This document shows positions 1-64,000 of a stretch of 64,000 nucleotides of DNA, in pieces (positions within the stretch are counted from its first letter, which is position 1; every line of letters begins with the position of its first letter). This DNA is from an uncultured Spirochaetaceae bacterium (GTDB lineage Bacteria > Spirochaetota > Spirochaetia > Treponematales > Treponemataceae): contig CACXCG010000039.1 of NCBI GenBank assembly GCA_902766125.1, forward strand, positions 5,674-69,673, given 5' to 3'. The notes below the pieces were generated by a model, which was not told the DNA's origin, did not search any database, and worked only from the letters and a program-made list of their open reading frames with translations. The translations under genes and the position numbers were made by a program.

Positions 1-556
1 TGTCGGTAATGCAGGAAACGGTTTTGTCTAGGCGCTCAAGTGCAATGGGTGTGTAGCCTGCAAAGTCTTTTTGTGTTTCCCTGAAAAAATGATAGCAGAT
101 GACATGAACTGCATGACTTAAATTAAGCGAAGCAAATTCATCACTTGAAGGAATGGTAACTCCCACGGTGCATTCCAACAGTTCCGGATCAGTAAGACCG
201 GTGCGTTCATTTCCAAATACAACTGCAGTTTTTGCATCTGTGCGGGAAGTGATTGCAACAAATTCTTCGGGCAGTAAAAGTTTTCCCTTGCGTTTTTTTC
301 CGCGTCGTCTTGTTGTTCCTGCTACGGCAGTGCAGTCAGCGGTTGCTTCTGTTATCGAAGAAAAGAACTGAGCATTGTCCCAGATGCAGGCAGCATGAAT
401 TGCAAGAATCCGTACGCGTTCGTCATCAAATTCTTCCCGCTTTCCTACAATGCGCAGTGTGTGTATGCCGTTGTTTGCCATGCTTCTGCAGACGGCACCA
501 ATGTTGCGGCTTTCTTCGGGATGACATAAAACAATGACCAGATTGTCCAGATTCAT
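1..556 (-). CDS. SpoU/TrmH (SPOUT) RNA 2'-O-methyltransferase, TrmJ-like. The 3' end runs off the left edge.
   Basis: Absent from the ORF track because there is no stop codon in the window. Manual reverse-complement translation from the ATG at 556 gives MNLDNLVIVLCHPEESRNIGAVCRSMANNG...AVAGTTRRRGK...VVFGNERTGLTDPEL...SLNLSHAVHV. The frame stays open to base 1. Confidence 0.8.
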   Translation of the reverse strand, partial: MNLDNLVIVLCHPEESRNIGAVCRSMANNGIHTLRIVGKREEFDDERVRILAIHAACIWDNAQFFSSITEATADCTAVAGTTRRRGKKRKGKLLLPEEFVAITSRTDAKTAVVFGNERTGLTDPELLECTVGVTIPSSDEFASLNLSHAVHVICYHFFRETQKDFAGYTPIALERLDKTVSCITD

Positions 557-601
557 GCCCAAACTATATACTGTTTGCCTGTTTGGCGCTACAATACAAA
601 C

Positions 602-1276
602 ATGGAAGAAAAACAAGTCCTTATTTTTGGCGGAACAAGCGGTATTGGAAAAGAACTTGCATGTCTGCTTTCAGAACGCGGAATGTCGGTTACGGTGACG
701 GGTACTTCCAGCTGTTCGGTGGGATTACCTCAGAATGTACGCGTGCTTCCGGTTGCAGCAGAGCAGCTGATGAATGCACAGATGCAGTCTTCTGTTCCTG
801 CGCTTCAGGAATTTTATGACACTCTGGAATCCTGCGACCTCCTGTGCGTAAGCTATGGACCGTTTGTTTCAAAACCGGTGCATCAGACTTCGTTAGCAGA
901 ATGGACAACGGTTGCCCTGTACGATTATGCGCTTCCTGGTATGCTGGTAAGCCGTGCCCTTAACGGAATGATAAAGCGTAAATTCGGAAGAATCCTTCTT
1001 TTTGGCGGAACAAGAACCGATACCATCCGTCCGTGTAAAACCAATGCTGCGTATGCGGGGGCTAAGACAGGGCTTTCGGTTCTGGTTAAGTCTGTGGCTG
1101 CCTGCTATGCTGACAGCGGTATAACCTGCAATGCAGTCCTTCCGGGCTTTGTTACTTCGGTGCCAGACGGTCAGGAAAGCGTAACTGCAGTTTCGGTTGC
1201 CAGAGAGGCGCTCCACCTTCTGGACAGCAAAGATTTGAACGGAAACCTGGTTACCGTGGGAAATACCGCATTTTAA
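602..1276 (+). CDS. Short-chain dehydrogenase/reductase (SDR) family oxidoreductase
   Basis: The N-terminus VLIFGGTSGIGKE is a Rossmann TGxxxGIG motif, and NAAYAGAK is the catalytic YxxxK. I prefer the ATG at 602 (MEEKQVLIF) over the ORF-track start at 575. Confidence 0.8.
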   Translation: MEEKQVLIFGGTSGIGKELACLLSERGMSVTVTGTSSCSVGLPQNVRVLPVAAEQLMNAQMQSSVPALQEFYDTLESCDLLCVSYGPFVSKPVHQTSLAEWTTVALYDYALPGMLVSRALNGMIKRKFGRILLFGGTRTDTIRPCKTNAAYAGAKTGLSVLVKSVAACYADSGITCNAVLPGFVTSVPDGQESVTAVSVAREALHLLDSKDLNGNLVTVGNTAF

Positions 1277-1314
1277 GAAATTTTACGAAAAATGCATAAA
1301 ATGGAGATTTATAT

Positions 1315-1343
1315 TTGACACATTCACTTGTTTTGTGTAGAAT
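1315..1343 (+). promoter_or_regulatory. Sigma70-type promoter: TTGACA (1315-1320), N17, TAGAAT (1338-1343)
   Basis: Near-consensus hexamers with 17-nt spacing, about 60 nt upstream of the STAS gene. Confidence 0.55.
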
Positions 1344-1402
1344 AGTAGAGTGACGACTTACCAGGTGCATCCTGCATTGGTGTGGGTAAGTCACGGAGGA
1401 AT

Positions 1403-1954
1403 ATGAGCAGCAACGATTTAGTTCCTGGCTTTAGTGACGAAAAAGATGACAGCCTCAAAATGAGCCTTGAAAAGTTGGGTGATGTTGAACATGGAATTCT
1501 GGTTTATTTGAACGGATACATCGACACATACAACTCCATCTATTTTCAGAAGCAGGTAAGTCTGATTGTAACAGCAGATTACAGCAACATCGTATTTAAC
1601 TGTGCAAACCTTAACTATGTTTCATCAACCGGTATTGGTTCGTTCACTTCATTCCTTAAGCTGGTTAAGCCTAAGGGAGGCGACATTGTACTTATGAGCA
1701 TTCAGCCCAAAGTACACGAAGTGTTCCAGCTGTTGGGATTCAGTCAGTTCTTTAACATTAAGGATACACTTGAGGAATCTATTGATTTCTTTAAGAAAGG
1801 CGGTGCTCCTGTTGAAGCAAGCGTTTTCCCCAAGGTATTCTCTTGCCCGGTGTGCTCAAAGCGTCTTAAGGCAACAAAGAGCGGTCGTTTCCGCTGTTCT
1901 GAATGTAAGTCAATTCTGGCAATTAATCAGCAGGGACAGGTGTTCTTAGGATAG
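1403..1954 (+). CDS. STAS-domain protein (anti-sigma-factor-antagonist fold) with a C-terminal CxxC...CxxC zinc ribbon
   Basis: LVYLNGYIDTYNS...NLNYVSSTGIGSF...VFQLLGFSQFF is SpoIIAA-like. The C-terminus is CPVCSKRLKATKSGRFRCSECKS. GGAGGA at 1395-1400 precedes the ATG at 1403. Confidence 0.75.
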   Translation: MSSNDLVPGFSDEKDDSLKMSLEKLGDVEHGILVYLNGYIDTYNSIYFQKQVSLIVTADYSNIVFNCANLNYVSSTGIGSFTSFLKLVKPKGGDIVLMSIQPKVHEVFQLLGFSQFFNIKDTLEESIDFFKKGGAPVEASVFPKVFSCPVCSKRLKATKSGRFRCSECKSILAINQQGQVFLG

Positions 1955-1973
1955 CTGTTTTTCTGCACAATAC

Positions 1974-2013
1974 AGGCCTGCGGTCACCATGCTGACTGCG
2001 GGCCTTTTTTTTT
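1974..2013 (+). terminator. Rho-independent terminator
   Basis: The stem is AGGCCTGCGGTCA / TGACTGCGGGCCT, followed by a T9 run. Confidence 0.8.
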
Positions 2014-2336
2014 GCGACCGTTCGGTAACGCAATGTGCACAAGCTGTGGAAAACATGCGCTTTAATCAGTGCAAAACTCGATTTTATTTAAAAAATGCGG
2101 CATGGAATCCTCCAAAAAAAGTGAAAAAATTTTTTAAAAACATATTGACTTTTTTATTTCTATATAATACAACGATTTATACGAGCGTATAGGATTTTTG
2201 CAATTCTTCATAATATCTAGAGTTACGCAATCAGGGTCTGACCCTTGTATTTATAGCAGTAAAACCCCTGTGGAAAACTTGTGTGTATGATAGACAGTAT
2301 ATCAAGAATAGAGTAGATTTGCTTCCTGCCTCAATC

Positions 2337-2365
2337 TCGACAAAATGAGCGTTAGATGTTACAAT
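2337..2365 (+). promoter_or_regulatory. Promoter: TCGACA, N17, TACAAT. The -10 ends 7 nt before the ATG at 2373.
   Basis: Hexamers read directly from the sequence. There is no SD between the -10 and the ATG. Confidence 0.5.
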
Positions 2366-2372
2366 TTATAGT

Positions 2373-3359
2373 ATGAAATCATCTCAAAACTCTGCGGTGC
2401 TGCAGGCTTTCAAACTGATTTTGTGCTATCTCTTTTGTGTTATAGCCGGTACCTTCATTGGTGCAGTTGTTTATATGGTATACCGCGTCTGTACGACGTT
2501 AGTGGCAGGTCAGGCGGTTCATGCGTTTTCCGCTAAACTGCTGGTTGAAGGCGTGCTGGTTATTCTTCCCATGATACTTGGTTTTTCCATCATGCTCATG
2601 GCTTTTTACCTGACCCGGCATCCTTCCCGTAAGATTCTTTCTGTCATTGTGTATGTGGTGCTTTCGCTTGCAACCTGGTATGCAATCCTTCCCCCGGTAC
2701 TCCATGCTGCAGAAAGTCATTTTTCAAACAGTTATGTAAAAGTGTCCGACAGTATTCTGTCACCGGGTTTTTTCCGCGAATCGTATCCCTACGTGTTTTA
2801 TTATTCCGGAGTTAATTCTACGCACACTGCACAGGGACTGGTATTTGAAATGACCAGCGATTTACAGCAGGTGTATACCTTCAGTGATGTTCAGCTTGCT
2901 CAGGCAAGCGGCGGTTTTGCAGACCCGCTCATTGGCGAAACAATTGCAATGCCTTCAGTGATGCACCGAATGCTTTCCTGGTACAAGGGACTTATCAGAG
3001 GTGCGTTCAGGGCAAATGATGCAGGCTACCTTTCCTGGGTATTCTATGCTTCCATGGGAATTGCACTCTGTTCTGTTCTGGGCTTATGCAGAGTTTCAAA
3101 GTGGCGGCTTTTGAATATGAATGCAATTCTGTATGCTTCTGCGGGAATAACCGTGTATAACTATCTGCTTGTTGCAACCGATGTACTTGCTTCACCTTCA
3201 CAGCTCGTTGCGGGATGGTTTAAAAATCTTACGTTCATACAGAATCCGCTTCAGGTGCTGCTGAATCTTTTTGTTGCACTTGTCTTTCTGATTGTGGGAA
3301 TCATTACTACTGTGCGAACTAAAAAAGAAGAGCAGCGTACTATGGGGGCGTCATTATGA
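2373..3359 (+). CDS. Polytopic inner-membrane protein with a 3 TM, about 100-aa loop, 3 TM layout (LptF/LptG-like topology). Function unknown.
   Basis: The hydrophobic segment pattern was read from the translation. Its stop overlaps the next gene's start in an ATGA overlap at 3356-3359. Confidence 0.7.
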   Translation: MKSSQNSAVLQAFKLILCYLFCVIAGTFIGAVVYMVYRVCTTLVAGQAVHAFSAKLLVEGVLVILPMILGFSIMLMAFYLTRHPSRKILSVIVYVVLSLATWYAILPPVLHAAESHFSNSYVKVSDSILSPGFFRESYPYVFYYSGVNSTHTAQGLVFEMTSDLQQVYTFSDVQLAQASGGFADPLIGETIAMPSVMHRMLSWYKGLIRGAFRANDAGYLSWVFYASMGIALCSVLGLCRVSKWRLLNMNAILYASAGITVYNYLLVATDVLASPSQLVAGWFKNLTFIQNPLQVLLNLFVALVFLIVGIITTVRTKKEEQRTMGASL

Positions 3360-5248
3360 AACGAATTTTCGGAATCATGGCCATATACACTGCGCTTATT
3401 TTTGCAGGCTGTGTTGCAGTTTCTTTTTTCTGGGGAAACATCCCTGAACTGTTGCCCGGTGCAGAAACCGGATTTAAATTCTTCCGTGCGCTTAAGTGGT
3501 TTTTGCTTTTTCTGACTCCGATAACACTTACCGGATTTGTTGCCGGTTGTACGGTTGACTGGCGTATCGGCGAATACACGAATGTTGCGCGTTTTTCTCC
3601 GGTAATGTTTGACCGCTTCAAGAAAGTGTTCATTGTGGGAATCTGTATTTCTGCAGCCTTAACACTGAATGCAGAAGTGTTTTTGCCTCTGGTAGAACAG
3701 CATCAGCAGCGGGTAACAGAAGCTCCCGATAACCTTACAAAAAATATTTTCTTTGCAAAAAAATATCAGCTGGAAGGAAAACCGTTGCTTGCATGGCAGT
3801 ATGCAGTGCTTGCACATCAGGTTGCTCCAAAAGATGAAGAAGCCGTTCGCCTGCTTAAAGAAACAGAAGATACGATGGAGCGTGTTCGCGAAACTGCCGT
3901 AAAATCTCCGGAAACAGTTGAACGCATAGAAATGCCCATCTACAGTTCTGATACGGTGTATTCAGTAAAAGAACTTCTGGATAAATCGGATGCCGCCGCC
4001 GCAAAAAAAGAATGGTTTAATGCTCACTACTGGGCAACCCTTGCAATGCAGGCCTGCAGCGGAACTGATACAAACTTAAGCCGTGCACAGGATGCAGCAA
4101 ATCTTGCCTGGAATCATTTAAGTAATCCTTCCGGCTTTAATAACGAAGAAGAAAAAAATTATTTTGCAAGAAAAAAAGAAGGATATGCTGCACTCAACAG
4201 CGGAGACAACTTAAAAGCCTACTACATCTTTGTCGGTCTCAGTAAATCTTCTGCAGAACATGCTGCTGACCCTGACGTTGTGCGCTATCTTGCGGTTGCA
4301 AAAGAACGCGTTGAAAGTGATTTCTTCTTTATTGATGAAACACAGGATCTGCGGCTTCAGGAAAATGCACACAACATATACTTTGCACTTTCGTATGCAG
4401 ACGGCAGTAAGCTGGTGGTGTGCATACGCGGTGCAGTAACCATGAAACAGACCGGCGGTTATATCCGTTACTTTGACGGACTGCATGTTACGCAGTATGA
4501 TTCGCGCGGTAAGTTTGTGCGTTCGTTCTCTGTTCCCTTTGCAAAAGTAATGGCGCTTCCGGTAAGCGTACTGGATGATGCAACGCGTGTCTCTCTGGGC
4601 GTTCAGAGTAACTGGCGGACTATTCCGTATGTGCAGCTGCAGTCTGTTGACCGCGTTACCGAAGGAATTGTAAGTAAGCCTGAATATCAGTATGAAGAAA
4701 TGGGACTTCCTGAAGCCATTGCAGAAAAATTCGGTATCCTCATTCCGCAGGTTTCGGTTACTCAGTTGACTCACACAGAAGTTCCCCCGGAGACAACGTA
4801 TCTGTTCTTACCCATGAATTATGATGATTTTGATGTGTTGACCAGTGCGTCTTCCGGTGCTGATACAATGCCGCTTTTAACGCTGCGCATGTTTATTCCT
4901 AAGGCAGAAGGCTATGGCTTTGCAAAAGAAGTGTACAATCAGTCGTATGTAACACGCATTATGTATGCATTCTTTGTGCTGATTACCGTTGTGCTGACTG
5001 CAATCTTTGCATGGAACTATCGCATAAGCGATGACCGCTCTCCGTTTAAGTTCGGATGGGTATTTATGTTCCCGCTCATAACATTTATGATGCGCATTGC
5101 TGTAGATATTCTTTCGTATCTGTTTACGATTTCAAATTATCTGATTGTAGGAATGTTTGGTTCGGCTGCTATTTTTGTAGCGTTAGGACTGAACGTGCTG
5201 ATACTGATTGTTGTATCAGTCGCGTTCTTAGCCCGTCACGCAAACTGA
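3356..5248 (+). CDS. Large membrane protein: N-terminal TMs, an extracytoplasmic domain of about 430 aa, and C-terminal TMs. Function unknown.
   Basis: 630-aa ORF translationally coupled to the previous gene. Hydrophobic helices sit at both ends, and the central soluble part includes a helical, TPR-like stretch (FFAKKYQLEGKPLLAWQYAVLAHQVAPKDEEAVRLL). Confidence 0.7.
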   Translation: MKRIFGIMAIYTALIFAGCVAVSFFWGNIPELLPGAETGFKFFRALKWFLLFLTPITLTGFVAGCTVDWRIGEYTNVARFSPVMFDRFKKVFIVGICISAALTLNAEVFLPLVEQHQQRVTEAPDNLTKNIFFAKKYQLEGKPLLAWQYAVLAHQVAPKDEEAVRLLKETEDTMERVRETAVKSPETVERIEMPIYSSDTVYSVKELLDKSDAAAAKKEWFNAHYWATLAMQACSGTDTNLSRAQDAANLAWNHLSNPSGFNNEEEKNYFARKKEGYAALNSGDNLKAYYIFVGLSKSSAEHAADPDVVRYLAVAKERVESDFFFIDETQDLRLQENAHNIYFALSYADGSKLVVCIRGAVTMKQTGGYIRYFDGLHVTQYDSRGKFVRSFSVPFAKVMALPVSVLDDATRVSLGVQSNWRTIPYVQLQSVDRVTEGIVSKPEYQYEEMGLPEAIAEKFGILIPQVSVTQLTHTEVPPETTYLFLPMNYDDFDVLTSASSGADTMPLLTLRMFIPKAEGYGFAKEVYNQSYVTRIMYAFFVLITVVLTAIFAWNYRISDDRSPFKFGWVFMFPLITFMMRIAVDILSYLFTISNYLIVGMFGSAAIFVALGLNVLILIVVSVAFLARHAN

Positions 5249-5265
5249 TTTTTTTATGATGTCTG

Positions 5266-6549
5266 TTAGTTGATGTCTACGCGTGTTATGTGAGCACCCA
5301 GTGCCTGTAAGCGTTCTACCAGATGTTCGTATCCGCGTTCTATCTGGTAGACATTGCTTATAACGCTTTCGCCGTGTGCTGCCATTGCTGCAATAACCAT
5401 TGCCATGCCTGCACGTACATCGGGTGACACCAGATGATCTCCGTGTAAGGTACTGGGACCGGTTACAACTGCACGGTGAGGATCGCATAAGGTAATGCGG
5501 GCTCCCATGTTAATCAGCTTGTCAACAAAGAACATTCTGCTTTCAAACATTTTTTCGAAGATAAGAACTGTTCCTTCTACCTGAGTTGCAACAACGGTCA
5601 TGATGCTGGTTAAATCCGGCGGAAATCCCGGCCACGGAGAATCGTCAATCTTAGGAATCATTCCGCCTAAATCAGTGTTTACTTTCATTTCCTGAGCTGC
5701 ATTGACGGTAAGTACATCACCTTCAATTTCCCAGCGAATGCCCAGCTTTCCGTAAGAAATGCGTAAAGGTCTCATGTCGCGTTCACGCACACCGGTAATG
5801 GTAACAGAACCATGGGTTGCTGCTGCCAGTCCTATGAATGAACCTATTTCCATAAAGTCAGGACCAATGCTGTATTCTGTTCCGCCTAACTTTTTTACAC
5901 CGTCTATGTGCAGGATGTTGCTTCCCACACCGCTGATTTTCGCGCCCATAGAGTTGAGCATATTGCACAGATCCTGAACATGAGGTTCGCTTGCGGCATT
6001 TGTAATGTCTGTGCGGCCTTCTGCAAGAACTGCTGCCATAACTGCATTTTCGGTTGCGGTAACTGAAGTCTCATCCAGGAAGATATCGGTTCCCACCAGT
6101 TTGTTTGCAGAAAATTCAAACTTGCCTTCTGTGGTTACGCGTGCACCCAGTTCGGTCAGTGCAAGGAAGTGTGTGTCCAGTCTTCTTCTTCCAATGACAT
6201 CTCCTCCGGGTGGCGGCATGATTGCTTTTCCGGTGCGTGCAACCAGCGGTCCTGCAAACAGAATAGAAGCTCTTATTTTTTTGCTCAGTTCTGCGGGAAT
6301 GTCGTTTCGCTTAACGTTTGCACAGGTAATGCGCCATTCGTGACTGGCAGTGTTCTGTACGTCGGCTCCCAGTGCTTTCAGTATTTCCAGCATGACACCG
6401 GTGTCTTCAATGTCAGGAATGTTTTTAAGTGTTACCGGTTCTGCAGTTAACAGTGCCGCTGCAATACACGGAAGTGCTGCGTTTTTGTTGCCGCTTGCCT
6501 GAACGGTTCCCTTGGTGGGAAATCCGCCTTCAATATGATATTCGTACAT
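5266..6549 (-). CDS. murA: UDP-N-acetylglucosamine 1-carboxyvinyltransferase
   Basis: MYEYHIEGGFPTKGTVQASGNKNAALPCIAAALLT and full-length similarity to the MurA/EPSP fold. The start is at the internal M (6549), 1 nt overlapping the pepT stop. Confidence 0.9.
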   Translation of the reverse strand: MYEYHIEGGFPTKGTVQASGNKNAALPCIAAALLTAEPVTLKNIPDIEDTGVMLEILKALGADVQNTASHEWRITCANVKRNDIPAELSKKIRASILFAGPLVARTGKAIMPPPGGDVIGRRRLDTHFLALTELGARVTTEGKFEFSANKLVGTDIFLDETSVTATENAVMAAVLAEGRTDITNAASEPHVQDLCNMLNSMGAKISGVGSNILHIDGVKKLGGTEYSIGPDFMEIGSFIGLAAATHGSVTITGVRERDMRPLRISYGKLGIRWEIEGDVLTVNAAQEMKVNTDLGGMIPKIDDSPWPGFPPDLTSIMTVVATQVEGTVLIFEKMFESRMFFVDKLINMGARITLCDPHRAVVTGPSTLHGDHLVSPDVRAGMAMVIAAMAAHGESVISNVYQIERGYEHLVERLQALGAHITRVDIN

Positions 6550-7826
6550 TATGACCTCTCTGACTGTGCCCAGACAGCACACAGTTCAATCAGAATTTGT
6601 GTTGCATACAGCATGGAACCAAAACTTGCCCATTCGTACCGTGAGTGGAAGTTATGACCACCGGTAAAAATGTTGGGAGTAGGACGACCCATTTCTGTTA
6701 AGCGAGAACCGTCTGTTCCTCCGCGTATAGGCATAAAGTTTGGTGTTACTCCTGCTTTTTCGTAAGCTTTTACCAGATTGTTTACTACCAGCGGATGCTG
6801 ATCAAGCACTTCTTTCATGTTCACATACTGCTGGGTATGCGTTACCGTTACTGTTCCGCCAAAAGATGCGGCAGTTGCTTCTGCAAGCTGTGTAACCAAT
6901 GCTTTGCGTTCTTCCATTTTAGAAGCAGAAAAATCGCGTAAGAGCAGTGTGACGGTTGTCTGTTCTATGGTGCCTTTGACGGTAAGCGGTGCATAGAATC
7001 CCATGTAGCCGTCTGTTGTTTCCGGCATCTGGTGACGCGGCAGTGACTGCACAAATGCTGATGCCATACAGACTGCATTTACCATTGCGGGGCGTGCGGT
7101 TCCCGTATGTTTTGCAACACCGGTAAACACAACATCACTTTTGTAAGCGTTAAAACATTCGGTTTCAAGTTCTGCAAGGTGTCCGCCGTCAACCGTGTAG
7201 CACTGCGGGGCTGACAGTAAGTCAAGCGGAACTTTGTCCATTCCGTGACCGGTTTCTTCATCCGGTGAAAAAAGCACTTCAACTTTTCCGTGGGCAATTT
7301 CGGGATGCTGTAACAGGTATTCGATTGCAGTCATGATTTCTGCAACACCCGCTTTATCGTCTGCACCCAGGAGTGTAGTTCCGTCGCTGGTAATAACGGT
7401 GTCGTGCATCTGAGCACTAAAGGCAAGGTCTTTGTCGGCTGCCGGATCAAGTGTAATTCCGTAGGGTAAGGTAAGGGGCTTTCCGTCGTAGTTTTCGTGA
7501 ACAAGCGGCTTTACGTCTTTTCCCGTTACTTCTTCAGATGTATCGATGTGAGCAAGCAGTGCAATAACCGGTGTATTCTCAAAGCCTTTTGTTGCGGGAA
7601 TAAAACCGTATACATAGCATTCGGGTAAGGTCTTAACCCCTGATACACCCAGGTCTGACAGTTCCTTGTGTAAAAGGTCTGCAAGGTCTTTCTGCTGAGG
7701 GGTACTGGGAAGGTTTCCTGCATCAGCGCTGTCGCTGTTGGAAGTGGTATATGTCTTTACATAACGTAAAAAACGCTCTTGTAAGGCCGGAGCGTACGGT
7801 TTTGAAAGAATCTGTGTAAAATCCAT
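6549..7826 (-). CDS. pepT: Peptidase T (tripeptide aminopeptidase, M20B)
   Basis: ERFLRYVKTYTTSNS...LLAHIDT...GADDKAGVAEIM...FSPDEETG...GGTDGS are M20 metal-ligand motifs. The start could instead be 7856. Confidence 0.85.
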   Translation of the reverse strand: MDFTQILSKPYAPALQERFLRYVKTYTTSNSDSADAGNLPSTPQQKDLADLLHKELSDLGVSGVKTLPECYVYGFIPATKGFENTPVIALLAHIDTSEEVTGKDVKPLVHENYDGKPLTLPYGITLDPAADKDLAFSAQMHDTVITSDGTTLLGADDKAGVAEIMTAIEYLLQHPEIAHGKVEVLFSPDEETGHGMDKVPLDLLSAPQCYTVDGGHLAELETECFNAYKSDVVFTGVAKHTGTARPAMVNAVCMASAFVQSLPRHQMPETTDGYMGFYAPLTVKGTIEQTTVTLLLRDFSASKMEERKALVTQLAEATAASFGGTVTVTHTQQYVNMKEVLDQHPLVVNNLVKAYEKAGVTPNFMPIRGGTDGSRLTEMGRPTPNIFTGGHNFHSRYEWASFGSMLYATQILIELCAVWAQSERS

Positions 7827-7910
7827 AATAGTGCAAGCATACTGCATTTTGAGCATATCTTCAAGGATGCAGAAAAGGCAGAAATCATCAAAAAAAATTA
7901 AAAAAAACTG

Positions 7911-7939
7911 TTGACAAACTGTATCTGCCGTGCTATGTT
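7911..7939 (+). promoter_or_regulatory. Promoter: TTGACA (7911-7916), N17, TATGTT (7934-7939) for the padR operon
   Basis: Consensus -35 hexamer with 17-nt spacing. Confidence 0.55.
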
Positions 7940-7943
7940 AGAT

Positions 7944-8000
7944 GTAGTACTACGGTAGACATAGTAACGACAAACAAAGTATGCCAGCCATAGTACTATG
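7944..8000 (+). promoter_or_regulatory. Two perfect palindromes sharing a TAGTACTA core: GTAGTACTAC (7944-7953) and CATAGTACTATG (7989-8000). Candidate PadR operators.
   Basis: Each sequence equals its own reverse complement. Both lie between the -10 and the padR start codon. Confidence 0.5.
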
Positions 8001-8031
8001 AATGAAGTATTTTACAGATCAGGAGGAAGCC

Positions 8032-8367
8032 ATGGCAGAAATCAGTTCGGATGTTATCCGGGGCTACAATGACACCATGATTTTGTGCCTGCTGGAAGAA
8101 AACGATTCGTACGGATATGAAATCTCCAAGCGGATTAAATCCATGACGGACGGAAAATATGTGATAAAAGAAACCACACTGTATTCCGCCTTTACCCGCA
8201 TGGAAAAAAACGGTTACGTTTCGTCTTTTTCTCAGCTTGCAGAAAACGGAAGACAGCGTACTTACTACCGCATGACGGAAGCAGGTCGCAAGTATTACCA
8301 CGAAAAATGTGACGAGTGGAAAGTGACTAAAGAAGTCGTTGACTGCTTTGTACGCAATGCACAATAG
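8032..8367 (+). CDS. PadR-family transcriptional regulator
   Basis: ILCLLEENDSYGYEISKRIKS...TLYSAFTRMEKNGYV is the PadR winged helix. AGGAGG precedes the ATG at 8032. The ORF-track start at 8002 lies inside the palindrome. Confidence 0.85.
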   Translation: MAEISSDVIRGYNDTMILCLLEENDSYGYEISKRIKSMTDGKYVIKETTLYSAFTRMEKNGYVSSFSQLAENGRQRTYYRMTEAGRKYYHEKCDEWKVTKEVVDCFVRNAQ

Positions 8368-8382
8368 GAGGAGTAAATAATT

Positions 8383-9585
8383 ATGGATGCAATCAGAACT
8401 TATCTTGAGTCAATGTTTGCTCAGCTGCCCAACACGGATGCCGTAAAAAAAGCAAAGGCTGAACTTTCTCAAATGATGGAAGACAAATATCTTGAACTGT
8501 GCAAGGAAGGCAAGTCTCAGAATGAAGCAGTGGGAACCGTTATTGCAGAATTCGGTAACCTTGATGAGATTGCAGACAGTCTGGGAATCGGACATGTGGT
8601 TCATGCAGAAAAGAAGCAGGAAGAGCGCAAAGTGTTAACACTGCAGCAGGTAAAAGATTTTCTTTCTGATGCAGGAAGAGCAGCTCACTGTACCGCACTG
8701 GGAGTTCTTCTGTGCATAACAAGTGTGGCTCCCCTGATTATTTTTACTGCATTTGAAGAAGAAGGATATTTAGGCGAGGCTATTGCATGTGCTCTGGGAG
8801 TAGCACTTCTGTTTGTGTTTATTGCTGCAGGAGTGGGTCTGTTTATCTTCTCCGGTTCAGTCAAAAGTCCCTGGAAGTTCCTGGACAGTGAATTGTGCAG
8901 TATAGATGTTTCCAGTGCAGAATACGTAAGCACTCAGAAAAATGCCTACCGCAGTACTTACAACATCGCTCTTACCGTTGGTGTTGTGCTATGCATTCTG
9001 TGCATTGTTCCTGTTTCTGTTGTCGGTGCACTTGAATTAGAAAGCGATTTACTGGTTACCATTATGGCATCGCTCATCTTTGTTATCTGCGGATTAGGTG
9101 TGTTCCTGCTTGTTTCAACATCAGGAAAAAATGCGTCATTCCAGAAGCTGCTTTCCCTCAACGATGTTACAACCGTAAGCGGTTCGTATGGAAAAGAAGC
9201 AAAGTACAGCAATAAGACAGTTGCGGCAATCATGAGCGTCTTCTGGCCGACAGTAACCGTTGTATACTTTATTGTTTCGTTTGCAACCCATTACTGGCAG
9301 TACACCTGGCTTATCTTTGTGGTAGGCGGAATTGTTTCGCTGTTGATTAAGAATCTGTGTACTCTCGAAGAAGGACAGGCTTCGTATTCAGCAAGTGGTA
9401 AAGAACCGGTACACTACACAAACAAAACAGTTGAAGAAATCATGGGTGTGTTCTGGCCGACGGTAACCTGTGTGTATCTTATCTGGAGCTTCCTTACGTT
9501 CCAGTGGCACATTACCTGGATTATCTGGCCGGTTGCAGCAATAGCTTCTATGCTCATGCGCAATATTTACGGAAAAGACAACTAA
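8383..9585 (+). CDS. Membrane protein with a PadR-associated DUF1700-type N-terminal domain and a duplicated C-terminal TM-hairpin module
   Basis: MDAIRTYLESMFAQLPNTDAVKKAKAELSQMMEDKYLEL...EAVGTVIAEFGNLDEIA is the typical DUF1700 N-terminus. It is followed by multiple TMs and an internal repeat at about 9205-9357 and 9415-9567. Confidence 0.75.
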   Translation: MDAIRTYLESMFAQLPNTDAVKKAKAELSQMMEDKYLELCKEGKSQNEAVGTVIAEFGNLDEIADSLGIGHVVHAEKKQEERKVLTLQQVKDFLSDAGRAAHCTALGVLLCITSVAPLIIFTAFEEEGYLGEAIACALGVALLFVFIAAGVGLFIFSGSVKSPWKFLDSELCSIDVSSAEYVSTQKNAYRSTYNIALTVGVVLCILCIVPVSVVGALELESDLLVTIMASLIFVICGLGVFLLVSTSGKNASFQKLLSLNDVTTVSGSYGKEAKYSNKTVAAIMSVFWPTVTVVYFIVSFATHYWQYTWLIFVVGGIVSLLIKNLCTLEEGQASYSASGKEPVHYTNKTVEEIMGVFWPTVTCVYLIWSFLTFQWHITWIIWPVAAIASMLMRNIYGKDN

Positions 9586-9607
9586 TTTTATTCTTAAGGA
9601 GAAAGAC

Positions 9608-10378
9608 ATGAAAAAGGTATTTTTGGGAATTTTAGGTGGAGTCACCATTTTATGTGTTGTGTTTGGTACGCTCTGGCATTTCGGTGCCTTTAGCGGCGGT
9701 AAAGCAAAGTTCAGCATGAACTTTCCTTTTTTTGGAGATAAGGGAATTGCCGGTGATTTTTCCGACACTCAGCTTTTGCCGCAGACTATGACAGAACTGT
9801 GTATCGATACTTCTGTTGCAAATCTTACGGTTCAGGTCGGATCGGTTAACAGTGTAGAAATGAAGTGGACACACGATTATCTGGAACCCACAGTAACCGT
9901 AGAAGGTTCAGTGGTACACATTGAACAGCAGAGAAAGCGTATTAATGCAAGCGGCAATAGTAAGTGTAGCATTACCGTAACAGTACCACCGCAGCTGTCT
10001 GTGGTAAAAATTGAAACAGATGTAGGAAATGTCGAGAGTGAAAATGTCAGTGCATCCAATGCAAAATTTGAAAGCGATGTCGGTAACGTAAGAATCGAAG
10101 GCGGAACCTTTACATCACTTATTGCAAAATCAGATACCGGTAATATCCGTGTTGAAGGTGCATCCTTTGATACCTGTACTGCAGATTCTGATGTAGGTAA
10201 TGTCCGCATAGAACTTCCTTCTGATGTTAACGGACAGGACTATTCTGTTTCGCTTAAGACAGATGTTGGTAACGTGCACGCCTTCGGTCAGTCGTACAAG
10301 CAGACTTTCACACAGAGTGTTCCCGGCGGAAAATTCATCAATGCTCAGAGTGATGTCGGTAATGTTAATGTAGAGTAA
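9608..10378 (+). CDS. DUF4097-type beta-helical 'putative adhesin' domain protein with an N-terminal TM anchor
   Basis: At least 6 repeats of [ST]D[VT]GN[VI] spaced about 20 aa apart, plus an N-terminal hydrophobic helix. It is the third gene of the classic PadR/DUF1700/DUF4097 trio. Confidence 0.75.
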   Translation: MKKVFLGILGGVTILCVVFGTLWHFGAFSGGKAKFSMNFPFFGDKGIAGDFSDTQLLPQTMTELCIDTSVANLTVQVGSVNSVEMKWTHDYLEPTVTVEGSVVHIEQQRKRINASGNSKCSITVTVPPQLSVVKIETDVGNVESENVSASNAKFESDVGNVRIEGGTFTSLIAKSDTGNIRVEGASFDTCTADSDVGNVRIELPSDVNGQDYSVSLKTDVGNVHAFGQSYKQTFTQSVPGGKFINAQSDVGNVNVE

Positions 10379-10415
10379 TTGCAGTTATAAAATGGATTGC
10401 GGTATGTGTTCGGTC

Positions 10416-11378
10416 TTAGTCTTCGAAACTTCCGCTTTCCATTTCTTCGCTGATCAGTTTCCAGCTTTCAAAACGTACGGGGCTGATGTTTCCTTCTTCA
10501 ACAGCTTTTTGAATTGCACAGCCTCTTTCCCCTTTGTGCGAACAGCTCATTCCAAATTCACACTTACCCAAATACGGCTTAAAATCCCTGAAGTACAGCG
10601 CAAGATTTTGTGCAGAAATATCATGCAGTAAAAAGCGACGGACACCCGGAGTGTCTATTATGTCAGCAGTTGAACCCTGCACACCGCCGGTAAGCGATTC
10701 GTTCAGGTTTATGTGCATGAGTGAACCTTTTGTCGTTGTGTGCGTACCGCGGCCGTACTTTTGCGAAAGACTTCCTGTTTTAAGAACAACCGTATTGTCC
10801 AGCACGTTTACAATGCTGCTTTTTCCAACACCGCTCTGACCAACCAGTGCCGACAGTTTGTCTTCCAGAAGTTCAGCAAGTTCCATCATACCTTCGCCCG
10901 TCTTTGCAGAAATGCGCAGAACCCGGTAGCCTATGCGTTCCCATTCAGAAAGCCGTTCCTGAAATGCTTCATCCTGAGAAGCGGCAACATCATACTTATT
11001 GCAGACAATTACCGGAGTAATGTTCTGGTATTCTGCCTGTGCAAGTGCGCGGTCAATAAAGCGCGGTCTGAACGGAGGATTGTCCGGGGTAGTTACAATC
11101 AACAGATAGTCAAGGTTTGCGGCAAGCAGCTGCGGCTGTCTTTTTTTGATGTTCCATCTGACAAATTCGTTTTTGCGGGGCACAATGTCTACAATCTGTG
11201 CTTTTTCTTCCTCTATGCTGTCATCGTCAAGAACAACAATATCGCCCGGCGCAAGGGGATTGTAGTATCCTTCGCTTGCCTTGAGGATTTTTCCCTTTAT
11301 GGAACAGGAGCGTATTATATCATCATCACATTCGACTTCGAAAATGTTTTTGCTACCGTTAAGTATAAGACCTTGCAT
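10416..11378 (-). CDS. rsgA: Ribosome small-subunit-dependent GTPase A
   Basis: Circularly permuted GTPase: the NKYD G4 motif comes before the GQSGVGKSS G1 motif. The C-terminal zinc knuckle is CEFGMSCSHKGERGCAI. Confidence 0.9.
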   Translation of the reverse strand: MQGLILNGSKNIFEVECDDDIIRSCSIKGKILKASEGYYNPLAPGDIVVLDDDSIEEEKAQIVDIVPRKNEFVRWNIKKRQPQLLAANLDYLLIVTTPDNPPFRPRFIDRALAQAEYQNITPVIVCNKYDVAASQDEAFQERLSEWERIGYRVLRISAKTGEGMMELAELLEDKLSALVGQSGVGKSSIVNVLDNTVVLKTGSLSQKYGRGTHTTTKGSLMHINLNESLTGGVQGSTADIIDTPGVRRFLLHDISAQNLALYFRDFKPYLGKCEFGMSCSHKGERGCAIQKAVEEGNISPVRFESWKLISEEMESGSFED

Positions 11379-11432
11379 ATATAGAAAAGTCTGAATGATA
11401 TTGCGCGTGTTGTCAATACCTTGGTAGCCTAC

Positions 11433-11461
11433 TTGACCAAGCGTGGAAAAAACGATATAGT
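11433..11461 (+). promoter_or_regulatory. Promoter: TTGACC, N17, TATAGT upstream of tRNA-Leu
   Basis: Hexamers at 11433-11438 and 11456-11461. The tRNA 5' end lies 14 nt downstream. Confidence 0.55.
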
Positions 11462-11474
11462 TGCACCATATTCT

Positions 11475-11556
11475 GCGGGGATGGTGGAATTGGTAGACAC
11501 GCCAGCTTGAGGTGCTGGTGGCGAAAGCTGTGCCTGTTCAAGTCAGGTTCTCCGCA
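11475..11556 (+). tRNA. tRNA-Leu (anticodon GAG), type II with a long variable arm. No CCA is encoded.
   Basis: Hand-folded. Acceptor stem is GCGGGGA / TCTCCGC. Anticodon arm is CCAGC-TTGAGGT-GCTGG, with anticodon GAG at 11509-11511 and G37. T arm is GCCTG-TTCAAGT-CAGGT. Length is 82 nt. Confidence 0.9.
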
Positions 11557-11562
11557 CTTTTA

Positions 11563-11589
11563 AGACTGTCATTTGGCAGTCTTTTTTTT
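11563..11589 (+). terminator. Rho-independent terminator after tRNA-Leu
   Basis: The stem is AGACTG / CAGTCT, followed by a T8 run. Confidence 0.7.
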
Positions 11590-11602
11590 ATGCTTTTTCA
11601 GT

Positions 11603-11676
11603 TACGGAATGGAATTGGTATCCGCGCTCAGCTTTTGGTACGAGGTGCTGGTGCTATTCAAGTCAGGTTCTCCGCA
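11603..11676 (+). pseudogene. Decayed tandem duplicate of tRNA-Leu (pseudo-tRNA)
   Basis: It shares GAGGTGCTGGTG and TTCAAGTCAGGTTCTCCGCACTT with the upstream tRNA. The variable arm is deleted, the T stem is broken (TGCTA vs CAGGT), and the 5' acceptor strand is ACGGAAT rather than GCGGGGA. Confidence 0.65.
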
Positions 11677-11681
11677 CTTAC

Positions 11682-11708
11682 GGACTGCTATATTGCAGTC
11701 CTTTTTTT
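11682..11708 (+). terminator. Rho-independent terminator after the pseudo-tRNA
   Basis: The stem is GGACTGC / GCAGTCC, followed by a T7 run. It is a diverged copy of the 11563 terminator. Confidence 0.65.
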
Positions 11709-11785
11709 ATGCAATTTTTTGTTTACTTATTTTTCCCGCTAACACAACGCTGTCTTTCTGCCGATACTGACAGAAGGACTATACC

Positions 11786-12838
11786 ATGAAAAAACACACT
11801 GCTGTATGGGTGCTTCTTGCTGTAAGCGCATTTTTTACGACTGCCTCCTGTTTTGCCGCAACCAAATCTGCTGCTGCCATTAAAAAAGAAGCGCTGCAAA
11901 AAGATACCGTTCAATCTGCTATTCTCTATATAAAAAGCATGACCGACAGTACTGCAAGCCAGGCCGACAAACGCTCGCTTTTGTATTTTTTAGGTAAGCT
12001 TGAAGAATCCATGGGGCTGTATTCTGATGCAAGCCGTTCGTATGCAAGTGCCTGTGCAATTGCCGCAGGAGATGCAGAAGGAATGCCAAAGGTAAGTTCA
12101 GAACAGCTGGTGCTGTGTGCAGTCCGTACCAGTCTCTGTGCCGGAGAATTTGACAATGCAGATTCTTACCTTAACTCTGCAGTCCGTTCTTCAAAAGATG
12201 CTGCCGTTCTTGCCTACGTCAATCTGTATGCTGCATGGAGTCAGCTGTGCAGAGCTCAGGATGCATCGCAGACCGCCGATACGCTTGCGCTGCTTCGTGC
12301 GTATGTGGGAATGGATTCAATGAAAGCAGTTCGTCCGTGCGTGCTGTTTACTCTGTGGTATCTTACTGATGATGTTTCCTATTCCGACCTGCTCAAAAAA
12401 GAGTACCCGTCAAGTCCTGAATATGCCATCGTGTGCGGAAAAGCAAATGTCGTAAGCGTTCCGTTCTGGTATTTTGTTCCGCGTGCAGAACATAACCTTG
12501 CAGACGAAAGTACAAGTGCAAATAAAAACGTAAGCGTTACTGCAGAAAAAATTCCGGAAAGTGCTGCATCAAGTGCAAAGACAAGTTCATCCTCAGATGC
12601 TGCAAAAAAATCCGCAGAAAGCAAAAAACGCAGACAGGTTGGATTCTTTGCAAGTAAGGCAAATGCTGATTCCCTTATTGAACGGCTTAAGGCAAAAGGT
12701 TTTGAAGGCTACAGTTACACCGAAACGCGTGCCTCGGGAACTACCTACTACATTGTTGTTGTTGATGAAAATGCAGACGGAACTATGGGACTTAAACTTA
12801 AAGATGCCGGCTTTGAATCGTATCTGATTACCGAATAG
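11786..12838 (+). CDS. SPOR-domain (septal peptidoglycan-binding) protein, with a signal peptide or probable lipoprotein signal
   Basis: The N-terminus is MKKHTAVWVLLAVSAFFTTASC. The C-terminus RRQVGFFASKANADSLIERLKAKGFEGYSYTE...YYIVVV...GFESYLI is a SPOR fold signature. Confidence 0.8.
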   Translation: MKKHTAVWVLLAVSAFFTTASCFAATKSAAAIKKEALQKDTVQSAILYIKSMTDSTASQADKRSLLYFLGKLEESMGLYSDASRSYASACAIAAGDAEGMPKVSSEQLVLCAVRTSLCAGEFDNADSYLNSAVRSSKDAAVLAYVNLYAAWSQLCRAQDASQTADTLALLRAYVGMDSMKAVRPCVLFTLWYLTDDVSYSDLLKKEYPSSPEYAIVCGKANVVSVPFWYFVPRAEHNLADESTSANKNVSVTAEKIPESAASSAKTSSSSDAAKKSAESKKRRQVGFFASKANADSLIERLKAKGFEGYSYTETRASGTTYYIVVVDENADGTMGLKLKDAGFESYLITE

Positions 12839-12850
12839 AACTGCACTTTT

Positions 12851-13756
12851 TTAGTACAGTTTTTCTCCTAACAGACGGGATACAAGGCTTACTGCAAGAA
12901 TGGCAGTCTGATTCCGTACATCAAGAATCGGATTTACTTCTACGATTTCTGCAGAACAGACTTTTCCTGTCGTTGCAATTTCTTCCATAAGCAGCAGTGC
13001 TTCACGGTTTGTCATACCGCCGGGAAGGGGAATGCCTGTTCCCGGAGCAAACATGGGATCCAGTACATCCATGTCAAAACTGACGTGTATCATGTCTAAC
13101 TTTTTGAAGAACGCCATAACCTGACGGACAACACCAGCAAAGCTGATGCAGTCAATGTCGCTCATGGTAAAGACAGTAACACCTGCTTCACGCATCAGTT
13201 TTTTTTCGCCGGGATCAAGATCACGGGTTCCCACAAAGCAGATGTTCTTCGGATCTACTTTCTGTCCTTCAAAGTACAGATTTGTAAGTTCCGGTAAACC
13301 GTATCCCGCAGAAGCAGCAAGACATTCGCCGTGAATGTTACCGCTCGGACTTGTTTCCGGAGTGTTAAAATCACCATGTGCATCAACGTACAGAACGCCC
13401 AGACTTTTACCCTGCTTTTTTGCAACTGCACTCACTCCTGCAATTGAACCAAGCGCAATAGAGTGGTCGCCTCCCAGTACTAACGGAAAGTCACCGGATG
13501 CGGTTATCGTTTCAACTTCAGATGCAAGTTTTGTACAGGCATTGGTAATGGGCTTAAGGTATTTTGCTTTAGGGTTACCCGGCTCTTCGTATTCCTGAGA
13601 AGTAGCGCGGAAAATATCAGTGTGTTCGAAAGTTTTGTGTCCCAGTGATTCAAGCTTTTCTTTTATTCCTGCCAGACGAATTGCAGAAGGTCCCATGTCT
13701 GAACCGTGTCTGCTTGCACCAAAATCAAGCGGCATTTCTAAAATGTGTACGTTCAT
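12851..13756 (-). CDS. rocF: Arginase (ureohydrolase family)
   Basis: [41 protein letters not shown] and GGMTNREA are the Mn-binding motifs. I prefer the start at MNVHIL (13756). The ORF-track start at 13792 is a TTG. Confidence 0.8.
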
Positions 13757-13804
13757 GATGTGGATTTTATGGCAAATGGGGGTACTCGTCAAGAGTTTTT
13801 AGTC

Positions 13805-14497
13805 TTACTGTTTCCAGGGGCGTTTGTGTTCCGTCCATCCTTTTTCGTGCCAGTAGGTAACATCAGCCTGATTCCATCCGTTGCGTTCAAGTAAGTGCAT
13901 CAAAAAGAAAAATGCTTTTGTTTTAAATCCCGGTTTAACCTTTCCCGCCTTGCGCTGGATTTTCTTTGCGATTGCAGTTGACTTTTTTTCTATGACTGCT
14001 TTTTTCTTATCGCTTACCTTATCCCAGTTTGTTGCAGCAATTGCAGGTCCCAGCTGATATTGTTTTGCTACACCCCAGAAGAAAAGACTGTCGGACATAT
14101 CTTTGATTGTGCTTTTCATGCCTGCACCTGCAGCAGTCGTTACGCACACCGCCTGTTTTTTGAACATGCACGCTTTGGGCCGGTGAGCCATCCACTGATA
14201 TCCGTAATGATCAAGAAATGCTTTCATTGCACCGCTTGCATGGTAGACATAGACCGGACTTGCAAGAATGATAACATCTGCTTCATCCATTGCCTGTGTA
14301 AGCGGTTCAAGTTTATTAAAGTGAGGACATGAATCCTCTGATTTCATAAAACAGTTTGTGCACCCCAGACAGAATTCTCCAAAATCCTTTGGCAAAAAGA
14401 ACTCTGTAATTTCTCCGCCGATTTTTTCTGCAATGATACGGGCAATATGTTCCGTAGAACCCTTGTGATTTGTTCCATTGATGACGACTGTTTTCAT
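13805..14497 (-). CDS. Flavodoxin-fold NAD(P)H-dependent oxidoreductase, iron-sulfur-flavoprotein-like
   Basis: MKTVVINGTNHKGST...ILASPVYVYHASGAMKAF is the flavodoxin-like fold. C-x2-C-x2-C-x7-C (CLGCTNCFMKSEDSC) is a compact cysteine cluster as seen in Isf proteins. Confidence 0.7.
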   Translation of the reverse strand: MKTVVINGTNHKGSTEHIARIIAEKIGGEITEFFLPKDFGEFCLGCTNCFMKSEDSCPHFNKLEPLTQAMDEADVIILASPVYVYHASGAMKAFLDHYGYQWMAHRPKACMFKKQAVCVTTAAGAGMKSTIKDMSDSLFFWGVAKQYQLGPAIAATNWDKVSDKKKAVIEKKSTAIAKKIQRKAGKVKPGFKTKAFFFLMHLLERNGWNQADVTYWHEKGWTEHKRPWKQ

Positions 14498-14545
14498 GTG
14501 CTGATAGTAGCATTTTTTATTGTTTTATTCTATAATCACCCCATT

Positions 14546-16153
14546 ATGAGTACTACACGCGACGAAAAAGAATTATGTCATTGGGCTGATCAGCAGGCGG
14601 CTCGTATTATTAAGGAAAAAGGTGAACGCGAAAGCTATACCTGTGCATCTGGAATTACACCCAGCGGAACTGTTCATATCGGTAACTTCCGTGAAATCAT
14701 CACCGTAGATCTGGTGGTACGTGCTTTGCGTGACCGCGGCAAGAATGTTCGTTTTATTTATTCATGGGATGATTACGATGTATTCCGCAAAGTTCCCGGC
14801 AATATGCCCAAACCCGAAGAGCTTGAAAAATATCTCCGCTATCCTATTACTATGGTTCCCGATACCTTTGGCCGTGACGAAACTTATGCACGCCATCACG
14901 AAGTTGACATTGAATCTCAGCTTCCCCGTGTTGGAATCCATCCTGAATTTCTGTATCAGGCAAGCCGCTATCGTGCAAACCGCTATGCAGAAGGAATGAA
15001 AAAAGCCCTGCAGAACCGCGACCTTATCAAGTGGTGCCTTAACTGCTACCGCGACGATGAACACAAGATGAAGGACAGTGATGTGTACTGGCCTGTTGCA
15101 GCTTTCTGTTCAAAGTGTAACAAAGATACAACTGAAATTACCGGTTACGACGGTGAGTATGGTGTAAGCTATAAATGTACCAGCTGTGGAAATGAAGAAA
15201 CCGGTGACCTTAGAACTTCTCCGGTATTTAAGCTTGGCTGGCGTGTTGACTGGCCCATGCGCTGGAACGAAGAAAAAGTTGTGTTTGAACCGGGCGGAAA
15301 AGATCACATCTCTCCGGGTGGAAGCTATGATACTGCAAAACTGGTTAGTAAAAAAGTATACGAATGGGATGCTCCGGTAACCATGAAGTATGACTTTGTT
15401 ACGCTTAAGGGTGTTCCGGGAAAAATGTCTTCTTCAAAAGGAAAAGTAATTTCTCTTGTTGATGCACTTGAAGTCTATCAGCCTGAAGTACTGCGCTATA
15501 TTTTTGCAGTTAACAAAGTTGATCATGAATTTGCAATCAGTTTTGACCTTGATGTTATTACACAGTACGAAGCATACGACCGCACCGAACGTATTGCATG
15601 GGGACTTGATAAAGCAAAGAGCGATGACATACTCAGAAAAGAAAAGCGTGTGTACGAACTTGCTCAGGTAGAACCAGGATTCCCCGCTGTCATGCCGTAT
15701 CAGATTGCATTCCGTCTGCTTACCACATTGTTACAGACTTACTCTGGTGATATTGATAAAGTTATTGCTTCTCTGGGAGATGTAAAACCTGAACAGGAAG
15801 AACGCCTGCGTAACCGCTGTAAGTGTGCCTGGTACTGGGTTACTGAATGTGCTCCTGAAGAATTTAAATTTGCACTGCGCACTGACGGTTCTAAAGCAGA
15901 CATCTCTGCTGATGCAACAAAAGCAATCTGCCGCATTCGTGATGAAGTGGTTCCCGTTATGGAATCATTTGCAACCGACAAAGATTTGCAGCAGAAAATG
16001 TATGATATCGCAACTGAACTGGGCATGGAATCAAAAGCTCTGTTTACTGCGCTGTATCATGCGCTTATCAATAAAGATCAGGGTCCCCGTCTTGCAAGCT
16101 TTATGCGCATCATCGGCAAAGAGCAGCTTACGAAGATTCTTTCTGTCTACTGA
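14546..16153 (+). CDS. lysS: Lysine--tRNA ligase, class I
   Basis: The HIGNFRE (HIGH) and KMSSSKG (KMSKS) motifs, the length and the overall pattern match class I LysRS. The start is at MSTTRDE (14546). The ORF-track N-terminal extension overlaps the divergent gene. Confidence 0.9.
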   Translation: MSTTRDEKELCHWADQQAARIIKEKGERESYTCASGITPSGTVHIGNFREIITVDLVVRALRDRGKNVRFIYSWDDYDVFRKVPGNMPKPEELEKYLRYPITMVPDTFGRDETYARHHEVDIESQLPRVGIHPEFLYQASRYRANRYAEGMKKALQNRDLIKWCLNCYRDDEHKMKDSDVYWPVAAFCSKCNKDTTEITGYDGEYGVSYKCTSCGNEETGDLRTSPVFKLGWRVDWPMRWNEEKVVFEPGGKDHISPGGSYDTAKLVSKKVYEWDAPVTMKYDFVTLKGVPGKMSSSKGKVISLVDALEVYQPEVLRYIFAVNKVDHEFAISFDLDVITQYEAYDRTERIAWGLDKAKSDDILRKEKRVYELAQVEPGFPAVMPYQIAFRLLTTLLQTYSGDIDKVIASLGDVKPEQEERLRNRCKCAWYWVTECAPEEFKFALRTDGSKADISADATKAICRIRDEVVPVMESFATDKDLQQKMYDIATELGMESKALFTALYHALINKDQGPRLASFMRIIGKEQLTKILSVY

Positions 16154-16980
16154 TTTTTATTCTGTGGCGTAACGGCAATAAGCAGAAGCGCAAGTAAGTA
16201 CGGCAGGGCAAACAGCAGAGAAGACGAAACGGTCTGTAACTGAGGAATGTTCTGTGCGTATGAACTTGCGTGTTCTGCAAGTGCAAAAACTAACACGGCT
16301 AAGACAACCAGAGCCGGATGTTTCCTTCCTAAAAATACAGCTGCCAGAGCAGTCCATCCTCTTCCGCCTGCCATTCCGGGAACAAATGAATTTAATCGTA
16401 CCACATACACACAGCCTGCAACACTTCCGCACAATGCAGCACAAATCCACGACAAAGAACGGTACCAGTCAGCGCTTATTCCCTGTGCAATCAGAACTTC
16501 GGGACTGGAGCCTGTTATACGCATGCGTAATCCCTGTCGGGTAAGAGACAAAAACAAAAGCAGCCCTGCAGAAAAAAGTGCACAGATAAGCGAAGTGACT
16601 GTCCGTGTAACAGGTGCGTTAAACGCAAACGCTGAACTGTACAGCACGCCGCGTGTTCCAAATAAGATTGAAGAAAGCAAACTGACAAGCGCAGAAAAAA
16701 GAAGATTGATTGCAAGTGAAACTAAAAACATATTTGCATTATTTTTTGATGCAATGCGTTCAAGGCAGAAGGTGAGCGTTACGGTTATGAGGCAGGAAAG
16801 AAAACTGCTCAGTACGACAGAACCTGTGGTAACGGTAAGTGCATAGCACAGAAATGCGGCAAGGTTAATTGTTCCGTCAAGAAAAAGAGCCATTCGTCCT
16901 GCGTATTCACTGATCAGTGCACCTGCGGTAAGCAGAAGAAGCGGACATGCAATTGCAATAATGCTGAGTATGCTGTTCAT
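16147..16980 (-). CDS. ABC transporter permease (BMP/nucleoside uptake type)
   Basis: Polytopic membrane protein, the last gene of the BMP ABC operon. It overlaps the upstream permease by 4 nt. Confidence 0.8.
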   Translation of the reverse strand: MNSILSIIAIACPLLLLTAGALISEYAGRMALFLDGTINLAAFLCYALTVTTGSVVLSSFLSCLITVTLTFCLERIASKNNANMFLVSLAINLLFSALVSLLSSILFGTRGVLYSSAFAFNAPVTRTVTSLICALFSAGLLLFLSLTRQGLRMRITGSSPEVLIAQGISADWYRSLSWICAALCGSVAGCVYVVRLNSFVPGMAGGRGWTALAAVFLGRKHPALVVLAVLVFALAEHASSYAQNIPQLQTVSSSLLFALPYLLALLLIAVTPQNKNQ

Positions 16981-18002
16981 TTTCTTCCTCCCGCTTTGAA
17001 AGTTGATGCCGCTATCGTGAACAGAACTACTCCCTGAACAATACCGCTTATGTCAAACCCAAATCCCTGTGTAAGCGAAAGTAATTCTGCGGAATTAAAC
17101 AGCCACGCAAGTACCAGCGAAGAAAGAATCAGATATAATGGATGATTTGCAGCAATTAACGATGCGGTAAGTGCATTCCATCCCATGCCTGCATAAAAAC
17201 CTTTGTGACAGGTGTAGTATGTTCCGCAGACTGCAAAAAATCCCGTAAGTGCATGCAACGCTCCCGAAACTGCAAGCGTGCCAAAGGAATTTGCAGAAGA
17301 AGAAAAACCGCTGTACTTTGCAAACTCAGGTGCCGTTCCCCAGATGCTTAGCGCATGGCCTGTACGTGTGCGGAACAGCACCATGTATGTCAGGACTGCA
17401 AGAACAAGTGCAAGTATAAAACTTATGTTCAGCGGTGAAGGCGAAAGTAATCTTGAAAATTCAAACTGCTGCGGAATGTAGGGCAGGGCAAGCAGATTCT
17501 GTGTGCTGTCCTGTTTGCTTTTAGTAATTGCTCCGTCAATAAGCGGAATGACTGCTGCTGAAACCAAAAAAGAAGTAAGCAGTACCGATGCATTTCTTGT
17601 TTCTTTTAAAAATGAACTTACCAGTGTAAGTGCTGCCCCAGTAGCAACAGAAAGAATCAGTGCAAGCGTAAATACAAAAACCGGATGTGCATGAACGCTT
17701 GTCATAACAAGGCATGCCGTAAATCCGCCTGCATAAATTTGTCCTTCTCCGCCTAAGTTCATGTTTCCACTTTTTACTGCAACAGATGCTCCAAGACCCG
17801 CCGTCAGTAACAGCGCCATAGTATTTAACATGCTTCCTGCATAATAGACAGAACTGAATGTACCGGTAAAGAGTGTTCGTAATGCATCAGAAGCGTTTTG
17901 TGCACGAAGCAGAATAAGTATGACGCATACTGCAAGTCCTGCAAGTGGAGAAATGAGTGTGTATAAAATATTCAGATATTTTTTTGAAATGCTAAGGTGC
18001 AT
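16977..18002 (-). CDS. ABC transporter permease (BMP/nucleoside uptake type)
   Basis: Polytopic membrane protein. I prefer the start at MHLSISKKYL (18002). Confidence 0.8.
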   Translation of the reverse strand: MHLSISKKYLNILYTLISPLAGLAVCVILILLRAQNASDALRTLFTGTFSSVYYAGSMLNTMALLLTAGLGASVAVKSGNMNLGGEGQIYAGGFTACLVMTSVHAHPVFVFTLALILSVATGAALTLVSSFLKETRNASVLLTSFLVSAAVIPLIDGAITKSKQDSTQNLLALPYIPQQFEFSRLLSPSPLNISFILALVLAVLTYMVLFRTRTGHALSIWGTAPEFAKYSGFSSSANSFGTLAVSGALHALTGFFAVCGTYYTCHKGFYAGMGWNALTASLIAANHPLYLILSSLVLAWLFNSAELLSLTQGFGFDISGIVQGVVLFTIAASTFKAGGRK

Positions 18003-19360
18003 GTTCCTTCCTCCATCTGATAGACACGTGTGCAAATTGAAAGCGGGATATCTGCTGCTCCCAAAATTAAAACTGCTTTTCCGCTTTGTGCAAGCATAAT
18101 TATTTTTGAAGTAAGTGCTGCCTGAGATGCAACATCAAGACCCTGCATGGGATTGCACAGAATAAAAAAAGAACCGTCAAGAGACTGTTCCCGTGCTAGA
18201 ATAAGACGCTGTAACATTCCTCCGCTCAGTGCACGCACTTTTTCCGAAGGAGTAACGTCAATCTGAGCGTTTTTAATCAGTGTTTCTGCATCCAGTGGAG
18301 AACAGAACAGCATGTCGCTCACCGTAAGTTCCGGATTTGATCCGCGCATTTTTCTGTCAGACGGAACGATTGCAATTTTGTGTCTGCGCAAAAAGCGTGC
18401 CGTCAGTTTTTTCTTTTCAAGCTGTATGTGTTCTGTGTTTCCGGTTTCACTGCAGACGGTTATGCTTCCCTTTTGATTTTCTGACGAGAGCATGCCGCAG
18501 GTAAGTTCTTCCAGTGTTTCCAGTGCGCTTTCCTGCATTCCCATAACTGCGGTTATAGAACCGTAGTCAACGCATAGGTTTATGTTAAAAAGCGGTGCAA
18601 GATATTTTGGACGAGTACTTACGTCTTTCATAATAAAACAGGGTTTTGAACTAAGCTTTATATCTGTCTGTGCTGCGTGCGGAATGTCAAAAGTTGGTTT
18701 GTCGCAAAAGTCCCGTGCATTCTTGTATACCGTTTGAACTTTGCCTTCGTTTAAGACAGTTACGGTGTCTGCCTGTGTAGAAGCTTCTGCTGCACTGTGT
18801 GTAATTACAATGACCGTTACATGTTGTTCTGTCAGTGTGCGGAGTTTTTTGTATAAGTCTTTCCGTTCCTGTGCATCTAAAAACGCTGACGGTTCATCAA
18901 GAATTAAAAGTTTTGGTTTTTTGAGCAGTGCTTCAATGAGTGCCGTGTAGAACCGCTGGTTACCGCTTAAGTCATGTACGAGAGAGTGCGTGTTTAGAAA
19001 CGGTGCCCACTGAGTACAGGTGTTTTGAATTTCTTCTCTGGTAATTTTTTGTTGTATTGAAAGACGGATGTTCTGTTCTGCGGTCAGCTGAGGCGCAAGA
19101 AGCGGCGTCTGATGTACCAGCACAATTCCGTGTGCCAGTGCATCATGCGGTGTTTTAAAAGAAACTTCTGTTCCGTCTAAAAAAATGGAACCGCTGTCGG
19201 GTAAAAGTGAACCCGACAGAATGTTTACTAAGGTTGACTTTCCTGCTCCGTTTTGCCCGAAGAGTGCATGAATCTGTCCGCTTGCAAACTCAAGCGAAAT
19301 GTCATCAAGCACAGTCTTGCGGGGATACTGTTTGCATATATTACGGAGCGTTACGGTCAT
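17972..19360 (-). CDS. ABC transporter ATP-binding protein with tandem NBDs (the second is degenerate)
   Basis: NBD1 has GQNGAGKST, LSGNQ and LLILDEPS. NBD2 has the LSGGMLQR signature, but Walker A reads GMQESALE and Walker B reads FFILCNP. Confidence 0.85.
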   Translation of the reverse strand: MTVTLRNICKQYPRKTVLDDISLEFASGQIHALFGQNGAGKSTLVNILSGSLLPDSGSIFLDGTEVSFKTPHDALAHGIVLVHQTPLLAPQLTAEQNIRLSIQQKITREEIQNTCTQWAPFLNTHSLVHDLSGNQRFYTALIEALLKKPKLLILDEPSAFLDAQERKDLYKKLRTLTEQHVTVIVITHSAAEASTQADTVTVLNEGKVQTVYKNARDFCDKPTFDIPHAAQTDIKLSSKPCFIMKDVSTRPKYLAPLFNINLCVDYGSITAVMGMQESALETLEELTCGMLSSENQKGSITVCSETGNTEHIQLEKKKLTARFLRRHKIAIVPSDRKMRGSNPELTVSDMLFCSPLDAETLIKNAQIDVTPSEKVRALSGGMLQRLILAREQSLDGSFFILCNPMQGLDVASQAALTSKIIMLAQSGKAVLILGAADIPLSICTRVYQMEEGTCTLAFQKNI

Positions 19361-19363
19361 AGT

Positions 19364-20386
19364 TTACAGCTGCGGTACCTTAAATGTTCCGTCCTTCAGC
19401 GAAGTAATGAGTTCATTCATTTTGCTGCGGATGTTCTGTGGAACTGTCTGTTCGTAGAGCGGATCATCGGTAATAAATTCAATGTATCCGTCAGTAAAGC
19501 CAACAACTTTTGTCGTGCCCCATGCAGTGTTTCCTGCAAGGTAAGCGAGTGTTGTTTCTTTTGCTGCCTGCTGCTGCTTTACCATACAGCACGAAATGAT
19601 TACGCCCGGTGCTTTTGCAAATGCATTTTCATCAAACCAGGTCAGATTGATGTTGTGTTCTTTTGCAGAAGAAATAACGCCCTGTGAAGCGCCTCCGCAG
19701 ATTGGAAGAATAACGTCAACTCCGGTAGCATACATTGCATCGGTAAGTTCTGCTCCTTTGGCACCGTCATACCAGTTTCCCACCAGACGGAAGTCGCAGG
19801 TTGTTCCGCTTACTGCATCAGATGCACCCTTTGCGAAATACGGATGCAGTATGTTGTTCATAACCGGATATTCCTGTGCAGCAATCAAGCCGACTTTGTG
19901 TGATTTTGAAACCAGGCCTGCAATGTATCCGCTTAAGTACGACTGAACGGTCTGATCGTAACTGATACATGCCATGCTGCTGTTTCCGTCAAGTGCTGCA
20001 TCAAGAAAAATAAATTTCTGATCAGGAAAGCGTTTGGTAAGCGGCTGTGCAATTTCTGGAAGTGAAGGATTTGACGAAATGATAACACCATACGTTCCTG
20101 CTGCTGCAAGAGAAGTAAGTTTTGTTGCCCATTCTGCCTGATTAGTTCCGGCTTCCATTACATAGACTTCTGCTTTTTCCTGTCCGTCTGAAAGTGATGC
20201 ATTGTATTGTTCTGCTGCATCCTGTATTCCGCGTGCAAGATTTGCATAAATGGGAGAGTCTGCCATAATGCCGGGAATGAAAACTGCAATAGAAGTTGTT
20301 TTGCGCTGTTCTTTTCCTGAACATGCACAGAAAAGGGCTGGCAGTAACAGTGCTGCCGCAGTAAGTGAAAGAATTTTTTTATTCAT
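19364..20386 (-). CDS. BMP-family (PnrA/TmpC/Med-like) substrate-binding lipoprotein
   Basis: MNKKILSLTAAALLLPALFCACSG is a lipoprotein signal. The remainder looks like a BMP-family periplasmic binding fold. An AGAGG SD precedes the ATG at 20386. Confidence 0.85.
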   Translation of the reverse strand: MNKKILSLTAAALLLPALFCACSGKEQRKTTSIAVFIPGIMADSPIYANLARGIQDAAEQYNASLSDGQEKAEVYVMEAGTNQAEWATKLTSLAAAGTYGVIISSNPSLPEIAQPLTKRFPDQKFIFLDAALDGNSSMACISYDQTVQSYLSGYIAGLVSKSHKVGLIAAQEYPVMNNILHPYFAKGASDAVSGTTCDFRLVGNWYDGAKGAELTDAMYATGVDVILPICGGASQGVISSAKEHNINLTWFDENAFAKAPGVIISCCMVKQQQAAKETTLAYLAGNTAWGTTKVVGFTDGYIEFITDDPLYEQTVPQNIRSKMNELITSLKDGTFKVPQL

Positions 20387-20406
20387 GATATACCTCTTGG
20401 GAAAAT

Positions 20407-20448
20407 ATAGTTTTATATAAAACAAAAGTCAATAGTTTTATATAAAAC
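20407..20448. promoter_or_regulatory. Tandem 17-nt repeat ATAGTTTTATATAAAAC (20407-20423 and 20432-20448). Each copy contains the 14-bp perfect palindrome GTTTTATATAAAAC. Candidate MarR operator pair.
   Basis: Two identical copies 25 bp apart, lying between the MarR stop codon and the BMP lipoprotein start. Confidence 0.6.
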
Positions 20449-20891
20449 TAATTCTCGAGGTTAAGGCTTTTTTCTATATTCTGGTTTACTTTGTTCAGAA
20501 GCGAAAGAAGCTGCTGTTTTTCATCCTTTGAGAACCCCTGATAGCAGACAGAAAGCAAATCCTCAGAGATGGAAGAGGTAAGTTCCTTGTATTTTTTTCC
20601 TTTTGCCGTAAGTGAAATAAGCCGTACTCTGCTGTCCTGTTCGGAAGGAGTTATTTTTACTAAGTCTTCTGCAAGCAGTTTTTTGACAAGTACCGTTGTA
20701 GTTGATTTGTCGCGGTTTATGCAGGAGGCAAGCTGGGACATGCTCATGGTTTCGTTTTGCGCTAACTGAAACAGAATGAATCCGTGTGAGGAAATAAGAT
20801 TTTTCTGTGAAAGCCTGCGGTTAGTAAATTCTGCACTGATGCTGTGAATGTGCGAAATTAAAGAAAGCACCTTTTGAACTGAATATTCCAT
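20448..20891 (-). CDS. MarR-family transcriptional regulator
   Basis: HGFILFQLAQNETMSMSQLASCINRDKSTTTVLVKKLLAEDLVKITPSEQDSRVRLISLTAKG is the MarR wHTH. The start could be 20891 or 20897. Confidence 0.85.
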   Translation of the reverse strand: MEYSVQKVLSLISHIHSISAEFTNRRLSQKNLISSHGFILFQLAQNETMSMSQLASCINRDKSTTTVLVKKLLAEDLVKITPSEQDSRVRLISLTAKGKKYKELTSSISEDLLSVCYQGFSKDEKQQLLSLLNKVNQNIEKSLNLEN

Positions 20892-20950
20892 GTGCATAGT
20901 TTATCATGTTTATTGTTGACTGCAAAGGGCGATTGGAGTACAGTATACCC

Positions 20951-21778
20951 ATGTTTGGATTTTTTTTGAAAAAGAACTTCTGTGATGTCTGGGACAATAT
21001 GTTCCATCTGGTTATTTTAAATCTGTTTCTTCTGGCATGTATTGCTGCCTCAGTTGCATTTGTAATTTTTTCCGTTTATATTCCCGGCCCTGAAGAGATA
21101 AAAGTTCTGTATCAGATAGTGGCATTCTTTATTGCGTGTGCACTGCTTGGTGTGCTTGTGTTTGCAGAAGGAGAAAATGCCGCAAAGATTGCTGACTTTG
21201 GAACGCCCAAACTAAAGGATTACTTTTTGAACATTGTTCCGTCCATAAAAGATGGAGCCGCATTTGGCCTGTTCATTGGAATACTGACAGCGGTTGCAAC
21301 GGTAAGTGTTCCGTTTTATTTTCGTGTCTGGATTCCTGCTGATGGTAGTGAAGGTTCTGTCATTGGGCTTGTTCTGCTTATGGTGGTGTTCTGGGCTGTG
21401 TTCATAACGGTTATGGCCTTGCAGTGGTTTTTGCCGATTAGAAGCATCATGCACAATCCGTTTATAAAATGCCTTAAAAAATGCTACATCCTCTTTTTTG
21501 ATAATGCTGGATTTACGTTTGCACTTTTTCTGAGCAACATTGTACGCCTTATTATTACCTGTTTTACGCTTGGCATTATTCCCAGCATTAACGGTATAAC
21601 GCTTGCAAATACCAATGCACTCAGACTGCGCCTGTATAAGTATGACTGGATCGAAGTCAATCCCGGACTTACCAAAGAACAGCTGAAACAGGTTCCATGG
21701 GACGAACTGCTGCAAAACGATAAAAATACGCTTGGTCCGCGCAAACTAAAATCATTCTTCTTTCCCTGGAAAGACTAG
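20951..21778 (+). CDS. Integral membrane protein, function unknown (YesL/DUF624-like appearance)
   Basis: About 6 hydrophobic helices. It is divergent from the MarR gene. I prefer the start at MFGFFLKK. Confidence 0.6.
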   Translation: MFGFFLKKNFCDVWDNMFHLVILNLFLLACIAASVAFVIFSVYIPGPEEIKVLYQIVAFFIACALLGVLVFAEGENAAKIADFGTPKLKDYFLNIVPSIKDGAAFGLFIGILTAVATVSVPFYFRVWIPADGSEGSVIGLVLLMVVFWAVFITVMALQWFLPIRSIMHNPFIKCLKKCYILFFDNAGFTFALFLSNIVRLIITCFTLGIIPSINGITLANTNALRLRLYKYDWIEVNPGLTKEQLKQVPWDELLQNDKNTLGPRKLKSFFFPWKD

Positions 21779-21882
21779 GTTTTGCTTTATAAATGTAAAG
21801 TGTTTTTCCCTTCCTCTTTGTGGTAAACTGTCGCCATTATTATGTAAGCCGTCGCACTCCAGCGGCGGTAAGGAGTTATTGT

Positions 21883-23346
21883 ATGGCAAAAACAGTGTCG
21901 GATCCACACGCATGTACGTTGGACAAAATCATTTCATTGTGCAAACGCCGTGGCTTTGTCTATCAGGCAAGTGAAATCTATGGCGGTCAGGCAGGTGCAT
22001 GGGACTACGGTCCTCTGGGCGTAGAGTTCAAGCGCAACATTCAGAACGCATGGTGGCACTACATGGTTCAGCGTCACGATGATGTTGTTGGTCTGGACAG
22101 TGCAATTTTCCAGCATCACAAAACCTGGGAAGCATCTGGTCACGTTGCACACTTCTCAGATCCGATGATTGACTGTACTGAATGCAAGGCACGTTTCCGC
22201 GCAGATCAGCTTATTGAAGACTTTGTAAAAAACAATCCTGATAAAGATCCCGGAAAACCGGTTGATACAATGACACATGAAGAGATGAAAGCATTTATCG
22301 ATGCCAACATCAACTGTCCTACCTGTGGAAGCAAAGAACGCAAGTACACTGCAGTCCGCGAGTTTAACCTGATGTTTAAAACCTTCCAGGGACCTGTTGC
22401 AGATGAAGCTCACCTGATTTATCTTCGTCCTGAAACCTGCCAGGGTATTTTTACTGATTTTAAGAATATCGTTCAGTCTAACCGCATGAAGATTCCGTTT
22501 GGAGTTGCACAGGTTGGTAAATCATTCCGCAATGAAATCATCTTCAAGAACTTTATTTTCCGTACCTGCGAATTTGAACAGATGGAAATGGAATACTTCT
22601 GCAAACCCGGTACTGATGACGAAATCTTCCAGAACTGGCGCAACGAACGCTGGGAATTCTACAAGAAGTATGGTATTGCAGAAAAAAATCTTGCATGGCA
22701 TCACCACGACAAGCTGGCTCACTATGCAAAAGATGCGTATGATATTCAGTACAACTTCCCCATCGGTTTTGAAGAGATTGAAGGTATCCATAACCGCACC
22801 GACTTTGACTTAAGTCAGCATACAAAGACAAGCGGCAAAGATATGGACTACATGGATCAGGACGACGGAAACAACAAGTACACTCCGTATGTTATTGAAA
22901 CTTCTGCAGGTCTTAACCGCAACTTCCTTGCATTCCTGTGTGAAGCATACGAAGAACAGAATGTTGGTACCGACGGTAAAGATGATTACCGCACAGTCCT
23001 TCACCTGCATCCGAAACTGGCACCGGTAACGGTTGCTGTTCTTCCGCTGATGAAAAAAGATGGTCTTGCAGAAAAAGCACAGGAAGTAAAAGACAGCCTT
23101 ACTGAAGAATTTGTTACCGACTATGATCAGAGCGGCACTGTTGGAAAACGCTATCGCCGTCAGGATGAAGTTGGTACTCCGTTCTGTGTTACTGTTGACT
23201 ATGATACAGTCACTGCAGACAGTCCCAACTTTGGAACGGTAACTGTTCGTGACCGTGACACTATGGAACAGCAGCGCGTTAAGATTTCTGAACTTTCAGG
23301 ATTCATTCATAACGCAATCAGCAACTGGAAACCTGTACAGAGATAG
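21883..23346 (+). CDS. glyQS: Glycine--tRNA ligase (homodimeric alpha2 type)
   Basis: IISLCKRRGFVYQASEIYGG...YLRPETCQGIF...FRNEI are class II motifs. An AAGGAG SD lies 8 nt upstream of the ATG at 21883. Confidence 0.9.
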   Translation: MAKTVSDPHACTLDKIISLCKRRGFVYQASEIYGGQAGAWDYGPLGVEFKRNIQNAWWHYMVQRHDDVVGLDSAIFQHHKTWEASGHVAHFSDPMIDCTECKARFRADQLIEDFVKNNPDKDPGKPVDTMTHEEMKAFIDANINCPTCGSKERKYTAVREFNLMFKTFQGPVADEAHLIYLRPETCQGIFTDFKNIVQSNRMKIPFGVAQVGKSFRNEIIFKNFIFRTCEFEQMEMEYFCKPGTDDEIFQNWRNERWEFYKKYGIAEKNLAWHHHDKLAHYAKDAYDIQYNFPIGFEEIEGIHNRTDFDLSQHTKTSGKDMDYMDQDDGNNKYTPYVIETSAGLNRNFLAFLCEAYEEQNVGTDGKDDYRTVLHLHPKLAPVTVAVLPLMKKDGLAEKAQEVKDSLTEEFVTDYDQSGTVGKRYRRQDEVGTPFCVTVDYDTVTADSPNFGTVTVRDRDTMEQQRVKISELSGFIHNAISNWKPVQR

Positions 23347-23347
23347 T

Positions 23348-24130
23348 ATGGAATTTGTCATTCTGGGTCGAACAAATCTTCTCGTCAGCAGAACCGCCTT
23401 TGGTGCAATGAGTCTTGACTGCAAGGAAATTGAAGCCTTTGGCGAAGAGGCTGATGAGAAGGCCTGTGCGATTGTACGTCAGGCTTACGAGTCCGGAATG
23501 AATTTCTTTGACACATCCCGCAGTTCTCCGGTGTGCGAAAAAAGACTGGGCGCAGCTTTGCACGGTATACGGCATAATGTCATGCTTGCTACAAAGACCG
23601 CTCAGTCTTCTCCGCAGGAAATCCGGCAGGACCTGCACGAAAGTTTACTTGCACTTGAATCAGATTATGTTGATTTATATCAGCTTGAAAATCCGAAAGT
23701 GCTTCCGCAAAAAGACGGACGCGATGGAATTTACAACTGCCTTTTAAAACTTCAGTCGCAGAAATTAATCAGACATTTTGGAATTGCAACCGACGATGTG
23801 GACATTGCCAGAGAAGCAGTGCTGAGCGGTCTGTATGAAACGGTTCAGTTTCCGTTCAATGTGCTTACCGATGACGCAGCAATTCAGCTGGTAACGCTTT
23901 GCAAAGAACATGATGTTGGATGTATTGCCATGCAGCCTTTGTGCGGCGGCGTGCTGAGTAACATTCCGTTAGCGTTTGGTTTTCTGCATCAGTTTGAACA
24001 CGTAGTTCCGGTGTGGGGAGTCCATACGCAGGAAGAATTGGGACAAGTGCTTTACTTTGAAGCTCATCCGCCTGTAATTGACGAACAGTTTACGGCAGAA
24101 GTTGAACGCGTGCGTCAGTTCTTTAATTAG
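23348..24130 (+). CDS. Aldo/keto reductase family oxidoreductase
   Basis: RTNLLVSRTAFGAMSL...GMNFFDTSRSS...DLYQLEN is the AKR pattern. The start is at MEFVILG (23348), directly after the glyQS stop. Confidence 0.75.
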   Translation: MEFVILGRTNLLVSRTAFGAMSLDCKEIEAFGEEADEKACAIVRQAYESGMNFFDTSRSSPVCEKRLGAALHGIRHNVMLATKTAQSSPQEIRQDLHESLLALESDYVDLYQLENPKVLPQKDGRDGIYNCLLKLQSQKLIRHFGIATDDVDIAREAVLSGLYETVQFPFNVLTDDAAIQLVTLCKEHDVGCIAMQPLCGGVLSNIPLAFGFLHQFEHVVPVWGVHTQEELGQVLYFEAHPPVIDEQFTAEVERVRQFFN

Positions 24131-25490
24131 ATTCCTGCGTGTTTTCCTGATTGCTGATTGCCTTTAATACATCATCAGATTCAGTTTTATTCATTACGCG
24201 TATAATTTTAAGCTGTGCGTCGTTTGTCTGTACGGTTTTAATGCTTCCGTCTTCATTCTTTTCTCCGATTATCTGAACAATCGGATTTCGCTGATTAGCC
24301 GGGTTAACATCAACAACCTGTGCAATTTTTCCGTTTGCAAGATAGACGTATGCACCAATAGGATACAGAGAAACAGTGTAGAGTAATGCTTTTACAACGG
24401 TATCATCATACTGATGGTTTGCATTCTTAAGCAGTTCGACGATTGCATCAAATGTTGTGTGTGCGTCTCTGAAGTGGCGCGGTGCAGAAATTGCTTCGTA
24501 AGAACAGGCGACTGCAATAATCTTTGCGTATAGAGAAATCTTTTCTGAGGTAAGGTGGCGCGGATAACCGTTTCCTGTTTCGCGTTCATGATGTTCCAGA
24601 ACTCCAAGCTGAATTGAAAGCGGGAAGTTTGCATCCTTAACAACGTTGTACCCCAGGACAGTGTGAGTTGTCATCTGTGCGTATTCTGTAGCGCTTAACG
24701 GTTTGCTGTTCATGTACAGCTGCGGCGGTAAGCGAATCATACCAATTTCATGCAGCATACAGGCAATGCCCAGTTCTACCAGTTTTTCCTGCGGCATGTG
24801 AAGCTGTAAACCGATTGCAATTGCAATGATGGTTGAGCGCATACTGTGACTTATGAGGAAGTTTTTATTTCGTGCTTCAAGTGTTGGCGTGATGCGCAGT
24901 AAGTATCTGCAGTGATCGCGTTCATACTTGTACAGTTCCTGCATCATTCTGCAGATTTCTTCATAGTCAAGATCACGGTGAGTAGCGTAATGTGTGTAAA
25001 TAGCTTTTATGTACTCAGAGAAACCGTCGTATACAACCTGAACTTCTTCCATGCGCTCTGCTTCTGTTTTCACAGGCATAGTGTGCGCTTTCTTTAATGC
25101 ATCCAGGAAGATATAAGAGTAATCAACTTTTACATGAGGCTTTGGCGGCGGAACAGGCTGTGCTGCTGCAGGTGCTGCACTCTTCTGTGTTATACCTAAT
25201 TCATCGTCGAATGAAACTTCTTCAAATCCATTTTGAATCTGCTGTTTCTTTTCTGCACTTAACTCTGGTGCCGGCTTTTCTTCTACGACTTTGGGAGCTG
25301 GCTGTGTAGCTGCAACTTCACATATATTTCCGTCCAGAATAAATTTGTCAAAACTCCACTCCCGTAAGCTTTTCAGGACTTCTTCGGTAAGCGGACATGC
25401 GACGGATGTAACGAGGAATAGTTTGTCAATTTTTAAGTCTTCCTTGAAAAAGGAATCCGGTTTTAAATCTGAAACTTCTACGTTAGTCAT
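24123..25490 (-). CDS. HD-GYP domain protein (probable c-di-GMP phosphodiesterase) with an uncharacterised N-terminal region
   Basis: The HD motif is CMLHEIGM, and HHERETGNGYPRHL is the GYP motif. A GAGG SD lies 6 nt before the ATG at 25490. Confidence 0.8.
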   Translation of the reverse strand: MTNVEVSDLKPDSFFKEDLKIDKLFLVTSVACPLTEEVLKSLREWSFDKFILDGNICEVAATQPAPKVVEEKPAPELSAEKKQQIQNGFEEVSFDDELGITQKSAAPAAAQPVPPPKPHVKVDYSYIFLDALKKAHTMPVKTEAERMEEVQVVYDGFSEYIKAIYTHYATHRDLDYEEICRMMQELYKYERDHCRYLLRITPTLEARNKNFLISHSMRSTIIAIAIGLQLHMPQEKLVELGIACMLHEIGMIRLPPQLYMNSKPLSATEYAQMTTHTVLGYNVVKDANFPLSIQLGVLEHHERETGNGYPRHLTSEKISLYAKIIAVACSYEAISAPRHFRDAHTTFDAIVELLKNANHQYDDTVVKALLYTVSLYPIGAYVYLANGKIAQVVDVNPANQRNPIVQIIGEKNEDGSIKTVQTNDAQLKIIRVMNKTESDDVLKAISNQENTQESN

Positions 25491-25555
25491 AGGATGCCTC
25501 ATTTCCTTATCGGCACAAACTGCGAAAATCTATACTGTAAATATTTATAAGGGTG

Positions 25556-25590
25556 AAAAAAAAAAGAACCAAAGCTTAAGCTCCGGTTCC
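25556..25590 (-). terminator. Strong Rho-independent terminator (bidirectional geometry)
   Basis: On the minus strand the stem is GGAACCGGAGCTT / AAGCTTTGGTTC, followed by a T10 run. It lies 130 nt downstream of the maf stop. Confidence 0.8.
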
Positions 25591-25720
25591 TTTTACAGGA
25601 GATATGAAGAAAGCATCCTCTTTCAGCCGTCTGGATGTCTTGCGACCGTCCGTCAAAGAATGTTTTTAATCAATCACATTTTTATTATCGGTGGTGGCTG
25701 CAAAAAGGTTGAGTGTTTTT

Positions 25721-27523
25721 TTATAAATATGTCAGGTAGCTTTTAATGGATTCTGATAATTCTGTATAGATAAGTTTTGAATAGTATAACTGGTGCAAAA
25801 TGGGTTCCTGAGGAATATCGCCCGCTTTTTTCTGTAACTGACGCTGTGTGGGAAACACAAGGGATGCTGCATCTTTTGCAGTTGAAGTAAGGATTTCTTT
25901 GTCCAGCATATCAAGCTTTGCAAATGTATCCTGAGCTTTTGAACGGTCTTTTATTGCACTGTCACACAGATGGATGCCTTTTCGTGCTGTTTCAAGCAGT
26001 GACTGTAAATGCGTGACAAATGTCTGCTTTGCAATTTCAAACTGCTTCATGCGTTCTTCCTGATTGAGTGCTGCGGCATTTTTTTGTGCAGTACAGAAGA
26101 ATGCGTCTCGTTCTTTCTGTGCTTCAGGTAAGGACAGTATATCCTGTATGTCTGCTTTTTGAATTCCGTTTATGGCAAGACTCTGAGAAGTAAGCGAAAA
26201 AGTGGTACAGCCTGACTGTTTTGCTTTTTTTGCATTTTCTTCAAACCACCACGAAAACAGACTCATGCGTTCATCGGTTAAGAGCTGATTGTTGTCGTAG
26301 TCCAATGCAAACTGCGGATTTGCACTCATAAGGGAAATAATGGAATCTGTTTCTGCAGGCGATGTTTTTACCGACAGCCGGTGTGCTCGTTCTTCAAACT
26401 GTGAACCGCGTATGTGTGTCTGTTTGCCCGGAAAGCCTAAATCCATTCCCGCAAGATAGATTTTTTTTGTGCCGGTACTGTAGGCAAAATCCCATGCGGT
26501 GGTAGTAACGCTTCCTCCTGCTCCCAGTTTTCCTTTTTCGCCTAACTGTGATTCAAAATATTTTCCCAGCGGAAACAGTGAAGAACACATAACCGTCTCT
26601 TTGCATTCAAAGCGTAATACAGAGGGCCACACAGCACTTTCGGTAATCAAAACTGATGAAGGTGAGCGTAAAAAATCAAGGTGTCGTGCACAGGCTTCCT
26701 GTGGATCTACCAGTACAATAAAATCAGGTTCAACTCCTGCGTTAAGACATGCATGGAGTGATGTATCAACGCAGACAATAATACTTCTCTTTTTTAATTC
26801 TGCAAGATGCGGAAGTATTGCTGCAAGAGAAGGTCCTGCTGCAAGAATGACAAACGGCAGAGTGGTGTTTGTGTTCATGAATTTTTTAACGCCGTCACAT
26901 AAAGCCATCTGCGGTAAATTTTTACAGCTGTTCCTGAGCCACAGTTTTGCAAATCGTTCAAGTGTATTTGTGTTGATGTTTTCTTTCTGCTTTGCACGCG
27001 TCAGATTCTGTTTGAGTTCTGTGTAGTAGGCAGACGCATGCTGTATCTGGTTAGCACTTTCGTATATCTGTACGTTTGAAATTCCAAAGCGTTCAATGAG
27101 GGAAGCTGCTTCCTGTGCACTTGCCCCTATGGCAAAAATAACCTGACTGTGTGATAAAACTGGTGTCCAGTCAAGCGTTTCAAAACTCTGCGAAACATAG
27201 CGGACATCAGGTTCTATTATGATAAGTGGAAGTGTAGGGTAACTGAGTGCAAACTGAATGGGTGCATAGCCTAATCCGAATGAATAAAAAGCTGCTGCGG
27301 TTTTTTCTTTGGGAAACTGAGAGATTAACTGCTGTGCTTCTTTTTGCGGATTATATTTTGAATGCAGGGGAAGTGTTCCCTCAAAGGCAGTCAGGGCTTC
27401 TGATTTTGATGCGGTAACGGTAAAGGGTTTTTCTTCTGGTGCAAGTGGTGTGTCAAATAAAAATGCTAACTGAGGAAATCTTTTTTTGAACAGCGCGACA
27501 TTGTTATTCCAGATAGAGTTCAA
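25721..27523 (-). CDS. Motility-associated-factor (Maf) type glycosyltransferase, DUF115/MptE-like core
   Basis: The N-terminus is NNNVALFKKRFPQLAFLF. The core is FVILAAGPSL...IIVCVDTSLHACLNAGVEPDFIVLVDPQ. The length is about 600 aa, typical of Maf proteins. Confidence 0.7.
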   Translation of the reverse strand: MNSIWNNNVALFKKRFPQLAFLFDTPLAPEEKPFTVTASKSEALTAFEGTLPLHSKYNPQKEAQQLISQFPKEKTAAAFYSFGLGYAPIQFALSYPTLPLIIIEPDVRYVSQSFETLDWTPVLSHSQVIFAIGASAQEAASLIERFGISNVQIYESANQIQHASAYYTELKQNLTRAKQKENINTNTLERFAKLWLRNSCKNLPQMALCDGVKKFMNTNTTLPFVILAAGPSLAAILPHLAELKKRSIIVCVDTSLHACLNAGVEPDFIVLVDPQEACARHLDFLRSPSSVLITESAVWPSVLRFECKETVMCSSLFPLGKYFESQLGEKGKLGAGGSVTTTAWDFAYSTGTKKIYLAGMDLGFPGKQTHIRGSQFEERAHRLSVKTSPAETDSIISLMSANPQFALDYDNNQLLTDERMSLFSWWFEENAKKAKQSGCTTFSLTSQSLAINGIQKADIQDILSLPEAQKERDAFFCTAQKNAAALNQEERMKQFEIAKQTFVTHLQSLLETARKGIHLCDSAIKDRSKAQDTFAKLDMLDKEILTSTAKDAASLVFPTQRQLQKKAGDIPQEPILHQLYYSKLIYTELSESIKSYLTYL

Positions 27524-29390
27524 TGGTCGTGTTCTCCGTAATGGGGGTTCCCGGCTGAGGTGTCTGACTTACAACCCATCCTGAGCCGTGAATGATTACC
27601 GTTATCTGATTTTGTGACAGTAAGTTTACTAAATCGCGTTTGGGTCTTCCGATAAGATTTGGAACAACACCTGCATCAAGTGAGGGCTGCTCGTTTTCGC
27701 TTATGGAAATGACGCCAGAGTGTGAAACGGTTGCAGCGGTATCACGCGTCATACCTAGATGGTCAATGATTTCATCTGCAGCCTGACGAATGACAGGAGC
27801 GGCAATCTGTCCGCCAAGATTGCGTTCTATTTTTGATTTTACAATGACGGTATACAAAACAATCTGCGGATCTTCAATGGGGAAGATACCCATACAGCTT
27901 GAAAGATACTGATCTTCAAGATAGCGTCCGTTTTCAAAAATCTGTGCGGTACCGGTTTTATCGCCAATGGAAATGTCGTCAAGACCAGCACGCCATCCGG
28001 TTCCTTCTAGAACAGTGGTACGCATACAGCTTATGATGTAATCTGCAGTAGAAGTTTTTAAAACTCTGTCGCGGTACACGGGTGTGTGTTCGAATGTATC
28101 AACTCCATCTTTGTCACTGATGCGTTTGATAACCGTAAGCTGTGCAGGAACACCTTTGTTTGCAATTGCCATGGCAGCCTGAAGCATTTGCAGTGCAGTA
28201 ACACTTACTTCCTGACCAATCGAAATAGTTGCTTTTGTTCGGCCAGACCAGGTGCTGTCTCCCGGTGCTTTTACCTTACCTGATTCTTCTCGCGGAAGTT
28301 CAACGCCTGTTTTTTCTCCAAAGCCAAAGTTCTTCATGTAGGTAAGGAAGGTTCCGGTATCAAGCCGTTCACTCATCTGTGCAAATGCATCGTTACAGGA
28401 TCGTGCCAGTGCTTCACGGACGGTAACAAGACCGTGTTCGTGCGGATCGTGACAGCTTATGGTAAAGGTTTCGCCTTTGTTCGTTGTAAATCTATATGAA
28501 CCGGTTGTTCTCAGATACGTTGCCGGTGTCATTGCCCCAGAGTCAATGTAAGATGCTGCAGTAAAAATTTTAAATACACTTCCCGGTTCGTACGAGTTGA
28601 TTGCAGGACTGTCGCGTTTTGCATCTGGTGCATCAATGTTTGCATATTCATTCAGGTTGATTGACGGTAAACTGATGTATGAAAGAATTTCTCCTGTCTT
28701 TGCATCTGCAGCAAGAAGCATCATACTTTCTGCCTGTGTGTCTATGAGCGTTTGCTTTGCAATTTTTTCCAGTTTGTACTGAAGGTTTGCATCAATGGTC
28801 AGATATACATCCTGTCCAAATACAGTCTGCTGCTGGTCTGTGTTTACCGGTGGAGAAAGCACTAACTGCTGAGAGTATTCAATTCCACTTAAACCTTCAC
28901 CGTCATCGCCCATGTAACCAATGAGTTGACTTGCTAAATCATTTTCGGGATATACTCGTCCGGGAATGCGGTCAAAGCGTGCAGAAGGAAATCCGTTTTC
29001 TTCAACGATTGCTTTTACTTCTTCATACTGATCCTGTGTCAGCTTTTTTTTGATGTACAGAAACGAAAGATTTCTTGCAGCCCTGATCCGTGCAGAAATA
29101 TCGATGTCTGCCATATCGAGTGCGGGGGCAAGCTTTTGTGCAAAGTCATCAATCATGTCATCTGAAAGTTTATTCGGTGATATTCCAAAGTGATAGAAAC
29201 TGGTCTGAACGGCAAGCGGTTTTCCGTTGCGGTCACGGATTGAACCTCGTTCAACAGAAGGTTTTGTAGAAACAGTCTGCGGCTGTTCGGAAACAGCAAG
29301 TTTAACGTAACAGAAAGTGACGTAGCCTAAAAACAAAGCAGAAATAATTCCGATGAACCAGACGCGCGGCTTTTTGAAAAAATCATTCAT
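27504..29390 (-). CDS. Class B penicillin-binding protein (peptidoglycan D,D-transpeptidase) with a C-terminal PASTA domain
   Basis: The motifs are SVFK (SxxK), SCN (SxN) and KTGT. The C-terminus VPNLIGRPKRDLVNLLSQNQITVIIHGSGWVVSQTPQPGTPI is PASTA-like. The start forms an ATGA overlap with the lepB stop. Alternative starts are 29396 and 29420. Confidence 0.85.
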   Translation of the reverse strand: MNDFFKKPRVWFIGIISALFLGYVTFCYVKLAVSEQPQTVSTKPSVERGSIRDRNGKPLAVQTSFYHFGISPNKLSDDMIDDFAQKLAPALDMADIDISARIRAARNLSFLYIKKKLTQDQYEEVKAIVEENGFPSARFDRIPGRVYPENDLASQLIGYMGDDGEGLSGIEYSQQLVLSPPVNTDQQQTVFGQDVYLTIDANLQYKLEKIAKQTLIDTQAESMMLLAADAKTGEILSYISLPSINLNEYANIDAPDAKRDSPAINSYEPGSVFKIFTAASYIDSGAMTPATYLRTTGSYRFTTNKGETFTISCHDPHEHGLVTVREALARSCNDAFAQMSERLDTGTFLTYMKNFGFGEKTGVELPREESGKVKAPGDSTWSGRTKATISIGQEVSVTALQMLQAAMAIANKGVPAQLTVIKRISDKDGVDTFEHTPVYRDRVLKTSTADYIISCMRTTVLEGTGWRAGLDDISIGDKTGTAQIFENGRYLEDQYLSSCMGIFPIEDPQIVLYTVIVKSKIERNLGGQIAAPVIRQAADEIIDHLGMTRDTAATVSHSGVISISENEQPSLDAGVVPNLIGRPKRDLVNLLSQNQITVIIHGSGWVVSQTPQPGTPITENTTIELYLE

Positions 29391-29878
29391 TTCCATAGCA
29401 CTTTTCCTAACACATCGCACTCTGGAATAAAGCCGTAGTTTCGAGAATCAATTGATGCCTGGTAGTTGTCGCCCACAGCAAAAACGCATCCTTCAGGAAC
29501 CGACGTTATGCCGTCAAGCAGACGATACTGTTCGTATGTCAACGGAATGTTTTCTCCACCCACCTTCAGAGTATACTGACTATCGCATGAAAAATCCAGT
29601 GGCATACCTGAACAGGCAACACATCGTTTTACTACCATATCCCCGTTATGCATATAGACGATTATGTCACCAGCTTTCGGATGCGCCCAAGTTGTCATGC
29701 GTGTACTCCCAAAGGGTTTGTCTAAACCGTATGCCAGTTTATTAACGATTACATGCTCACGGTCGCGGATTGTGCTTTCCATGGAATTTCCCAGAATACA
29801 GGGAATGTCAAGAACAAACAGTTTAAGAATGAGACCGAAAAAAATACCTATAAGAATATAGTGTAAAGCCTTCCGCAT
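29387..29878 (-). CDS. lepB: Signal peptidase I
   Basis: GNSMESTI is the catalytic Ser box. VVKRCVA and GDNYQASIDSRNYGFI are boxes D and E. Confidence 0.9.
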   Translation of the reverse strand: MRKALHYILIGIFFGLILKLFVLDIPCILGNSMESTIRDREHVIVNKLAYGLDKPFGSTRMTTWAHPKAGDIIVYMHNGDMVVKRCVACSGMPLDFSCDSQYTLKVGGENIPLTYEQYRLLDGITSVPEGCVFAVGDNYQASIDSRNYGFIPECDVLGKVLWK

Positions 29879-29887
29879 ACGCAGTTT

Positions 29888-29916
29888 ATTCTAATATGAC
29901 GGCGATTTTATGTCGA
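29888..29916 (-). promoter_or_regulatory. Promoter: TCGACA, N17, TAGAAT. The -10 ends 9 nt before the lepB ATG.
   Basis: Read on the minus strand. There is no SD. Confidence 0.45.
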
Positions 29917-29926
29917 TACTTTCTAT

Positions 29927-31090
29927 ATGGAAATCATCAATTACTATACATCTGAACGACAACCCTCGTGGCCCCGTTTACGTACTCGTGAACGCTCTCA
30001 TGTGAAAGCTCAGGCAGTTGTGCTTAAGCGTCGTACTGTTTCGGTTAAAGATATGTTCTTTACCGTTCGTGCAGCCCTGTTTAGTTTTGCGGTTACTGTG
30101 TGCAGTTTGATTCGCTATGCGTGGATGATTCCTGCGGTGTGTGCTGCAGTTGCGATTCCGGTATTGATTTCCAATCTGATTGATTATTCCCAGTCGTTTG
30201 CAAAAGTTGTTGATTTTGAAGCTGACAGTGCTGTTTCGTATGAATATCTGAATGCGGCTATGTCATCGTTTGCACTTGATTCTGTGTACTATGACCGTGA
30301 CGGAAACATTCTTTCTTCTGACGGAACAATTGCTGTCTCATCTGTTACAATAAAAGAGCCGGTAACGTATCAGACATACACTGTTCGCGCAGGAGATACA
30401 ATCAGCGGTATAAGCAAGAAGTTTGGCCTTTCAAATATTTCAACGCTTATTGCAGTAAACAATATCAGCAATGTTCGTTCTCTCCGTTCTGGTCAGAAAC
30501 TGCGTATTCCTTCTTACGACGGTCTTGTACATGTCGTTACTGCAGGAGAAACCCTTGGCTCGGTTGCAAAAAAGTTTAACGCAACAGTAGAAGATATTCT
30601 TGATGTGAATAACCTTGCAACAGAAACATTACAGGCAGGTATGTCGCTTTTTATTCCGGGTGCCCGTCTGGACAGTGAAACGTTGCAGCGTGCAATGGGC
30701 GAACTGTTTGTGTATCCCATCAAAGCAAGCTGGCGTCTTTCTTCACGCTTCGGATATCGCATTGATCCCATCAAAAATACTCCCTCAAGTCACACGGGAA
30801 TCGATCTGTCTTGTCCTGAGGGAACAAAGATTTATTCTGCTATGAGCGGAACTGTTGCATATACAGGATTCTCAAGTGTCTACGGTAACTATGTGATTGT
30901 CAAACACCATGACGGATATCAGACACTGTATGCACACATGAGCAAGATAATTGCAAAGAAGGGTGAAAAGGTTACGCAGGATACAGTAATCGGTCTGGTT
31001 GGATCTACCGGATATTCAACAGGTAACCACCTGCATTTCTCTGTGTACAAAAACGGAAAATTAGTTGATCCGCTTACGGTTTTAAAATAG
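29927..31090 (+). CDS. M23-family metallopeptidase with two LysM domains and an N-terminal TM anchor
   Basis: The LysM domains are YTVRAGDTISGISKKFGLS and HVVTAGETLGSVAKKFNAT. The M23 motifs are HTGIDL and GSTGYSTGNHLHFSV. Confidence 0.9.
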   Translation: MEIINYYTSERQPSWPRLRTRERSHVKAQAVVLKRRTVSVKDMFFTVRAALFSFAVTVCSLIRYAWMIPAVCAAVAIPVLISNLIDYSQSFAKVVDFEADSAVSYEYLNAAMSSFALDSVYYDRDGNILSSDGTIAVSSVTIKEPVTYQTYTVRAGDTISGISKKFGLSNISTLIAVNNISNVRSLRSGQKLRIPSYDGLVHVVTAGETLGSVAKKFNATVEDILDVNNLATETLQAGMSLFIPGARLDSETLQRAMGELFVYPIKASWRLSSRFGYRIDPIKNTPSSHTGIDLSCPEGTKIYSAMSGTVAYTGFSSVYGNYVIVKHHDGYQTLYAHMSKIIAKKGEKVTQDTVIGLVGSTGYSTGNHLHFSVYKNGKLVDPLTVLK

Positions 31091-31108
31091 GGAAAAGGAA
31101 TCAGATAT

Positions 31109-31354
31109 ATGGAAAAGTTGTGCGTGTGCAAAGAATGTGGCAGAGTAATTGACCGTGAATTTATTTACTGTCCGTGGTGTGGAGATGCGCGGATGGATAT
31201 TCGGGAACGAAATTCTATGGATGCGATATTTGATCGGATTGTTGAATCGCAGAATCAATATCGTGACAAGCGGGTAGAAAGTTTACTGGGGCGGCTTGAT
31301 GAGCTTGACCGTGAACTTTCAACGCTGGCACTAAGCGTGGAGATGCATCGATGA
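31109..31354 (+). CDS. Small zinc-ribbon plus coiled-coil protein, function unknown
   Basis: CKECGRVIDREFIYCPWCG followed by a helical tail. Its stop forms an ATGA overlap with the next gene. Confidence 0.6.
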   Translation: MEKLCVCKECGRVIDREFIYCPWCGDARMDIRERNSMDAIFDRIVESQNQYRDKRVESLLGRLDELDRELSTLALSVEMHR

Positions 31355-33495
31355 AACGATTTTTATGTGTAGCAGCTGTCTTTTTTGTGGCGGCTGCTTT
31401 TCCTGTTTTTGGAAAGGTCTCATTCAACTCTGTTTCTGTAAATGAATCCGATGAAATTTTATTTACGGTATCGCAGACAGTTCCTGGGACGAATGATTAC
31501 AATGCACTGTTTGCAGCAAAACTTGATAAGAAAGGACTTGCCTCTGCTCCGCGGCTTTTAACCTGTTTCCCTGAGAAAATGGAGCTTGTTCAAAACGGAA
31601 CAATCCTTCAGCTGCGTAACCGTTACGGCTGTGCATGGTATTCAATTGCTCAGAAAAATGTCACCTGGATTTCTTCTTCTGATTCTCTTCCGATTGATTA
31701 TTCCCGTACCAGTGCGCAGAGTGTAAGCCCTGACGGAAACTACAGCTGCTTTGTCCGCCTGAATAAAAGCGGCAGCGGTCAGCTTTTACTGCAGAATCTT
31801 CGCACGCAGGCTCAGGTAATTCTTGCAGAATCAGTGACCTTCAGTTTTGATTCAGTTGCAGTTAAATGGTCTCCGGATTCAGACATTCTGCTGTATGAAA
31901 AAAACGGCACGGTGTTTTTTGTTTCTGCATCAACTGCATTCGGTCCCATGCAGATTTCGGAAAACCTTAGAAAAATCGGTCCGGGAACTATTGCCAGCGT
32001 TTCGTGGACACAGGACAGAAGTCTTCTGTATATAGACGGTGATATCGTATACCGCATCAATCAGAATGAACTGTATACGCGCGGCCTGTATTCTTCGCTT
32101 GCGGGAACGGGAACGATTGTTGGCCGGCTTCCGTATGCATTTGATGCAAAGCGTGATGTGTTCTGGAGTGACGCTTCCGGTTCGCAGATTGTTGTGGTAA
32201 GTCAGAATAATCTTGCCTGCTACTATTCTCTTTCTGCACAGAGTTATGACTTTGTTCAGTCAAAAGGAATTTTTACGTTGACCGGTGCCCGTGGTGCAGT
32301 GCTTGGCTGTCAGGTATTCTGGAATCAGAAACAGCAGCCTCTTCTGTGGGTTGATTTTTTACTGTATGAAGACGGCAAGCGTTCTTCGCGCATGTATTCG
32401 CTGTCTTCTTCAATGGATGTAATTTTTGAAGTAAAAGATTCTGTTTCTCCTGTTGCTTCTCCGGACGGTTCACTCATTGCGTTTACCGGTGGTGATTCAG
32501 TTTATGTGTATGACATAAATGCAGCACAGGTGCGGGGCAGACTGAAGGGTGAGAGTGTTGTTTCCTTTGTGTGGGGAAGTAATTCCATTCTGTATGTAGG
32601 CGGAATAAAAACAGTCCGTGCATGGAATCTTCGTTCAGAAGAAGTGTCTGTTCTGTTCCTTTCTTCTGTTGATGAAGCTGCGTGGAGCGGCAGTATGGTG
32701 TATGGTTCTTTCAAAGACGAAGAGACTGTGTATGCCTATAATGCAAAACTAAACACCTGGAATGCATCGTCGCTCAGGAATGTTTCTTTTGCAAGCGTTG
32801 AAAAAAATGCACGCTATCGTGTGTTCATAGGAAACGCTCAGAACAAACTGTTTGAAAATGCTGCATTTGTCCGTTCTTTGCAGGGGACAGTCGTAACGTA
32901 TCCGGTTTTTGCACAGTCTGATACACCTGTTCCTGCGTCTAAGCGTGTTGCGCTGGTGTTTGATGCAGTTGACCGTGCAGACGGTTTACCTCAGATTTTG
33001 TGTGCGTTAAATCAGTTTAAGATTCCTGCAACCTTTTTTATCAACGGAGAGTTTGTGCGCCGTTATCCTTCTGAAACGCGGCAGATTGTTGCATCTGGGT
33101 ATGAATGTGCATCAGGATTTTTTGCCATGACAGATTTAACTTCTTCTGTTGATTTTGTCATTGATGAAGGATTTATAAAGCGTGGTCTTGCCCGTAACGA
33201 AGATGAATTTTATGCAACAACAGGAACAGAACTGTCGCTTTTGTGGCATGCACCATCGTATCGCGCAAATAAAACAATTCTTGCTGCCGGTGAAAAGGCA
33301 GGTTACCGTTATGTAGATGCAGTTGTTTCTGAGGAAAGTGTTGAAACACTTATTGAGAAGGTTGTTCCCTCTGCGTATGACGGAATGATTATACCGGTGT
33401 GCGTAGGAACTGATACTCAGAAAATCGATCTGCTTATTTCGTCACTGCTTGACAGCGGCTGTACAATCGTTGACGTGCGTGACCTTATTGAATGA
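31351..33495 (+). CDS. Secreted protein: N-terminal TolB-like beta-propeller region plus a C-terminal NodB-type polysaccharide-deacetylase-like domain
   Basis: The signal peptide is MKRFLCVAAVFFVAAAFPVFG. SPDG-type blade motifs are repeated. The C-terminus reads VALVFDAVDRADG...IPATFFINGEFVRRYP. Confidence 0.7.
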   Translation: MKRFLCVAAVFFVAAAFPVFGKVSFNSVSVNESDEILFTVSQTVPGTNDYNALFAAKLDKKGLASAPRLLTCFPEKMELVQNGTILQLRNRYGCAWYSIAQKNVTWISSSDSLPIDYSRTSAQSVSPDGNYSCFVRLNKSGSGQLLLQNLRTQAQVILAESVTFSFDSVAVKWSPDSDILLYEKNGTVFFVSASTAFGPMQISENLRKIGPGTIASVSWTQDRSLLYIDGDIVYRINQNELYTRGLYSSLAGTGTIVGRLPYAFDAKRDVFWSDASGSQIVVVSQNNLACYYSLSAQSYDFVQSKGIFTLTGARGAVLGCQVFWNQKQQPLLWVDFLLYEDGKRSSRMYSLSSSMDVIFEVKDSVSPVASPDGSLIAFTGGDSVYVYDINAAQVRGRLKGESVVSFVWGSNSILYVGGIKTVRAWNLRSEEVSVLFLSSVDEAAWSGSMVYGSFKDEETVYAYNAKLNTWNASSLRNVSFASVEKNARYRVFIGNAQNKLFENAAFVRSLQGTVVTYPVFAQSDTPVPASKRVALVFDAVDRADGLPQILCALNQFKIPATFFINGEFVRRYPSETRQIVASGYECASGFFAMTDLTSSVDFVIDEGFIKRGLARNEDEFYATTGTELSLLWHAPSYRANKTILAAGEKAGYRYVDAVVSEESVETLIEKVVPSAYDGMIIPVCVGTDTQKIDLLISSLLDSGCTIVDVRDLIE

Positions 33496-34882
33496 TTCTG
33501 TTTGCGACAAACAGTGCTGCTCTGTCCCACAAAAGTTTTACTGCAGAACCTTTTGTAACTGAACGGTCTGCAATAAGCGGGATGGTACGCAGCACAACAC
33601 CGTTTAACGAATAGGTGAGTGTTCCATACTGTTCTGCACAGACTGCCTGTCCGTAAATTGCTTTTGGTGCCTGTATATCAACCTGAATCTGCTTTGCTGC
33701 ATCCTGTGGTGACGTTCCTGAAATAAACGGTACGGTAAACGTTTCATCAAATGCCGGAACAAGACGTACACTGTCTGCTTTTCCACCTGCAACACAAACG
33801 GTAACAGAATGCGCATCGCTGTCTTTTGGTGCACGATAATCTGCAAATGATGCAAATGCATAATCCATCAGTGTAAATCCGTCTGCAACACGATATTGAT
33901 TTCCCTGTACAGAACCTTTTCCCGGACCGCCCATGGTAACCGAAAGAAACCGCATTCCGTTACGCTGAGCAGTAAGCGCAAGATTGTATCCGCTTTCGTC
34001 TATGTAGCCGGTTTTAAGTCCGTCGCATCCTTCTAGTTTTCCAAGCAGTTTGTTTGTGTTGTACTGTGTTATTGCCTGACTGTCGCCCTGCCACTGCTGG
34101 TTAGGCGCAAGATTGTGCTGCTGGGGATACCGTAAGACGTTTTGTGAATGATAGTTCTGCAAGGCATAGCCAAAGCGGTTTATGTACACACGTGAAAATG
34201 CTGCAAACTCACGGGCAGTCGTAACATTCAGTTCACTGTAGCCGCTTGATTCAACAAAATGTGTATGGGTAAGTCCTAATCCTTCTACAACGCGGTTCAT
34301 GCGTTCTACAAAGTCTTCCATGTTACCGCAGATGAAATTTGCTACTGCAATAGAGGCGTCGTTTCCGCTTGCAATGGCAAGCCCTAAAAGCAGCTCGTTG
34401 AGCGTTACGCGCTGACCTTCTGCCAGAAACATTATGGATGCATCGCGCGGTAAGTTTATGGCCCATGACTGAGGGGGAAGCGGAACTATATCATCAAGAG
34501 AAACCTCTCCTTTCTCTACCGCTTCAAATACGACATACATTTCAACAAGCTTTGTCATGGATGCCGGAGGAATGAGTGCGTCTGCATTTTTTTCAAACAG
34601 GATGCTTCCTGTCTGGGTGTCAATCAGAATTGCACTTGCTGCATTTATAAATAAGTCTGCATCAACGGTTTTGTACGGAAGTGCACTGACTAACGCTAAA
34701 CGTTCGGGAAAGTTTTTGTCCAGCTGTTCCTGCAGATACACCTGCTGTAAGTGCGTTAAATCAGATGCTGGTTTAGGGGAAGAAAGCTGCTGTACGCGAA
34801 AACCAAACAGCGTTGCGGCAATAAGCAGTGCAAGAATTGCAGAACCTGCTGCAACGGGTGCAAGAAGTGAACGTTTTTTCAT
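33485..34882 (-). CDS. Serine-type D-Ala-D-Ala carboxypeptidase (S11, PBP5/6-like)
   Basis: The motifs are SMTK (SxxK), SGN and KTGY. The start at MKKRSLL (34882) forms an ATGA overlap with the aroC stop. Confidence 0.85.
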   Translation of the reverse strand: MKKRSLLAPVAAGSAILALLIAATLFGFRVQQLSSPKPASDLTHLQQVYLQEQLDKNFPERLALVSALPYKTVDADLFINAASAILIDTQTGSILFEKNADALIPPASMTKLVEMYVVFEAVEKGEVSLDDIVPLPPQSWAINLPRDASIMFLAEGQRVTLNELLLGLAIASGNDASIAVANFICGNMEDFVERMNRVVEGLGLTHTHFVESSGYSELNVTTAREFAAFSRVYINRFGYALQNYHSQNVLRYPQQHNLAPNQQWQGDSQAITQYNTNKLLGKLEGCDGLKTGYIDESGYNLALTAQRNGMRFLSVTMGGPGKGSVQGNQYRVADGFTLMDYAFASFADYRAPKDSDAHSVTVCVAGGKADSVRLVPAFDETFTVPFISGTSPQDAAKQIQVDIQAPKAIYGQAVCAEQYGTLTYSLNGVVLRTIPLIADRSVTKGSAVKLLWDRAALFVANRIIQ

Positions 34883-35952
34883 GCTTTTGTTGCCCTGTTG
34901 CGTAACAGTAAATCGGTAATGGTAATGGCTGCCATTGCTTCTACAACCGGAACAATTCGGGGACACAGACAGACGTCATGTCTTCCTTCGATAAGCAGGT
35001 CGCATTCATTTCCGTTTATATCAACGGTTTGCTGAGTACGGTAAATGCTGGGAACCGGTTTTACGGCACAGCGGAAGAAAATTCTGTCAGCGTTGGTAAT
35101 GCCTCCTAAGATTCCGCCTGAATTATTTGTTTCAAAGGTAACCGCTTTGTCTTTACCTGATCGGATGACATCATTGTTCTGTGAGCCGGTCATATCCGCA
35201 CAGTTGAATCCGCATCCAAACTCAATTCCCTTGATTGCTCCGATGGAAAGCATTGCCTGTGCAAGCAGTGCATCTGCTTTTTCAAAAACAGGTTCTCCCA
35301 ATCCTGCAGGAACACCGTCAATGGTACATGCTACAATGCCGCCGGTAGAATCTCCTTCCTTACGGATTTCGTTTATCTTTTGTTCCATTTGGTCTGCAGC
35401 CTGGGCATCGGGAGCACGCATTGTGTTCTGTTCTATTTGAGCTGCATCAAATGTTGTGCACGAAATGCCTGCTGCCCGTTCAGTGTATGCGGTTATGGAA
35501 ATGCCCTGCTGTTTCAAAAATAATTTTGCAATTGCACCTGCGGCAACTCTGGCGCAAGTTTCGCGACCGCTTGCTCTTCCGCCGCCACGATAGTCCCGTA
35601 TGCCGTATTTTTGTGTGTAGGTAAAGTCTGCGTGTCCGGGTCTAAAGACATCTTTTATATTGCTGTAGTCGCCTGAATGCTGGTTTGTGTTCTGAATAAT
35701 AATTGCAATGGGAGTTCCTGTGGTAACACCTTCGAATACTCCGCTCTGAATAACTGCTTTGTCGGCCTCTGAACGCGCTGTTACCGAAGCTCCCTTTGCA
35801 CCGGGTCTGCGTCGTGCCATTTCATTCTGTAAAAATGTTTCGTCTATGTGAATGCCTGCGGGACAACCGTCAATGACGCAACCAAGTGACTGTCCGTGAC
35901 TTTCGCCGAATGTGGTAACCTTAAAAATCTGACCGAATGTATTTCCTGACAT
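34879..35952 (-). CDS. aroC: Chorismate synthase
   Basis: MSGNTFGQIFKVTTFGESHGQSLGCVIDGCPAG...RPGHADFTY...GGGRASGRET. Confidence 0.92.
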   Translation of the reverse strand: MSGNTFGQIFKVTTFGESHGQSLGCVIDGCPAGIHIDETFLQNEMARRRPGAKGASVTARSEADKAVIQSGVFEGVTTGTPIAIIIQNTNQHSGDYSNIKDVFRPGHADFTYTQKYGIRDYRGGGRASGRETCARVAAGAIAKLFLKQQGISITAYTERAAGISCTTFDAAQIEQNTMRAPDAQAADQMEQKINEIRKEGDSTGGIVACTIDGVPAGLGEPVFEKADALLAQAMLSIGAIKGIEFGCGFNCADMTGSQNNDVIRSGKDKAVTFETNNSGGILGGITNADRIFFRCAVKPVPSIYRTQQTVDINGNECDLLIEGRHDVCLCPRIVPVVEAMAAITITDLLLRNRATKA

Positions 35953-35961
35953 ACCGCCATT

Positions 35962-38637
35962 CTAACGAATTTTATTCATTAATTCCACCCTGCTGTGAAC
36001 ACCCAGTTTCTTGAAAATTTTCTTGTTGTGGGTTGAAACCGTTTGAGCAGAAATGTTGAGGGTGTGGGCAATTTCCTTATCGCTTTTTCCTTCTGCAATC
36101 AGTAATGCAATTTCTTTTTCGCGTGAAGAAAGGCCAAAATCATTTTCGTGGGTTTCCGGTGCTTCGGCTTGTGCTGACGGTACATTCATGGCTGTCTGCA
36201 GGTGTGAAATAACTGACTCGCGTGCCATTTGTGTTGTGTTCATGATTGCATGAATAGTGCTGCTTACTTCGCTTATGTGGAACGGACGGGTAATACAGGC
36301 AGCGGCTCCGCTTTTTAAGATAAAGTTCTTTAAGCGTGCTTCCTGTGCATCAACTAAGACTATGACAGGAATTGTTTTGATAAGCGGATGCGATTTGCAT
36401 TTTTCAAGCAGTAAGTCTCCGTTTAAGAAGGGCAGTTTGTATTCAATAATGATGATATCCGGCGGATTTTCTGTCATGCTCTGTAAGCTGTTCCATGCTT
36501 CTGAACCGTTTGAAACCGAGGTAAAGTTTGCTTCGGACCGCAACAGATTTTCAAACAGGCGTCTGCTTTCGATGTTCTGTTCGGCAAGAAAAATATTCGG
36601 CTTTTGACTGTTCTGATTATCCTGCGATTCAAGCTTTTGTTCAGTCTTCAGAGTTTTGTTCAGACGGGAAATGACATCTTCTTCGCTGCTTGCCGTACGA
36701 ACTGACGGATAGTTTATGTTGTTTCCTTCAGTTTCGTTCAGTTTAAGCGAAAGTGTGTGACGTTTTCCGGAACTGAGCTGTTCTGAGGTAATTGTTCCTT
36801 TGTAAATGTTTGCAGCGGCTTCCAGAAGTTCTGTATTTTGAGTTTTTTGTTCTGTCTGTTCGTTGTTGATAAAGTTTGGTGTATGTATGATACAGTTAAT
36901 GGTATCGTCTGTAGCTGTCAGCTGTACATCAAATGGATATACACGCGGAGAATTTCTGACTACAGAAAGCATGAAGTTTTTGATGATGAACTCAAGGAGT
37001 CCTTCGTTTGCAAATACCAGCTTTGAATTTGATACGCTTGTTTTGAAGGTAAAAACCTGTACTTTGTTTTGATAATAATTGTTAAAGGCATTGGCACAGC
37101 TTTTGAAGAAGGATGCGATTAAAATGGGATGAGCAGGCGGCGTAATATTGTCGCGGACAATTGCAACTGCATTCAGTATGTCTGTTGAGTGAAGTGCGGC
37201 TGATTCTATGAGTACGTGTGTATGCTCTAATACGGCTTTATCCTGAGGTATAGGAAGACGGATTGTGTTCAGAATGACATTGCTCAGATCCAGCAGATCT
37301 CGCGTTACATTGCGGTACAGTGACTGAGAATGAGACAGTGTTTTGTTTTCTGCGTTTATGTGATGAATGTTTTTTGACAGACTGGTTATAAGGTTAAGGC
37401 CAACAGGAATGGTTATCAGAAGGAATACAATATCAAGAACTGCAAAGTTGTCCTGGTCGAACAGCGTGAACGGGAAAAAATCAAAGAATGCGCGCAGGTA
37501 TCTGAACAGCTGGCAGAAAAAAAGTAAAGTTGATGCAATGCACCAGCATACGGCTGTTTTTATAAAGGTTTGTGGTACGGATTTTTTCTGATGAATCAGA
37601 ATATAAATTAATCCGGTACTTGCTGCTGCAGTCATGGTCAGCGAAAACAATGTAAAAATCGTATATACGATAACCGGTGACTGAATGATGATGCAGGCGG
37701 TAAAGAATACCAGCATGATAATTAAAAGAATTGGAATAGATTTGTTTGGAATTGAAAGCGAGGTATGTTCCGCAGAGAATAAATCCAGCCCGATAAAATT
37801 GAGTGTAAAGGCAAGCGCTCCTAAGTAATAGATAAGACGGGGACTGTGAGGAAGCGATGAAAGCGAGTTCCATAAGTATACCGGACCAAATCCTTTTTGC
37901 TGCAGGATAAGCAAAATCAAATTTACTGCACCGCATCCGATTATGATGGCTACCATGCTTTTTGATCTGATTCCGTAGAACAGAATAAAAAGTGCGATTG
38001 CTATGTAAAAACCCAGCAGTAAAAACTGTGCCATAAGCATGTGGTGCGTCTTGTTCAGAAAGTATCTTGAAGGTTCAATGGTTATGTTAACAGGAGATCC
38101 AATGTATGCCTGTGTGCGTATAATAAGATGTTCGTAACCGTCACTGTCGCAGGAAGATCTTGTGTCTTCTGAGTCAAACGGAATGGAAAGCCGCCAGGTC
38201 TGAAGCGTCATCTGTGATTTTAAAATCATGCGTCCTGTTCTTCCTAAGAACTTCCAGTTTCCGTTCTGGTCAGGAATGTACAGTTCTGCAAAGTCAAGCG
38301 GTTCTTCTCCCAGGTGAACAACAAACTCGTTTCCCTGACTGGGTTTGGGCGGTAGAAATGTTACTTCGATGTACAGAATGCCTTTGTAAAAGCCGGGGTT
38401 GAATTTTGACTTTATCGGCTTGAAGGTTTGCTTTGCTACTTCTTCTAACGGCATTTCGGTCGTTTCATCTATAAAGTAACTTACGCTTAGGGGAAGCGGT
38501 GTCTTTTGCTGTGCAGGAATCTTTGCGGGATTAAGATGTTCCTGCGGATTTAAGCCGTACTGCGTGTTCTGCTGGGCATACACAGCTGTCTGTAATGTAA
38601 AAACAAGAAGGCATAATGCCGCTAACTTAAATTTCAT
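35962..38637 (-). CDS. Membrane-bound one-component regulator: 7TMR-DISM extracellular domain, 7 TM, kinase-like region, receiver-like domain, LuxR/GerE HTH
   Basis: The layout is a signal peptide, an ectodomain of about 170 aa, 7 hydrophobic helices, a receiver-like region (PDIIIIEYKLPFLNG...PVIVLVDA...ITRPF), and a C-terminal LSSREKEIALLIAEGKSDKEIAHTLNISAQTVSTHNKKIFKKLGV. The start is at MKFKLAAL (38637). Confidence 0.75.
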   Translation of the reverse strand: MKFKLAALCLLVFTLQTAVYAQQNTQYGLNPQEHLNPAKIPAQQKTPLPLSVSYFIDETTEMPLEEVAKQTFKPIKSKFNPGFYKGILYIEVTFLPPKPSQGNEFVVHLGEEPLDFAELYIPDQNGNWKFLGRTGRMILKSQMTLQTWRLSIPFDSEDTRSSCDSDGYEHLIIRTQAYIGSPVNITIEPSRYFLNKTHHMLMAQFLLLGFYIAIALFILFYGIRSKSMVAIIIGCGAVNLILLILQQKGFGPVYLWNSLSSLPHSPRLIYYLGALAFTLNFIGLDLFSAEHTSLSIPNKSIPILLIIMLVFFTACIIIQSPVIVYTIFTLFSLTMTAAASTGLIYILIHQKKSVPQTFIKTAVCWCIASTLLFFCQLFRYLRAFFDFFPFTLFDQDNFAVLDIVFLLITIPVGLNLITSLSKNIHHINAENKTLSHSQSLYRNVTRDLLDLSNVILNTIRLPIPQDKAVLEHTHVLIESAALHSTDILNAVAIVRDNITPPAHPILIASFFKSCANAFNNYYQNKVQVFTFKTSVSNSKLVFANEGLLEFIIKNFMLSVVRNSPRVYPFDVQLTATDDTINCIIHTPNFINNEQTEQKTQNTELLEAAANIYKGTITSEQLSSGKRHTLSLKLNETEGNNINYPSVRTASSEEDVISRLNKTLKTEQKLESQDNQNSQKPNIFLAEQNIESRRLFENLLRSEANFTSVSNGSEAWNSLQSMTENPPDIIIIEYKLPFLNGDLLLEKCKSHPLIKTIPVIVLVDAQEARLKNFILKSGAAACITRPFHISEVSSTIHAIMNTTQMARESVISHLQTAMNVPSAQAEAPETHENDFGLSSREKEIALLIAEGKSDKEIAHTLNISAQTVSTHNKKIFKKLGVHSRVELMNKIR

Positions 38638-38808
38638 ACTCTCAGTATAACTTAGGTTATAGGGTTTGAAAAGGCAAAAATACCATGTTTTTGGCAAAAA
38701 TATACCTGATTTATGGTATTTTTTAGGGGTTGCGGTAGGGTATAGGGGACTGTATTATTAGTGCATACCCAACGGGAGATGGTATTATATAGATTTTGGA
38801 GAGAGAGA

Positions 38809-38840
38809 AACGGAGTCTGTGGGAGACTCCGTTTTTTATT
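38809..38840 (+). terminator. Orphan Rho-independent terminator with no annotated gene upstream on this strand
   Basis: The stem is AACGGAGTCT / AGACTCCGTT with loop GTGGG, followed by TTTTTTATTTT. It lies upstream of the dapA promoter. Confidence 0.7.
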
Positions 38841-38849
38841 TTGTTTTAA

Positions 38850-38878
38850 TTGAGTTTTATATAGAAAAGTGGTATACT
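38850..38878 (+). promoter_or_regulatory. Promoter: TTGAGT, N17, TATACT for dapA-asd
   Basis: Hexamers at 38850-38855 and 38873-38878. The AGGAG SD is at 38891 and the ATG at 38902. Confidence 0.55.
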
Positions 38879-38901
38879 GTCCTCATTACGAGGAGCTATT
38901 T

Positions 38902-39807
38902 ATGATTAGTTTACATGGTGCGTATACCGCAATGATTACCCCGATGAATTCAGACGGATCTGTCGATTATGACGGATTTAAGAAGAATGTTCTCTTTCAG
39001 CTGGAACAGGGAATTGACGGACTTTTGCCTCTTGGCACAAGCGGTGAAACTCCCACACTGACTGAAGAGGAAGAAGAAAAACTCATTGACATTGTAATGC
39101 CGCTCGTAAAAGAATGGAACACAGCTCACAAAACTGACGTCAAAGTTATTATCGGTGCCGGTTCTAACTGTACGAGTGATGCAGTCCGCTATGTTGAACG
39201 CGCAAAGCAGAAGGGGGCAGATTACGCACTGGTGGTAACTCCGTATTACAATAAACCGAGTGATGAAGGTATTTATCAGCACTTTAAGGCAGTCAGCGCT
39301 GTAGGTATTCCCATTATCGTATACAACATTGCCGGACGTACCGGTAAGAATATACCGACTGCTCTGCTTGAACGCATTGCTGATCTTCCCAACATTGCAG
39401 GTGTAAAGGAAGCAAGCGGTAACATCAATCAGATGATGGAAGTAATTGAAAAAGTTCAGTCTAAGCATCCTGATTTTTCTGTGATGAGCGGTGACGACGG
39501 ACTTACACTTCCGCTTATGGCTGCAGGCGGTAACGGAATTATTTCTGTGGTAACAAATCTTATTCCCGCACTTATGACCGAACTGGTACACGACTGTGAG
39601 AAAGGAGATTTCGCTGCAGCACGCAAGATTCACTATCGTTTACAGCCGTTCTTCAGGGCAGCATTCTGTGACGGAAATCCGTCTTGCATCAAGTATGCAA
39701 TGAATGTTAAGGGGCTGCCTGCTGGTTCTGTACGCTTACCGCTGGTTGAACCTAAGCCGGAAGCACAGGAAATAATCAAGAAGGCAATCAAGGATTGCAA
39801 CCTGTAA
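38902..39807 (+). CDS. dapA: 4-hydroxy-tetrahydrodipicolinate synthase
   Basis: GAYTAMITPM...DGLLPLGTSGE...VIIGAGSN...VVTPYYNKP...GVKEASGN contains the active-site Lys motif. Confidence 0.92.
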   Translation: MISLHGAYTAMITPMNSDGSVDYDGFKKNVLFQLEQGIDGLLPLGTSGETPTLTEEEEEKLIDIVMPLVKEWNTAHKTDVKVIIGAGSNCTSDAVRYVERAKQKGADYALVVTPYYNKPSDEGIYQHFKAVSAVGIPIIVYNIAGRTGKNIPTALLERIADLPNIAGVKEASGNINQMMEVIEKVQSKHPDFSVMSGDDGLTLPLMAAGGNGIISVVTNLIPALMTELVHDCEKGDFAAARKIHYRLQPFFRAAFCDGNPSCIKYAMNVKGLPAGSVRLPLVEPKPEAQEIIKKAIKDCNL

Positions 39808-39838
39808 GTTTGTGACTTACTGTTTAAGGAGTTCTATT

Positions 39839-40939
39839 ATGGAAAAGATAAGAGTTGGTGTTTTGGGCGCAACGGGAATGGTTGGACAGCGATATATCAA
39901 GCTTATGGAAAATCATCCGTGGTTTGAAGTAACTTATGTTGCAGCATCTCCGCGCAGTGCCGGAAAAAAATATCGTGATGCAGTTGCAAACCGCTGGCTT
40001 ATTGGTGCAGACATTCCTGCTAACGTTGCAGACCTTGTTGTTCAGGATGCAAACGATGCAAAACTTGCGCTGGGTAAGTGTAAGTTTGTGTTCAGTGCTC
40101 TTGAAATGGGTAAGGATGAAATTAAAGCTCTGGAAGAAGCATACGCTGCAGAAGGAATCCCGGTTGTTTCAAACGCAAGTGCTAACCGCTGGACAAGCGA
40201 CGTTCCCATGCTGGTTCCCGAAATTAACTACAGTCACCTGGATATCATCAAAAAGCAGCAGGAACATCACGGCTGGAAAAAAGGCTTTATTGCAGTAAAA
40301 CCAAACTGCTCTCTGCAGACATACATGATGCCACTTCATGCCCTGATTATGGCAGGCTATCCGGTTAAGCGCATGATTGTAACCACACTGCAGGCAACCA
40401 GTGGTGCAGGATATCCCGGTGTTGCAAGCTTTGACATGATTGACAACATTGTTCCCTTTATTGGTGGAGAAGAAGAAAAGACAGAAAAAGAATGTCTGAA
40501 GATTTTAGGAACTGTTGACGGCGACAGCATTAAAAATGCAGCTCTCCCGCAGGTTAGTTCTACCTGTACCCGTGTTCCTGTTGTTGACGGTCATACTGCC
40601 TGTGTCAGCCTTGAGTTTGATCTTCCTGATGATAAAAAACCGTCACTCGAAGAGATTGAACGTGTATGGACCAGTTACACAAGTGTTCCTCAGCAGCTGA
40701 ATCTTCCTTCTGCGCCCGAGCATCCGATTGTTGTTCGCCATGAAGAAAACCGTCCGCAGCCCCGCCGTGACCGCGAAACCGAAAAAGGTATGGCATGTGT
40801 CATTGGTCGCCTGCGTAAGTGCAATGTCTTTGACGTAAAGTTTGTTGCACTCAGCCACAATACAAAACGTGGTGCAGCATTGGGCGGTATTCTGAATGCA
40901 GAACTGCTTAAGGCAAAAGGATTTTTTGACAATCTGTAG
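39839..40939 (+). CDS. asd: Aspartate-semialdehyde dehydrogenase
   Basis: IRVGVLGATGMVGQRY...KPNCSLQ (catalytic Cys)...SHNTKRGAA. An AAGGAG SD precedes the ATG at 39839. Confidence 0.9.
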   Translation: MEKIRVGVLGATGMVGQRYIKLMENHPWFEVTYVAASPRSAGKKYRDAVANRWLIGADIPANVADLVVQDANDAKLALGKCKFVFSALEMGKDEIKALEEAYAAEGIPVVSNASANRWTSDVPMLVPEINYSHLDIIKKQQEHHGWKKGFIAVKPNCSLQTYMMPLHALIMAGYPVKRMIVTTLQATSGAGYPGVASFDMIDNIVPFIGGEEEKTEKECLKILGTVDGDSIKNAALPQVSSTCTRVPVVDGHTACVSLEFDLPDDKKPSLEEIERVWTSYTSVPQQLNLPSAPEHPIVVRHEENRPQPRRDRETEKGMACVIGRLRKCNVFDVKFVALSHNTKRGAALGGILNAELLKAKGFFDNL

Positions 40940-40958
40940 TAAGTACATATGACGGTAA

Positions 40959-40997
40959 AGACGCGGATGCTTTTAAAAGTGTCTGCGTCTTTTTTTT
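40959..40997 (+). terminator. Rho-independent terminator after asd
   Basis: The stem is AGACGCGGA / TCTGCGTCT (one G-U pair), followed by a T8 run. Confidence 0.7.
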
Positions 40998-41020
40998 GTC
41001 AGTTTTAACTGGAGGAAAGC

Positions 41021-42997
41021 ATGAAGAATGCAAAATGGTTAGTGTTGTGTGTATGCGCTGCAGTGTTTGCCTCGTGTGGCGGAAAAATGCAGTCTGCAGA
41101 CCGTGTGTCTGAATCAGCAAAAGCTCAGATTGCGGTGGCACCCATTGACGGTTTAAGTGAGGATTTTATTCGCGGTGTTGATATCAGCATGGTGTATGAA
41201 ATTGAAAAAAACGGCGGCGTGTATTATGACGAAAACGGAAAAAGTGCAGATGTCTTTCAGATTTTGAAAAGTCAGGGAGTAAACTGGGTCAGGCTTCGTC
41301 TGTGGAATAATCCGGTAAACGATTACAATGTTGTTGAAAACGGAACTGTCATCAGCAAAAAAGGAGATCCTGTTGGCGGCGGAAACAACAGTGTTGATGT
41401 TGATATTGCCCTTGCTAAGCGCGCAAAAAAAGCAGGATTAAAACTGCTGCTTGATTTTCACTACAGCGATTTCTGGGCGGATCCTGAAAAACAGAAAAAA
41501 CCTAACGAGTGGAAAAATCTTTCCGGAACAGAATTGTGTGACGCAGTTGAATCGTATACGAGTGAAGTTCTGCAGAAATTTAAAAGTGCCGGTGTACAGC
41601 CCGACATGGTTCAGATTGGAAACGAAACAAATAACGGCATGCTGTGGCCCGACGGAAAAATCAATCCGGTTACCAAAACAGATGTCGATATTGGCGGCAT
41701 GAGCGGATTTATTTCTCTGCTTAAAGCAGCATCCCGTGGAGTACGCAAAGCAGGCAAGTGGGGAACCGACATTAAAATCATCATTCATCTTGCAGACGGC
41801 GGAAAGAATGCGCTGTACCGTACTATCTTTGATGCAGTTACTGAAGCACAGGTTGATTTTGATATCATAGGACTTTCGTTTTATCCGTACTGGCATGGTT
41901 CGTTTGATGACCTTACTGCTAACATGAACGATCTTTGCTCCCGTTACGGAAAGGATATGGTTGTGGTAGAAAACGCCTACGCGTATACCTGGGATGCAGG
42001 AGATGACACGGCTAACATGTTCTCGCTGTATTCTGATGAAGCACATGGCTACATTCCCTCGGTACAGGGTCAGGCAACTGAAGTGCGTGACTGTATGCAG
42101 GCTGTTTCTTCTGTTGACGGCGGACTTGGAATTTTCTACTGGGAGCCCGCATGGATTCCTGTTGAAGGAGCAGGCTGGAGAAGCGGCGAAGGTAACGCGT
42201 GGGACAATCAGGCTATGTTTGATTTTTACGGAAACGTACTTCCTTCTCTTTCTGTCTTTAATCTTGTGTATGGAAAAGGCGAAGTACAGAATGTGTGGGG
42301 AGGCTCTGCTTCTTCTGCAACTTTGTTTGAACCCTGCAAGGCTTCCGAGAGTGTAAAACTTACCGTTATGCCCGGACAGATTCCACCGTTACCCGAAAAA
42401 GCAAAGGTTGTGTTTACCGACGATTCAGAACGACTTGTTCCCGTAACCTGGGAGACGCACGACTGGAAATCAGAAAAAGAAGATAAAATTGTTACCGTGT
42501 CAGGAACTACACAGGAAGGTTTCCGTGTTACCTGTGAAGTTGAACTTTCAAGCATTGTCAATCTTTTAAAAGATCCGTCGTTTGAAAGCGGCACACTTGA
42601 TGAATGGAATCTTGACGGCTCACCGGTGCTGTTCTATGCGTGTGAAGATAAAGGTAATGCACACTCGGGAACCTGGGCCTATCACTACTGGGATAACGGA
42701 GCATTCAGCGGAACACTCAGCAAAACCTTTACCGGCTTACAGAACGGAACCTATATCTTTAGCGCGTGGTCAGAAGGCGGCGGCGGTGAAAATGCACTGT
42801 ATCTGTTTGCAGAAGATTACGGTTCAGACAAAACACTTACCGTCGATGTTGTGGATACCGGCTGGCAGATCTGGAAAAAGTACTCGCTTGAAATCCCGGT
42901 AACTAACGGTCAGGTAACTGTCGGTTTTTATGTAGACGGAATTGCCGGTAACTGGGGCAACTTTGACGATGTAATGCTGTATTACAAGTTACAGTAA
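41021..42997 (+). CDS. GH53 arabinogalactan endo-beta-1,4-galactanase lipoprotein with a C-terminal carbohydrate-binding-like domain
   Basis: The lipobox is VFASCGG. GVDISMVYEIEKNGGVYYDENGK...GVNWVRLRLWNNP...VQIGNETNNG...ENAYAY is the GH53 pattern. The C-terminal DPSFESGTLDEWNL is the start of a CBM-like beta-sandwich. Confidence 0.8.
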   Translation: MKNAKWLVLCVCAAVFASCGGKMQSADRVSESAKAQIAVAPIDGLSEDFIRGVDISMVYEIEKNGGVYYDENGKSADVFQILKSQGVNWVRLRLWNNPVNDYNVVENGTVISKKGDPVGGGNNSVDVDIALAKRAKKAGLKLLLDFHYSDFWADPEKQKKPNEWKNLSGTELCDAVESYTSEVLQKFKSAGVQPDMVQIGNETNNGMLWPDGKINPVTKTDVDIGGMSGFISLLKAASRGVRKAGKWGTDIKIIIHLADGGKNALYRTIFDAVTEAQVDFDIIGLSFYPYWHGSFDDLTANMNDLCSRYGKDMVVVENAYAYTWDAGDDTANMFSLYSDEAHGYIPSVQGQATEVRDCMQAVSSVDGGLGIFYWEPAWIPVEGAGWRSGEGNAWDNQAMFDFYGNVLPSLSVFNLVYGKGEVQNVWGGSASSATLFEPCKASESVKLTVMPGQIPPLPEKAKVVFTDDSERLVPVTWETHDWKSEKEDKIVTVSGTTQEGFRVTCEVELSSIVNLLKDPSFESGTLDEWNLDGSPVLFYACEDKGNAHSGTWAYHYWDNGAFSGTLSKTFTGLQNGTYIFSAWSEGGGGENALYLFAEDYGSDKTLTVDVVDTGWQIWKKYSLEIPVTNGQVTVGFYVDGIAGNWGNFDDVMLYYKLQ

Positions 42998-43002
42998 TCC
43001 TC

Positions 43003-43431
43003 TTACGCAGTAAACCAGTCCTCTACCCTCAAAAATGCACTCTTTTTCATAGGGGCAAAATCTGCGGTATTGTGTGTTACTAAAATCATGCCGTTTGAAA
43101 TTGCTGTAGCTGCAATCTGCGAATCATAGAGGGGAAGGGGACTTCCGTTTTGTTCAGCAAGTGCCTGCATTTCTCCGCAAATCTGAGCAGCAAAGGAATC
43201 GTAAGAAATGATTTCTATTGTCTTCTTGTAATTCAAAAGACATTTTTCCAGATATTGTTTTCTTCTTCCTTCCTGCATTCGGGATACACCACGAGTAAGT
43301 TCCTGCCAGGTTACCGCAGACATTGCACACAGATTTTTTCTCATCTCGTAGAGTTCCTGTACTGTTTTATTTGGTTTCTGCTTTGAAAATTCAGAAACAA
43401 TGTTTGTATCAAGTAAATATGTCTTCTTCAT
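43003..43431 (-). CDS. vapC: Type II toxin VapC (PIN-domain ribonuclease)
   Basis: MKKTYLLDTNIVSEF...SQIAATAISNGMILVTHNTADF contains the PIN acidic residues. It follows a Phd/YefM gene after a 9-nt gap. Confidence 0.85.
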   Translation of the reverse strand: MKKTYLLDTNIVSEFSKQKPNKTVQELYEMRKNLCAMSAVTWQELTRGVSRMQEGRRKQYLEKCLLNYKKTIEIISYDSFAAQICGEMQALAEQNGSPLPLYDSQIAATAISNGMILVTHNTADFAPMKKSAFLRVEDWFTA

Positions 43432-43440
43432 GGTTTTCTC

Positions 43441-43716
43441 CTAAGCCCACGGGTCTTTTGAGTAATCCGGACATTCACGCGACGGCGTAATATCAAATCC
43501 TACATCATCTAAAACATCAGCATATTCCGCTTTCAGTTTCTCAAGCGAATCCAGGAGGGATGGTTGTTCCTGTTCTGTTTTTTCATATTCTGCATAGCTG
43601 ATGATGACGGCAACCGGTTTGTCATAACGGGTAAGCGCTATAACTTCGCCTTCTTCTGCGGATTTGACGAGTGCTGAAAAATTGTTCCGTGCTTCATAAA
43701 TTGACGTTCTGCACAT
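43441..43716 (-). CDS. Type II antitoxin, Phd/YefM family
   Basis: SIYEARNNFSALVKSAEEGEVIALTRYDKPVAVIISYAEYE. A GGAGG SD lies 5 nt before the ATG at 43716. Confidence 0.8.
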   Translation of the reverse strand: MCRTSIYEARNNFSALVKSAEEGEVIALTRYDKPVAVIISYAEYEKTEQEQPSLLDSLEKLKAEYADVLDDVGFDITPSRECPDYSKDPWA

Positions 43717-43746
43717 ACGCACCTCCAGAAAGAGAGTTCATCACTA

Positions 43747-43775
43747 AATATAATACACGGGGAAAGTATAGTCAA
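43747..43775 (-). promoter_or_regulatory. Promoter: TTGACT, N17, TATATT for the TA pair
   Basis: Read on the minus strand, with the -35 at 43770-43775 and the -10 at 43747-43752. Confidence 0.5.
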
Positions 43776-43899
43776 CTTTAAAAATGTTGGCTAGGATACG
43801 CTGCCGGTAACCGGGGTAACTTTTACGATGTACGATTGTATTATATAGAGAGAGTAAGCAAAATTTGACATTTTTGACTTTCGGAGGTACACTGTTACT

Positions 43900-44853
43900 A
43901 TGCGCAATAGACTGATTTTTATTTTTACTTTATTTGTTGCCTCAATGGCTCCTCTGGCTGCCGTGGAATTAAGCGGTACGTATAAGACAGACTATACCGT
44001 AACAACAGAATTTAACACGGTCTCAAAAGGTAAGACGCTTCGTGTTACCAACGGTGCAACATTTGTGATGACTGATGCAATTGTGCAGGGAAGTATTGTG
44101 GTAGACAAAGGTTCCCGCCTTATTGCAAAAAAATCTGGTGCCGGTTATCTGGTGTTTGGTGAAGGAACCCATGTCGAAGGCATAGATCTGTACTATAAAG
44201 TCCGCGTTTCTGACGACCTGGTGTTTACCCGAAAGTTTCCCATGACGCTTGATGAAGTGTGGAGAAGCAAAAACCGCCAGCTGATTGACTGGGTCAGTAT
44301 TATAGAATTCTGCTACAGTTCTGAATTGAACGGATGGGTTTCCATCAATGAAATCCGCTATCAGAATCCGTTTAATGAAAATCTGTTTGATGAATACGAT
44401 ATCGTGCTTACAAAGTCAGCAACACAGCCTCTTGAAGGTGGATGCCGGTCTCTTATTGTAAAAAACAAGGCAAAGATTGTTATTCAGCCTTTACGGGATC
44501 GCTGGAATACAATCATTAGCGAATCAATCATTGTTGAAAAAGGTGCGTCTCTCTTGGGAACGACACGTGACGGACATAAACTGGTCGTAAAAAACGGCAT
44601 AAAAATCGAAGGACTTCCTGTGTATATCCGCGTAAACAATGATCTGATAGAGGCTAACACTATCCTTGAGGATTTGTGGAATCTTCCTGAGGTAAAGCAG
44701 TGGGGAGACGGTCTTATACTTGCGTATGTGCCTGAATTAAAAGGCTGGTATTTCCAGGATATTATGCTTGGCGATAACGACCTTCCCAAAGCCTTAAAGA
44801 CGAAAATTGACGCTCTAAAGGCAGGCAATAAGGCATATCCATATAAATTCTAA
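43900..44853 (+). CDS. Secreted hypothetical protein built from two homologous modules of about 115 aa
   Basis: The signal peptide is MRNRLIFIFTLFVASMAPLAA. The internal repeat pairs VVDKGSRLIAKK...VEGIDLYYKVRVSDDLV...ELNGW with IVEKGASLLGTT...IEGLPVYIRVNNDLI...ELKGW. Confidence 0.65.
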   Translation: MRNRLIFIFTLFVASMAPLAAVELSGTYKTDYTVTTEFNTVSKGKTLRVTNGATFVMTDAIVQGSIVVDKGSRLIAKKSGAGYLVFGEGTHVEGIDLYYKVRVSDDLVFTRKFPMTLDEVWRSKNRQLIDWVSIIEFCYSSELNGWVSINEIRYQNPFNENLFDEYDIVLTKSATQPLEGGCRSLIVKNKAKIVIQPLRDRWNTIISESIIVEKGASLLGTTRDGHKLVVKNGIKIEGLPVYIRVNNDLIEANTILEDLWNLPEVKQWGDGLILAYVPELKGWYFQDIMLGDNDLPKALKTKIDALKAGNKAYPYKF

Positions 44854-44910
44854 ACAGATATATAGTCTAATAAATTAAGCCGCGGAGGGCGCACATTTTC
44901 TTAACATAAA

Positions 44911-44960
44911 GCAAGGCATAAAAAATCACAGGGATGTGATTTTTTATGCCTTGCTTTTTA
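44911..44960 (+). terminator. Intrinsic terminator with a perfect 20-bp stem (GCAAGGCATAAAAAATCACA / TGTGATTTTTTATGCCTTGC), a GGGA loop and a TTTTTA tail
   Basis: The inverted repeat was verified base by base. The 3' arm overlaps the -35 of the next promoter. Confidence 0.75.
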
Positions 44961-44979
44961 TGACATTTTACGCTATAAT
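44951..44979 (+). promoter_or_regulatory. Promoter: TTGCTT, N17, TATAAT. The -10 ends 6 nt before the ATG at 44986.
   Basis: Consensus -10 hexamer, and no SD. Confidence 0.55.
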
Positions 44980-44985
44980 GTCATT

Positions 44986-46914
44986 ATGGAACAGACCCTG
45001 CCCAAAGTCATTCAAAGTATCGCAGAAAAGTATCCTGAGGTTATTGCTCAGTATTCCCGCACAAAGACTGGTGATTTTATTCCCACCAACTACCATGATT
45101 TTTTTCAGCGCAGTCTGGATTTTGCCGGTAGTCTTCTTGACTTAGGTCTTAAGCGTGGGGACCGAATTGGCCTTATAAGCGATGACCGCAAAGAATGGCA
45201 GCAGGCAGATATGGGTCTTCTTGCAATCGGTGCCATCGATACTCCGCGCGGCTGTGATGCTTCCGAAAAAGATCTTTCATACATTCTTTCGTTTGCTGAA
45301 TGTGAAACCGTTATTGCAGAAAACAATTCTCAGGTAAAGAAAATCCTCAACATCAAGGACAGTCTTCCGCTCTTAAAAAAGCTGATTGCGTTTGATGCTG
45401 TTGATGTGCAGGAAAATGAACGTGCTGCTTCCTGTGGTGTCCAGGTGTTTTCGTTTGATTCGCTGTGTGAAAGCGGTCACGAATGGCGCAAAAATAATCC
45501 CGACGTTGTAGAAAATGAATTGAACAAAGGTCAGTGGGATGACCTTGCAACTATTATCTTTACCAGCGGAACAACCGGAACTCCGAAAGGTGTTATGCTT
45601 ACGCACGGAAACTTTATTGCTCAACTTGATGAACTTAAAGAGCGTATCTTCCTTAATCCCGGTGAAAAAGCACTGTGTGTTCTTCCGATATGGCATGTGT
45701 TCCAGCGTGAATGTGAATACGTTATCATGAGTCAGGCTGCTTCAGTCTGTTACAGTAAACCGATTGGAAGCATTCTGCTTGCTGATTTTCAGAAAATCAA
45801 TCCGCATCTTATGCCTGCAGTTCCCCGCGTGTTCGAAGCAATCTACGACGGTGTGTGGAGAAAGATGCGTAAGACTGGCGGCATAACGCTTGCCATGTTC
45901 AAGTTCTTTGTAAATGAATCCATCTTGTGGTGTAAGATTGACCGTAAACTTCGCCGTAAGACTGCACGTTTTGAAAGTGACCATCTGCAGTTCTGGTGGC
46001 CGGTGTTAGTGCTGCCGTGGATTTTACTGTATCCGCTTCGCCTGCTGGGAAAAGTCCTGGTGTTCAAAAAACTGAAAGCGGTTGTGGGTAAAAACTTCCG
46101 TGCCGGTATTGCCGGTGGCGGTGCGTATCCTGCATACATCGATGAATTCTTCTGGGCTGTCGGCATAGAAGTTGTTGAAGGTTACGGCTTAACCGAAACT
46201 GCTCCTGTTGTAAGTGTTCGTCCTATTGCTGATCCTATTTTCCGTACTGTCGGAACTCCGATTCGTCATGTTGAAGTTCGTGTTGTTGATGATAACGGAC
46301 TTATTCTTGGTCGTGGTCGCAAGGGTAACATTCAGGTTCGCGGTGCAACCGTTATGAAAGGATACTACAAGCGCGATGACCTTACGCAGAAAGTTATGAC
46401 TGTTGACGGCTGGTTTGATACCGGAGACATTGGTATTCTTACTGTCGATAACGAGATTCAGCTGCGTGGCCGTAAAAAAGATACGATTGTTCTTATGGGC
46501 GGCGAAAACATTGAACCTATTCCGATTGAACAGAAGCTGAATACTTCTCGCTACATAGACGGTTCTATGGTTTTGGGAACAAATGAAAAGGGCGAAGACC
46601 AGCGCTATCTGACAGCCCTTATCATTCCCAACAAAGAAGAAATTGAATCGTACGCAAAAGAAAATAAACTTCCGTTTGAAAGTTATGAAGAACTGGTGCA
46701 GAATGAAGCAATCAGAAAACTGCTTTCTGATCAGATTACAGAACTGGTTAGTGCAAAGAACGGTTTCAAATCGTTTGAAAAAATTTCTGCCTTCGATATC
46801 ATTACCAAGCCGTTTGAAGTCGGCGTAGAACTGAGTGCAAAACAGGATATGATGCGCTATCGTATCATAGAAATCTACAAAGACAAAATCGCAAAGCTGT
46901 ATTCAGCAAAATAA
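44986..46914 (+). CDS. Long-chain-fatty-acid--CoA ligase (AMP-forming adenylating enzyme)
   Basis: IIFTSGTTGTPKGVMLTH is the AMP-binding motif, together with GYGLTETAP and WFDTGDIG. Confidence 0.85.
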   Translation: MEQTLPKVIQSIAEKYPEVIAQYSRTKTGDFIPTNYHDFFQRSLDFAGSLLDLGLKRGDRIGLISDDRKEWQQADMGLLAIGAIDTPRGCDASEKDLSYILSFAECETVIAENNSQVKKILNIKDSLPLLKKLIAFDAVDVQENERAASCGVQVFSFDSLCESGHEWRKNNPDVVENELNKGQWDDLATIIFTSGTTGTPKGVMLTHGNFIAQLDELKERIFLNPGEKALCVLPIWHVFQRECEYVIMSQAASVCYSKPIGSILLADFQKINPHLMPAVPRVFEAIYDGVWRKMRKTGGITLAMFKFFVNESILWCKIDRKLRRKTARFESDHLQFWWPVLVLPWILLYPLRLLGKVLVFKKLKAVVGKNFRAGIAGGGAYPAYIDEFFWAVGIEVVEGYGLTETAPVVSVRPIADPIFRTVGTPIRHVEVRVVDDNGLILGRGRKGNIQVRGATVMKGYYKRDDLTQKVMTVDGWFDTGDIGILTVDNEIQLRGRKKDTIVLMGGENIEPIPIEQKLNTSRYIDGSMVLGTNEKGEDQRYLTALIIPNKEEIESYAKENKLPFESYEELVQNEAIRKLLSDQITELVSAKNGFKSFEKISAFDIITKPFEVGVELSAKQDMMRYRIIEIYKDKIAKLYSAK

Positions 46915-46919
46915 TGCGG

Positions 46920-48101
46920 TTAATCTAAGTTAAGAATAAGTGCTCCCGATTTTGCGTCGGTGCGTAACGGTCTGTTCGTATCTAGCGCAAGACGGTAGCT
47001 TTCTCCGGATGCTAATTCTGTCTGCGTTACCACAAGTAATAATCCTAACGGGCTGCATGCATAATATCCCTGACGGTTTCCAGGAAGCCGTATACTGTCG
47101 CTTGCAATTCTAAACGTAATGTCTTCTGATTCAGAAATTTGTGCACTTGCCTTGTCCTGCACTGCAATAAACGAAAGAACTGCCCGCTCTTTGGTAAGAT
47201 GTGCGGTGTCTGACAAATGTTTTAATGCTTTGGGTGCATCCTGTGTTGATGAAACATAATTGCACCATTTTCCTTTTTTCTTACCGTCCATGGAACATGC
47301 TTCGCAGTGAGTGCACGGGCTTACCGGAACAAAATCTTTGCGCATAAAGGCATCGCGTAACAGACTTATAAATCGTGCGCAGGAAGGAACTCCCGGTTCT
47401 ATGACAAGAATTCGTGCGTCGGATTTCTGAGTGTAATTCATCAGGTTCTGGCACTGTTTTTTTGCAAGATAGTCAGGCGGCATGGTCTGTTTTTGCAGCA
47501 CTTCATTAAAAACGTTTGCACTGGTAACAAGCCGCGCTTTCTGTTTTATACTGCATCCTAATTCACCTTTTACGCGGATGATGTTCCACGGCTGACAGCC
47601 TAACTTTGCAGCAACAGAGTAAAAAATATTTTCACCAACGGTCAGTGCCTGCGAAGAAATGTCCATGCAGTACCAGGTAAGTTTTTTCTGCCGTAAGTCT
47701 TTTCGTGCCATAAACAGGGCTGTCACCACCGTAAGCGGTCCGCTTCCAATATCAAGACAGATGTCGCCGTCGTTCAGCGAAAAGAAACTGTCGCTCATGT
47801 TAACAAACAGTTTTGTAAGCCGCACTAAATTCCACCACATAAAGTAGTGTGTGTATGCACTTAGGGTTTCAGTGCGGTTCATGTATCCTAAGTGGCGCTT
47901 GTCCCGTTCATCAGTAAGAGAGTGACTTAATTCGCGGATAATCTGCGGAAGCTGTGCACGCTGTTTTGAATTAAGCGGATGTGTTGAAGCAATTACTTTG
48001 TCAAATTCTGCAAGCAGTGCCTTTGTGTCAGCAGGAACAGTGCGCTGTGTAAAAAGTGAATCTACACTGGTAACGGCAGGTGCTTCATGTTCACTGTGCA
48101 T
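46920..48101 (-). CDS. Class I SAM-dependent methyltransferase, Rsm22-like
   Basis: CLDIGSGPLT is SAM motif I. The C-terminal cysteine cluster is PCTHCEACS...KWCNY, as in the Rsm22/COG5459 family. It overlaps the upstream MerR gene by 11 nt. Confidence 0.55.
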   Translation of the reverse strand: MHSEHEAPAVTSVDSLFTQRTVPADTKALLAEFDKVIASTHPLNSKQRAQLPQIIRELSHSLTDERDKRHLGYMNRTETLSAYTHYFMWWNLVRLTKLFVNMSDSFFSLNDGDICLDIGSGPLTVVTALFMARKDLRQKKLTWYCMDISSQALTVGENIFYSVAAKLGCQPWNIIRVKGELGCSIKQKARLVTSANVFNEVLQKQTMPPDYLAKKQCQNLMNYTQKSDARILVIEPGVPSCARFISLLRDAFMRKDFVPVSPCTHCEACSMDGKKKGKWCNYVSSTQDAPKALKHLSDTAHLTKERAVLSFIAVQDKASAQISESEDITFRIASDSIRLPGNRQGYYACSPLGLLLVVTQTELASGESYRLALDTNRPLRTDAKSGALILNLD

Positions 48102-48477
48102 CTGCAGCGTCCTCTTGTGTATTTACATTTTCTGCCTGTGCTGCGTTCTGATGATTCTGTCCGCTTTTCTTTAACATAAGATACATCTGTCCAAGTTCTG
48201 CGCGTATTTCGTGCAGTGCCTGAAGTGCACTTGCGTTTGCATCTGCAACAGCGGTTTCCTGAATTATCTGCTGGCGTGCTCCGTCAATGGTGTAGCGTTT
48301 AGTGTAAATTAAAAACTTAAGGCGTAAGATAATGTCTATTTCGCGCTGTGTGTATGTGCGGCGACCTGATGCATCTTTCTTTGGAGAAAAGCAGGGAATG
48401 ACTTCTTCCCAGTAGCGCAGTACGTATGGTTTTATTCCGGTAAGCTGTTCGACTTCGCCAATTGAATACTGCGCCAT
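48091..48477 (-). CDS. MerR-family HTH protein (no obvious effector domain)
   Basis: YSIGEVEQLTGIKPYVLRYWEE...RRTYTQREIDIILRLKFL. The start ATG at 48477 overlaps the der stop by 1 nt. Confidence 0.75.
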   Translation of the reverse strand: MAQYSIGEVEQLTGIKPYVLRYWEEVIPCFSPKKDASGRRTYTQREIDIILRLKFLIYTKRYTIDGARQQIIQETAVADANASALQALHEIRAELGQMYLMLKKSGQNHQNAAQAENVNTQEDAADAQ

Positions 48478-50015
48478 TACGGTTCCTCTCTGTCCTGCCA
48501 CTTCTGACGGCTTGCCTTCATTTCAATCTGAACAGGAATCTGATCAAAACCTAAATCTTCACGCACGCGGTTTTTGAGGTATGAAACATAGCTTGCAGGA
48601 ACATTGTCCGGTCTGGTTGCAAAAATTAAAAAGGTAACCGGGTTAACGCTTGTCTGCGTAATGTAGCGCACCTTAAAGTGAATTGCTTTTGTTGCTGGCG
48701 GCGGATACTGGGTAAGCCAGTCGCGCAGTGCAAGGTTGAGTGCCGAAGTGTCAATCTTTTTATTCAGCTGTTCGTACAAAGTCAGTGCAGTGTTCATCAG
48801 ATTTTTAATTCCGTCTGCATTGAGTGCACTTATGGGAACTATGGGAGCCCACTTCATCTGGCCAAACATGTCGTTGATGTATTCTTTTGTTTCGCGGAAT
48901 GCACGGTTACTCTGATCTTCTACTGTATCCCACTTGTTGAGTACGAAGATGATTCCCCGTCCGCGTTCGTATGCAAGTGAAGTAATTTTTTTGTCCTGTT
49001 CGGCAAGTCCTTCTTTTGCATCTATCATGATGAATACAACATCACATTCGTCAAGCGTTTTAATTGCTCTGTTTACCGAATAGTATTCAACATTTTCGTG
49101 AACTTTTGCCTTGCGTCGTATTCCTGCTGTGTCCAGAATCTGAATGTCGCGTCCGTTGTAGCGGAAACTTCCTTCAACAACATCGCGCGTAGTTCCTGCA
49201 TAATCGCTTACGATTGAAGCCTGTGTATGGGTAAGTGCATTGCTGAGCGTTGATTTTCCTGTGTTCGGTTTACCTAAAATTGCAATGCGTATGGGTCTGT
49301 CTTCTGCATCAGCTTCTGTTACGCGGCTAAAGTCCAGTCCTTCGGTCAGCTTTTTCTGCAGAAGGTCAAGATTGTCTCCGCGTGCAGCAGAAATAAACAG
49401 CATGTCTTTAAAACCAAACTTGCTGTGCTGCCATGCAAGCAGTTCGTTCTTTCCGCCTTCTGTTTTGTTTACGGCTGCAATAACTTTGTCACCGTACTGT
49501 CTGAGCGTTAATACAAATTCTTCATCTTCTGGAGTGATTTCTGTTGCATCCAGCAAAAGTAAAATGCGGTCAGCTTTCTTGAGCATTTCTACGGTTTTTG
49601 CAACAACAAGATCATCCATCTCTGATTCGCGCGAGGTCATGTCACGGGTCAGTTTGTATCCGCCGGTATCCATAAGGTGCACCGGTTTCCCGTCAAGAAA
49701 TGCGGTTCCTTCAACAGGGTCTCGGGTAACGCCGGGAGTAGGGTCAGTGATTGCACGTTTTGTTTTGGTAAGCGCATTGAACAGTGTTGATTTTCCTACG
49801 TTAGGACGACCGGCAATAACAATGAGCGGAAGATTGTAATAGGATTTTTCAGAATAAAACTGCTGAGTCTTTTTTCTGTGTGATTCTACTTTGTCTTTTT
49901 CTTCTGTCTGTTCCTGAACAACAGGCTGTGTAATTTCTTCGACAACTGCCTGTTCAAGGTCGTTTTTCTGAGGCTTTGGTTTTGAAAAGTCTGGCTTTTG
50001 TTTTTTCTTTTTCAT
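48477..50015 (-). CDS. der: Ribosome-biogenesis GTPase Der (EngA) with a Lys/Glu-rich N-terminal extension
   Basis: Two GTPase domains (GRPNVGKST and GKPNTGKST) plus a C-terminal KH-like domain. Confidence 0.9.
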   Translation of the reverse strand: MKKKKQKPDFSKPKPQKNDLEQAVVEEITQPVVQEQTEEKDKVESHRKKTQQFYSEKSYYNLPLIVIAGRPNVGKSTLFNALTKTKRAITDPTPGVTRDPVEGTAFLDGKPVHLMDTGGYKLTRDMTSRESEMDDLVVAKTVEMLKKADRILLLLDATEITPEDEEFVLTLRQYGDKVIAAVNKTEGGKNELLAWQHSKFGFKDMLFISAARGDNLDLLQKKLTEGLDFSRVTEADAEDRPIRIAILGKPNTGKSTLSNALTHTQASIVSDYAGTTRDVVEGSFRYNGRDIQILDTAGIRRKAKVHENVEYYSVNRAIKTLDECDVVFIMIDAKEGLAEQDKKITSLAYERGRGIIFVLNKWDTVEDQSNRAFRETKEYINDMFGQMKWAPIVPISALNADGIKNLMNTALTLYEQLNKKIDTSALNLALRDWLTQYPPPATKAIHFKVRYITQTSVNPVTFLIFATRPDNVPASYVSYLKNRVREDLGFDQIPVQIEMKASRQKWQDREEP

Positions 50016-50036
50016 GTGGTAACCTTTTGTGCTTTG

Positions 50037-51716
50037 TTAGAAAAGCGGCCGTGTAGAAATGTTGGTAAGCTCAGAAATAGTAAACTGTGACAGCGTTTCT
50101 TTTATAATGGGAATCTGTTTTGGAGTCATGCTGAGTGAACGGACACCCATTCCTGCAAGGATGATGACACTTTCTTTCCTTCCTGCCATTTCTCCGCAGA
50201 CTGAAAGCGGAATGTGTGCACCGCTTGCACTGTTGATAGTATGTTTTATCATGCGTAAAACTGCAAGATGGAATTCATTGTATAGCGGAGCAACTGCAGG
50301 ATTTTCGCGGTCGACTCCCAGAGTGTATTGGGTAAGATCGTTTGTTCCTAAAGAGAAGAAGTCGCTGTGCGGTGCAAGGCAGTCTGCGGTAAGTGCTGCC
50401 GCTGCGGTTTCTACCATAATGCCGATGGGAACATCCTCGCGGAATGGAATGTTGTCTTCACGCAAACTCATCTGAACGCCGCGTGCAATTCCCCTGATGG
50501 TATCTATCTGTGCAAGGTCTGTAATGAGCGGTAACATGATGCGTAAGTTTCCGTACACGCTTGCCCGGTACAATGCCCGTAACTGAGTGCGCAATACCTG
50601 CGGATAAAAAAGCGAAAGTCGTATGGCGCGTAATCCCATGAGCGGATTTTTTTCGTTTAACTGCGGTATGTCTTTTGAAGAAAGCAATTTATCTCCGCCT
50701 GCATCAAGTGTGCGGATGGTAACCGGTTTGTCTCCCATTATCTGAAGAACCTGCTTGTAGGCTTCAAACTGAGTTTCTTCGCTTACCGTATTGTTGTGTG
50801 CTTTTGACATGAACAGAAATTCAGTGCGGAACAATCCAATGCCGTCTGCTCCCTGATCAAGTGCAATCTGTGCTTCTTCGGGAGTTCCAATGTTTGCATA
50901 CAGATAGAATCGTGTGCCGTCGCTTGTCTGTGCCGGTTTGTCACGGAACTGCTGTAATGCCTGTACATATTTTTGTTCTTCAAGAATTTTTGCGTTGTAT
51001 TCTTCGATAGTCTGCTGATCAGGTAAGATGGTTGCTTCGCCAAGAGAACCATCAATAATCAGCTGGTCTCCTGTTTTAACCTGATGAACAATATCTTCAA
51101 GTCCGACGACAGCAGGTATGCCAAAACTTTTTGCAAGAATAGCAACATGACTTGAAACACCGCCTTCGGTAAGAGCAAGTCCCGCAATTTTTCGTTTCGA
51201 AAGAATGACGGTGTCGCTTGTCTTCATGGCGCGTGCAACAATGACAACTCCATCGGGAACCTGTTCAATATCAAAAGGATGAAAATCCAAAAGTTCATTT
51301 AAAACTTTTCCAAACACATCTTCTATGTCGCGTGAACGTTCTGCAAGATAATCGTTGCCGCTGTTACGCAGACGCTGTGCATAATCTTCAACTTTCTTTT
51401 CGAGTGTGTGTTCAATGTTGTACAAATCCTGCTCAAGTGCATCTTTTACTTCGCCCAGAAAAACAGGATCGCTCAGCATAAGCTGATAGGTTTCAAAAAT
51501 GACACGCTGTACGTTTTCGTGATCTAAATCTGCAAGATGATTTTTTATTTCTTCCTGAACGGTTTCTACGGCATCGTCAAAGCGTTTCCATTCTTTGGCG
51601 ACATCCTCTTTGGAAATAGCGTGGTGCGGAATAATTCTTTCTTTTTCTTCGGGAAGGACAAATGCAGGACCAATTCCTATGCCGGTTGCCGCGGATATTC
51701 CCAGTATGACGTTCAT
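50037..51716 (-). CDS. ptsI: Phosphoenolpyruvate--protein phosphotransferase (PTS Enzyme I)
   Basis: LTEGGVSSHVAILAKSFGIPAVVG contains the phospho-His region. GLFRTEFLF and SLGTNDLTQY are also present. There is no N-terminal GAF domain, so this is ptsI rather than ptsP. Confidence 0.88.
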   Translation of the reverse strand: MNVILGISAATGIGIGPAFVLPEEKERIIPHHAISKEDVAKEWKRFDDAVETVQEEIKNHLADLDHENVQRVIFETYQLMLSDPVFLGEVKDALEQDLYNIEHTLEKKVEDYAQRLRNSGNDYLAERSRDIEDVFGKVLNELLDFHPFDIEQVPDGVVIVARAMKTSDTVILSKRKIAGLALTEGGVSSHVAILAKSFGIPAVVGLEDIVHQVKTGDQLIIDGSLGEATILPDQQTIEEYNAKILEEQKYVQALQQFRDKPAQTSDGTRFYLYANIGTPEEAQIALDQGADGIGLFRTEFLFMSKAHNNTVSEETQFEAYKQVLQIMGDKPVTIRTLDAGGDKLLSSKDIPQLNEKNPLMGLRAIRLSLFYPQVLRTQLRALYRASVYGNLRIMLPLITDLAQIDTIRGIARGVQMSLREDNIPFREDVPIGIMVETAAAALTADCLAPHSDFFSLGTNDLTQYTLGVDRENPAVAPLYNEFHLAVLRMIKHTINSASGAHIPLSVCGEMAGRKESVIILAGMGVRSLSMTPKQIPIIKETLSQFTISELTNISTRPLF

Positions 51717-51767
51717 AGTTTACTATAATACCGAGAGTTCAGTTGTATTTCAATAGGGGGTAAGAAT

Positions 51768-52529
51768 TTACAGGCTCTGGCGTCTTACTTCATACAGCAG
51801 GATGCCTGCCGCAACGGAAACATTCAGACTGTCTATTTTACCGCAGGTGGGAATGGCTATGAAGGTATCGCACTGTTCAGACAGAAGCCGTGAAATGCCG
51901 CTTCCTTCGCTTCCCATGATGATGCAGGTTTTGTCGGCAAAAGTGGTTTTGTTGACACTGGTTCCCCGGGCGTCTGCTGCATACAGCCAGAATCCTGCGT
52001 TTTTAAGCTGTTCTGCGGCGCGTACCAGGTTAGTGACCGTTGCACAGGGAACATACGCACTTGCACCTGCACTGGAGCGGGCAATGGTTTCGTTGTGCTG
52101 TACGTCAGAGGCAGAGCGTCGTTCTGACAGAATGCATAAGTCTGCTCCCAGCTGGTCACAGGAACGCAGGATTGCTCCCACATTGTGAGGATCAGTTACG
52201 CTGTCCAGCATGATAACACAGGCTTTTTCGCGCGGAACAGAAAGCCACTGTTCCAGAGATACCTGATTGGTTGCGTTTGAGTCTTCTCCGCTTGCCGTAA
52301 GCACAATTCCCCGGTGGTCACGGGACTGAACAGGAAGACTCTGTGTCAGTTTGTCCAGGTCTGCGTCGGTTACCTGTGTGCAGGAAATGCCGTTTTCTTT
52401 TGCAAGGGACAGAATTTTTTTAACACGCGGTCCCGGATTTGCAAACTGAATCGAAAGAGAGGAGGTTTTGTGTTCTGCTATTGCACGCCGAATCCGTTCT
52501 TCGACGGCATGAAATCCTGTATAGGTCAA
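51768..52529 (-). CDS. rlmB: TrmH-family 23S rRNA (guanosine-2'-O)-methyltransferase, RlmB-like
   Basis: LDSVTDPHNVGAILRS...IIMGSEGSGIS...IPTCGKIDSLNVSVAAGILLYE. Confidence 0.75.
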   Translation of the reverse strand: MTYTGFHAVEERIRRAIAEHKTSSLSIQFANPGPRVKKILSLAKENGISCTQVTDADLDKLTQSLPVQSRDHRGIVLTASGEDSNATNQVSLEQWLSVPREKACVIMLDSVTDPHNVGAILRSCDQLGADLCILSERRSASDVQHNETIARSSAGASAYVPCATVTNLVRAAEQLKNAGFWLYAADARGTSVNKTTFADKTCIIMGSEGSGISRLLSEQCDTFIAIPTCGKIDSLNVSVAAGILLYEVRRQSL

Positions 52530-52555
52530 TTAGCTGCCTTTACCACAATGTTGTG

Positions 52556-53059
52556 TTAATTCTTACCGCAGCAGTTTTTAAACTTCTTACCGCTTCCGCA
52601 GGGGCAGGGTTCGTTTCTGCCTACTTTGGGAGTATCTCTGACTACGGTGGTGGGTCTTACCATGCCGGTATTGTACAGCCATTCACCGTTTATCTTTTTG
52701 AATGCAGCAATTTCGTGATGAACATCGCGGATTCCCTTCTGAGAATAGGTTGCTTCAAATTCAACAACGCCTTCATCATCAGAAGCAGTGCCTTTTTCGG
52801 TACGGAGAATCTTTAAACCGTGCCAGGTGCTGTTACGGCTCCAGTCTTCAGTAGCCTTGCGGTCAATTTCTGCAATTTCTTCGCTTTTTTCGCAGGTGTT
52901 GATGATAAAGTCAACATCATGAACTACGTATGCTGTATAGCGTGCACGCATCAGTGCTTCTGCTGTCTGCGGTTTTGCAGATCCTTTAATCAGAGGACCA
53001 CAGCAATCATCATACTTTTTTCCGCTTCCACACGGACACATTTCAAAAGTTTCACTCAT
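52556..53059 (-). CDS. YchJ-family protein with SEC-C zinc motifs at both termini
   Basis: The N-terminus is [13 protein letters not shown] and the C-terminus is [13 protein letters not shown]. The start is at MSETFE (53059). The ORF-track extension has no support. Confidence 0.8.
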
Positions 53060-53107
53060 AGTGAACCCAGTATACTGAATTGTAGCCGCTCTTTCAATAA
53101 CTATGTA

Positions 53108-53137
53108 TTGAAAAAACAAGGGGGCTTGCGGTATAAT
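53108..53137 (+). promoter_or_regulatory. Promoter: TTGAAA, N18, TATAAT for the hlyIII-family gene
   Basis: Hexamers at 53108-53113 and 53132-53137. A GAGGAG SD precedes the ATG at 53181. Confidence 0.5.
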
Positions 53138-53180
53138 AGAACATAATAGAAAAAAAGAGATTCTGTTTTGAGGAGTTAGT

Positions 53181-54044
53181 ATGGCAGATATTTCGGCACA
53201 GATTACCCGCAAGTCGCTTAAGGCAAAAAAGCGCTCGGCAATAAAAAACGTAAAAGCTCAGGCAAAAGAAAAAATCCGCGAAATAAAGATAGAGTATGAT
53301 GAAAATCCCGCCCGCAAACTGTCGCGCCAGAATGAAAAGGCTCAGCGTAAGGCATACCGCATGCAGCGCCGTAATGCACACATTGCTTACAATGCACGTC
53401 AGCCCCGTCTGTATACCATTGGCGAAGAACTGTTTAATTCTATCAGTCACGGAATTGGAGCAGGCTTAAGTGTTGCCGCTCTTGTTATTCTGATTGTTGC
53501 ATCCTGCACAAGAGCTCCCGCTTCGTTACTGCCCGTGTACATTGTGGCTGTTTCTCTGTTTGGTTCAGCATTATTTTTGATGTACATGATGTCGACACTG
53601 TATCATGCGCTGACTCCGTATGGTGCACGCAAAGTGTTTTCTATTCTTAACCACATTTCAATCTATCTGCTTATTGCTGCAAGCTACACACCGTTTGCAC
53701 TGATTACTGTTGGCGGAAAGCTTGGCTGGTGGATTTTTGGAATTGCATGGGCCTTTGCATTAGTCTTTACTGTTTTGTATTCGGTATTCGGTGCCCGTAT
53801 GAGAATGCAGTCTGTGTTAACGTATGTCGTTGCAGGTTGGCTGTTTGTTCTTATTCCCACCGTGCTTAAAACTACACCGCTTTCATCAACCTGTCTTGCC
53901 TTTATTTTTAGCGGCGGAACAGCATATACCGTTGGCTGTCTGTTCTATCTGATGAGAAAATACAAGTGGACCCACACTATTTTCCATCTGTTTGTTCTTG
54001 CTGGCAGTGTCCTGCACTTCTTTGCAGTACTGTCGATTATTTAA
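53181..54044 (+). CDS. Hemolysin-III / PAQR-family 7-TM protein with a basic N-terminal extension
   Basis: [13 protein letters not shown]...STLYHAL...[17 protein letters not shown]...[12 protein letters not shown]. Confidence 0.85.
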
Positions 54045-54068
54045 AATTGATTTCGGGGAGAGCTTGCA

Positions 54069-57000
54069 TTGGTTTGTAAAAAAGTTTTTTGTATAAATAT
54101 CAGCGCAGGTAGACGTCTCTGTCTTTTGGTAAGTGCTCTTTGTGTCTGTCTTTTTGTTTCCTGTGCAAACCCCTTTAGCGCTGACATTCCTGTCCGTTCG
54201 CATACCGTTCGCTTTGAAGGAACTATTCCCTCTGGTGCCTGCCCTGAGCAGATAGCGCGCAGTCTTATGCAAATGCAGACTTTTCGTTCTGCGCTTCCCG
54301 GTTTTAATTTTACTGCTGGTGCAGAAGGTGCAGTCGAATACTTTGCCGTTGCTTCCCCTGATGACAACAGCGGAGACCTTGACGGTGTGTTTGACGATGC
54401 AGACAGACCTAACGTTTTTGGCATAGAACTTGATGTAGATAAAGTCTGGACAATTACCTGCGGAATACGGCTTCAGGAAGATCATGACGTTATCATCATG
54501 CAGGATCAGATAGAGAATGTTACGGTTTCTCTTGGCGATTCTATTTTTACGCATACGTTTACGATTGTTCCCGTTGAAGAAGGAACAGGTTCAATTGAAC
54601 TTGATATTGATAAAGATGCTTCTGCTGCTGCAGTTTCAAGTATCAGTGCAAAATTGATTTCAAGTGACGGTACAGAAAGAAACCTGTTTTCAAACATAAC
54701 ATACAAAACCAGTGTTCCAACCTTACCACAGTGGGCACGCATACATGTAGAAAATCTTGCTTCTGGTTCCTACGAACTGATCATCAATTTTCTTTCAGCA
54801 AGTTCGTTTCCTTTGTTTACGACAGTACAGACAGTAAATGTGTTTAACGGCTGCAGTACCGACACCTGGGTAAGCGACGGAACAGCACTCATAAGTTCCG
54901 ATGGTATGAAGATTACTTCTGCACTTATTTCTCAGGCTTCGCGCAACACCTATTATGTTGGCGTAACCGGTGCTGTTGGTGCAGATGGAAATGCAGTAAC
55001 TCCTTCATCAGAAAATTCCGGCTCTCCGTATGCTCCGCTCAATGCTGTTGCTAATGCAATAAACCGCATAAAATCATTTGGTAACGGTGGTGACTATACC
55101 ATTTATATTTCTGGAACTGTTGCTGAAGCCGACATACAGATTCCTTCAGCCCTTAACCTGCAAAAAGCCTCGTCTATAACTATCTGCGGACTGCATGGAA
55201 AAGAAGAGGATGCAATAGATGCAGAACGCGATGGACGCTGCCTTAATATATCAACTGAAGTTCCGGTAATTATACGTGACTTAAAGATTACTAACGGATA
55301 TGTCCTCAATGAAGATGGTGCCGGAATCTATATGGGTTCAGAAACAGATGTAACGCTTGCAAGCGGTGCGTGGATAACGGGTAACAAAGCAGAAGGCAAT
55401 AATTCTGATGCAAGGGGCGGTGGTATATTCTGTTCCGGCGGAACGCTTACGCTTAAGTCGGGAAGTGTTGTCGGTTCTCCTGATGCAAACCGATATGCAC
55501 AATACGAGACCGGCAAGTGGGCCAACTATGCAGGAAGTGGCGGCGGTATTGCATTTGATTCCGGTACGGTTACGGTAGAACGCGGTGCAAAAGTTTCGTA
55601 TAATTTTGCAACATGGGGTGGAGGAATTTGTTGTCACAGCCGTGAAGGAATAACACTCGCCCGGGTTTTAAATATCAGCGGCGGTGAGATTTCTTACAAT
55701 GCTACCAGTCCAAGAGCAAATAAAGGACAGGCGGGAGAAAATAGAGATTACGGATGGTATTCATACGGCGGCGGATTATTTGTGTTCGAGTCAACGCTTA
55801 ACTTTACTTCGGGAACCATACATGACAATTACAGTTCTGACGGCGGCGGTGCAATTTTTGTGCAGGAAACGTCGAGCGCATTTATGTCCGGCGGTAGCAT
55901 ATACAACAATGCTTCGTATATGGGTCCCAATTTTAGTATGGATACTGCTGAAACCTGTAAAAAATGTGCAGAAATTCTTTTGTTTGATAACTGTACCTTT
56001 ACCATGACAGGCGGAACTCTTTCCTGCGATACTCAAGAAGAACGTGCAGTCTATTACAATGAAAGTGCAACCCCTATCAACTTTAAACTTGGCGGAGATG
56101 CAGTTATAAGTGAAAACTGTACCGTCTGTCTTAACGATTCAAAACCGCTAACAATCATCAGTAATCTTACTTCAACAGAATATGAAGAACATCCTGTTGT
56201 TATTGATGTTGACGGCGAAACTCATGGAGATGTTCTTGTTGTCTCTGATCCTGAAGCAGATATAAGTGCATACAAAGACTACTTTGTGCTTTCCGATTCG
56301 CTTATTGATCAGGATGATGAACTTAAACTTTCTGGCGACAAGAAAAAGCTGTTCCTTAACATACCCATCTGGGTTGCAGCAACAGAAGGAAGTTATGCTC
56401 CCTGTTCAAGAGCAGGAAATGATGGTAATGGAAAAGGAACAAAAGTAGAACCGTTTGCATCGCTTGCACGTGCTCGTGACTGGGTTATAGATAACGGCGA
56501 CTTGGAATGGACAATAAAAGTTGCAGGTGTGCTTACTGCTCCACAGGAAATAACAGACGCAGGTGATAATGCTGCAGCCATTTACATAGTCGGTGCAAAC
56601 GCACCTGATACAAATGGAAATCCGGTTGACGGCATTTGCACCGAAGCAGGAACTGCACTTTCTATTCCCGATGATTCAAACGATGGTCTTAAGGTTTATA
56701 TCAATAACCTAAAGATTACCGGAAAAAATGCAGAGCGTGGCGGCGGTTTGTGCATAGGATACGGCGCTAGTGGAGAGGATGAAAATCTTATAACCCTTAC
56801 GCTTGGTGACGGTGCGCTTGTAACCGGCTGTACTGCAACGATGTCTGGTGGCGGTGTGTATATTAAAAAGAGCACGCTGTATGTGACCGGGAATGCGCGT
56901 ATTACAGACTGTCAGGTAACAACAATAGATGAAGAAAATCAGCTTAGCTATTGTGGCGGCGGAATTTATGATTCTGATTCTACCGTGTATATACAGGATG

Positions 57001-59768
57001 ATGCTATTGTAAGCGGAAATAAATCAACTGGCAGGGCCGGTGGAATTCTTACAACAGGTAGTCTTTTTATAAGCGGTAATGCATGTATCGGGGAACGTTC
57101 AGGAACAGCCGCGACTTCAAAAGATTACAGCAGTAACAGTGCCCTAATCGGAGGCGGTATTTATGCCTTCAATTCTGGTGCAACTGTCTGGATTGGTTAC
57201 ACTGCACAAAATGTTTCTGATCCGGATGCAACCTGTACTATTTCCTATAACTATGCGACTGGAAATGATGAAGATACATACGGCGGCGGCGGTATTGCTG
57301 TTAGCGCTAGTGCCAAATGTTACATGGCTTCTGGTTCCATTGAACATAACGGATCTGCAAGTTACGGCGGCGGACTGTATATGGCAGAAACCCAGGGAAA
57401 ATTCTATTTCAGCGGCGGAACAATAAAATCTAACGCAGCAGCTTTGTACGGTGGCGGTATCTGTTCAAGGAACGGTACCTGTTATATGTACGGCACTGCA
57501 ACTGTAGGCGGTTCTGAGTCTGCAGATAAAAATACTGCAGCTAATGGCGGCGGAGTTGCCCTAATTCTTAACGGCAATCTGTTTATGGGCAGAAAAGATA
57601 ATGATGTTCAAATTGCTTTTACTGGCGGCGTAATCGGAAACCAGGCAAGTGAATATGGCGGCGGTGTTTATGTTTCTCAAGGCAATTTAAACATGTACCG
57701 AGGAACTCTTTCTTCAAATTCAGCACCCATTGGAGCCGGTATACGGCTTGTAAGTGACAGTGGAGCAAAAGCGCTTTTAAAAGGCGGAACCATCAGCGGC
57801 AATAACAACACAAACACTGATTTTGCAGGCGGTGCAGTCTGCTCTGCCGGTTCGTTAACGTTATCGGGAAGTATTTCAATTCCGTACGGAAACGGTAAAG
57901 GTAAAAATGATGTGTCCTATATATCGGAACGACTTCCTCAGATAGGTGAGTTTACAAATGTGACTTCCGGACAAAAGGTTGTAACCCTTGCTCCCCCGGT
58001 ATATCAGCGGAAATTAGAGGCAGTTGAACCGCAGACAGGGCTGGAATATGCTCAGTTTGAAGAAGCGGTTTCGCATATAGCAGTTGCATCTGATGGTGAC
58101 GGAAACGGATGGGAAATTTATTACTACAGCAATACCGGTAAGGCAAAACTGCAGCCTGCAGGATGGACTCCTCAGACAGCATATTATGTTTCATCAACAG
58201 GAACTACAGGCGGTTCTGGTACACAGACTTCTCCGGTTGATTCGATTTCAACTGCAATTGGTTTAATTGTTGATCAGGATTACAAAACTAACTACACCAT
58301 TTACATTGACGGAACCATAAGTTCTGCACAGACTGTTTCCAGTACCCTCACAACAGATTATGCTGCAATGCTTACGATAGCCGGTACAAACAGCGGCTGT
58401 ATAGATTTGAACGGAGCAAACGGAACTGCGCTTTCTGTAACAGGTACATCGGTTCCGGTTACCATCAGGACGCTTACCCTTAAGCGTGCAGGTAACAGTT
58501 CAAATTGTGCGGACAACGGCGGCGGTCTGTATGTAGAGGATGCAGACGTAACGCTGGGTAATGGCGGTTCCAGCGGTGAGGTTAATATAACCGGAAACTA
58601 TGCTCAGTATGGCGGCGGTGTGTATTCTACCGGAACGCTTACCATTACAAGCTATGTAACCATAAGCGGAAATACTGCGCTTGGTTCAGCTGGCGGTTTG
58701 TTTGCTGGCGGAACGGTAAATATGAAAGCTGGTGAGATCCGCAATAATACCGGTACATATGGCGTTTATGTTCCGTCAACCGGCATTTTTACAATGAGCG
58801 GCGGATCTATCGGTAATAACTCAAGTAGTGAAGTTTATGTTTATAACGGAAGGTTTAAGCTGAAAGATTCTGCATATATTTATGGCGGAGCACTGGAACT
58901 GCCAAATCTTGATACGATTACTATTGCAGGAAAACTGGATCTTCCGTCAGCGGCAAACGGTCTTGCTGCAAAAATTAAATTTCAGTCTTATGTTGAAAAC
59001 ACACAGGTTCTTGTACTTGAATCAAACCCAGATCCTTCTACATCAATTGGTGACGAATACTATAAATTCCGGTTATGGGATGATGCTTATAAAATCAATA
59101 GTACCGGATATATCGAAGAAGCTATTGTTGAACAATCCTGCGGAACACTTGATGAAATAGTTACTGCCATCAATTCTATGTCTCCGGGAGATAAACTGGT
59201 TATTACCCTGACAGCTAATATAACTGCAAGTACAACAAGCGAATCAACTCCGGCTCTTTCAATACCGTCTAATGCAAACGTTGTATTAAAGGCTGCTTCA
59301 GAAAAGAAAATTACCTTCCCTAATTCCAGTGACTTGGGTTTCGGTGATTATAATTTTATTAAGGTAGAACGCGGTGCAAAGCTGACCTTAGAAAGCGGTA
59401 TTACGCTGCAGGGTGCATCTTATGGTAATGCATGTGTACACCCTGTTTATGTAGATAACGGTGCAGAACTTGTTATGGAAACAGGATCAAAAATTACTGG
59501 TTTCTATAATAACGGAAATGGAGGAGTGTACGTAAATAGAGGTACATTTACTATGAATGGCGGTACGCTCTCTTATGGTAAGGCAAGGTATGGTTTTGCA
59601 GTTTATCTTGTAAATGGAACATTTAACTTTAATGACGGTACTATAACAGATTTTTATTGCATAAGTTCTTCTTATGGCTACTGGATAGACGGCAGCGGTA
59701 CTATGAACTCTAGGGTATCAGTGAGCTCTGGAATTGTAAGTCCCGATTTAACATATAATCAAAACTGA
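54069..59768 (+). CDS. Giant (1899-aa) lipoprotein made of four tandem right-handed parallel beta-helix modules with Pmp-type GG[AG][ILV] repeats
   Basis: A TTG start lies 6 nt after GGGGAGAG. The lipobox is LFVSC. There are about 20 motifs such as YGGGLF, RGGGIF, SGGGVY, NGGGLY and SAGGLF. There is no C-terminal beta-barrel domain. Confidence 0.8.
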   Translation: MVCKKVFCINISAGRRLCLLVSALCVCLFVSCANPFSADIPVRSHTVRFEGTIPSGACPEQIARSLMQMQTFRSALPGFNFTAGAEGAVEYFAVASPDDNSGDLDGVFDDADRPNVFGIELDVDKVWTITCGIRLQEDHDVIIMQDQIENVTVSLGDSIFTHTFTIVPVEEGTGSIELDIDKDASAAAVSSISAKLISSDGTERNLFSNITYKTSVPTLPQWARIHVENLASGSYELIINFLSASSFPLFTTVQTVNVFNGCSTDTWVSDGTALISSDGMKITSALISQASRNTYYVGVTGAVGADGNAVTPSSENSGSPYAPLNAVANAINRIKSFGNGGDYTIYISGTVAEADIQIPSALNLQKASSITICGLHGKEEDAIDAERDGRCLNISTEVPVIIRDLKITNGYVLNEDGAGIYMGSETDVTLASGAWITGNKAEGNNSDARGGGIFCSGGTLTLKSGSVVGSPDANRYAQYETGKWANYAGSGGGIAFDSGTVTVERGAKVSYNFATWGGGICCHSREGITLARVLNISGGEISYNATSPRANKGQAGENRDYGWYSYGGGLFVFESTLNFTSGTIHDNYSSDGGGAIFVQETSSAFMSGGSIYNNASYMGPNFSMDTAETCKKCAEILLFDNCTFTMTGGTLSCDTQEERAVYYNESATPINFKLGGDAVISENCTVCLNDSKPLTIISNLTSTEYEEHPVVIDVDGETHGDVLVVSDPEADISAYKDYFVLSDSLIDQDDELKLSGDKKKLFLNIPIWVAATEGSYAPCSRAGNDGNGKGTKVEPFASLARARDWVIDNGDLEWTIKVAGVLTAPQEITDAGDNAAAIYIVGANAPDTNGNPVDGICTEAGTALSIPDDSNDGLKVYINNLKITGKNAERGGGLCIGYGASGEDENLITLTLGDGALVTGCTATMSGGGVYIKKSTLYVTGNARITDCQVTTIDEENQLSYCGGGIYDSDSTVYIQDDAIVSGNKSTGRAGGILTTGSLFISGNACIGERSGTAATSKDYSSNSALIGGGIYAFNSGATVWIGYTAQNVSDPDATCTISYNYATGNDEDTYGGGGIAVSASAKCYMASGSIEHNGSASYGGGLYMAETQGKFYFSGGTIKSNAAALYGGGICSRNGTCYMYGTATVGGSESADKNTAANGGGVALILNGNLFMGRKDNDVQIAFTGGVIGNQASEYGGGVYVSQGNLNMYRGTLSSNSAPIGAGIRLVSDSGAKALLKGGTISGNNNTNTDFAGGAVCSAGSLTLSGSISIPYGNGKGKNDVSYISERLPQIGEFTNVTSGQKVVTLAPPVYQRKLEAVEPQTGLEYAQFEEAVSHIAVASDGDGNGWEIYYYSNTGKAKLQPAGWTPQTAYYVSSTGTTGGSGTQTSPVDSISTAIGLIVDQDYKTNYTIYIDGTISSAQTVSSTLTTDYAAMLTIAGTNSGCIDLNGANGTALSVTGTSVPVTIRTLTLKRAGNSSNCADNGGGLYVEDADVTLGNGGSSGEVNITGNYAQYGGGVYSTGTLTITSYVTISGNTALGSAGGLFAGGTVNMKAGEIRNNTGTYGVYVPSTGIFTMSGGSIGNNSSSEVYVYNGRFKLKDSAYIYGGALELPNLDTITIAGKLDLPSAANGLAAKIKFQSYVENTQVLVLESNPDPSTSIGDEYYKFRLWDDAYKINSTGYIEEAIVEQSCGTLDEIVTAINSMSPGDKLVITLTANITASTTSESTPALSIPSNANVVLKAASEKKITFPNSSDLGFGDYNFIKVERGAKLTLESGITLQGASYGNACVHPVYVDNGAELVMETGSKITGFYNNGNGGVYVNRGTFTMNGGTLSYGKARYGFAVYLVNGTFNFNDGTITDFYCISSSYGYWIDGSGTMNSRVSVSSGIVSPDLTYNQN

Positions 59769-59802
59769 TGTGTGATACAGATTCAAAATAAATCACTTTC
59801 AC

Positions 59803-59838
59803 AAAAAAAAAGAGGAACTCGTGTGAGTTCCTCTTTTC
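59803..59838. terminator. Bidirectional Rho-independent terminator shared by convergent genes
   Basis: An A9 run, the stem AGAGGAACTC / GAGTTCCTCT with loop GTGT, then a T4 run. Confidence 0.8.
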
Positions 59839-59853
59839 TGTCTTTCGTATGTG

Positions 59854-61215
59854 TCAGAAACTTCCGCCGCCTAAGGTTGCGGTCAGTTTAAACGATACGT
59901 CAGGGTTTGTAGAAAACGACTGCCAGGTAAAGTAGGGGCCTGCAGAAACAGAAATGTTTTTTACCGGATTGTATGAAAGACTTGCAGAAGCAATGACTGA
60001 ATACGGCATAAAAGCTATTCCGTTTGTTGCAAGGGTAAGGTAGCTGTTACTTGCGCTTGCATTGCTCATGTCAACAGCATCTTTGTTAAAGTAGAACAGC
60101 CCCATAAGGTTTGCAGAAAGTTTTTCTGTTCCTACTTTAGAAAACAGTACGGTCAGTGCAAGGTTGTTTCCGTATGATAAATACTGATGATCATCTTTGT
60201 TGCTGTCAAACAGATACTGAGCCATTACGGTTATCTGCGGATCTTTCCAGGTGTATGATGTACCAGCAGTTGCCTGAACGGTAAAGGTTTTATCTTCCCA
60301 GCTGTCTGCGTCTGCACTCCATTCTGTCTGAGTTCCGTACTGTAATACGGTTTCGCAAAAGACTGCAACTTTTCCGCTAAAGAGGCTTCCGCTTGCGGTA
60401 AACATTACTTTTGGTGCAGTCTGATATTTGTACAGTGCTCCGGCTCCCAGTTCCCAGCCACCGACAACAAATTCACCTTTTGCAGCAAGAGCAGTGTCCC
60501 GTGCGTTTCCGCTTGAAGCAGGAACGATGTATGCCCACAGACAGTTTTGTGTTCCAGGGAATACAATCTGTGCGCGAAGGTTAAGGGCTCCGTTTACCTG
60601 TGCAGTCGGATTTTCAGGATCAACTGCAGAAGAGTTTATCATGTCGCTTACGGGACTGAAGAAGTAGCCGGTTCCCCATGAGACAGTGTGCTGTCCAAAA
60701 CGGAAGAACACTCTGTCTGCAACAGAAAAGTCTGTAAACAGTTCCTTTACATAGAACGTTCCGAAAGAACCTAGAGGGATGTAGGGGATTGAAAACATTC
60801 CCAATGGAATTTCCGGAATTGCAACTGCCTGCTGATACGGATACTTCCAGCCAAACTTAGTGTACAAACGTAAGTTCTGAGTGGGACGTGCATCTACATA
60901 CAACAGTGCATCTGCAGTCGGAGTGAGTGTTGATGAATAGATGTTGTCTCCCAGTGATGTGTCCGAACTGTCAGCCACATACAGAGGAACTATAAGCCCC
61001 AGAGAAGTGTCAATAGAACCGCCTAACTTTACGCTTCCGTTTTCAAACAGAACGCCGTGCTTTAAGTCGCTTGAACTGCTGCTGTTTTCTGAAGTGGTAA
61101 CTACTACATCATCTGCAAACAGATCATCATCAAAGAAAAAATCATCGTCACTCTGTGCACAGACGGCAACAATGCTCATCAATGCACACAGCGCGCTTAG
61201 GCAAAGTTTTTTCAT
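59854..61215 (-). CDS. Predicted outer-membrane beta-barrel protein, family unknown
   Basis: The signal peptide is MKKLCLSALCALMSIVAVCAQS, followed by an acidic/aromatic linker DDDFFFDDDLFADD. An alternating amphipathic pattern runs throughout. The C-terminus ends ...LTATLGGGSF with a terminal Phe. Confidence 0.65.
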   Translation of the reverse strand: MKKLCLSALCALMSIVAVCAQSDDDFFFDDDLFADDVVVTTSENSSSSSDLKHGVLFENGSVKLGGSIDTSLGLIVPLYVADSSDTSLGDNIYSSTLTPTADALLYVDARPTQNLRLYTKFGWKYPYQQAVAIPEIPLGMFSIPYIPLGSFGTFYVKELFTDFSVADRVFFRFGQHTVSWGTGYFFSPVSDMINSSAVDPENPTAQVNGALNLRAQIVFPGTQNCLWAYIVPASSGNARDTALAAKGEFVVGGWELGAGALYKYQTAPKVMFTASGSLFSGKVAVFCETVLQYGTQTEWSADADSWEDKTFTVQATAGTSYTWKDPQITVMAQYLFDSNKDDHQYLSYGNNLALTVLFSKVGTEKLSANLMGLFYFNKDAVDMSNASASNSYLTLATNGIAFMPYSVIASASLSYNPVKNISVSAGPYFTWQSFSTNPDVSFKLTATLGGGSF

Positions 61216-61982
61216 CAGTTCAATCCCTCAAGATATGCCTTGGTAAAAATGGTATCTGGCAGGCGGTCAAAGGTCAGATCAGAAATCATCTGCTGAGTTG
61301 TTTCGCCCGGATTCAGTTCATCGCGCAAAATAATCTGTGTGGGAACATAGCCTGCGGGAACTTTTGCCCATTTGGGATACAGTGTGGTACGCATAAGGCG
61401 TCCTGAGCCGGAATAATCTTCCTGCTTCAAAACAAGAGCAATGTCTTTGCGAATGTAATAGGTTGTGCGTGCATACGAAGGTTTTGATGTTTTTGCTTCA
61501 AGTGTAATGATGTATACAGCCTGTTTACCCAACATACCTTCTTCAAAAGAAGCAACTGTATAGTTGTCTCTCCAGTGAGTGTCACTTTGATTTAAGTCGT
61601 CAAGATTTACATCAGAGTCGCCTACTGCTTCTTTGAGTGAAGTGTGCGTAAACTTGCGTCCAATCGGATCGTATGCCCAGATGTTGTCTCCGTCGCGCAG
61701 ATAACCCTTACCTTTGTCTGCTTCAGGAAGCAGTTGAACCATAGTCATTAAATCGCTGTCGGTTCTTTCGAAAATTTTAAACCTAAGGCTTTCGTCTGGT
61801 TCACCCGGTTTTTGAATCAGGAGCGAAACTGTTGCAGAATAGTCGCCGTGATAGGCAAGAACTTTATCCGCAGCTTCCATTGTTTTGAATGCTTGTTCTG
61901 CGGTAGCGGCACTAACGCTTTGTGCAATTGCAGCAGTGCAGAGGGTGAGTGCAAGACCTAATGAAAGTAAAAGTTTTTTCAT
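61215..61982 (-). CDS. LolA-like 'outer-membrane lipoprotein-sorting' family protein (periplasmic)
   Basis: The signal peptide is MKKLLLSLGLALTLCTAAIAQS. DYSATVSLLIQKPGEPDESLRFKIFER...LLPEADKGKGYLRDGDNIWAYDPIGRKFTHTS...GDSDVNLDDL matches my recollection of the LolA_like family pattern. Its stop overlaps the OMP start (TGATG). Confidence 0.65.
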   Translation of the reverse strand: MKKLLLSLGLALTLCTAAIAQSVSAATAEQAFKTMEAADKVLAYHGDYSATVSLLIQKPGEPDESLRFKIFERTDSDLMTMVQLLPEADKGKGYLRDGDNIWAYDPIGRKFTHTSLKEAVGDSDVNLDDLNQSDTHWRDNYTVASFEEGMLGKQAVYIITLEAKTSKPSYARTTYYIRKDIALVLKQEDYSGSGRLMRTTLYPKWAKVPAGYVPTQIILRDELNPGETTQQMISDLTFDRLPDTIFTKAYLEGLN

Positions 61983-62037
61983 GTTGCTTCTCCTAAAAAT
62001 ATATTCCATAAATGAAAACACACAAAAGGTGTTTCTG

Positions 62038-63381
62038 TTACTTAATAGTACGCAAAGCTTGAGCTGGTGTCATTTTTGCAGCTTTTTTAGCACTTCCTCG
62101 TACTGCCAATGCGGTAAGCACAATCAGCAGAATGTACTGGGCAATAATTGCTCCTGCTGACAGTTTATAGCTTATGTGACCGTTACGTAAGAAGAACGAA
62201 ACTGCTTCGTTTTTAATAGTGAAGGTTCCCAAAATAGACATAACTACAAGTGCAAGAATTAAACCTGCAATTGCTCCTATAATACACAGAATAACTGCTT
62301 CTGTTGTAAAGAGTCTGCCAGCTGCTTTTCCCTGCATGCCTAATGCGCGCATGGTTCCCACTTCACGAATGCGTTCGTACAGAATCATGCGGTAGGTGTT
62401 TGAAATGCCTACCATAACAATCAGCAGAATGACAATCAGGATGATGTATGTTACCAGATGAACAATAGTCATAACCTGCTGCAGCTGAGGAACTTCATCG
62501 TCAAAGGTTTCAACGCCGTACTTTACGCCTTCCCACTGCTGTTCGCGGGCCGTAAGCTGTTTTTCAAGTGCAGTACCCGGGTTTGTCGGATTTGCTGCAA
62601 TGGCTTCCATGCGGTTAGTAACAGGAACTCCATCTTCACGGATGCGTTCTTCAATTGCATCTGCAACTGCTGCTGACTCTCGTTCGTTCTTTAAGTAGAT
62701 GGTAAAGGTGTCGTATCCGCCCTGGGGAATTTCAATCAGTTCGTTAAGCGATTCAATGTCAACGTAAGCAATTAAACCGCTCATAAAACTGTTTCCCTTG
62801 ATGATGGCAGAAACGGTAAATTCACCGACAGTGTTCTGGCCGTAGATGGTTGATGTAGTAAACAGAACTGTGTCTCCGGGAACAATGTTGAGCGTGTCTG
62901 CCATGGTTTCACTTACGATAATGTTTTTGGGTTTAGCAAAGTTTTCTTTTGAACCTGAAACTATCTGGAGTGAATCGAGCAGGTCTTTGTCGTTTATAAG
63001 ATCGCGTCCTGTTACATTTGCAAGTGCTTTCTTTCCGTTGAACAGAATGGTACCGCTCATCATGGAATACTGAGAAAGTGTTTCGTAGTTAATATGCAAA
63101 TCTTCTACAACGTTGCGAATGTAGTCGTGGTCACGAATGATGTTAACCAACTGACCTTTGTCTTTTTCGTTTTCAGGTGGAAGTTTTTCCAAACCCTGAA
63201 TTAGTACTGTTCCCCCTACCAACTGGGTAAGCTGTCTGCGCAAATTTTCTACTGCTCCAGAAGCAAGACCGTCAATTGCGGTTACGACAAAAAATCCGAA
63301 TGCAATTGCAATGGCAAGAATAACACTGCGCCTTTTTTGACGCGTTAAGTTTCTTAGTGCAAGTGTAATAATTTCTTTCAT
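62038..63381 (-). CDS. FtsX/MacB/LolC-type ABC transporter permease (TM1, large periplasmic domain, TM2-4)
   Basis: The N-terminus is LALRNLTRQKRRSVILAIAIAFGFFVV. The C-terminus is REVGTMRALGMQ...AAKMTPAQALRTIK. Confidence 0.85.
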   Translation of the reverse strand: MKEIITLALRNLTRQKRRSVILAIAIAFGFFVVTAIDGLASGAVENLRRQLTQLVGGTVLIQGLEKLPPENEKDKGQLVNIIRDHDYIRNVVEDLHINYETLSQYSMMSGTILFNGKKALANVTGRDLINDKDLLDSLQIVSGSKENFAKPKNIIVSETMADTLNIVPGDTVLFTTSTIYGQNTVGEFTVSAIIKGNSFMSGLIAYVDIESLNELIEIPQGGYDTFTIYLKNERESAAVADAIEERIREDGVPVTNRMEAIAANPTNPGTALEKQLTAREQQWEGVKYGVETFDDEVPQLQQVMTIVHLVTYIILIVILLIVMVGISNTYRMILYERIREVGTMRALGMQGKAAGRLFTTEAVILCIIGAIAGLILALVVMSILGTFTIKNEAVSFFLRNGHISYKLSAGAIIAQYILLIVLTALAVRGSAKKAAKMTPAQALRTIK

Positions 63382-63393
63382 CTTTTGCTCTCC

Positions 63394-64000
63394 TTAGTCT
63401 GCGCCCTTAGAAAGAGCTTTGAGCGGTGTAATTTTGAGTGCAGAACTTACGGGATAGAGATTGCTTAAGAATCCGCCTATAGCCGTAATGATGATGGTAG
63501 CAATAATAATACCTGGTGTGATTATAAATCTAAGCTGACCGCCACCCAAAATAATTTTTGCAATGCTGTTAGTTATGGTTATGTTGAATGCGTTGAAAAT
63601 AACAGCCGCTATTGCTGCAATAACCGTTCCTATAAATGCTGAACCTATAGTCATAAGCAGTGCCTCTGTAAAGAACAACTTGCGCACAAAAGATTTTTCA
63701 GCCCCTAGTGCACGCATAGTTCCTATTTCTGATGTTCGTTCGATAACAGAAACAGTCATTGTGTTCATAATGATAATGAATACAACTACTGCAAGAATAA
63801 TGACTAAAATGTTAAAGAGAATTCCAATTCCTTCTACCGAACTGGTGTAGGAAATTGCTCCATTTTCCCAGTTCATTGCAACTGCATTTATGCCTTCTTC
63901 TTCAAACCATGCATTGTATTCTGCAACAATTTTGTCTGCTTCGGACGGGTGTTGCACTTTTCCAAGAATAAAGTGCCAAGCTCCCTCGTCTGTTTTGTTC
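63394..64000 (-). CDS. Second FtsX/MacB/LolC-type ABC permease. The 5' end lies beyond the right edge.
   Basis: SEIGTMRALGAEKSF...ALKITPLKALSKG. I translated the frame upstream of the ORF-track GTG (63957) and it stays open to base 64000. Confidence 0.8.
   Translation of the reverse strand, partial: NKTDEGAWHFILGKVQHPSEADKIVAEYNAWFEEEGINAVAMNWENGAISYTSSVEGIGILFNILVIILAVVVFIIIMNTMTVSVIERTSEIGTMRALGAEKSFVRKLFFTEALLMTIGSAFIGTVIAAIAAVIFNAFNITITNSIAKIILGGGQLRFIITPGIIIATIIITAIGGFLSNLYPVSSALKITPLKALSKGAD

Follow-up and report, generated by a model that had tools for sequence, protein, structure and literature searches.

In the LolCDE-LolA-LolB system of Escherichia coli, a single ATPase works with two unlike permeases of the FtsX type, both with large periplasmic domains, alongside a soluble LolA-fold carrier and an outer-membrane acceptor, the lipoprotein LolB. 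LptB2FG-LptC-LptA-LptDE likewise pairs one ATPase with two unlike permeases (LptF/G), followed by a beta-jellyroll bridge that shields lipid in the periplasm and by the 26-strand barrel LptD with its LptE plug, which releases lipid at the surface. MacAB-TolC instead relies on a permease with a fused ATPase, the MacA adaptor and the TolC duct. As judged from the structures of MacB and LolCDE, type VII ABC systems have, to our knowledge, no transmembrane substrate path and act only as extractors or exporters. Among spirochaetes, the BBJ23-BBJ29 cluster on Borrelia lp38 encodes a type VII ABC transporter with one permease (as a homodimer), a LolA-fold protein, two TPR proteins and an Omp85-like barrel, and is proposed to extract non-polar ligands or lipoproteins and deliver them to the outer membrane (Nixon et al., 2026, PMC13078400). 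In E. coli CFT073, the aryl-polyene cluster (ApeL/ApeM/ApeN) offers an earlier example of a lipid route with its own LolA-like chaperone: the periplasmic chaperone takes the lipid product of a FAS-like cluster to the outer membrane, where its partner is a LolB-like DUF3261 protein, and the engine is an RND transporter (PMC8253772).

A tightly conserved five-gene operon from a gut or rumen Treponema brings together an ABC transporter of type VII, a LolA-fold periplasmic carrier and an outer-membrane barrel, an architecture well supported by the ATPase, the modelled barrel, the LolA fold and the co-conservation of the genes. The window, a stretch of 64,000 nucleotides, holds the distal four genes on its minus strand, the ATPase gene lying past base 64000. 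Permease A is present as its C-terminal 202 codons, the region of the FtsX four-helix bundle (63394-64000; FtsX, Pfam, E 4e-17), and runs off the window edge. It is followed after 12 nt by permease B (62038-63381, 447 aa) and after a further 55 nt by the carrier (61215-61982, 255 aa), which starts with ATG, gene callers passing over a GTG further upstream at 62021. The barrel gene (59854-61215, 453 aa) begins within the stop codon of the carrier, and this overlap, read directly as TGATG at 61213-61217, points to translational coupling. These minus-strand open reading frames agree exactly with those of the first-pass annotation, whose gene order, coordinates, gaps, overlap and barrel C-terminus were all confirmed. 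The barrel gene is separated by 85 nt from a convergent gene of 1899 aa, and inside this gap lies a 9-bp, G+C-rich hairpin (GAGGAACTC/GAGTTCCTC; 13 pairs, 5 of them G-C, at 59808-59837 in a terminator scan). An A-run flanks it to one side and a T-run to the other, so that it can stop transcription on both strands and, as a predicted bidirectional intrinsic terminator, could end both the operon and the convergent gene, in keeping with the shared terminator noted at first pass.

The sequence past the window edge was obtained from three metagenome contigs, each encoding an identical permease B and running on upstream. One of them, L001, has 23 differences from the window in an overlap of 11,963 bases (99.8 % identical). 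Just where the first-pass annotation had placed the cognate ATPase, a gene for a 279-aa ABC ATPase lies 1 nt upstream of permease A. The full-length permease A has 510 aa (L001:8456-9988), its start falling near window-equivalent position 64926. Hydropathy gives each of the two unlike permeases four transmembrane helices and a large periplasmic domain; in permease A these are TM1 at residues 20-38, some 330 aa of periplasmic domain and, within 369-483, the other three helices. Matches of permease A in the PDB are restricted to the transmembrane bundle (YtrF, MacB, LolF and LolE/C). Permease B carries both a MacB-like periplasmic core domain (MacB_PCD, 41.9 bits, cut-off 27, E 2e-10) and the FtsX bundle (53 bits, E 4e-14) in Pfam, with LolF, MacB and YtrF as its nearest solved relatives; the pair is of the FtsX/MacB type, as had been recognized. 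The ATPase is nearest to MJ0796/LolD among solved proteins and close to the ATPases of MacB and of bacteriocin and darobactin exporters. Judged by sequence, it belongs to the MacB/LolD/FtsE class, and the predicted permease topology is that of type VII ABC systems. The best NCBIfam names for the permeases and the ATPase are lolCE and LolD, all below the equivalog cut-offs; permease B was rejected as a LolC/E equivalog (57.5 bits, cut-off 362), and the ATPase scores 185 bits against the LolD model (cut-off 308).

One ATPase serving two unlike permeases, with carrier and acceptor encoded in the same operon, is the arrangement of Lol, and in logic that of Lpt, although the Treponema permeases are FtsX-type and the operon shows no homology to Lpt. 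With MacAB-TolC the operon shares the FtsX bundle, the MacB periplasmic core domain and the ATPase class. In contrast to that pump, the Treponema ATPase is not fused to a permease, the permeases presumably form a heterodimer, the carrier is soluble, and a MacA/HlyD membrane-fusion adaptor or TolC-type duct occurs in the cassette of none of the loci examined.

The carrier matches the LolA_like family PF17131 (Pfam, 121 bits, cut-off 30, E 5.8e-35), and its residues 27-254 align over their whole length with NE2245, a LolA-superfamily protein of solved structure (3buu, E 2.5e-17), bearing out the earlier view of a LolA-like fold in a noncanonical family. An assignment to canonical LolA was rejected (TIGR00547, 16.8 bits, cut-off 112). 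Its homologues share no conserved Cys, and their signal peptide ends in ..FAQ(V/A)S; the carrier is therefore predicted to be cleaved by signal peptidase I and not lipidated, that is, to be a soluble secreted periplasmic protein and not a lipoprotein. In T. pallidum and P. gingivalis, PF17131-type proteins also have RND/MMPL pumps as neighbours.

The 453-aa protein, which begins MKKLCLSALCALMSIVAVCAQ and ends ...TLGGGSF, has no Pfam or NCBIfam family match. Its AlphaFold2 model, of moderate confidence only (pLDDT 78, pTM 0.72), places 18 strands within residues 61-452, in agreement with the first-pass call of a beta-barrel, and the final residue is F in 119 of 124 family members. Foldseek neighbours are DcaP, MOMP, AlgE and Occ channels (TM 0.45-0.57), and the protein could be a channel rather than an insertase. 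According to the model and the homologue alignment, the periplasmic turns are short and the outer loops long and hypervariable. Loop L3 (residues 177-209, minus strand 60589-60687, TVSWGTGYFFSPVSDMINSSAVDPENPTAQVNG) is the family signature: its mean identity is 76 %, against 10-25 % for loops L1, L2 and L8, and its motif G-K/Q-x4-G-x-(Y/F)F-x-SP-x-D aligns with proteobacterial relatives. L3 probably bends into the lumen, as the constriction loop of a porin does. Residues 21-60 (minus strand 61036-61155, DDDFFFDDDLFADD...) form a predicted disordered, acidic periplasmic N-terminal extension (pLDDT <50 for residues 18-46; family median 29 % acidic residues) in which F27, D29, F33 and D36 are nearly invariant among 43 homologues; it is a possible docking segment. 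The 18-strand monomeric OprD/Occ and AlgE channels resemble the barrel in predicted strand number, overall shape (TM 0.45-0.63) and a long, potentially inward loop after strand 5, but the Treponema protein differs from them in lacking a sequence-family match and in its acidic extension and genetic tie to an ABC transporter and carrier. As an integral barrel it also differs from LolB, and in strand number from LptD, just as its LolA-fold partner differs from the Lpt bridge.

The Borrelia cluster, although it unites the same three kinds of parts, is analogous and not orthologous: BBJ28 falls outside PF17131, neither BBJ25 nor BBJ29 hits the barrel profile (score -1.2), and the BBJ ATPase is only 29 % identical to that of the Treponema operon.

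Across related Treponema loci with sufficient flank, the five genes are compact and collinear in 56 of 58, far beyond chance, which agrees with the co-conservation foreseen for the cassette. The carrier lies at most 400 nt upstream of the barrel in 66 of 71 loci, distant barrel relatives of 568-643 aa keep the identical five-gene order, and the genes co-travel as a unit in Treponema as well as on other spirochaete-like contigs. Each flanking gene family is common to at most 15 of 80 loci, and the module is therefore self-contained; no lipoprotein gene is conserved in these flanks, and no biosynthetic genes are linked to the cassette in Treponema. The first-pass annotation had implied a tie between the operon and the giant lipoprotein encoded by the convergent gene. 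That protein has a homologue in 0 of 80 related loci, which makes the link incidental, and in the closest relative (L030) an HlyIII gene directly follows the barrel gene instead. All four computational tests by which the first-pass annotation had proposed to refute its hypothesis of a dedicated export machine came out in its favour.

Relatives of the barrel in other phyla were found with a broadened spirochaete profile HMM. The trailing 'hypothetical' proteins 3' of PF17131 genes in E. coli O157, Aliiroseovarius and B. gladioli, and the protein 3' of a fused permease in B. thailandensis, match it at 24-63 bits (only 24 for E. coli), and decoys score -1.4 or lower. An hhalign comparison of the spirochaete and proteobacterial families gave 97.3 % probability (E 7e-11, 389 columns), and for the E. 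coli member, too, the model shows 18 strands, with a long loop after strand 5, the position of L3. A narrower profile (A1) did not pick up the E. coli family, and the cross-phylum homology therefore rests on one broadened profile and matching predicted folds. The family directly adjoins PF17131 and FtsX-ABC genes in E. coli O157, Burkholderia and Aliiroseovarius, and the trio recurs in alpha-, beta- and gamma-Proteobacteria. In E. coli, the module is encoded within a FAS/PKS-like cluster, with acpS, KR, DH, ACP, two KS and malonyl-transferase genes around it.

The resemblance to LolC/LolE/LolD, the NCBIfam names and the LolA fold of the carrier would also suit a second, specialised Lol-type pathway, in which the permeases extract a subset of lipoproteins, PF17131 is their carrier, and the barrel stands in for the absent LolB, perhaps also flipping them to the spirochaete surface. 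Published accounts describe spirochaetes as lacking LolB, and depletion of Borrelia LolA (BB0346) left surface lipoproteins unaffected according to a citing paper; moreover, the analogous Borrelia cluster is itself proposed as a lipoprotein mover (PMC13078400), and in the window a large predicted lipoprotein gene adjoins the operon. Such a pathway is nevertheless improbable, given scores far under every Lol cut-off, an adjacent gene missing from all related loci, the want of any conserved lipoprotein gene beside the cassette, and the coexistence of homologous modules with complete LolABCDE in E. coli and Burkholderia. The earlier proposal of a dedicated export machine is well supported in its architecture of ATPase, permeases, carrier and barrel; its lean to lipoprotein cargo is weakened, because the E. 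coli module lies in a fatty-acid/polyketide-type cluster despite a full Lol pathway and because PF17131 proteins elsewhere partner RND/MMPL lipid-type exporters.

A MacAB-like pump for efflux or detoxification of antibiotics, peptides or toxins, with the barrel as exit duct, would account for the MacB_PCD and FtsX domains, the exporter-like ATPase and the structural likeness to substrate channels. It is quite unlikely in view of the absent adaptor and duct and of a barrel without a periplasmic tunnel to bridge the gap; OEP matches, seen in 4 of 43 members of the barrel family, are not significant (best E 0.04), and we know of no tripartite pump with a soluble LolA-fold carrier. Many treponemes require exogenous fatty acids, which would fit a Mla-like retrograde route whereby a hydrophobic nutrient (long-chain fatty acid, haem or sterol) enters through the barrel, PF17131 ferries it inward and the ABC transporter inserts it into the inner membrane. 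Also in line with uptake are the Occ/OprD-like barrel and a P. gingivalis operon of MMPL, lipoprotein-sorting-type and hypothetical proteins that ranks with the genes which haem limitation induces most strongly. Uptake is an equally doubtful reading: type VII ABC systems are known only as extractors or exporters, the E. coli cluster is biosynthetic and not catabolic, and no features of importers with substrate-binding proteins were found in Pfam searches. That the barrel is an unrelated porin merely sharing the operon, with no envelope-spanning machine, would agree with its generic structural neighbours and with contacts between parts that are so far inferred. This is very hard to reconcile with a barrel family that adjoins PF17131 and FtsX-ABC genes in four bacterial classes, despite divergence near the detection limit, and with the overlap of its start with the carrier stop.

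For export, by analogy with the mechanotransmission of LolCDE and MacB, ATP hydrolysis would move the periplasmic domains of the permease heterodimer and lift an acylated or hydrophobic molecule from the outer leaflet of the inner membrane. This cargo would pass into the carrier's hydrophobic cavity, and the carrier would diffuse to the outer membrane and dock on the barrel, possibly via the acidic extension; the barrel would then insert or release the cargo at the cell surface by way of L3. Direction, cargo and hand-over are deduced in this scheme, the direction being assumed from known type VII ABC behaviour. Rather than lipoproteins, the more likely cargo would be a lipid, glycolipid or polyketide-type molecule, an argument borrowed from the distant E. 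coli relative since the Treponema cassette has no biosynthetic genes beside it. The operon would probably provide Treponema with an autonomous, ATP-driven trans-envelope route that takes hydrophobic cargo, most likely lipid-like, out of the inner membrane to the cell surface. It is best read as following Lol/Lpt-like logic while being a member of neither Lol, MacAB-TolC nor Lpt.

The operon at the end of the window combines familiar and new parts. Its MacB/LolCDE-type engine and LolA-fold carrier are familiar; its outer-membrane barrel belongs to a family that has no name and no Pfam or NCBIfam model. On the minus strand, ORF calls place the 453-aa barrel at 59854-61215, the LolA-like carrier (Pfam LolA_like, PF17131) at 61215-61982, permease B (Pfam FtsX and MacB_PCD) at 62038-63381, and a fragment of permease A (Pfam FtsX) from 63394 to the window edge, exactly the coordinates proposed in the first-pass annotation. 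The intergenic gaps are 12 nt and 55 nt, and the carrier stop overlaps the barrel start in a TGATG at 61213-61217. Permease B is identical on three metagenome contigs, and the overlap of the window with one contig, L001, contains 23 differing bases in 11,963. Upstream on those contigs the full 510-aa permease A is encoded, and the gene for a 279-aa ABC ATPase ends 1 nt before it (gene call L001:7615-8454, off-window, about 64928-65767 in window terms). An ATPase had been predicted just past base 64000; its presence 1 nt upstream of permease A, on overlapping contigs that encode an identical permease B, bears this prediction out.

The best family names for the ATPase are LolD, DarD, FtsE, and MacB, with every score below its cut-off, and its closest solved relative is MJ0796. 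An insertion of about 35 aa, basic in character (..DGRWASDPKDKKKRRTSIPSKLDKRITGLRR..), follows the Walker A region of the enzyme and splits the ABC_tran match in two. The ATPase tblastn span is about 70 nt shorter in some relatives (L024, L035, and L038), so the insertion may be variable. For a TTGACT-17-TATTAT element in the 129-nt intergenic region upstream of the ATPase, which also holds an AAGGAG ribosome-binding site, we infer promoter function. Beyond this region lies a divergent 175-aa ORF (L001:6958-7485, off-window). Its product carries a signal peptide, matches OMP_b-brl weakly (E 0.002), and is possibly a small 8-strand outer-membrane protein; the ORF was conserved beside the cassette in none of 80 related loci. 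An Rfam scan of the whole 64-kb window found no family at the gathering score, and a single tRNA-Leu (GAG) is located at 11475-11557 (+).

Both permeases carry an FtsX domain, with MacB_PCD found in permease B, and hydropathy gives each the same topology: TM1, a periplasmic domain of 270-330 aa, and three further TM helices. At the sequence level, their matches to solved structures are restricted to the FtsX bundle (YtrF, MacB, LolF, LolE/C), and the PDB neighbors of the ABC parts taken together are YtrF, MacB, LolF, LolE, and MJ0796/LolD. The FtsX four-helix TM domain, the large periplasmic domain between TM1 and TM2, and an ATPase of the MacB/LolD/FtsE class are the features of a type VII (MacB/FtsX-type) ABC system. 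The 255-aa carrier matches PF17131 (LolA_like/TP_0789-like) with 121 bits against a cut-off of 30 (E 5.8e-35) and can be aligned along its entire length to NE2245, a LolA-superfamily protein of solved structure (3buu; E 2.5e-17). A signal peptide ending in ..FAQ(V/A)S and the lack of any conserved cysteine, seen across about 65 homologues, indicate a soluble periplasmic protein rather than a lipoprotein.

The assignment of this exporter to a known pathway can be weighed part by part. The best NCBIfam names for the cassette are Lol names, all of them far under the curated cut-offs. Against TIGR02212 (lolCE), permeases B and A score 57.5 and 48.9 bits, respectively, with a cut-off of 362; against TIGR02211 (LolD), the top-scoring name for the ATPase, it reaches 185 bits of the 307.75 needed. 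The carrier scores 16.8 bits against TIGR00547 (lolA; cut-off 112), and E. coli LolA chains match it with E about 0.1 at best. Instead of a LolB-type outer-membrane lipoprotein, the last gene encodes a predicted 18-strand barrel with a signal of the signal-peptidase-I type. The first-pass annotation had described a LolA-like fold outside canonical LolA and an acceptor that is a barrel rather than a LolB lipoprotein; the PF17131 match, the full-length 3buu alignment, the lolA score, and the barrel model agree with it on each point. Together, the sub-threshold Lol scores and the lack of LolB argue against membership in the Lol pathway.

A tripartite efflux pump of the MacAB-TolC kind would share the MacB-type engine. 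No MacA/HlyD adaptor was found among the five genes, among the gene-call neighbors on three contigs (L001, L087, and L089), or as a conserved neighbor in the 80 loci. The barrel is modeled as a single chain of 18 strands rather than a TolC-type trimeric factor, and PF02321 (OEP) reaches a best E of 0.04 in the barrel family, with matches in 4 of 43 members. The lack of both an adaptor of the MacA type and a TolC-type duct speaks against such a pump. As for Lpt, with its LptF/LptG permeases, LptC/LptA jellyroll proteins, and LptD, the Pfam and NCBIfam assignments are FtsX and LolA_like, and the barrel has 18 predicted strands. The cassette would work like Lol and resembles Lpt in logic, but in these comparisons it falls outside both, as it does outside MacAB-TolC.

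The barrel is the least familiar component. A model of the 453-aa protein built from a 43-sequence alignment predicts an 18-strand barrel (pLDDT 78, pTM 0.72), consistent with the beta-barrel proposed from the sequence. Its structural neighbors are generic 16-18-strand channels, namely DcaP, MOMP, AlgE, and Occ/OprD (TM 0.45-0.57); Omp85, FadL, and TolC are not among the 50 matches listed. In the model the periplasmic turns span 2-7 residues and outer loops L1, L2, and L8 are long, with 10-25 % identity. The sole exception among the outer loops is L3 (residues 177-209), whose 76 % identity equals that of the best-conserved strands. This predicted pattern is typical of an outer-membrane protein. 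A C-terminal phenylalanine is present in 119/124 family members. The signal peptide is followed by a disordered acidic extension in which F27, D29, F33, and D36 are near-invariant; a regular expression for an acidic ‘D-x-LFG’ motif in this extension was uninformative, given a high background rate (81/125 against 115/124). Pfam returned no match for the barrel query or its 43 homologues, even at E up to 1. A ‘DUF5723’ label attached by one source to a T. bryantii member was not reproduced by a Pfam search. The family, which comprises the spirochaete 453-aa type and proteobacterial ‘hypothetical proteins’ of 380-480 aa, is recognized by its 18 strands, the L3 motif G-K/Q-x4-G-x-(Y/F)F-x-SP-x-D, the usual C-terminal aromatic residue, and the adjacency of PF17131 and an inner-membrane exporter. 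It comprises 597 representative clusters at E up to 1e-3.

The barrel also diverges faster than its partners. When window 59854-64000 is set against the closest relative (L030:2562-8538), protein identity is 92-96 % for the ATPase, both permeases, and the carrier but 69 % for the barrel. Median identities to the window are 75 % for the ATPase, 68 % for the carrier, 56-57 % for the permeases, and 45 % for the barrel. With the lowest identity of the five, the barrel is the fastest-evolving member, as expected of a surface-exposed protein. Within the family, sequence differences cluster in outer loops L1, L2, and L8, which suggests diversifying pressure exerted by phage, host immunity, or competitors. 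The barrel gene of a second metagenome sample (L002:8667-9896, corresponding to window 59854-61215) has an in-frame deletion of 44 aa. The missing residues, 32-75, cover a stretch of the acidic extension and the larger part of strand 1; the protein is otherwise identical, and the deletion could be genuine variation, a sign of gene decay, or an error of assembly.

Co-inheritance of the five genes was assessed in a scan with one genome per species, which gave 80 loci, nearly all from rumen or gut Treponema or Treponemataceae and including two T. bryantii genomes. By tblastn with the window proteins, the cassette is compact and collinear in 56 of the 58 loci having at least 5.3 kb of upstream flank, in line with the co-conservation on which the original proposal depended. 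Neither of the other two loci has lost any of the five genes: one carries a 3.2-kb insertion, the other an inversion. In 66/71 loci no more than 400 nt separate the barrel from the carrier gene upstream of it. Distant barrel relatives of 568 and 643 aa occur on other contigs in the five-gene order seen here, and one of these contigs also encodes flagellar-sheath FlaA. No gene family outside the five is common to more than 15/80 loci, and the module is therefore self-contained; likewise, no cargo or biosynthetic gene travels with it in these Treponema loci. Two loci (L042 and L078) contain a barrel-family gene with no PF17131 gene in the available 1.3-2.3 kb upstream, and may hold lone paralogues or copies that have been rearranged. 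Three unrelated lineages have histidine kinase and response regulator genes immediately next to the module: a spirochaete-like contig (L089:1207-3407), Aliiroseovarius (L086:2879-3655 and 9285-11311), and Burkholderia gladioli (L094:1792-3566). These neighbors, absent next to the window's cassette, hint at signal-controlled expression.

The 1899-aa protein gene that converges on the operon (window 54069-59768, + strand) had been suspected of a link to it. The gene product shows a plausible lipobox (LFVSC) and numerous GGG(I/V/L) repeats, and its sole structural hint is a weak pectate-lyase match (7xks, E 0.04); like the barrel it has no Pfam match, and NCBIfam gave none for it either. Homologues were found by tblastn in 0/80 related loci, and the proposed linkage of the cassette to a large lipoprotein gene does not hold. 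In the closest relative (L030) an HlyIII gene directly follows the barrel gene, and in the window HlyIII (53181-54044) lies on the far side of the giant gene. From its absence in the 80 loci and the adjacency in L030, the giant gene appears to be a lineage-specific insertion between the barrel and HlyIII genes, and the same two observations rule it out as a functional partner. A terminator scan located a hairpin at 59808-59837, preceded by an A-run and followed by a T-run, that can terminate the operon and the 1899-aa gene alike. The shared terminator noted earlier thus stands as a structure, but it reflects gene position rather than partnership.

Similar modules occur outside the spirochaetes. 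A tblastn search of plasmid and chromid records with the carrier recovered proteobacterial PF17131 genes annotated as ‘outer membrane lipoprotein-sorting protein’. The order ABC ATPase, FtsX permease, PF17131, and a hypothetical protein of 404-480 aa is found in E. coli O157:H7, Aliiroseovarius, B. gladioli, and Paraburkholderia. A rearranged version on Burkholderia thailandensis plasmid p1 (L093:5755-10856) encodes PF17131, the ATPase, a fused 832-aa double permease, and a 380-aa barrel. A narrow Treponema barrel profile (A1) did not match the trailing proteins of E. coli and Aliiroseovarius, and a broad profile of 125 sequences, checked with reversed and shuffled decoys, was needed to see the proteobacterial barrels. 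With this profile the best proteobacterial match is the B. thailandensis protein (63 bits), followed by those of B. gladioli (36 bits), Aliiroseovarius (27 bits), E. coli (24 bits), and Paraburkholderia (7 bits); decoys score -1.4 bits or lower. All 36 members of the E. coli barrel family rank above all 72 decoys. Alignment of the spirochaete and E. coli families with hhalign gave 97.3 % probability (E 7e-11) over 389 columns, with the L3 signature aligned. An independent model of an E. coli member (pLDDT 86, pTM 0.82) is again an 18-strand barrel, with a long loop after strand 5 and structural neighbors of the same class as those of the spirochaete barrel. We conclude that a single unnamed barrel family is the regular partner of PF17131 and FtsX-ABC systems in at least four bacterial classes. 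Since the trio is also present in E. coli O157, Burkholderia, and a marine alphaproteobacterium, it is no spirochaete curiosity but a module of general occurrence that lends itself to testing.

The genomic context in E. coli bears on the cargo. In O157:H7 EDL933 (L091, NZ_CP124742.1, 147880-162673), the module sits between ycdU and dgcT inside a type II FAS/PKS-like cluster encoding a holo-ACP synthase, a ketoreductase-type SDR, a FabZ-type dehydratase, an ACP, two ketosynthases, and a malonyl-transferase. In that setting it has the look of an exporter that the cluster supplies for its own acyl or polyketide product. The cluster, which we take to be O-island 47, also includes an aminomethyltransferase-family gene and is adjoined by a two-partner secretion pair; no functional study of the island was found in the literature. 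A published precedent is the aryl-polyene cluster, where a lipid reaches the outer membrane through dedicated machinery: a LolA-like chaperone working with an RND pump and a LolB-like protein (PMC8253772). The PF17131 namesake TP0789 of T. pallidum appears adjacent to the RND pump TP0790 (PMC8407342), and the P. gingivalis operon HMPREF1322_RS06000-06015, among the genes most induced by haem limitation, encodes an MMPL protein, a lipoprotein-sorting-type protein, and a hypothetical protein (PMC10470040). In both species, PF17131-type proteins with RND/MMPL exporters are followed by a trailing ‘hypothetical protein’. TP0786-0788 were considered as an FtsX system beside TP0789 and rejected, because in published models TP0784-6 are LptC/A/B and TP0790 is an RND pump. 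A T. pallidum member of the barrel family would be a new outer-membrane protein candidate. By analogy, the E. coli cluster, the aryl-polyene precedent, TP0789/TP0790, and the P. gingivalis operon favor a small cargo that is lipid-like or otherwise hydrophobic, and a general role for PF17131 in ferrying cargo through the periplasm on behalf of exporters in the inner membrane.

What the analysis establishes for the module is which genes it contains, the families, topology, and secretion signals of their products, the folds predicted for them, and their inheritance together. By analogy with LolCDE and MacB, an ATPase dimer would power a heterodimer of permeases A and B, whose periplasmic domains would draw the cargo out of the inner membrane's outer leaflet and pass it to PF17131. 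This carrier would hand the cargo to the barrel, perhaps docking at its acidic N-terminal extension, and the barrel would insert or release it at the surface via the conserved L3 loop. The closest published description is the BBJ23-29 cluster on Borrelia lp38, with a type VII ABC, a LolA-fold protein, and an Omp85-like barrel (PMC13078400). Orthology is ruled out, since the barrel HMM scores -1.2 against BBJ25 and BBJ29, the carrier matches BBJ28 with E 2.1 in BLASTP, and the cassette, unlike the Borrelia cluster, has no TPR genes; as judged from sequence, the two are analogous, not orthologous. Within the incomplete coverage of our literature search, which leaves earlier work possible, no description of the PF17131, FtsX-ABC, and barrel module or of the barrel family was found, and searches on TP0789, PF17131, LolA-like proteins with FtsX, and OI-47 found no functional study of the module.

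Bacteria with two membranes need dedicated machines to carry greasy molecules through the watery periplasm, and to our knowledge a handful of these, Lol, Lpt, Mla, and their relatives, are understood. We know of no LolB in spirochaetes, and of no established route by which their lipoproteins reach the cell surface. It would be tempting to see the operon as that missing route, with the FtsX pair extracting lipoproteins bound for the surface, PF17131 carrying them, and the 18-strand barrel acting as outer-membrane translocon or flippase, but we regard this as improbable. A less dramatic and more probable reading is that the module represents a third general class of ATP-driven lipid-to-surface pathway beside Lpt and Lol, present across phyla and so far unnamed; we hold it tentatively, as a serious possibility a little short of an even chance. 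The interest of the module lies in its being widespread, conserved, and experimentally approachable, and its proteobacterial copies, the E. coli island in particular, offer genetically tractable hosts for a cargo hunt. The spirochaete outer membrane is unusual in being free of LPS, and the cassette is a candidate route for building it. Spirochaete biology would also gain a new, fast-evolving, and probably surface-exposed outer-membrane protein.
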